Below are positions 1-27,546 of a DNA stretch of 27,546 nt, piece by piece. This DNA is from a virus (lineage: Duplodnaviria > Caudoviricetes). Numbering within the stretch: the first letter of the stretch is position 1; the number at the start of each line of letters is the position of its first letter. The DNA lies in IMG/VR virus record IMGVR_UViG_3300037458_000257, positions 1-27,546 of that record; one strand, given 5' to 3'. The position numbers and the translations under genes are program-made. The notes beneath the pieces were generated by a model. It was given only the letters and a program-made list of their open reading frames with translations. It did not search any database and was not told where the DNA came from.

Positions 1-74
1 GGTGGACCGCCAGGGACTCGAACCCTGTTCTTCTCGGTGCAAGCGAGAAATAATACCCCGTATACTAACAGCCC
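1..74 (-). tRNA. trnA: tRNA-Ala(TGC), last A of CCA just outside the window
   Basis: Reverse complement folds as a cloverleaf; anticodon arm UCUCG-CUUGCAC-CGAGA; T-loop UUCGAGU; G3:U70 Ala identity pair. Confidence 0.92.
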
Positions 75-79
75 GTAAT

Positions 80-154
80 TGGCGCCGGTGAAGGGAATCG
101 AACCCTCCTAAGTCTCGCAGACAACGAGTCACCCTCCCAGAGAGCTACACCGGC
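80..154 (-). tRNA. trnD: tRNA-Asp(GTC)
   Basis: Acceptor GCCGGUG/CACCGGC, G73, encoded CCA, loop UUGUCUG, T-loop UUCGAUU. Confidence 0.88.
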
Positions 155-159
155 ATAGT

Positions 160-230
160 TGGTGCTCCATCACAGGATCGAACTGTGTTCAGCAGCTTTG
201 TAGGAGCCGCGCCTGTCCAACAGCTGGAGC
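160..230 (-). tRNA. Atypical short (71 nt) tRNA, nominal anticodon TAC (Val)
   Basis: Encoded CCA, T-arm CACAG-UUCGAUC-CUGUG, 6-bp anticodon stem with loop CCUACAA (no U33), 3-nt D-loop. Confidence 0.6.
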
Positions 231-236
231 GTAAAG

Positions 237-310
237 TGGTAGCGGGTTCCGGAAATGCTCCGGACTCTCTAGCTTATGAGGCTAGTATGACTCTTGTTCA
301 CTTACCCGCA
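237..310 (-). tRNA. trnM: tRNA-Met(CAT), initiator-like 1:72 mismatch
   Basis: Anticodon arm CUAGC-CUCAUAA-GCUAG; acceptor UGCGGGU/ACCCGCU with U1.U72 mismatch; non-canonical T-loop AGCAUUU; CCA. Confidence 0.8.
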
Positions 311-313
311 AAC

Positions 314-388
314 TGGTGCCGCCTGTAGGAATCGAACCTACTTCCCAGACTTACAAGGCCCGTGCATCGCCACGTATGCTTAGGCGGC
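314..388 (-). tRNA. trnT: tRNA-Thr(TGT)
   Basis: Acceptor GCCGCCU/AGGCGGC, loop CUUGUAA, T-loop UUCGAUU, CCA. Confidence 0.9.
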
Positions 389-487
389 ATAAAATTGGGC
401 TGGTTAAGGTGACCAGCGACCGCTGTCAGGGCCGTGACGCCTGTTCTTCGTGCGAAGCAGCACTAGTCGTGAACGACACGACACGTT

Positions 488-564
488 TGGTGCCCTCGGT
501 CAGATTCGAACTGACACTGTACGGCTTCTAAAACCGTCACCTCTGCCAATTGGGCTACGAGGGC
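488..564 (-). tRNA. trnL: tRNA-Leu(TAG), short variable loop (77 nt)
   Basis: Acceptor GCCCUCG/CGAGGGC, anticodon arm ACGGU-UUUAGAA-GCCGU, A73, CCA. Confidence 0.88.
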
Positions 565-571
565 GTGGAAT

Positions 572-662
572 TGGTGGTTGACGGACAGAATCGAACTTCC
601 TGCCCAGAGGGAGGTGGGTTACAGCCACCTGACAGCACCAGCTATCCTTACTTGCGTCAACC
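572..662 (-). tRNA. trnY: Atypical tRNA-Tyr(GTA), 91 nt
   Basis: Anticodon arm GGUGG-CUGUAAC-CCACC, variable arm, CCA; acceptor pairs over 8 bp; 6-bp D-stem with UGGU loop. Confidence 0.75.
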
Positions 663-688
663 AGGGTGTGGTGTTTTAAGATGCCACA

Positions 689-776
689 TATTGCCAGTGG
701 GATTCGAACCCACATTGCCCGGGCTTACAATACCTGATCAGGTGTCCCGAGTGCCTTACCGTTAGGCGATAACATA
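689..776 (-). ncRNA. tRNA-like RNA with a 22-nt anticodon loop, no encoded CCA
   Basis: Canonical D-arm GCCU-AACGGUA-AGGC and T-arm GUGGG-UUCGAAU-CCCAC; stem CUCGGG/CCCGGG encloses 22 nt including palindrome ACCTGATCAGGT. Confidence 0.7.
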
Positions 777-869
777 CTCCATCTAGCTTGCTCATTTATG
801 CAGGTTCATAGCCATTCCTGCCACTGATAGTTTCGCACTGATAACAGTGATTGCAGTCCACGTGACTAG

Positions 870-955
870 TGGTGCGTGAAGTAGGATTCGAACCTACTAA
901 GCCGGAGGCGTCAGATTTACAGTCTGGTGCGACTCGCCGTCGTCGCCGTTCACGC
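870..955 (-). tRNA. trnY: tRNA-Tyr(GTA)
   Basis: Acceptor GCGUGAA/UUCACGC, loop CUGUAAA, variable arm, T-loop UUCGAAU, CCA. Confidence 0.9.
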
Positions 956-964
956 ATTAAAATT

Positions 965-1039
965 TGGCGGGCCGCCAAGGATTCGAACCCTGACCTAAGA
1001 GATTTGGAGGCTCTGATGCTACCGTTACACCAACGACCC
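965..1039 (-). tRNA. trnW: tRNA-Trp(CCA)
   Basis: Loop CUCCAAA, G73, T-loop UUCGAAU, CCA. Confidence 0.9.
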
Positions 1040-1051
1040 GTATTATTCAAA

Positions 1052-1206
1052 AGCCTTTTCAGGGACGGTATGAGGTTTTCACTCACAATGTTGAGAGTCA
1101 CTCAACTACTGGATCCCGAATAAATCAGTTACTAGGAGACTAACCCGTTCACCAACTTACCGATGAGTTGGATTCGTTCACCAACGCCTACGCCCCTGAA
1201 AAGGCT
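1052..1206 (-). ncRNA. Structured ~155-nt RNA closed by a perfect 13-bp stem
   Basis: 1052-1064 is the exact complement of 1194-1206; several internal hairpins; 11-nt direct repeat. Confidence 0.55.
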
Positions 1207-1331
1207 CTCTACAAACATACTCCAACCATGTCCTCTACGAGCGGATTCTCCAGCGCGTCTGGCCGCGTCTCGTAGATAGGCGTGAGTTTATGACGCCTCG
1301 TTTTACTTCTGGCATTGCTGCCCTTCATGAT

Positions 1332-1467
1332 TGCTGCCCTTGGAAGGTATCGAACCTCCATCACCGCACCCGATGTTACACCAGGTGTTGCATCACAGGC
1401 AAGTCTGTGATGGCCAGCTATCTTGCATTCGCCAGCACGGCATTTTGGCCTGTTAAACTACAGGGGC
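1332..1467 (-). ncRNA. tRNA-like RNA with a 65-nt structured insert replacing the anticodon loop
   Basis: Acceptor GCCCCUG/CAAGGGC, U8A9, D-arm, stem CCGUGC/GUGCGG, T-arm GGAGG-UUCGAUA-CCUUC; ends AGCA. Confidence 0.72.
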
Positions 1468-1483
1468 ATCGTTCTTGCTAAAT

Positions 1484-1562
1484 TGGCTCCAGTGAGAGGG
1501 ATCGAACCTCCCAGAATCGACGTTAACAGCGTCGCGGTCACCGCCTTTGGTCCGGCACTGGA
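1484..1562 (-). tRNA. trnN: tRNA-Asn(GTT)
   Basis: Acceptor UCCAGUG/CACUGGA, G73, arm CGACG-CUGUUAA-CGUCG, CCA; D-arm irregular. Confidence 0.88.
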
Positions 1563-1684
1563 ATAGAAGCGTCCGGCGTACCGAGATTACCGGGACAGTA
1601 TTTGCTACCACCTTCGCGTTTTCGATACGCGGGGTTCTGTCGGAGGTCTTCGTTTTCGAACGCGCATTACCGCGCTCCATAAAT

Positions 1685-1760
1685 TGGTGCTTTCGGAGGG
1701 ATTCGAACCCATCGCCTTACCGGTTAAGAGCCGGATACGCTACCGTTACGCCACGAAAGC
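1685..1760 (-). tRNA. trnK: tRNA-Lys(CTT)
   Basis: Acceptor GCUUUCG/CGAAAGC, loop CUCUUAA, T-loop UUCGAAU, CCA. Confidence 0.92.
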
Positions 1761-1770
1761 ATGTTACATA

Positions 1771-2107
1771 GTCGCCCCACCAACCTCGCGCTATATACGG
1801 ACAGTCTTTTCAACCGTCCTTACCTCTAGGAATTTGGCCGACCCATATACGGCGCAGCAAACATCTAGTGTCGCTGCGATCCGTATATGTATCGGGTTGC
1901 TTGCCGTTACTTTGTTCCCGACGGCAAACTGCGGAAATGAGTATTAAGTTTTCAGAGGATCCAACGGACGCCGTTGCGTTACCCTCGTACCTGGCGCGCA
2001 AGATTACCACCTCTTGCGCGAGTTGCATATAGTGTGCCGGGGGACGTACCCATGCGGTTGACACTATATCCCTACTCTCCAACTCGCCCACTGGTTGTGT
2101 GGGCAAC
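1771..2107 (-). ncRNA. Large (~337 nt) multi-helix RNA of unknown class
   Basis: Ends pair (2093-2107 with 1771-1785); at least 7 internal helices, with G-U pairs favouring the minus strand; lies between the attenuator and tRNA-Lys. Confidence 0.62.
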
Positions 2108-2135
2108 AAAAAAGCCGCTTCTTTCGGAGCGGCTT
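2108..2135 (-). terminator. Intrinsic terminator (attenuator) upstream of the RNA array
   Basis: Minus strand AAGCCGCUCC-GAAA-GAAGCGGC-UUUUUU. Confidence 0.88.
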
Positions 2136-2189
2136 CCTTGTGTAAAAATTCTTTCGCTTATGCGTTAGAAGTCCTTATACAAGGAAGCC
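2131..2189 (-). promoter_or_regulatory. Antiterminator helix overlapping the terminator 5' arm
   Basis: GGCUUCCUUGUAUAA (2189-2175) pairs at 14 of 15 positions with UUACACAAGGAAGCC (2145-2131). Confidence 0.82.
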
Positions 2190-2323
2190 TCGGTCTGACC
2201 ACAATCATATCCAAACTTGCGTTCAGACGCTGTGGGCAGAGTATTGGCCATAATGGCTTGGCTATGCCACAGAGCGACTGTGGTTGGGCGCGAACTTTTC
2301 AATGTTGATGTTGCGTTTCTCAT
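2165..2323 (-). CDS. 52-aa attenuator leader peptide MRNATSTLKSSRPTTVALWHSQAIMANTLPTASERKFGYDCGQTEASLYKDF
   Basis: ATG with TAAGG SD-like motif 7 nt upstream and an in-frame stop just before it; ends TAA about 30 nt before the terminator; not in the supplied ORF track. Confidence 0.75.
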   Translation of the reverse strand: MRNATSTLKSSRPTTVALWHSQAIMANTLPTASERKFGYDCGQTEASLYKDF

Positions 2324-2367
2324 AGCTGAACCTTATGTTCCTCGTCTAAGTCCTTACTGTAAGAGTG

Positions 2368-2396
2368 ACTATACGCTTTATTTATCGCGTGGTCAA
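2368..2396 (-). promoter_or_regulatory. sigma70 promoter (proximal) with embedded late motif GATAAATA
   Basis: TTGACC-N17-TATAGT, A-tract upstream; GATAAATA at 2386-2379. Confidence 0.75.
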
Positions 2397-2446
2397 CCTC
2401 TTTTTTTCAGTTCCTAAACTTATTTATCTCCTCACGTTGAAATAGC

Positions 2447-2475
2447 AGTATAATGTGATTCTTCTGCTACGTCAA
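2447..2475 (-). promoter_or_regulatory. sigma70 promoter (distal)
   Basis: TTGACG-N17-TATACT, A-tract upstream; another GATAAATA at 2428-2421. Confidence 0.75.
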
Positions 2476-2507
2476 CCTTTTTCTGTCGTTGTAACCCTTT
2501 GATTTTC

Positions 2508-3332
2508 TTAGGTTTTTTCTACAGGCTCTGTAACTTCTTGATTTGTAAAGAGTTCTTTTTCTATCTTCGGATGGGACACGATTGTGACGTGCTCCATACG
2601 CTTGCTAATGAGATGCTTCTTTACTGTACCACGAAGTTTGATGGTCTGCCCAGGCTTGACGCCGAGGTGTTTGCCTGTATACCAGATCACGTCGCCGTTT
2701 GCGTCCTCGAACACATGGAACCAACGCTCGGCTGCGATGTTGTACGCTACGACGTAAGATTCCAGTTCCTTGACTACCTTGACAACCACTGAGCCGAAGT
2801 CGTGCTTCTTCTCGCCCTCGGTTCCGATATACTTGCCGGAGGCTTTACCTAGGCTCTTTAGGAACTCCTTCTTGGCTTGCTCCTTAGATGGCTCTAAGTG
2901 GGAAGTATCTACACCCTCTGGGCGGACCCACTCGCGCTTTGCTTTCTTAGGGTCGGGACCAGCGCCGATCTTGAGATTGCCGTGAGCACCGATCTTCCAT
3001 AGGGCAACGACCCCATACTGATCCATCTCAAAGGCGTAGAAGAACGGAATCATCGAACGAGCACCGTAGTCTGCCCAGCGATAGTAGCCCGAGAGCATCA
3101 CGACCTTGTTCGATGGGTCGAGCATCTCGACACCGTAGTTGCTCTTCATAAAAGCAGCTTCTCGAGCAGGCTCGTTTTTGATTAGGGTTGCTTCGAGGAA
3201 CTTTTTCTGTTTCTCGGACTTATACACACCGTTGGTATGATTCACAAGCGCCTTCAGAGACATATAGGTCTCTTGGTGTCCTGGATTCCATTCAATATCT
3301 TCGTCGATACGGGCTACTTCGTTCAGTCTCAT
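2508..3332 (-). CDS. Hypothetical protein; possible C-terminal OB-fold; MRLNE N-terminus suggests head-packaged protein
   Basis: 274-aa ORF with late motif directly upstream; beta-rich C-terminus GQTIKLRGTVKKH...VTIVSHPKI. Confidence 0.6.
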   Translation of the reverse strand: MRLNEVARIDEDIEWNPGHQETYMSLKALVNHTNGVYKSEKQKKFLEATLIKNEPAREAAFMKSNYGVEMLDPSNKVVMLSGYYRWADYGARSMIPFFYAFEMDQYGVVALWKIGAHGNLKIGAGPDPKKAKREWVRPEGVDTSHLEPSKEQAKKEFLKSLGKASGKYIGTEGEKKHDFGSVVVKVVKELESYVVAYNIAAERWFHVFEDANGDVIWYTGKHLGVKPGQTIKLRGTVKKHLISKRMEHVTIVSHPKIEKELFTNQEVTEPVEKT

Positions 3333-3337
3333 ACCGT

Positions 3338-3345
3338 TATTTATC
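3338..3345 (-). promoter_or_regulatory. T4-type late promoter motif GATAAATA
   Basis: Resembles T4 TATAAATA; recurs upstream of structural genes in this window. Confidence 0.6.
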
Positions 3346-3357
3346 AGTCTCGAGTTG

Positions 3358-3918
3358 TTACGTTCTGTCAGCTTCCATGTTTACTGTTGCCGTCGCTAGA
3401 ACTGTATTGGGAGAAGCTGCCATTCTGATTTCTAAGGTAAACGACGTAGTTCGTAGAGTTCCGATTGCGCCAGCAACTAGACCCCATGTTCTTGACGTAG
3501 ATAGGACAAGCCAAGTATTATATGTTCCGGTGGCGTTACCTGTATTTCCTGTAAGATTGGAAGCTCTTGCCTCATAATCGGCATTTGTGCCTCCTCCTGT
3601 AAGCCACGTGCCGCTGCCAGCGCCGGTTCCTGTCCAGGTTCCTGCATTAGAAAGTGTCAACGTAGGACCACCCGAAAGAAAAGAAATACAATCAATTGGG
3701 TTCGGTAGGGTTGCACCCAACGATACTAACTTGGTGGCACCAGTAAAGTTGCCTATACTTATTGTGCCTGATGTTGGTACAGATACATTCGAATTATTCT
3801 TCTGTCCCGTAGGAACATAAGTTCCGCCTGCATAATATTCGCTGAGAGAGATCGGGTTACTTCCTCCGAACTCTGTTTGTACGTGGCTAAGACCTATGTT
3901 CGTGGTAGGTATAGTCAT
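3358..3918 (-). CDS. Tail-fibre tip / gp38-like adhesin
   Basis: N-terminal VQTEFGGSNPISLSEYY...PTSGTISIGNF motif typical of small proteins following chaperone-bearing fibres; Gly/Thr/Trp-rich. Confidence 0.65.
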   Translation of the reverse strand: MTIPTTNIGLSHVQTEFGGSNPISLSEYYAGGTYVPTGQKNNSNVSVPTSGTISIGNFTGATKLVSLGATLPNPIDCISFLSGGPTLTLSNAGTWTGTGAGSGTWLTGGGTNADYEARASNLTGNTGNATGTYNTWLVLSTSRTWGLVAGAIGTLRTTSFTLEIRMAASPNTVLATATVNMEADRT

Positions 3919-3919
3919 C

Positions 3920-4210
3920 TTATCCCTCTGTTACATCAATAGGCGGAATAGAAATATTGTCTATCTCTTGCTGCTTCTCAAATTCCAGTGTAGAGCTCTT
4001 CCATTGTTTCATAACCTCGCCTGTAGCTTTTTGAAGAGCCACAGGAATGGTAGCGGGCGTAACGGTAACTGGATCTGGTGCAGCACCTTGTATTGTACCG
4101 TGCTTATTCCTTAGATATGTAATAAGCCGATCAAGGTCTGCATCCGAAACGTTGTACGGATAGGACAGTGTTCCTTGTGCGTTCGTAAAAGTGAAAGTAA
4201 TATTACCCAT
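3920..4210 (-). CDS. Small tail-fibre-associated protein (start revised to MGNITF)
   Basis: GAGGA SD before ATG at 4210; overlaps the end of the upstream fibre gene. Confidence 0.6.
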   Translation of the reverse strand: MGNITFTFTNAQGTLSYPYNVSDADLDRLITYLRNKHGTIQGAAPDPVTVTPATIPVALQKATGEVMKQWKSSTLEFEKQQEIDNISIPPIDVTEG

Positions 4211-7200
4211 TTCGTAGTTCCTCAATTAATTTTGCTTGTGCATCGACCTTTGCGTTAAGTTCCTTGACTGCTTCGATTAGCACGCCAACGAGCGCACCAT
4301 AATTGACCCCGTATTCTTCGCCTGTGTTACCTTCGGCGTCTGTCTTCTCGGAGTGAGTAACGACCTCTGGAACAACTTCAAGCACTTCCTGCGCAATGAC
4401 ACCCATCTGTAGCTTCTTTTCGGGGTCGTCAATACGATTGAAGTTAACACCTCGCAGTCTTAACACTTTTGTGAGCGAATCCTCAATTGTGTAGATGTTT
4501 TCCTTGAGGCGAGCATCCGAGAAGGCTACGATATCGCCTGTTGCATAAATGGCACCCGTGACATACACTGAATATGAAGATGATGTAGTAGATCCATCGA
4601 TTCCCATGCAGCCGTTCGCCACACTCCAATAATAGTGCCATGCCGATCGATATTGTCCACCGTTACCCGACGAGTCCCACATCATATTGACCGCCGAGTA
4701 GTTATCGTATATGCCGCCATACGAACTTTTACTTCCGTAGGTTTGTACAGGCGAATAAGTGCCGGTGCCGTTATAACCTACGCCTATCGAGCTGCCGCCG
4801 TCCATATAATAACGATAGGCAGTGCCAATCACCATACTAGCATTTCCGAACAAGTTACTCGAATTATCAAAGTAACCCGCCACCGTATATGTGCTGGTGC
4901 CGACACCACGGGTAAATTGAAGATTTCCTGCATATGTCGAGGATGGGTTATTATTGCTTGTAATGCGCCAACCGTATCCTTCTGTAGGATATCCAAGATG
5001 TATGGAGGTATTTGCAACTACGCTGGCCTGTGCGTTATAGACTCGTAACGGCAACGTCGCAGTGCCGTCGACTTGGACTGTTAAAGCTGAATCGTGTTGT
5101 CCGTTGCTATCTAATGTCTGAATCTTTCTCCAGCTACCCCATGACCCATTACTCTGATATCGGTGCCAAATACTGTCGCTATTAGGGAAGTATAGTTGTG
5201 AACAATATCCGCCAGTGTGTTTATTCATCACCAGCATCACGTTTGCATTGTCGGCACCTTCAGGGATATTCGTCGAACCGTTTGCAATCGAACCAAAGTG
5301 TATTAAACGCAGGCTCGAATACTGGTTGGTGTTATAATAGCCGTTTGCGTTGATGTAGCCGCCATATCCGTAAGTAAGCCAGTTATTTTGAGCTAGGACT
5401 TCGCCGTTCAAGGTTAGCGTGCCGCTAACCGCCGCACCGGAGTTATCTACGTAGAATCTTGAAGTGCCGTCAGACACTAAATGTATTGTGCCGCTATTAT
5501 TACTATACATTCCGGAATTATTATCCGAAATAAACGAGTATGTCGGCGCTGCTGCGGATCCGCCTGGTCCAAAGAATTTACCAACACCCATCGAGATGCC
5601 GCTATTATCAAAGACTACTCGTTGATTTCCGTTGATGGCAACAGAAATAGTGTCGGCACTGGTTGCTCGGTAAAAGCCTGTTCCTGTATCTCCAAAATAT
5701 ATAGACGGCGCTGCTACCGTTCCGGCTGGTACTTGAACTCTTCCGCCGAATGTGACTGAGTCAACTGTATTTCCCGTTCGTTCTACTGCCACCCAATTGC
5801 TTACTGAGTTGTTTGCATCGTTGATAAGGCGACCCTGGAATGTTTCTGAATTAACACTAAAGTCCCATGATCTATTATCTGCGGTGGCATCAGTATCATA
5901 AAAGTTTATGCTAGGTTGTACTGCGCTAATTTGTATGGCTGAGTCTGTGCCACCGCCTGTTGCTGCAAATACTGCGCCGGGGCCTGTAGTAGGATCGCCC
6001 AAGAATGCAACGCCGCGCGTCGAGTTTCCTCGAACCATACTCTTTGTATTAACATCGCTCAGAACAATATCGTCTGTATATGTTGTAAAGCTAGTTTCAA
6101 ATGCGACGGTAGTAGCGTAATGCCCGACATCTTGTATCTCTACGTAAAGATCAATTGCGCTTCCACTAACATACACTTCTAAATACGCGGCTGTGGTTGA
6201 GTTCTTTGTAGTTTTTACCGAAGTTACATATCCTAGGGAATTATTAATAATATTCAACTCATTGGCTGTTGCATCCCACTTACTATCCCAATAGATTTCC
6301 ATAGATTGCGGGATTTGGGAACCGCCTGTGGTATATAATCTGACAATTGATGTGCCTCGCCCATTGTTCGACTCTATCTTCGCAACACGTACCCATTGAT
6401 TTGTAGCAGTGCCGTTTGCCTTCTTACTATACAACAAAGCACCCGAATTATAGGTAGGCCGTGTCGTATAGTTCCACGCTCCGGAAATAGTTGCCGAGGT
6501 GTTTTTGAGAGGTACGTTTGAAGATAGTCTAGCATCTGCTACGGTTCCTGTGGATAGGTTAGTAGCATTGAGCGAGGTTAGTCCTGAACCGTTTCCAGTA
6601 ATTGCTTTGGTGCTTGCGTTAATTTGTAACGCCCAAGCAGGAGTTCCGTTTCTATCATAGATACCGTAGGTCGTGCCGGCATCAGTTAAGATAAAGTCTA
6701 CACCCGACGTTGCGGCGGAATTTACTAGACGGAATCTTTGCTCCTTCGAAGATGCAGAGCTACTGCCTAACGTAAACGTTCCAGTAGAGTCTGCGGATGC
6801 GTTAAATACATGTGAGGCGCCGTTAGATGTAACAGTGCCGCCGACTGTGAGCGCTCCGGTACCAGCAAATGTATAAGTTGGATTGCTTGTAGCATTACCA
6901 AAAGTTAGATTACTAATATTCTGCGCAGAGCGCGTAAAGGTAAAGGCATTAGTCTGAGAATTGCTTGCATCGTTTGTTGCTCGCAATTCCATTGCTGTGC
7001 CGTCTGCAATCCACACCCATTTCTTTTCGTCTGTACCGCCGTCTGTTTGATTCAACTGGAGGTATGGAAAGGATCCCTGAATCTCCATCGAGCTGCCCGT
7101 AGATACAACCGACGATGCAGACAGCGATCCGTTAATGGTTGCCCCGGAGGAATTTACTGTCACCCTTGCTGTACCGTCAGATACTAGATAGAGCTCACCC

Positions 7201-7838
7201 GCCGTGTTACCAAACATACCGGTATTACTGTCTGACGCAAAGGAGTAGGTCGGCGCTCCAGCGGATCCACCTGGACCGTTGATTACGCCATTTACAGTCA
7301 GTGCTCCGCCCATGGTCGTAAGTCCTGTGCCTGAGAATGTGTAGGTTGGGTTATCGGTTGCGTTACCAAAAGTTAGCGACGATATTGCGTATCCAGAACG
7401 TGACATCACAAATGCCTGAGAGTAGGCGTCCGAGGCATCATTGACTGCTCGCATCTCTAATGCTGCGTTGTCATAAATCCACACCCACTTCTTTTGGTTA
7501 GTAGCACCGTCTGTTTGGTTCAGCTGTAGAAATGGGAAGGTGCCTTGGACCTCAAGCGTGTTGCTTAAAGCAACAACAGATGCACCTGAGATCGTTCCTG
7601 CGGTCGCTAGTAGGGTAGAGCCATCCCAGGTTAGTTGTCCTGCTGTATCGATCCAAGCACCACCGCTTCGATATAGGAGATCGTTGTTAGCAGCGCCCGT
7701 AAGATTCACATCACTAAGCGAATCAAAAGAGCTTTCTACACGGTTGGTCGTCCACGACGAGCCGTTATAAGTCCATGTGATGCCTCCTGAAGAGAAGGTA
7801 TCATTTACGGACGGTGATGATGGAAAATTTAGTGCCAT
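4203..7838 (-). CDS. Long tail fibre with C-terminal intramolecular chaperone (peptidase S74)
   Basis: SDARLKENI autocleavage motif, GVIAQEV, terminal coiled coil; Gly/Ser/Thr-rich repeated modules. Confidence 0.9.
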   Translation of the reverse strand: MALNFPSSPSVNDTFSSGGITWTYNGSSWTTNRVESSFDSLSDVNLTGAANNDLLYRSGGAWIDTAGQLTWDGSTLLATAGTISGASVVALSNTLEVQGTFPFLQLNQTDGATNQKKWVWIYDNAALEMRAVNDASDAYSQAFVMSRSGYAISSLTFGNATDNPTYTFSGTGLTTMGGALTVNGVINGPGGSAGAPTYSFASDSNTGMFGNTAGELYLVSDGTARVTVNSSGATINGSLSASSVVSTGSSMEIQGSFPYLQLNQTDGGTDEKKWVWIADGTAMELRATNDASNSQTNAFTFTRSAQNISNLTFGNATSNPTYTFAGTGALTVGGTVTSNGASHVFNASADSTGTFTLGSSSASSKEQRFRLVNSAATSGVDFILTDAGTTYGIYDRNGTPAWALQINASTKAITGNGSGLTSLNATNLSTGTVADARLSSNVPLKNTSATISGAWNYTTRPTYNSGALLYSKKANGTATNQWVRVAKIESNNGRGTSIVRLYTTGGSQIPQSMEIYWDSKWDATANELNIINNSLGYVTSVKTTKNSTTAAYLEVYVSGSAIDLYVEIQDVGHYATTVAFETSFTTYTDDIVLSDVNTKSMVRGNSTRGVAFLGDPTTGPGAVFAATGGGTDSAIQISAVQPSINFYDTDATADNRSWDFSVNSETFQGRLINDANNSVSNWVAVERTGNTVDSVTFGGRVQVPAGTVAAPSIYFGDTGTGFYRATSADTISVAINGNQRVVFDNSGISMGVGKFFGPGGSAAAPTYSFISDNNSGMYSNNSGTIHLVSDGTSRFYVDNSGAAVSGTLTLNGEVLAQNNWLTYGYGGYINANGYYNTNQYSSLRLIHFGSIANGSTNIPEGADNANVMLVMNKHTGGYCSQLYFPNSDSIWHRYQSNGSWGSWRKIQTLDSNGQHDSALTVQVDGTATLPLRVYNAQASVVANTSIHLGYPTEGYGWRITSNNNPSSTYAGNLQFTRGVGTSTYTVAGYFDNSSNLFGNASMVIGTAYRYYMDGGSSIGVGYNGTGTYSPVQTYGSKSSYGGIYDNYSAVNMMWDSSGNGGQYRSAWHYYWSVANGCMGIDGSTTSSSYSVYVTGAIYATGDIVAFSDARLKENIYTIEDSLTKVLRLRGVNFNRIDDPEKKLQMGVIAQEVLEVVPEVVTHSEKTDAEGNTGEEYGVNYGALVGVLIEAVKELNAKVDAQAKLIEELRNG

Positions 7839-7839
7839 A

Positions 7840-8283
7840 TTAGTCTAACCTATATGCGTAAAGTATTTTTATGCCGCCTGTTTGCCCTGTACTTTCTTTG
7901 GCTTCTATAGTCAAATTACTATTAAACCTTAGCGGTTGATCATTGTTTCCTTGATCTGAGGCGTATGAGCCTAATAAGTATTTTCCTTGATTAAGAGTTC
8001 CTAAACCAGAAGATGAATTCGTGGTCCAAACAACTGTTCCGTCGATTGTAATACGAATTGTCACAGTACGAACAGAGCCTACCCCGTTTTGAAAAGACAA
8101 ATGATCAAGCCAGCCCTTTCCATCAATATCTACCATAGTGACATACGTATCGGCTGTAGTAGTTCCCGACGTTGCAACTGCGCCGCCGTTTGGAAATGTG
8201 GTTGCAACTGTCCATCCATTCTGAACCACTGGGACTACGCTTTTTGTAGAAGGAGGCCCAAAAAATTGTGATAATCTGCTCAT
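7840..8283 (-). CDS. Hypothetical virion protein (beta-rich)
   Basis: 147-aa ORF tightly packed between two fibre genes. Confidence 0.65.
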   Translation of the reverse strand: MSRLSQFFGPPSTKSVVPVVQNGWTVATTFPNGGAVATSGTTTADTYVTMVDIDGKGWLDHLSFQNGVGSVRTVTIRITIDGTVVWTTNSSSGLGTLNQGKYLLGSYASDQGNNDQPLRFNSNLTIEAKESTGQTGGIKILYAYRLD

Positions 8284-8284
8284 C

Positions 8285-10924
8285 TTAAATCACTCTCCAT
8301 CCATTTGTGCTGTCGTTATACACAAGCCCAAACGCAAAATTTGTGTTATCATCTACGGTCATGTTTTCAGCAAGACCCATAATATTTAGCCCGTTTCTAC
8401 CCACGGTAAATCCGGTGATTGTAGAAGTGCCGGCGACGAAATATATGGTGTCGCCTAAGGTCGCACTCGAAGGTAGTGTAGCAGTTACGCTATTTCCTGT
8501 GATCATATATCTATAGTTTACTGCGGCGTTGAAGCTCGTAGATTTTGCTTCTACCGTAATGCCTGCATTTGGGGCAGGAACCGGAGATGCGTCTACCCAT
8601 TGCGAGCTTGTGCCGTCATTGTAGTAGACCTTCAAAATACCCGTATCGCTCTCCCACCATAGATCGCCTGCTGTTGGTGATCCGGGAGCAGTATCGCTGA
8701 TTGTTACAGATGCCCCTCCTCCGCCACCGAGTTCGGTCTCTGTTCCCGTATCGTCCTTACGATAAATCTTGCCGTCGGCTTTAGCGTAGACTGCAACCCG
8801 ACCTGAGGCAGGGGTGCCTGGAGCAGAAGTGTGCTCATCAAAAGTAATCCAGCCGTCTGTGCCTAAGGCAATTTCGCCAGTGGACTTGAGATACATTCTG
8901 CTTGTTTGTCCTGTAACAGCCCCGCCTGTACCCGAGTGAGTTCGTATATCAATGCCGCCAGCTAGCGTACCTGTATTTACGGTCTCTACTATGCCTATTA
9001 TTCGACCTACAACGCTCTGTGTTCCGTTAGTAGATCGTCCCCACCAAAGTACATCGCCTAATTCGTCGGAGGTTTGTGATGCTGCTGGCGAAGCCTCGCT
9101 ACCGCGTAAGTGTCCTAACCACAAGCTGGCTTCGGTAGACGATGCTGTGGTAGATTTACCCCATGCAGTCATCTCCCACCAAGCATAGCCTGATGCAGGT
9201 CCTGTGATTTGATCAGATATCGGGCCACCACCTGCAGAACTAGCGTCGCCGAAAAAGTAAATCTTCTGCTTCGCTGCCGAATCAAAAACAAAGGCGTTGT
9301 TAGCAGATGGCTTACTATAAAAGGTATGCAGTGGAAAGTCTGTGCTGTTACCGTAATCTATGTTAGTAACGGCATTGCCCGAACGAGTGAACTTTAAAAA
9401 GTCTTTATAACTACCAAGTGCATCTGTGCAGTTTCTAAAAGCAAATGTTTTTAAACTTGCATCGCTTTCTATAACCCAAGTCTTTTCGTCTGCTGCACCA
9501 TCGGCGTTAATCCAGTACATACTGATATAATCGGTGCCGCCCGTCTCGGATCTAAATTCTATGTAATCTCTTGCTTCAAAGCCCGCCTGAAACTGCGGAT
9601 AACCATTAAAGATTGTATCGTATGTATCGCCGGTGTTTGAAAAGGTTATTTGACCAGAGATTGTTTGGTCTGCTTCAGCGTTAAGTATCGTCCGTGTATT
9701 GCCATTGACGCGAGCAAACACGCCGGCGGTTGTAGTCCAGATATCTCCGTTAACAGGAGAAGTGGGAGCTGTGCCGTGCGGTACGTTGAAACCTGCGGCG
9801 GTAGTTGAAGATGCTACAGTAGTGTGCGGTACATAATTCGTAATTCTCGATCCCTGATCATCAAATTGCATCATGCCTATATTTGATGCTGCAATCGTTA
9901 TACCTCCAAAACCAGAGCCGCCTGCCTTGGCTATTACTAAATCGTTTGCGCCACCGTTAGAAACGGTTCCCGAATATGGGTTGGTGCCCGCTGCGGCAGC
10001 CAATCCGATGACTGCACTACCTTGGCCGCCATCTTGACTCATTACAATGTATGCATTATGTGACTCAACAGAATCATCGGTGTCCGCCTCCAGGATTAGA
10101 ACCGAGTCTCCCGATGATTTTACTAAAACCGTTGCATCACTGGTAGAATTAATATCTAAACGAATATATTCGGTTGTGGTCCCTAACGTGTTGTTTACTG
10201 CATCTCTCACTTCCAGCGCAACTCCCGCTACCAGTCTCGATTCAGATACTCTTAGAGCGGGCACGGAGCCTGCTGTTGTTCCCGTGCCAGGACTTAGCAC
10301 AATGCTTTGGTCTGTTAAAATAATTAGGTCGTTGTCTGCATAATACGTTGTTCCTGCAAGTGTAGCTCCGTTGTTTGGCCTTTGCCCGGCGGTACTAGAA
10401 AGGCCGATTTCTGCTTCGATGGTTTGATTGTCTTGATAAAAGGTAATATACGCATTATCTGTTTCTGTTACATTATCGCTGTCTGCTTCTAAAATTAGAG
10501 CTGCGTCGCCTGTAGAACGTACCTTTAGTGTACTGGACCCGTCCCAAGTCAAGCCGCCGGCAGTGTCTATCCAGTTCCCGCCGCTGCGATATAGAAGGTC
10601 GTTATTTGCGGCACCTGTAAGATCTACATCTGTAAGACTGTCGAACGATACTGCGGCCCCTATGGCTGTATAAGTGCTACCGTCGTTTGTGTATTCCCAA
10701 CGGTCATTTGTCTCGTTCCAACGTATCGATACGTTGGCGCTTGTACCGCGTTCTACAGCAAAGTCGGCGTTGGCAGACGGGGTGCCGGTGACATTATTGT
10801 TGAGGACTAAGCTGGTGCCTTGAATTCCTAAGGATGCGTTTGATATAGCATCTAAGGTTATACCGCCCTTCCCGAGTTGAAAGTTAGATTGAGTGGTACC
10901 TTTGAGATTGTAATATACAGCCAT
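8285..10924 (-). CDS. Tail fibre / fibre-like structural protein
   Basis: 879 aa; VERGTSANVSIRWNETNDRWE and PGSPTAGDLWWESDTG motifs common in phage fibres; shares modules with 4203-7838. Confidence 0.78.
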   Translation of the reverse strand: MAVYYNLKGTTQSNFQLGKGGITLDAISNASLGIQGTSLVLNNNVTGTPSANADFAVERGTSANVSIRWNETNDRWEYTNDGSTYTAIGAAVSFDSLTDVDLTGAANNDLLYRSGGNWIDTAGGLTWDGSSTLKVRSTGDAALILEADSDNVTETDNAYITFYQDNQTIEAEIGLSSTAGQRPNNGATLAGTTYYADNDLIILTDQSIVLSPGTGTTAGSVPALRVSESRLVAGVALEVRDAVNNTLGTTTEYIRLDINSTSDATVLVKSSGDSVLILEADTDDSVESHNAYIVMSQDGGQGSAVIGLAAAAGTNPYSGTVSNGGANDLVIAKAGGSGFGGITIAASNIGMMQFDDQGSRITNYVPHTTVASSTTAAGFNVPHGTAPTSPVNGDIWTTTAGVFARVNGNTRTILNAEADQTISGQITFSNTGDTYDTIFNGYPQFQAGFEARDYIEFRSETGGTDYISMYWINADGAADEKTWVIESDASLKTFAFRNCTDALGSYKDFLKFTRSGNAVTNIDYGNSTDFPLHTFYSKPSANNAFVFDSAAKQKIYFFGDASSAGGGPISDQITGPASGYAWWEMTAWGKSTTASSTEASLWLGHLRGSEASPAASQTSDELGDVLWWGRSTNGTQSVVGRIIGIVETVNTGTLAGGIDIRTHSGTGGAVTGQTSRMYLKSTGEIALGTDGWITFDEHTSAPGTPASGRVAVYAKADGKIYRKDDTGTETELGGGGGASVTISDTAPGSPTAGDLWWESDTGILKVYYNDGTSSQWVDASPVPAPNAGITVEAKSTSFNAAVNYRYMITGNSVTATLPSSATLGDTIYFVAGTSTITGFTVGRNGLNIMGLAENMTVDDNTNFAFGLVYNDSTNGWRVI

Positions 10925-10979
10925 CTGTGTCTCGGCAACCTGTCAAATTATCTACAAAAGTGTAGTCAGGTAGCTGCTG

Positions 10980-10987
10980 TATTTATC
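10980..10987 (-). promoter_or_regulatory. Late promoter motif GATAAATA for the fibre operon
   Basis: Directly downstream of a terminator and 55 nt upstream of the ATG at 10924. Confidence 0.6.
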
Positions 10988-10991
10988 AGTC

Positions 10992-11021
10992 AAAAGAAAA
11001 GAGGGCACCGTTGCCCTCTTT
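10992..11021 (-). terminator. Intrinsic terminator
   Basis: AAAGAGGGCA-ACGG-UGCCCUCUUUUCUUUU on the minus strand. Confidence 0.8.
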
Positions 11022-11219
11022 CCTCGAATTGGGCCAAGTGTTCCCAATTCTCATCACATATTTAATATACTTGTCCTAGGTCACCGCTTGGTCGACTTCC
11101 ACGTTGGACAGTGGTTCCGTATAAGTATATGGCCTACGGAAAGCGAAATTAAAAATATTTAATGGTAAATCATTTCTATATCTGCCTTTCTTTCTCTCCA
11201 ATATTTACAGTACATTATT

Positions 11220-11247
11220 AGTGTACGCTTTTTATAGGGAAAGTCAA
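11220..11247 (-). promoter_or_regulatory. Candidate sigma70 promoter
   Basis: TTGACT-N16-TACACT, directly after a hairpin (about 11247-11282) that follows the Ig gene. Confidence 0.5.
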
Positions 11248-11288
11248 GAGAGAAGCGAAAGTCCGTTTCCACTTCTCTCTTTCATTTC

Positions 11289-13424
11289 TTACTGTACGAT
11301 CTCCTTAGATGCTATTGCGCTATAATCGCTGATATCACCATAGATGTCGTATGCGCGTACCGAGAACTCCCATACGCCTACTGGTAGCTCCATGAAGTCA
11401 TACCAGTTCTGCGTATTTACAGGAACGTCAATGTCGTATGTCCATGTCGTGCTACCCATTGGGCGGGCATACACTCTATAGCCACCGATTTGGTTCAACG
11501 GTAGGGCTGCGCCATTTGTGTACTGGTTTGGTGGTAGCCATACCAGAGATGCGTCGGCATCTGGAACCGTGTCGTTCTGTACCACAATCTGTACAGTCTC
11601 TTGTACTGTGTCTACGCCATCGCTGACGCTGACCACAAAGACGTACTGTGGTAGTAGGTTCGACGTTGGTGTACCAGAGAGCTTACCGTCTGCGCCCAGT
11701 GTTAGTCCTGGAGGTAGATCACCACTGACATATGCCCAGGTGTATGGCGGTGTTCCGCCCTGTGCTGAGAACATGTACATGTACGAGGCGTTGACCTCAG
11801 CTGGTGGTAGTGCTGGTGGTGCGATAATGTCCAACGGAATGTTCGTGATCGTGATTGTCAACGACTGGGTGTCGGTGGTGTTGCTTGCATCGCGAACTGT
11901 GACCGTGAACGTGTACTCGCCCGGCTGTCCTGGAGAGCCACTTAGCGTACCTGTGGACGATAGTGTGATACCTGGTGGTAGGCCTGCGCCTACGGTCCAG
12001 GTGTACGGTGGTGTGCCACCGGATGCTACAAGCGTCTGGCTGTACGCATCACCGAATCTGCCGCTTGGTAGCGTCGTTGTAGTGATGGTAAGGACTGGCG
12101 GGCTGACCACAATAGACAGTGCCTTAGAGCCGTTCTTGTTGTTAGCGTCTGTGACAGTGACCGTGAAGTTAGCTGTACCTGCGGTTGTCGGTGTACCACT
12201 GATCACACCTGCTGTGGACATTGTGAGTCCTGCTGGTAGAGATCCTGCGGATACCGTTGCGGTGTACGGGCCTGCTCCGCCTGTCCAAGCAATCGTGGCG
12301 TTGTAAGCTACGCCCACTTGTGCGCCTGGTAGCGTAGTGGTGCTAATGACTGGTGGTGCTGGACGTACTGTGATCGTGAAGGTCTCGGTGTCCGTCTGTC
12401 CGATTGCGTCAGTACCTGTGACAACAAACGTTGCCGAAGATGCTGTTGTCGGTGTACCACTGATTGCGCCAGTGTTGGACATAGTGACGCCCGCTGGTAG
12501 TGCGCCGGAAGTGACAGCAAACGTGTACGGCGTCTTGCCGCCTGTTGCTGCGATCTGTGCGCTATACGGTACGCCTACGTCCGCAAGACCGAGGGTCTGT
12601 GCTGTAACCGTGACCGCTGTTGCTGCCGTGACGGTAATAGACAGTGCCTTGGTTGCTGTACGAGCGCTTGCGTCAGTGACGCGAACCGTGAAGTTCGAGG
12701 TCGTGTTAGACGCTACGAGACCAGCGGTACCGGAGATGGTGCCCGTTGAGCTTAGTGTCAAGCCCGGCGGTAGTGTGCCTGAAGCGATGGTCCACGATAG
12801 TGGTGTGGTGCCTCCTGTGGCTGCAAGCGTCTGGCTATAGGCGCTGCCTTCCTCTACGTTCGGTAGAGTGGTGGTAGTAATGGTCGGTGCCGGACCAAGG
12901 ATGGTGATCGTGAACGTCTCAGTGTCTGCTGTACCGCGAGTATCAACGGCTGCCAGTGTAAAGGCAAACGGTGATCCCGTTGTGGTAAGCGGTGTACCTG
13001 AGATCGTTCCGGTATCAGTGCCGATCTGTAGTCCTGGCGGTAAGCTGCCTGCGGCTACCGACCACTTGTATGGGCCGTATCCGCCTGCGGCTGTGACGGT
13101 GGTAGCTGGATATGTAGATCCAACGGTGCCATCTGGTAGCGATTTCTTTTCAATGGTCACTATCGGAAAATCTGGATTGACAGGGTGCTTTACCTTGTCT
13201 GGACCCATTACGTAGTGCTCTTGACCTGTGCGCACCTCCTCGTCTTCGCAGATTGCCATGGCGATGTCAAACGTCTTACTCTTAGATACGAGCAGGTTCG
13301 TTGACTGTACATAGCACCCCCACTTTCCTCCGTCGCCCGGAGCTGGTTTGCTCGGAGCGCCACAGGCAGTAGTCGCGATAACAAGGAGGGCCAAAGATGC
13401 GATTAGTTTCATCATAAATGACAT
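11289..13424 (-). CDS. Secreted / possible lipoprotein with six putative Ig (He_PIG-like) repeats and a C-terminal FN3-like domain
   Basis: Hydrophobic N-terminus ending TTAC; six repeats of LP..G..Y...A.GG..PY.W....G.LP.GL.....G.ISGTP; C-terminal GYRVY...FSVRAYD..G..S. Confidence 0.85.
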   Translation of the reverse strand: MSFMMKLIASLALLVIATTACGAPSKPAPGDGGKWGCYVQSTNLLVSKSKTFDIAMAICEDEEVRTGQEHYVMGPDKVKHPVNPDFPIVTIEKKSLPDGTVGSTYPATTVTAAGGYGPYKWSVAAGSLPPGLQIGTDTGTISGTPLTTTGSPFAFTLAAVDTRGTADTETFTITILGPAPTITTTTLPNVEEGSAYSQTLAATGGTTPLSWTIASGTLPPGLTLSSTGTISGTAGLVASNTTSNFTVRVTDASARTATKALSITVTAATAVTVTAQTLGLADVGVPYSAQIAATGGKTPYTFAVTSGALPAGVTMSNTGAISGTPTTASSATFVVTGTDAIGQTDTETFTITVRPAPPVISTTTLPGAQVGVAYNATIAWTGGAGPYTATVSAGSLPAGLTMSTAGVISGTPTTAGTANFTVTVTDANNKNGSKALSIVVSPPVLTITTTTLPSGRFGDAYSQTLVASGGTPPYTWTVGAGLPPGITLSSTGTLSGSPGQPGEYTFTVTVRDASNTTDTQSLTITITNIPLDIIAPPALPPAEVNASYMYMFSAQGGTPPYTWAYVSGDLPPGLTLGADGKLSGTPTSNLLPQYVFVVSVSDGVDTVQETVQIVVQNDTVPDADASLVWLPPNQYTNGAALPLNQIGGYRVYARPMGSTTWTYDIDVPVNTQNWYDFMELPVGVWEFSVRAYDIYGDISDYSAIASKEIVQ

Positions 13425-13439
13425 TATCCTTCCCTCCTA

Positions 13440-13447
13440 TATTTATA
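13440..13447 (-). promoter_or_regulatory. Late promoter TATAAATA
   Basis: Exact T4 late consensus, followed by AGGAGG and ATG at 13424. Confidence 0.65.
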
Positions 13448-13516
13448 AGGATTATTCCCTTCCGTTATAGTTATCAAGGGCTTTTATTCCCATCGCGACA
13501 AAGCGAACAAAGATGT

Positions 13517-13524
13517 GATAAATA
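13517..13524 (+). promoter_or_regulatory. Late promoter motif GATAAATA
   Basis: Upstream of SD GAGGT and ATG at 13548. Confidence 0.6.
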
Positions 13525-13547
13525 CAAGCATAAGTGAGGTAAGCAGA

Positions 13548-15551
13548 ATGCCAAAGATTTCTCTCTGGAAGCCAGTACAAGATCTAAACTACAAGTACAT
13601 AGACAGAGTAGTGAAAGAAAATATCGAAATGGGCGCCACGGGCGTCTATGTTCACAAGTACCTTGGTCCAGAGGTTGGTTCCGGTGATGACAATAAAAGT
13701 AATGTCGCAGATGGTGCTCCTACTAATGAGCTAACCATAGGTGATGTGCTGTTTCTGGAAAATCGTGATCGTAAATACGCTCCAGACATCATCGAACTAC
13801 GTGGTGCGTACCAGCCCAGCGATACGGATTTTGACCTTACCCAGTTCGGCATCTTCCTCACCGATGACACCATCTTCATGACGTTCCACATGAACGATCA
13901 TGTGGAAAGGCTCGGGCGCAAGCTTATGGCTGGTGATGTGCTGGAGCTACCACACCTTCGTGAATTTTATCCATTGGACGAGAACAAACAAGCTATGAAC
14001 CGCTTCTACGTCGTAGAGGATGCCTCGAATAGTGCTCAGGGCTATGGGCCTACATGGTGGGGTCATCTGTGGCGAGTTCGTGCCAAGATGATGCCAGCAG
14101 CACCTGAGTTCCAGGATATTCTGGACAAGGCATCACAAGGCGAGGTATGGCCGGAGAGCGGCGGCCCTGTGGAGAATCCAGACGATTGCTGTGCTGACAC
14201 TATTGGTGACAACCTAAGCACAGACGACAAGCTACAGGATCTCACTGATCAGATTGTAGAGGAAGCTGCGCTAAACGTGCCGTACGATCCGCTATGGTAT
14301 GATGCTGCCCATCTGTATGTTTTGATAGATCCAGTGACGCAGATACCAGATCTTATTTGGTTCAAGACTGGTGACGGACTACCGCCTAATGGTCTTCCAC
14401 TCTATGGTAGTGGTGAAGCATTTCCGGACGGTGTTCCGGTGGGGCAGTATTTCCTTAGAACCGATTTTAGCGTCCCGGTTCTCTTTCAAAAGCAGACCTC
14501 CTGTAAGTGGGTTCGCATCGAGGTAGATCAGCGCAAGCTACCGTGGACGGCAACAAATAAGCTACACGACATGTTCATTGACAATACTAACATTACCAAG
14601 AACGACGATGGCAGCACAATACCTGAGAAGCAGGCGTTGTCAAAGGTCGTGCGACCAAAGGCAAAAGGTTCTGTCACGATTCCGTTTGACTATGATGGTT
14701 CCGACGACGCTGCTACACCGCCGGCAAATGTTCCGCCTATCGCTGCTATCACCTCTAACTTTACAACAGGTATCGCACCTTTGATTGTGTCGTTTAGCGG
14801 ACACACCGCTAACGATACCGACGGCAACATCGTGAGCTACATCTGGGACTTCGGTGACAGCACCAGCGGAACAGGAAGTGCTGTGACCCATACGTATGCG
14901 ACGCCAGGCACCTATGTTGTAATACTAACGGTCACTGACAATCAAGGTGCTACCTCAACAGCTACAATGCCTATTGTAATTAGCCCGAATCCGCCTCCTG
15001 TTGCTATTATCGGCACAAATCTAACAACAGGTATCGAGACACTTACGGTGATATTCGATGGTACCGGGTCTTACGACATCAACGGCACAATCGTTTCGTA
15101 TCAATGGGACTTCGATGACAGCTCTACGGGTACAGGAGGAGTCATTTCTCATACCTTTACATCGCCGGGCACATATAATGTAGAACTAACCGTTACTGAC
15201 AATCAAGGGGCTACCGAAACGGCAACCGTACAGATTGTAGTAGATGCTAATCAGGCACCCGTTGCTGTGATTAGCACGAACTTAGTAAACGGTCTATCAC
15301 CTCTGCTAATCAACTTTGACGGCTCTGGTTCCTACGACAACGACGGCAGCATAGTATCGTATCAATGGGACTTTGGTGACTCAACTACAGGCACCGGAAG
15401 CACGGTCTCTCACACTTATACAGTTGTGGGCACCTATACCGTAGAGCTAACAGTAACGGACAATCTCGGTGCTACAGGTGTTGATACCGTAGATATTACC
15501 GTGGACCCGACAAGCATCTTTAGTCCAGACTTTGGACCAGAATTTGAATAA
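13548..15551 (+). CDS. Neck protein (T4 gp14-like) fused to three PKD domains; start revised to MPKISLW
   Basis: N-terminal IGDVLFLENRDRKY...DLTQFGIFL...GDVLELPHL; three WDF(G/D)DS..GTG...HT(Y/F)...GTY...LTVTDN.GA repeats. Confidence 0.75.
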   Translation: MPKISLWKPVQDLNYKYIDRVVKENIEMGATGVYVHKYLGPEVGSGDDNKSNVADGAPTNELTIGDVLFLENRDRKYAPDIIELRGAYQPSDTDFDLTQFGIFLTDDTIFMTFHMNDHVERLGRKLMAGDVLELPHLREFYPLDENKQAMNRFYVVEDASNSAQGYGPTWWGHLWRVRAKMMPAAPEFQDILDKASQGEVWPESGGPVENPDDCCADTIGDNLSTDDKLQDLTDQIVEEAALNVPYDPLWYDAAHLYVLIDPVTQIPDLIWFKTGDGLPPNGLPLYGSGEAFPDGVPVGQYFLRTDFSVPVLFQKQTSCKWVRIEVDQRKLPWTATNKLHDMFIDNTNITKNDDGSTIPEKQALSKVVRPKAKGSVTIPFDYDGSDDAATPPANVPPIAAITSNFTTGIAPLIVSFSGHTANDTDGNIVSYIWDFGDSTSGTGSAVTHTYATPGTYVVILTVTDNQGATSTATMPIVISPNPPPVAIIGTNLTTGIETLTVIFDGTGSYDINGTIVSYQWDFDDSSTGTGGVISHTFTSPGTYNVELTVTDNQGATETATVQIVVDANQAPVAVISTNLVNGLSPLLINFDGSGSYDNDGSIVSYQWDFGDSTTGTGSTVSHTYTVVGTYTVELTVTDNLGATGVDTVDITVDPTSIFSPDFGPEFE

Positions 15552-15563
15552 CAGGAGCAGACA

Positions 15564-16160
15564 ATGACGATTCGCACACAACAAGATTTACTAACAAACG
15601 TTTTCCAAGATGGGCAAGCACCGAACTCGATCACCGCAGGAGATGTGCGCGATCTTGTAGAGAGCGTGCCTTATATGGGTGGGCAGGGCTGGCAGTTTTA
15701 TTACGATAGCCAATATACACAAGCTTCACCAAGACATATTACCGCAGGTTCTCATGCGCAAATAACAATCAACGGTGGGCAAGAAACATTAGGTCATCCG
15801 CCCGGCGCGCCCGCGTTTTGGAATACCGCCACAAACAAGATTGTTCCAAGCGGTCTAAACAACTTTGGTTTGATTCGTCTTGCGTTTGCGGGATACTTTG
15901 TAGGTGGTGGTACGACAAGCATCTTTGACGTTCACTTGGATGTTGGCGGAACTGCTGGTATTATTTGGGAAGAGACAGGTGTATTTTACAAAGGTGTTTC
16001 TAATACGCAAAGATTCAACTTTACGATTCCTTTGTTTGCTGGTCCGGACTTTCAGGCTAACGGCGGAGAGCTACATTTTATCAATACGACGCACGATTGC
16101 TATATGTGGGAGTTTGCTTTGACTGCTGTTCAAATTTATCAGGCTAACCCTGCGCTATAA
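15564..16160 (+). CDS. Hypothetical virion protein
   Basis: 198-aa ORF, AGGAG SD, within a structural operon. Confidence 0.7.
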   Translation: MTIRTQQDLLTNVFQDGQAPNSITAGDVRDLVESVPYMGGQGWQFYYDSQYTQASPRHITAGSHAQITINGGQETLGHPPGAPAFWNTATNKIVPSGLNNFGLIRLAFAGYFVGGGTTSIFDVHLDVGGTAGIIWEETGVFYKGVSNTQRFNFTIPLFAGPDFQANGGELHFINTTHDCYMWEFALTAVQIYQANPAL

Positions 16161-16169
16161 GGATCTATA

Positions 16170-17573
16170 ATGGATTATTTTTACGACGAGCAGATAAGAA
16201 GATATATTCTACAGTTCATTCGTATCTTCGCTGACACAAAGATCGAGCTGCCGCCTGACTCAACAGGAACTAAGGTTCAGAAGCGTGTTCCTATTGTCTA
16301 TGGCTCTATGAGCCGAATGGTAGCTCAGATTCTGAAGGATAACTCTACGAACACGGCGATGTCTGCTCCGATGATGTCTGCGTATATCAATGCCATCGAA
16401 ATGTCTCCAGATCGTAGACAGGATACTACTAATGTGCGCAAGACACGCGCGATTGAACGGCTGTATGATCCGCAAACAGGACAATATACTACCGAGCAGG
16501 GCAATCGCTATATGGTAGAGAGCTATATGCCTGTGCCGTATGATATGACCATGACGCTTGATATATGGACAACGACGACCACCGACAAGCTACAGATCAT
16601 GGAGCAACTGCTAACCATCTTCAATCCATCGGTGCAGCTACAGACAAACGCAAACCCGTTAGACTGGAGCACAATCTTTGAGGTAGAACTAAAGACAGTG
16701 AACTGGTCGTCAAAGGGGGTGCCAGCGGGAACAAGCAGCGAGAATGATTTTGCGTCGCTGACGTTCAAGGTGCCGATCTGGATCAACCCTCCTGCTAAGG
16801 TCACAAGACAGCGCATCGTCGAGCAAATCGTGATGTCGCTATACGATCTCAACATTAGCAAGGAGGACATAGAGAATGTCTATGATCCCTTTCATAGTTG
16901 CTTCGACGAGCTTGCGCAGATCATTGTCACGCCAGGCAATCATAAAATCAATGTTACAAGCCTAACCTCTACAACCAGCCGCATAGAGCTGCTCAAGAGT
17001 AATGGCGAGAGCGACAGCACCCTTAGCTGGGAGGCACTGTTTGACGAGTATGGTCGTATTGACCCATCGATAACAACCCTCACACTCAAGACGGCCAACG
17101 ATATTGAGGACACATCCGGTGATGTCCTTGGTACGATTGAGGTGGACGCAACTGAAAAGAATTTTGCCACTTTTGTGGTGGATGAGGATAGCCTACCGAC
17201 GACGCTATCGTCGGGACCAGTGACAGACATCATTGATCCAAGCAAGGTCTATCCCGGTAATGGTCTGCCAGTTGCTCAAGCTGGTCAGCGCTATCTCATA
17301 CTAAGTAGTCAGTATACAATCGGCGAGGAGCCCGCTATTGCGCAAGATATTCCAACGAATAGCACAGCATGGGGCGGCGTTCGTGCGTATGTAAACGACA
17401 TCATCGAATTCAATGGTGCTAACTGGGTTGTCAGTTTTGATGCCAGTGAGTCCGCCTACCCTGTCTATGTACGCAATATAGCAGACGGGCAACACTATAA
17501 GTTCGATGGTAGAGAATGGATCTACACCTACTTAGGAGAGTACAACCCAGGGTACTGGCGTATTTCACAGTAA
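16170..17573 (+). CDS. Tail terminator / sheath stabiliser (T4 gp15-like) with C-terminal extension
   Basis: YFYDEQIRRYILQF, VPIVYG, PVPYDM...LQIMEQLLTIFNP motifs. Confidence 0.8.
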   Translation: MDYFYDEQIRRYILQFIRIFADTKIELPPDSTGTKVQKRVPIVYGSMSRMVAQILKDNSTNTAMSAPMMSAYINAIEMSPDRRQDTTNVRKTRAIERLYDPQTGQYTTEQGNRYMVESYMPVPYDMTMTLDIWTTTTTDKLQIMEQLLTIFNPSVQLQTNANPLDWSTIFEVELKTVNWSSKGVPAGTSSENDFASLTFKVPIWINPPAKVTRQRIVEQIVMSLYDLNISKEDIENVYDPFHSCFDELAQIIVTPGNHKINVTSLTSTTSRIELLKSNGESDSTLSWEALFDEYGRIDPSITTLTLKTANDIEDTSGDVLGTIEVDATEKNFATFVVDEDSLPTTLSSGPVTDIIDPSKVYPGNGLPVAQAGQRYLILSSQYTIGEEPAIAQDIPTNSTAWGGVRAYVNDIIEFNGANWVVSFDASESAYPVYVRNIADGQHYKFDGREWIYTYLGEYNPGYWRISQ

Positions 17574-18004
17574 TGACAGAACAGAAAAGCGGTGCTGGAG
17601 CAATCTTTGTCTCATCAAAGACGGGAAGAGTATTGCTCAATCTACGAGCACCGCATAAGACACACAATCTAACTTGGAGCTTATGGGGCGGCATGATTGA
17701 AGGTGATGAAACACCTAAAGAATGCCTGCTTCGAGAGCTTGAAGAAGAAATGGGTTTTGTTCCTGAGATCAGCAAGATCTATCCCTTTGACATTTACGAA
17801 AGCAAGGATAAGCACTTTCGATATTACACGTTTGTTTGTGTCGTTGAGGAAGAGTTTATTCCTCAAGTAAACTACGAAGCAGTTGGCTACTGCTGGACTA
17901 AATTAGGCGTATGGCCTAAGCCGATGCACGCTGGTGCTAAGGCTGCTCTCTGTACTCGAAAGGCAGAGACACTTCTCAATATTATTCTTAGCCAACATCA
18001 ATAA
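17573..18004 (+). CDS. Nudix hydrolase (start revised to MTEQK)
   Basis: Nudix box GGMIEGDETPKECLLRELEEEMG; TAATG coupling to the upstream gene. Confidence 0.9.
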   Translation: MTEQKSGAGAIFVSSKTGRVLLNLRAPHKTHNLTWSLWGGMIEGDETPKECLLRELEEEMGFVPEISKIYPFDIYESKDKHFRYYTFVCVVEEEFIPQVNYEAVGYCWTKLGVWPKPMHAGAKAALCTRKAETLLNIILSQHQ

Positions 18005-18013
18005 AATACAACC

Positions 18014-18042
18014 AAAGGAAAAGGCGCCGAAGCGCCCTTTCC
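18014..18042 (-). terminator. Terminator between convergent Nudix and capsid genes
   Basis: Minus strand GGAAAGGGCGC-UUCG-GCGCCUUUUCCUUU (cUUCGg tetraloop). Confidence 0.8.
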
Positions 18043-18065
18043 CCGTTTTGCCTATCAATCTTCGA

Positions 18066-19229
18066 TTAGAAGAATGTTAGTGTTGCGTTGTTGATACCAA
18101 CCTTGCTTAGGTAGTCAGCAGCATTGCCAAGCGAGTTGGCTGTGTTGCTTAGTTCTACGTAGCCATAGCGTGTCATGAACGAAACGACTGGCTCGAAGGT
18201 TGTTGGATCCATTACTGGACCAGTGCTCATTAGAGGAACATATGGGCAGTAGAATGCTGCTGCATCTGTCTCTGTTGGGCCCTTGTATCCTAGTAGTACA
18301 GCCTCAGATGCTGCTGCGTACTGGTCTACATAAACCTTCATGCTGTTGTTTAGTGTACCGACAAGCTTTGTGTTTGTTGGAGCTTCGAACGTACCTTCTG
18401 TCGTGCGAGCGAAAGAAGATGTTGTTGCGGACTGCAGAATTGTTAGAGCTGTTGGGGAAACAACTGCCCAATTTGCTGCGCCACGACGTGTACGAGCTGC
18501 AACTAGGTTTGCTTGCTGGTTGATCATAACTGCTAGAGCAGCGTGTTCGTCACCAACGTATGTTGCTGTACCGGACACTGCGCTCTGGTCGTATGTTGTT
18601 GGAGCTGCACCAGCTAGTGCGCGTAGGTTGTTTAGCATCTCCTGGTCGATTTCAACTGTGATCTCTTGGGCTAGTGCCTGCATGATCTCAGCCTCGATGT
18701 CGATGCCGTGTACAGCCTGTGCGTCCTGTGCGGCTTCAAATGTCCAACGTGCAGATAGACGACGTGTCTTAGCTTCGACCACTTCCTTTAGGATTTGGAT
18801 GCTTAGACGGTTACCTGCTACACCTTCTAGTGCGGCTGTTGCAGCTGGTGCTACACCACCTGCTCCAGAATATGCACGAGCGATGTCGAATGGACCTAGG
18901 GCTTCTGTACCTGCTAGTACGCCTGCTGCGCTATCTGCATAGCGAACGCGGAGCGTGTGGATTTGACCCACAGGACCTGTCATAGGCTGTACGCCTAGGA
19001 TTTCGTTAGCGATAACAGAAGGCATAACGCGACGGATTAGCGGTAGCATTACCTTGTTTACTGTTGCGATATTGCCTGCGGCTGTTGCGCCTGTGCTTGC
19101 AGCTTCAGCAATATACTTACGGGTGTTTTCTAGTACAACACCAACTGTCTCACGGCGAGAACCGGAAAGACCTTCTAGAAGGGCTTCCTTAGTTGCCGCC
19201 CACTTGCTTTCAAATAGCTTATTGGCCAT
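18066..19229 (-). CDS. gp23: Major capsid protein (T4 gp23 family)
   Basis: GVQPMTGPVGQI, EAKTRRLSARWT.E.AQD..A.HG.D.EAE, FYCPYVPL, F.TRYG motifs. Confidence 0.97.
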   Translation of the reverse strand: MANKLFESKWAATKEALLEGLSGSRRETVGVVLENTRKYIAEAASTGATAAGNIATVNKVMLPLIRRVMPSVIANEILGVQPMTGPVGQIHTLRVRYADSAAGVLAGTEALGPFDIARAYSGAGGVAPAATAALEGVAGNRLSIQILKEVVEAKTRRLSARWTFEAAQDAQAVHGIDIEAEIMQALAQEITVEIDQEMLNNLRALAGAAPTTYDQSAVSGTATYVGDEHAALAVMINQQANLVAARTRRGAANWAVVSPTALTILQSATTSSFARTTEGTFEAPTNTKLVGTLNNSMKVYVDQYAAASEAVLLGYKGPTETDAAAFYCPYVPLMSTGPVMDPTTFEPVVSFMTRYGYVELSNTANSLGNAADYLSKVGINNATLTFF

Positions 19230-19240
19230 TAGTTTTCTCC

Positions 19241-20359
19241 TTACTTAATTCCAGCTAATTTTTTCATTTCTTGGATTTCAGCAACTGTGTTACCTTCATC
19301 CTCTTGTTGGGCAGCGGTTGCCCTTCTATCTCCAGTCTTTGCAGTTCTAATTGATTCTTCATTTAGTGGCCTGCGAGTGTGGACCTGTGTGTCTGCCTTC
19401 TTTTCATTTAAGACTGCTGGTAGATACTTCTTGAAGCCTTCATGCAGCTTCTCAGTCTTAACTGTTTGTAGTAGCTCTTTCATCACTGCTTGATCGCTCT
19501 TGCTTAGTGGGCTTAGTAGCTCGTTAAGAGTCTTTTCTCTCTTAACTAGGTCTGCTGTTGCCTTAAGCTTGCGCTCTGTAGCTTCGTTGAGTTGCTTTGC
19601 GTTGGCTGCTGCGACTTTTGCTTCATCCAATTGCTTGGATAGATTAATCATCTTAGCCTGTAGCTTCTTAACTTCGCTGGACTCGTTTAGGTACGAACCC
19701 ATGTATTCAGCAGCGTATGCTTCGAAGATACGGCGACCAAAGTCGTTCTCACGAGCGGCCTTGATGTCGTTACGGTACTGAGAAATCTCAGAACGTAGAA
19801 CATTGTTGATGTTCTCTTCAATTACCTGTGCTGCCTTCTTTACAAAGTTAGCCTTTGTTTCGGCTAGCTCTCTCTTGCCTTCGCGTACTAGCTTGACACG
19901 CTGTTCTGCTAGAGCCTTCTTATCGGAGTGGAATTCCTTCACTTCCTCCGCAAGCTGCTTGAGGACGAATTCCTCTAGCTTACGAACGTTGCCTGTCATG
20001 CGCGAACGGTCCTCGCGAAGTTCTTTGACTTCCCTTGCTAGGGTTGTTGCGATGAACTTCTCGAGCATCTTTACATGCTCAGCAACACGAGCCTTATACT
20101 TGACTCTTTCTTCTGCTAGTGCCTTCTTATCCTCTGCAAACTCTGCGATCTCGCTGCGGACTTTGTCGTTTAAAAACTTGTCCACAGACTCGATCATTAC
20201 AGACTTGTCATGTTCAAACTTTTGTGCAAACTCTTCACGAAGCTCGGCAGTAAGTTCCTCTCTTGCTTCAGCAAGTCTGGCTTCCCAGGCTTCCTGAATT
20301 TGAGTGCGTGCTTCTTCTGAAAGCGCGCCCTCTTTTAGGATATCTTCGAACTTTGCCAT
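19241..20359 (-). CDS. gp22: Prohead core scaffolding protein (gp22-like)
   Basis: Glu/Lys-rich coiled coil between protease and capsid genes. Confidence 0.8.
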   Translation of the reverse strand: MAKFEDILKEGALSEEARTQIQEAWEARLAEAREELTAELREEFAQKFEHDKSVMIESVDKFLNDKVRSEIAEFAEDKKALAEERVKYKARVAEHVKMLEKFIATTLAREVKELREDRSRMTGNVRKLEEFVLKQLAEEVKEFHSDKKALAEQRVKLVREGKRELAETKANFVKKAAQVIEENINNVLRSEISQYRNDIKAARENDFGRRIFEAYAAEYMGSYLNESSEVKKLQAKMINLSKQLDEAKVAAANAKQLNEATERKLKATADLVKREKTLNELLSPLSKSDQAVMKELLQTVKTEKLHEGFKKYLPAVLNEKKADTQVHTRRPLNEESIRTAKTGDRRATAAQQEDEGNTVAEIQEMKKLAGIK

Positions 20360-20371
20360 GTGTCGTTCTCC

Positions 20372-20995
20372 TTAAATTTTTAGATCTCTGATAAACTTTT
20401 GGATATCTTTGGCTAGATATCTCTGCGCGACTTCGTCGTGTGTTGCGTCTGCCGCAAGATTGTACATCTGCTGTCCACCACGCATATTAAACAAGCTCTC
20501 GTAAATGGTTCTTGGATAAGCGTTTGGAGCAGATGGTTGAGCTACGATATCGACCGTTACGATCTCAAAGTCGCTTACTCTTCCATCATTTCCTACGTTA
20601 CCAGATCCACGAGAGCTAACGCCTAGTTTTGCGCCTGCTTCGAGCAAAGTTCTTACAATATTACCTGTAGGTGTTGGTATAATTTTGAGCTTACCGTGAC
20701 CGTCGTTACCTTCCATCCACATGTCTTGAATGATGTGACTCACTCTGTCTAGGTTGATGGATAGCTCCTCTGGATGGTCTAGCTCGCCCAGTACGGTTTC
20801 TCCGTTCTTTATACGTTCATTAATTTGGACTACGGCCTTATTAATTTCGTTAAGAGGATATACGCGCTGGTTTTGGTTCTTGACGTTACCTTGGATGAAA
20901 ATTCCCTTCATATAAAGGTCTTTTCCACCTTCAGCACGTTCGACAATGATTTGTGCCTTGTCGAACGACATGAACTCATATAATTTGTTAGACAT
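20372..20995 (-). CDS. gp21: Prohead protease (gp21)
   Basis: GIFIQ..VKN.N.RVYP, LGELDHP, GVSSRGSG, DIVAQPSAPNA. Confidence 0.96.
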   Translation of the reverse strand: MSNKLYEFMSFDKAQIIVERAEGGKDLYMKGIFIQGNVKNQNQRVYPLNEINKAVVQINERIKNGETVLGELDHPEELSINLDRVSHIIQDMWMEGNDGHGKLKIIPTPTGNIVRTLLEAGAKLGVSSRGSGNVGNDGRVSDFEIVTVDIVAQPSAPNAYPRTIYESLFNMRGGQQMYNLAADATHDEVAQRYLAKDIQKFIRDLKI

Positions 20996-21022
20996 ACCTT
21001 AGCCTACCCTCACACTAAAAGA

Positions 21023-21931
21023 TTAGTTGCCCTTAGGGCCCTTGCCGCTACCTAGAGTGCTCGTTGTGTTAACAGCGCCACCCTTAGATCCCTTACCTGT
21101 ACCAGCGAACTTTCCTTCGCCTTCTACGGATGTGGAGACCTTCTTTTGTGTTACAGCAATGTTGTCTTCTGGTGTGTGGTCCTTAGCTGCTGGGGCCTTG
21201 TATCCTGCCTCATCCTTTCCGCCGACCTTGTGTGGCTTTCCACCGTGGTCTGCCTTGGATGGAGCCTTCGTAAACATGCTTGTCGTGTTGACAGCGCCTG
21301 CCTTCGAATTCTTGCCTGTTCCAGCCAGCTTGCCTTCCTTTTCCATGCCTGGAGAAGCGACTTCGTCCTGTAGCTTTGTAGCTTCAGAGATCTCGTCTTC
21401 TACAGACTCTTCATACATTCCTTCTTCTTCTGCACCGACTTCCTCGACCTCGCCGCCGAATCCAGCTTCGTCACCGAAACCTTCTTCGCCGCCCATTTCT
21501 ACGGAATCGTCTGCAAAATCTTCGTCACCTAGCTCAACGGCTTCCTCACCACCGACGAGTTGCTCGAACTCTGCGGTTAGTTCAGCTAGTGCTGCTTCTA
21601 GGTCTTCGACGCGGTCTTCGATCTCTTCTTCAGAGCCCTCAGCACCTTCTTCGTCGGATTCTTCACTTTCTTCGGATTCAGCGTCTTCGACGTTCTCACC
21701 CTCTTCTTCGGCGCCGTCGAAAATCTCGTCGGCTTCAATCTCTTCCTTGTCGGATTCGATCTCGTCCGCGAAGTCTTCCTTTTCGTCTCCGCCGAAGTCT
21801 TCGTCGACTAGCTCCTCGTACATTTGACGGGCTTTTTCGACAATCACAGAGTGTAGAAGTTCGGATGCTGCATCATGCTCTTCGTTGATTAGCAGATCTA
21901 GGACCTGCTCAAGCTTTTGGCGATGTGACAT
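21023..21931 (-). CDS. Highly acidic prohead core protein
   Basis: Asp/Glu-rich 302-aa ORF between portal and protease; duplicated EGK.AGTGK.SK.GAVNTTS motif. Confidence 0.7.
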   Translation of the reverse strand: MSHRQKLEQVLDLLINEEHDAASELLHSVIVEKARQMYEELVDEDFGGDEKEDFADEIESDKEEIEADEIFDGAEEEGENVEDAESEESEESDEEGAEGSEEEIEDRVEDLEAALAELTAEFEQLVGGEEAVELGDEDFADDSVEMGGEEGFGDEAGFGGEVEEVGAEEEGMYEESVEDEISEATKLQDEVASPGMEKEGKLAGTGKNSKAGAVNTTSMFTKAPSKADHGGKPHKVGGKDEAGYKAPAAKDHTPEDNIAVTQKKVSTSVEGEGKFAGTGKGSKGGAVNTTSTLGSGKGPKGN

Positions 21932-22092
21932 CTTTCAATTCTCCTTATAAATCAATAGGCAATTGTAATGCAAAGTATTACATTGCTATTTAATGGAGAA
22001 CGAAGTAAAGTGGTAGGAAATAGGCCAAAAAACGGCGTTTTTGGCATATCGTATTATTTAGTTCTAGAATATACGACTTAAAGCAGTATATT

Positions 22093-22314
22093 TTAGAGCA
22101 TTGGCTCTTCGCCGCCCTCGGCTTTTGCACCGTACATAGTCTTCACGAAGTCCTTATGTGCGGCAAGCTCTAGCTTCTTGAGCTCGCGAACCTTACGAAG
22201 CTTATTAAGATGTCTTAGGGTCAATCTAGGACGACGCGTGTCGTCTTTCTTGGTCTGATTGAGCTTATCATCCTCTGGATAGTAATACTCGTTTAATACA
22301 TCTTTGAACTTCAT
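22093..22314 (-). CDS. Small basic head-module protein
   Basis: 73 aa, DDTRRPRLTLRHLNKLRK; GGTAAATA motif 5 nt upstream. Confidence 0.7.
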   Translation of the reverse strand: MKFKDVLNEYYYPEDDKLNQTKKDDTRRPRLTLRHLNKLRKVRELKKLELAAHKDFVKTMYGAKAEGGEEPML

Positions 22315-22329
22315 ACTACTATTTACCAG

Positions 22330-24054
22330 TTATAGCTGCTCATCTGGGGGCGGTGCCTCTGCTTCTGCGCCGGCGATATCAGGCTCTTCTCCGCCTAGAT
22401 CCGGTTCTTCTCCGCCCTCCATGTCGGGCTCTTCTGAAAAGTCCATGTCCATAGGAGGAGCGTTGACGCCTACGCTTCTTAGATCGGCACTTGCACCTTC
22501 GTCTTGAGTCATGTGTGCTACATCGTTTTCTTCGCGCCACATCTTCTCGTTTTCGTTGATCTCGTCTTCTGTTAGTCCGAGATACTTCTTGAGTGCGAAA
22601 CGCTTACTGAGGATTGGATTATCCTTGACGCTATTATATAGGTTAGCGTAGGTGCTCATGAGCTCTATGTCACGATATTCGCTAAAGTTTTGTGGAGGTA
22701 GTAACTCGATATTGAAAATAGAGTTATCAATAGTTACACCACGATGCTTCAAGAAAAGCTTAAACTCTTCATCGAATGTAGGCGTTAGTTGCCTTTGATG
22801 TCTTTGACATACACGGGCAAATCTAAACTCTTGAATATACGCTGCGCCTACTCTACCGTCATTCCATGCGTTTGATCCGTCGTCTGGGCCTGTTGGCAGG
22901 TAACCCGATGGTACACCTAAACCACGTAGCATCTTGTTATTGAAGTAGCGTAAGTCATCGATCTGACCTAGATTTTCGCCGCCTGCTAATGTCTCTACCT
23001 TCGAGCCTCTTCCATCTGCTGTCGTAGCAAAGAAGTAGTCTTCTAGCATTGACATTGGATTGTAGGATGAGTCTGCAATATTTTGACCGCCACCTGTTCG
23101 AGACGGAATGCGCTTCTGTTGCACCTCGTAGCGAATGCGCTCAAGGTACTGTGCAGCCTTGTTAGGAGGCATCGTACCAACGTCAATAAAGAATACACGG
23201 CGTTCTGGAGCTCTGTGTACACGATAGATAAGAATTGCGTCTTCTAGCAATTCCTTTTGTTTGTACACCTTAAACACAGGCTCAAGCACGCTAATACCGA
23301 ATGGCCACGAGTTGTTCATTCCTTCTGTTAGGGACAGATGGACAACATGCTCCGCGTCTACAGGGAAAGACTGGCCTTGCGAATACGCTTGACCTTGGGT
23401 GCTAAGTTGTGGGTAGGCCGATCCGGTGGAATAGTTTGCTTGGCCTGTGTAAGGTGCGTTAGGAAAAATTGTATCTTGCGCATTATAACCCATCTCGGTC
23501 TTCTTGAGTGTGTTTGTTGCGACAAGAGATTGTAGATTTAGGTCTAGCTCTCGAACATAGTAGGCTTCGATTTCCTTGCCTTTGCTTTCGTTTACTAGCA
23601 CCTTCTCTACGGTCGACGGATCGATCCAGTAAAGCTTAAATGTCTCTGGATCTCGAATTAAGAACTGGTCGCCGTACATCAGCGATGATCTAAATAAACG
23701 GAAGATACGCTTATCAAATTCGTTGAGAGAGCACCATTGCTTTAGAGTTCTCATTAGAATCTCTTTTTCGGATGGGCTTGCTTCGTCCTTGTAAGTAATT
23801 ACAAACGGGAGACCAGTGTCTTCATCTAGATGTGTAGAAAAATCAGCCAGCGTATCTAGGGCTGCTGCTACTTCGTGGTCAAGATCCATTTGCTCATACT
23901 GCATATAGCGCATGAGACGATTAGGTGGGCCTTGATAAAATTCTGGTAGCCAAGAACTGAACTTGCTTACCGCAGATGCGCCGTATTGAGATACGCCAGG
24001 CGTCTGCGACGGTAGCACAGAGTTCGCTGGTCTAAAATACTTTGTCCAACTCAT
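22330..24054 (-). CDS. gp20: Portal vertex protein (gp20)
   Basis: LEDAILIYRVHRAPERRVFFIDVG, MLEDYF, GGENLGQIDDLRYF. Confidence 0.97.
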   Translation of the reverse strand: MSWTKYFRPANSVLPSQTPGVSQYGASAVSKFSSWLPEFYQGPPNRLMRYMQYEQMDLDHEVAAALDTLADFSTHLDEDTGLPFVITYKDEASPSEKEILMRTLKQWCSLNEFDKRIFRLFRSSLMYGDQFLIRDPETFKLYWIDPSTVEKVLVNESKGKEIEAYYVRELDLNLQSLVATNTLKKTEMGYNAQDTIFPNAPYTGQANYSTGSAYPQLSTQGQAYSQGQSFPVDAEHVVHLSLTEGMNNSWPFGISVLEPVFKVYKQKELLEDAILIYRVHRAPERRVFFIDVGTMPPNKAAQYLERIRYEVQQKRIPSRTGGGQNIADSSYNPMSMLEDYFFATTADGRGSKVETLAGGENLGQIDDLRYFNNKMLRGLGVPSGYLPTGPDDGSNAWNDGRVGAAYIQEFRFARVCQRHQRQLTPTFDEEFKLFLKHRGVTIDNSIFNIELLPPQNFSEYRDIELMSTYANLYNSVKDNPILSKRFALKKYLGLTEDEINENEKMWREENDVAHMTQDEGASADLRSVGVNAPPMDMDFSEEPDMEGGEEPDLGGEEPDIAGAEAEAPPPDEQL

Positions 24055-26351
24055 TACATTGCATCTCCATTACTTTTGATGGCCATTTCTACTCTTTCTA
24101 TTTTTCTTACAGACTCTGCCATTAGTTGTCTGATATCAGTGAGCACGTCTAGTTCGCCGCCATCTCCCTTACTTATCAGCTCTTTTATCAAATCATCAGT
24201 GGTTTTGACTTTAGGCGGTTCTGGTTGCTTTACTTTTGGTGGAGCCTTATCTTTTGGTTCTGCATCTGAAGTCATAACTTCGCGAGCTATGTCTGCTCCG
24301 ACTAATCCAGTTGCTAGCGCCGTACCAATTCCAGGAACTAAGCTAGCTAATCCTGCGCCTGCGTTTAGTCCTGCTCCTACCCAATCACCTTCGAGAGCAT
24401 CAGATATTGCCATGCCGCCGCCTACTACAAGTCCTAACCCCGGAATAAATCTTGCTGCGGTTCTTCCTGCGAGAGTCCCTAGCCCAATCTTACCCGCAGT
24501 CTTTGCTCCTGCCTTACCTGCGGCGCCTGCTGCTGCACCTCCAAGTCCAAGAACCTTAGCTGCGCCTTTGAGTGCAAGCTTGCCAATAAAGGCAGCTAGT
24601 CCACCCATTGCAGCGCCTAGAAGACCTACTGCACCTGTTGCGGCTGCTAGTGTTGCTAAAAGACCCGATAGTCCTTCGGTGCCTGTTAGATTGCGAATCA
24701 TTTCTCCGAAGTCTTTGAAGATAGTAGTTGTGTCGGCAAACTCTCTAAGCTTTGCAGTGATAGTATTTAAGCCGTTAACCATTGCATTTACTGCATCCTT
24801 ACCTTCGCCACCTAGTAGGTCAGTGAAAGCCTTGATGCCAGTATATTCTAGCGTCGCTCTAAACTTATTCATGGCGTCTTCTACCATTGCTGCACCTTCT
24901 GCAGCCTCTCCCACGCTCGACATGTAATCTCGGAACTGTGCGTCTGTTAGCTTTTCTACTGTTGTATTATTAGCCTTTGCTGCTTTGATTCTTTCTTCTG
25001 CAAGACGTTGTTCAGCCTGTTCAGCCGTAAGACCAAAGGTACCTAATACGTTGGCCATTTGCCCAACTTCGCCGCCTGCTAATGCAAAGGCTGCAATCAG
25101 CTGCTTTTGTCCCGATAACTGTTTGCCCATTGCAACAACTTCTTCTACGCGGAACGGCTTGCCCGCTTTCATGTCGTCTACCATATCAGCAAACTGCATA
25201 GCCATCTCTGGGCTTACTTGTGCAAGCATTCTAAAGGATTCCGATGCTTGCGGTATCGGTGCTGCTGCCATGTCTGTAAACATTTCTAGCATCTTTTCTC
25301 CCGGAGGACCTAGAGAACCAAATGCTGTGCTAATTGTCTTAAACGAATCTAATGCCTTAGCTCTTTCTTCTGGAGCCATAGTAAAGAACATGCGTTGTAA
25401 ATCATCTCTATCTAGCATCTTCTTCGAGCTTTCTTCCATCTGCTTTCTAGATATACCTAGTATCTTAGAATATGCAGTTAGTCGTTCAACGTTTTCTTTA
25501 ATGGCTCTAGTTTGTTCTGCTTGTGATCTGCGAGAGAACACACCTACTAGTCGTTGCTGATCTAAATACTCAGCAACGTATTCTGTAGCATCTGCTGTTG
25601 TTAGGCCGTATCTTGCTAAACCACCGCTGAGTTCTCCGACTTGAGTAGTTAGCTTAACAATTCCCGTAACTCCCTTCGATACCATGACGTTCGAGTATTT
25701 CTCTGAGAGGGCTGTTAAGGCCTCCATTGTCATGCCCGTGCTTGCCATAGCTCCTGCGAATTCTACCAATCCGCCTTCTACACGAATACCTGTTTCGGCT
25801 AGGTTCTTTAGTGTACCGGAGATTTTCTTAACACTAGAAATTACTTGTCCTATTAAGCTTCCCACCAAACCCATGCCTGAAATAAATCCGGCACCCGGGC
25901 CTGACCATACCGACTTAAGAAAGCCTCCGAACTTTCCTAAACCTGTGCTTGCTAGTCCTAGCTCTCCGGTAAAAGATCCTAGTCCCGCTGCTGCCGCACC
26001 TAAGCCAGAGGTCATTGTAGAGAACATATCCTTACCAACACCTGCCATCGTTCCGCGGGCGCTGCCACGAAGATTTAGCCCCGCTCCACCACGAAGGTTC
26101 AGTTGTCTTTGTTCCTTTCCTTGATTCTTGATTTCTTCAAAGAGCTTTTTCTGTACTTTTGAATCGTTGGTGTCAACCTTACCGCCTGCCTTGCAACATT
26201 CGAGAAGCTTCTGCATAGCTTCGGTTTGCTTTGCATTCAGTTCGAAACTTTTCTCCAGTTGAGCAACGACCTTCTTTAGGGTAATTTCGTTAGCCCATTC
26301 TGGAACATCTGCTCCAAATGTCGCACCGGTAATGTTTACGTCTTCAGACAT
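24054..26351 (-). CDS. Tape-measure-like / baseplate hub protein
   Basis: 765 aa, Ala/Gly-rich helical with hydrophobic segments; divergent from the gp26-like gene. Confidence 0.65.
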   Translation of the reverse strand: MSEDVNITGATFGADVPEWANEITLKKVVAQLEKSFELNAKQTEAMQKLLECCKAGGKVDTNDSKVQKKLFEEIKNQGKEQRQLNLRGGAGLNLRGSARGTMAGVGKDMFSTMTSGLGAAAAGLGSFTGELGLASTGLGKFGGFLKSVWSGPGAGFISGMGLVGSLIGQVISSVKKISGTLKNLAETGIRVEGGLVEFAGAMASTGMTMEALTALSEKYSNVMVSKGVTGIVKLTTQVGELSGGLARYGLTTADATEYVAEYLDQQRLVGVFSRRSQAEQTRAIKENVERLTAYSKILGISRKQMEESSKKMLDRDDLQRMFFTMAPEERAKALDSFKTISTAFGSLGPPGEKMLEMFTDMAAAPIPQASESFRMLAQVSPEMAMQFADMVDDMKAGKPFRVEEVVAMGKQLSGQKQLIAAFALAGGEVGQMANVLGTFGLTAEQAEQRLAEERIKAAKANNTTVEKLTDAQFRDYMSSVGEAAEGAAMVEDAMNKFRATLEYTGIKAFTDLLGGEGKDAVNAMVNGLNTITAKLREFADTTTIFKDFGEMIRNLTGTEGLSGLLATLAAATGAVGLLGAAMGGLAAFIGKLALKGAAKVLGLGGAAAGAAGKAGAKTAGKIGLGTLAGRTAARFIPGLGLVVGGGMAISDALEGDWVGAGLNAGAGLASLVPGIGTALATGLVGADIAREVMTSDAEPKDKAPPKVKQPEPPKVKTTDDLIKELISKGDGGELDVLTDIRQLMAESVRKIERVEMAIKSNGDAM

Positions 26352-26374
26352 TCTTGACCACCATTATATACGCT

Positions 26375-26420
26375 GATAAATACTACGGAAAGAAGTAGTT
26401 ATCTACTTGCTTTATTTATC
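26375..26420. promoter_or_regulatory. Pair of face-to-face late promoter motifs
   Basis: GATAAATA on + at 26375-26382 and on - at 26420-26413. Confidence 0.55.
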
Positions 26421-26437
26421 ACAATAGGAAATGCATT

Positions 26438-27280
26438 ATGTCTGAGATCAACCCGCTGAAGAAGTTTTATCGTGGAGTAAACACATATATCAAGATTCCG
26501 TCGATGGGTAACTTCTATGAACCGGGCGTTATCGAACTCAACGATGAACTGGAACTGGGTATTATGCCTATGACTGCACAGGATGAGCTAACACTGAAAA
26601 ATCCTGATGCTTTGTTATCGGGACAAGCGGTTGTCGATGTTATCAAGAGTTGCGTTCCTGGAGCTAAGAATCCAAGAAAGCTGCTCGCATGTGACGTAGA
26701 CGCTATTATGATCGGCATTCGTTCTGCTTCCTATGGTGAAGAAGCAACTATTACCTCAAAGTGTCCTGCATGTAAAGCGGAAAATACCTTTGGTCTAAAC
26801 CTAAGTATGTTGCTAACTACTGCCGAACGCCTCGACGATCATTACGAGATTGTTCTCGAAAATGGCGTCACGGTTTTTATGGCACCGGGCACATTTGAAA
26901 TGATTGTTCGTAATCAAAGAACAGCCTTTGAAAACAGCAAACTCGAAAAAGCTATTGCTAGCCCCGATCTAAGCGACGACGAAAAGATGCGCATTATATC
27001 AGTGGCTTTTGAAAAGCTCACGAAGCTAAACTTCGAACTCATCATAAACAATGTTACTAAGATTGTCTTTACTGACGAAAACGGTGTTACAGAAGTAACA
27101 AATAGAAAGCATATTGAAGATTTTATACGCAATGTAACAAGTGCTGATGTGAATAAAATCGAAAAGAGAATGTTAGAAATTAACAAAATGGGAATTGTAC
27201 AGACTCTCGATGCAGTATGTAAGACTTGTAATCATACATGGAAGGCAGCCATCGAATTTAACCCGGTAAATTTTTCCTAA
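26438..27280 (+). CDS. Baseplate hub assembly protein (T4 gp26-like)
   Basis: PMTAQDEL...D.DAIMIGIRSASYGE...CPAC and C-terminal CKTC...FNPVNF. Confidence 0.8.
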   Translation: MSEINPLKKFYRGVNTYIKIPSMGNFYEPGVIELNDELELGIMPMTAQDELTLKNPDALLSGQAVVDVIKSCVPGAKNPRKLLACDVDAIMIGIRSASYGEEATITSKCPACKAENTFGLNLSMLLTTAERLDDHYEIVLENGVTVFMAPGTFEMIVRNQRTAFENSKLEKAIASPDLSDDEKMRIISVAFEKLTKLNFELIINNVTKIVFTDENGVTEVTNRKHIEDFIRNVTSADVNKIEKRMLEINKMGIVQTLDAVCKTCNHTWKAAIEFNPVNFS

Positions 27281-27513
27281 GGTTTCTAAGTATATCGAAT
27301 CCTGAGGAGATTAGAAACCATATAGCAGACCTTGGGAAGTCGTCGGTAGAGTTAGAAGAGTCGTTAGTGGAGATGTGTTTCCACATGAAAGGCGGCATAA
27401 CTTGGGAAGAAGCATGGGCGATGGCACCTAGACATAGAGAGCTAATTGTACATTACATTACAGAACATTATAAGAGAGAGCGCGAAGCTATCACAGGCAA
27501 AAAGGAACTATAA
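27268..27513 (+). CDS. gp51-like domain in the -1 frame, probably reached by frameshift
   Basis: 81 open codons from the A AAT TTT site: FFLRFLSISNPEEIRNH...HMKGGITWEEAWAMAPRHRELIVHYI...GKKEL. Confidence 0.65.
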   Translation, partial: KFFLRFLSISNPEEIRNHIADLGKSSVELEESLVEMCFHMKGGITWEEAWAMAPRHRELIVHYITEHYKREREAITGKKEL

Positions 27514-27546
27514 CTATGGCATGGCTAGGACACACAAACGAAAAGA

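Follow-up and report, generated by a model that had tools for sequence, protein, structure and literature searches.

In the leaders of amino-acid operons (trpL, hisL, leuL and pheL, as well as the multivalent thrL and ilvGMEDA leaders), between one and three amino acids are repeated in runs of control codons, and a protector helix makes termination the default when the leader is not translated. In the upstream ORF (uORF) of whiB7 (wblC) from mycobacteria and other Actinobacteria, efficient translation leads to an intrinsic terminator, while a stalled ribosome or loss of the start codon leads to an antiterminator and hence to read-through (bioRxiv 10.1101/2023.06.02.543512). According to that preprint, the composition of the whiB7 uORF decides which starvation is sensed, knockdown of tRNAs and synthetases induces the system, the M. 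smegmatis uORF contains every amino acid but Cys, and loss of the single Trp codon weakens the response to Trp. In E. coli, ribosome stalls at many positions of the toiL uORF relieve repression of topAI-yjhQ (PMC12121999). Phage tRNAs, on the other side, are reported to rescue infection from retron PtuAB and similar nucleases, in a manner that depends on expression strength (PMC11555353); that work describes a strong promoter, and its main text contains "leader" and "attenuat" 0 times. What phages gain from carrying tRNAs is debated, the candidates being codon supply, the shut-off of the host, and defence through cleavage of tRNAs, and an attenuator placed before tRNA genes would spell out in its sequence what a phage measures before making them. 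Here we describe a putative leader of this kind.

The DNA analyzed here in its whole length of 27,546 nucleotides (the window) is a 27.5-kb fragment of a phage genome, in a record that is 7% complete. Structural genes occupy 3.3-27 kb, a tRNA and non-coding RNA block lies at positions 2100 to 1 on the minus strand, and the contig ends inside that block. The major capsid protein shares 76% identity with that of PA5oct/Paride and 65-66% with those of GAP32-type phages, and the source phage is a PA5oct/Paride-like jumbo myophage. A gene of 274 aa (3332-2508, minus strand) stands directly upstream of the leader; its matches, to one cyanophage protein and to PHROG families without known function, are weak, and no relatives of it were returned by a peptide search of viral contigs. 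The features of the leader region, from the promoter-like sites to the terminator, are:

2447..2475, minus strand: upstream sigma-70-like promoter site (10 of 12 consensus matches)
2421..2428, minus strand: upstream copy of the GATAAATA box (motif count)
2368..2396, minus strand: proximal sigma-70-like promoter site (10 of 12 consensus matches)
2379..2386, minus strand: second GATAAATA box, within the spacer of the proximal sigma-70-like site (motif count)
2331..2335, minus strand: Shine-Dalgarno-like site, 7 bases ahead of the start codon (read from the sequence)
2165..2323, minus strand: leader ORF of 52 codons with all 20 amino acids (ORF list; 47 homologues)
2201..2320, minus strand: predicted sensing zone, covering codons 2-41 and every one of the 20 amino acids (composition, homologues, folding)
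2175..2189, minus strand: 5' strand of the antiterminator, codons 45-50 (folds, covariation)
2148..2171, minus strand: inner hairpin that contains the stop codon and closes the antiterminator (fold; three of five pairs with compensatory change in the family)
2131..2145, minus strand: 3' strand of the antiterminator, overlapping the 5' arm of the terminator (folds, covariation)
2105..2140, minus strand: intrinsic terminator, stem 2135-2112 and U run 2113-2108 (folds, covariation)

The locus thus has the anatomy of an attenuator, namely a short ORF with a ribosome-binding site, a terminator before the genes, and, under the end of the ORF, an antiterminator that excludes the terminator. An earlier note, made from the sequence alone, had stated that the ORF at 2323-2165 uses 40 distinct codons among its 52, completes the 20 amino acids by codon 41 with the start Met uncounted, contains each of the six Ser codons once and uses all four Ala codons, and all of these counts were correct upon recounting; Ala accounts for 6 of the 52 codons, and the sixth Ser codon (codon 47) sits in the antiterminator strand, beyond the predicted sensing zone. 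When codon diversity was compared, as that note had suggested, with 17 genes of the window read as 6916 overlapping stretches of 52 codons, not one stretch reached 40 distinct codons (mean 29.7, maximum 39). For a single ORF, a null based on base composition gave a probability of 0.025 for at least 40 codons and of 0.0014 for 40 codons together with 20 amino acids, while synonymous variety with the peptide held fixed was only mildly high (p=0.07 under uniform usage, p=0.02 under phage usage). The leader peptide had no Pfam match above the cut-off and no PHROG match.

The proposed order of promoters, ORF, terminator and tRNA array was seen as such, with two qualifications, in that the sigma-70-like sites of the region are not above chance in number (6 against 5.6 expected) and the array runs on past the end of the contig, where the window stops. 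The GATAAATA box, which we take to resemble the T4 late promoter, occurs seven times in the window (at 2386, 2428, 3345, 10987, 13517, 26375 and 26420) compared to 1.04 expected, and the five copies outside the leader region are found at or just ahead of gene starts, on the coding strand; it is likely the late promoter of the source phage group. On the minus strand, no promoter-like site of either type, sigma-70-like or GATAAATA, was found between the terminator and position 1 of the window.

Within the tRNA block, ARAGORN at default settings called seven tRNAs and Rfam nine, and relaxed settings and folds added a few degenerate ones. In the order in which they follow the terminator, the elements are:

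1905..2075, minus strand: conserved structured ncRNA, first element after the terminator, with no Rfam family (covariation)
1685..1760, minus strand: tRNA-Lys(CTT), the first tRNA here and likewise in the six nearest relatives (ARAGORN, Rfam)
1485..1563, minus strand: tRNA-Asn(GTT)-like gene, low score (relaxed ARAGORN)
1333..1468, minus strand: tRNA-like gene with a long insertion, anticodon uncertain (Rfam, fold)
1046..1210, minus strand: long closed multi-branch structure (fold only)
965..1039, minus strand: tRNA-Trp(CCA) (ARAGORN, Rfam)
870..955, minus strand: tRNA-Tyr(GTA) (ARAGORN, Rfam)
689..776, minus strand: tRNA-Tyr-like gene with an insertion (Rfam, fold)
584..660, minus strand: degenerate tRNA-like gene (19.5 bits, below the cut-off; fold)
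488..564, minus strand: tRNA-Leu(TAG) (ARAGORN, Rfam)
314..388, minus strand: tRNA-Thr(TGT) (ARAGORN, Rfam)
237..310, minus strand: tRNA with a CAT anticodon (relaxed ARAGORN)
160..231, minus strand: cloverleaf with a TAC (Val) anticodon, called by neither ARAGORN nor Rfam (fold, by eye)
80..154, minus strand: tRNA-Asp(GTC) (ARAGORN, Rfam)
1..74, minus strand: tRNA-Ala(TGC), at the contig end (ARAGORN, Rfam)

Half of the predicted pairs of the ncRNA at 2075-1905 (19 of 38) showed two-sided change among seven sequences (the window, L069, L074, L076, L079, L100 and L106), in which the ncRNA between terminator and tRNA-Lys measures about 170-230 bases; the other subgroup of leaders carries a different conserved RNA in the same place. 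Folding also gave stable minus-strand structures between the tRNAs, at 1900-1770, 1682-1568, 1330-1215 and 490-395, and the tRNA-like genes at 1468-1333, 776-689 and 660-584 have insertions or degenerate arms, with up to three showing Tyr-type anticodon loops. Contigs identical to part of the leader were present in four wetland metatranscriptome runs from four studies, and one of them spans 2313-2002, across the terminator; such contigs show presence only, not strand, ends or level, and DNA carry-over is possible. RNA contigs of three runs carry a variant of 1463-1218 with 17 differences. Cover by RNA contigs was little at 2401-2600 and none at 3401-5400, gaps that carry no evidential weight.

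At the level of RNA structure, the pairing that the earlier note had proposed between 2189-2175 and 2145-2131, with 14 of 15 positions paired (the exception being one A.C) and with overlap of the 5' arm of the terminator, was confirmed by reading and by folds. Once the ORF part is removed, the terminator has a folding energy of about -19 to -20 kcal/mol. In the window, an antiterminator of about -29 kcal/mol is set against a terminator of about -20. A simple terminator scan with an 8-base loop limit did not list the leader terminator, whose hairpin loop is longer. Searched against Rfam, the switch reached the gathering score of no leader family (Thr_leader, RcsR1, T-box and others); its likeness to known leaders stayed below threshold, at 23 bits for Thr_leader in the window (cut-off 55) and at 26-27 bits for RcsR1 in two homologues (cut-off 60). 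Blastn matches that seemed to fall on the switch (2105-2187) turned out to have reversed query coordinates and belong to the tRNA-Thr gene.

Peptide searches of viral contigs found no relatives of the window leader or of the L106 leader, a subfamily DNA pattern returned none, and blastn gave no match of the leader to cultured phages. Because the peptide searches failed, homologues were sought by DNA patterns of the helices alone. The helix pattern returned 59 metagenome loci and 46 viral loci, 18 of the latter with a U run after the hairpin; the other 28, lacking the U run and located in unrelated DNA, were dropped. A terminator-loop pattern hit at least 120 loci, mostly ordinary gene-end terminators, and among the matches listed were two new leaders (L179 and L188). 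From 55 non-redundant loci, the window included, we removed six with neither leader nor tRNA and left out L065 (cut upstream) and L066 (cut at the start, with 19 of 20 amino acids), to obtain 47 complete and distinct leaders; two further ones found by peptide, each with 20 of 20 amino acids, are outside this count. Leaders were filtered for at least 17 kinds of amino acids, choosing the richer frame, and in the unfiltered listing no tRNA-linked locus had a poorer leader only, while 44 of the 47 share one frame over the antiterminator. All family counts given below are inflated by kinship among the homologues.

The expectation that related tRNA arrays would be preceded by short ORFs with such helices was borne out by these 47 leaders, which have 47-60 codons and a covarying antiterminator and whose median identity is 35%, with a pairwise low of 5%; the closest to the window leader is L069, at 50% identity, and no other exceeds 36%. 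A tRNA lies within 1.5 kb of the leader in 43 of 47, and three of the four misses have less than 800 bases of flank. In 43 of 47 a GATAAATA box is found no more than 120 bases from the leader start, and a loosely defined GGA, GAG or AGG precedes that start in 40 of 47. Of the 235 cases given by the five other reading frames, only 5 are open and 6 hold the full amino-acid set, and the stop codon keeps its distance from the U run (51 bases in the window, 46-55 in the family). In L054 and L064 the last dozen codons are in another frame, and the stop is kept 49 bases before the U run. Two leaders are unlike both main subgroups, L068 (57 codons, 20 of 20 amino acids, first tRNA 14 bases after the terminator) and L108 (47 codons, 19 of 20, with 19 tRNAs in 2.5 kb), and are either distant members or independent origins. 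A search for the switch pattern in a prokaryote genome collection gave five matches, none with a short 20-amino-acid leader. A Chitinophagaceae MAG contig (L273) has the switch pattern, a 35-codon ORF situated 47 bases upstream of the U run, and two tRNAs close by.

What these peptides have in common is their inventory. Even with the start Met left out, 45 of 47 leaders have the complete set of 20 amino acids, the exceptions being L054, which has no Trp, and L108, which has no Tyr although its array includes tRNA-Tyr. Among representatives below 50% identity, 13 of 15 have the full set, against 0.72 expected from pooled composition, compared to 7 of 237 control ORFs of 44-62 codons from tRNA regions without the terminator. 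Moreover, 43 of 47 leaders reach the full set ahead of the antiterminator, where 9.3 would be expected when the order of residues is shuffled. Chimeras assembled column by column retained 20 of 20 amino acids in 24% of cases overall, in a test that misalignment can inflate, and within subgroups in 43% and 33%, versus 37/38 and 7/7 of the real leaders. Residues present as a sole copy differ at 11% of positions and multi-copy residues at 42% (310 pairs at 50-90% identity, which are not independent), and Trp occurs exactly once in 46 of 47 leaders. Sole residues can also relocate: the only Cys lies 4 codons before the antiterminator in the window and 36-40 codons before it in the six nearest relatives, about 33 codons apart. 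Some positions do show slower nonsynonymous change, and one subgroup retains recognizable peptide motifs. Taken together, the comparisons strongly support selection on the amino-acid inventory of the leader, and the peptide itself is likely irrelevant.

Such selection reaches the amino acids but not every codon, and the earlier description of the leader as "pan-codon" did not survive, given that the sensing zone of the window covers only 33 of 45 decoding classes and that, across the family, a single codon dominates Ile (80 of 99) and Tyr (82 of 88). With the peptides held fixed, 41 of 47 leaders exceed a uniform null in codon variety. Synonymous variety between decoding classes is raised (z>0 in 24 of 25 representatives, mean 1.6), that between U and C endings less so (z>0 in 16 of 25, mean 0.3), and the two-codon NNY amino acids show some excess (34 vs 25.8). 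The sensing zones of the family strongly favor U-ending codons (Tyr 26:1, Phe 36:7, Ile 46:6, Asp 27:7, His 23:7), a preference that is absent from the genes of the window and that may reflect either a more sensitive test through wobble-read codons or A+T bias. We also considered whether the leader is tuned to the phage's own anticodons; exact matches of leader codons to phage anticodons are not enriched (15-21 observed, 18.7-22.3 expected), which fits a test of the tRNA pool that the ribosome meets, largely the host's.

Compensatory changes are seen in both helices. Using 36 of the 47 sequences, antiterminator positions are 90.8% paired, with two-sided change at 7 pairs (26 cells), and terminator positions are 98% paired, with two-sided change at 4 pairs (10 cells), and shuffled and slid controls were well below the real helices. 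As the search pattern had imposed eight core pairs, no weight is given to their invariance; L188, found through a different pattern, has one core pair changed on both sides. Stability computed locally favors the antiterminator over the terminator in all of the 46 leaders with a value for each. When the RNA was masked up to the edge of a modelled ribosome, a calculation that had been proposed along with the attenuator, the fold of the window flipped to the terminator at codons 42-44, that is, 1-3 codons past the twentieth amino acid at codon 41, and in the five homologues tested the flip came 2-3 codons ahead of the antiterminator strand. With a stall modelled upstream, equilibrium folds still contain partial terminator pairing (about 0.4-0.8 at many codons), and given such mixed ensembles the outcome would depend on co-transcriptional kinetics; the inner hairpin is a candidate polymerase pause site that might synchronize the ribosome. 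The homologues, the covariation and the modelled-ribosome folds together strongly support the geometry and the sign that had been proposed, in which a stall frees the antiterminator.

Four complete relatives (G001-G004, 360-385 kb, 44-55 tRNAs) allow the leader to be seen in front of a whole array. In each of them one such leader heads a tRNA region of 50-60 kb; three of these regions serve all 20 amino acids within their first 12-15 kb, and the remaining one serves 17 there. The first block of G003 has no called His, Arg or Thr tRNAs. Further GATAAATA boxes inside the first block number none or one in G001 and G004, five in G002 and six in G003, and in the latter two the leader can therefore gate only part of the block. 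The idea that the leader gates the whole array is doubtful in these two of the four relatives. A tRNA with a CTA anticodon, of the amber suppressor type, is present in each of G001-G004 and in GAP32. No leader was seen in the stretches retrieved from the cultured relatives Paride, GAP32, 2.275.O and Phosso. Two leaders of the same geometry are found in the cultured Ralstonia phage RsoM2USA (MG752970):

start 112124, minus strand: leader L244, behind a TATAAATA box, with an antiterminator/terminator pair
start 87361, minus strand: leader L245, behind a TATAAATA box, with an antiterminator/terminator pair

They have 25 and 37 codons, of which 21/22 and 30/30 match the amino acids of their own tRNA block, while crosswise the matches fall to 4/22 and 1/30. 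No leader was seen at the third tRNA cluster of this phage. The L244 ORF is absent from the annotated RsoM2USA features examined, and in the accessible text of the genome paper "attenuat", "terminator" and "promoter" occur 0 times (PMC8504454). RsoM2USA is an independent case tying leader content to tRNA supply. In three of the four complete relatives, a leader with 20 of 20 amino acids precedes a block that serves 20, and the correspondence is one of amino acids, not of exact anticodons.

Given a leader switch whose anatomy, family-wide conservation, selected composition and covariation are directly observed, we infer that the leader is translated and regulates the tRNA block, and propose, with a probability of about 0.78, that it is a ribosome-coupled transcription attenuator that senses the usable tRNA supply for every amino acid. 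RNA polymerase would start at the sigma-70-like or the GATAAATA sites, with a ribosome translating the leader behind it. If codons 2-41 are decoded promptly, the ribosome would cover the antiterminator strand from about codon 42, the terminator would fold and transcription would stop near 2108. If instead a needed class of tRNA is cleaved, uncharged or scarce, with anticodon nucleases or starvation as the putative trigger, the ribosome would lag, the stronger antiterminator would form, and the ncRNA and tRNAs would be made, relieving the shortage and closing a feedback loop. With no translation of the leader at all, read-through would be expected too.

That the ORF arose by chance in a structured leader RNA might be argued from its single-ORF probability of 20 amino acids (2-3%) and from its having been picked post hoc; such reading, to which we would assign next to no weight, is refuted by the completeness of 45 of 47 homologues and of 13 of 15 divergent representatives, and by the closed state of the other frames. 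Another explanation is that the attenuator reads overall ribosome speed or availability, as affected by antibiotics, ribosome-targeting toxins, infection stage or dormancy, with the varied sequence as an unbiased test track. Since read-through is the default of the geometry, any loss of coupling would open the switch, leader codons match phage anticodons no better than chance, and both toiL and whiB7 uORFs answer to several antibiotic classes. A sensor of speed, however, needs no sole Trp, Cys, His or Met, and the strict 20 of 20, the relocated sole residues and the block-matched RsoM2USA leaders point to tRNA identity instead, which makes this explanation unlikely in our view, even though the two can both hold in part.

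It is also conceivable that the ORF encodes a small functional protein whose transcript ends at the terminator, the tRNAs being made from other promoters or through leakage. The peptide motifs kept in one subgroup, the slower nonsynonymous change at some positions and the internal promoter boxes of G002 and G003 would agree with this. Identity, however, goes down to 5% while composition and stop position hold, frame changes are tolerated at the C-terminus, conservation tracks the copy number of a residue and not its position, a covarying antiterminator is useless to a plain terminator, no promoter-like minus-strand site separates the terminator from position 1, and the peptide matches no Pfam or PHROG family; we thus consider a functional protein quite improbable. 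Slightly less likely still is a switch set by a protein or RNA factor, or one of opposite sign, with translation incidental. T4-like phages alter the host polymerase, a conserved structured RNA directly follows the terminator, and the equilibrium folds are finely balanced, all of which would suit such a factor, but only the leader frame is open, its stop keeps a distance of 46-55 bases from the U run, and the last missing amino acid comes in shortly before a ribosome would reach over the helix, and we therefore hold this to be very improbable.

If the leader is indeed a sensor of tRNA supply, a broader view suggests itself, toward which we lean only slightly, according to which jumbo phages audit the tRNA pool of the host and the amino acids of the leader itemize what the following tRNA block supplies, with all 20 ahead of complete sets and complementary subsets ahead of split ones, as in RsoM2USA. 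Such an audit would detect damage by tRNA-cleaving immunity or dormancy and switch on replacement tRNAs, and would amount to a sensing counter-defence built from RNA and the ribosome alone. An attenuator of tRNA genes would also bring these genes, and viruses, into the range of leader-peptide attenuation, and would be a case of selection for the amino-acid inventory of a peptide rather than for its sequence. With it, a general sensor of tRNA damage would be at hand for finding new tRNA-targeting defence systems.

The claim that no example had been described can be kept in part. Attenuation of tRNA genes or phage tRNA blocks was not found in the literature searched, for the most part openly available, nor in the accessible portions of PMC8504454 and PMC9693318, and feedback control of tRNA genes by decoding speed was likewise not found in that literature for any cell or virus; a leader with a nearly complete set of amino acids, however, has a precedent in the whiB7 uORF. 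The work on phage tRNAs as counter-defence supplies a likely purpose for the leader, with no sensor described in the parts of PMC11555353 available. With the leaders of amino-acid operons, the phage leader shares the leader ORF, the alternative helices, the intrinsic terminator and read-through upon stalling; it differs from them in having each rare amino acid once and in controlling tRNAs, not enzymes, and it has neither the run of a control amino acid nor the biosynthetic genes downstream that mark trpL, hisL and thrL. No protector helix was seen in it. The toiL system (PMC12121999) differs in that it combines translational attenuation with Rho, senses antibiotics, and controls a toxin-antitoxin pair. 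The closest likeness is to whiB7, with its long and varied uORF and the same terminator/antiterminator logic. In whiB7 uORFs, Ala makes up 25-40% of the residues and several other amino acids are often missing, whereas the phage leaders have a mean of 5.4 Ala and keep the full set, and the output of whiB7 is a transcription factor in Actinobacteria, while that of the phage leader would be tRNA genes and an ncRNA. Being not Ala-rich and having tRNAs downstream, the phage leader is not a whiB7/wblC uORF proper; it is a leader that works like a whiB7-type attenuator, with no claim of kinship in sequence, and that stands outside both the whiB7 and the trp/his/thr leader families.
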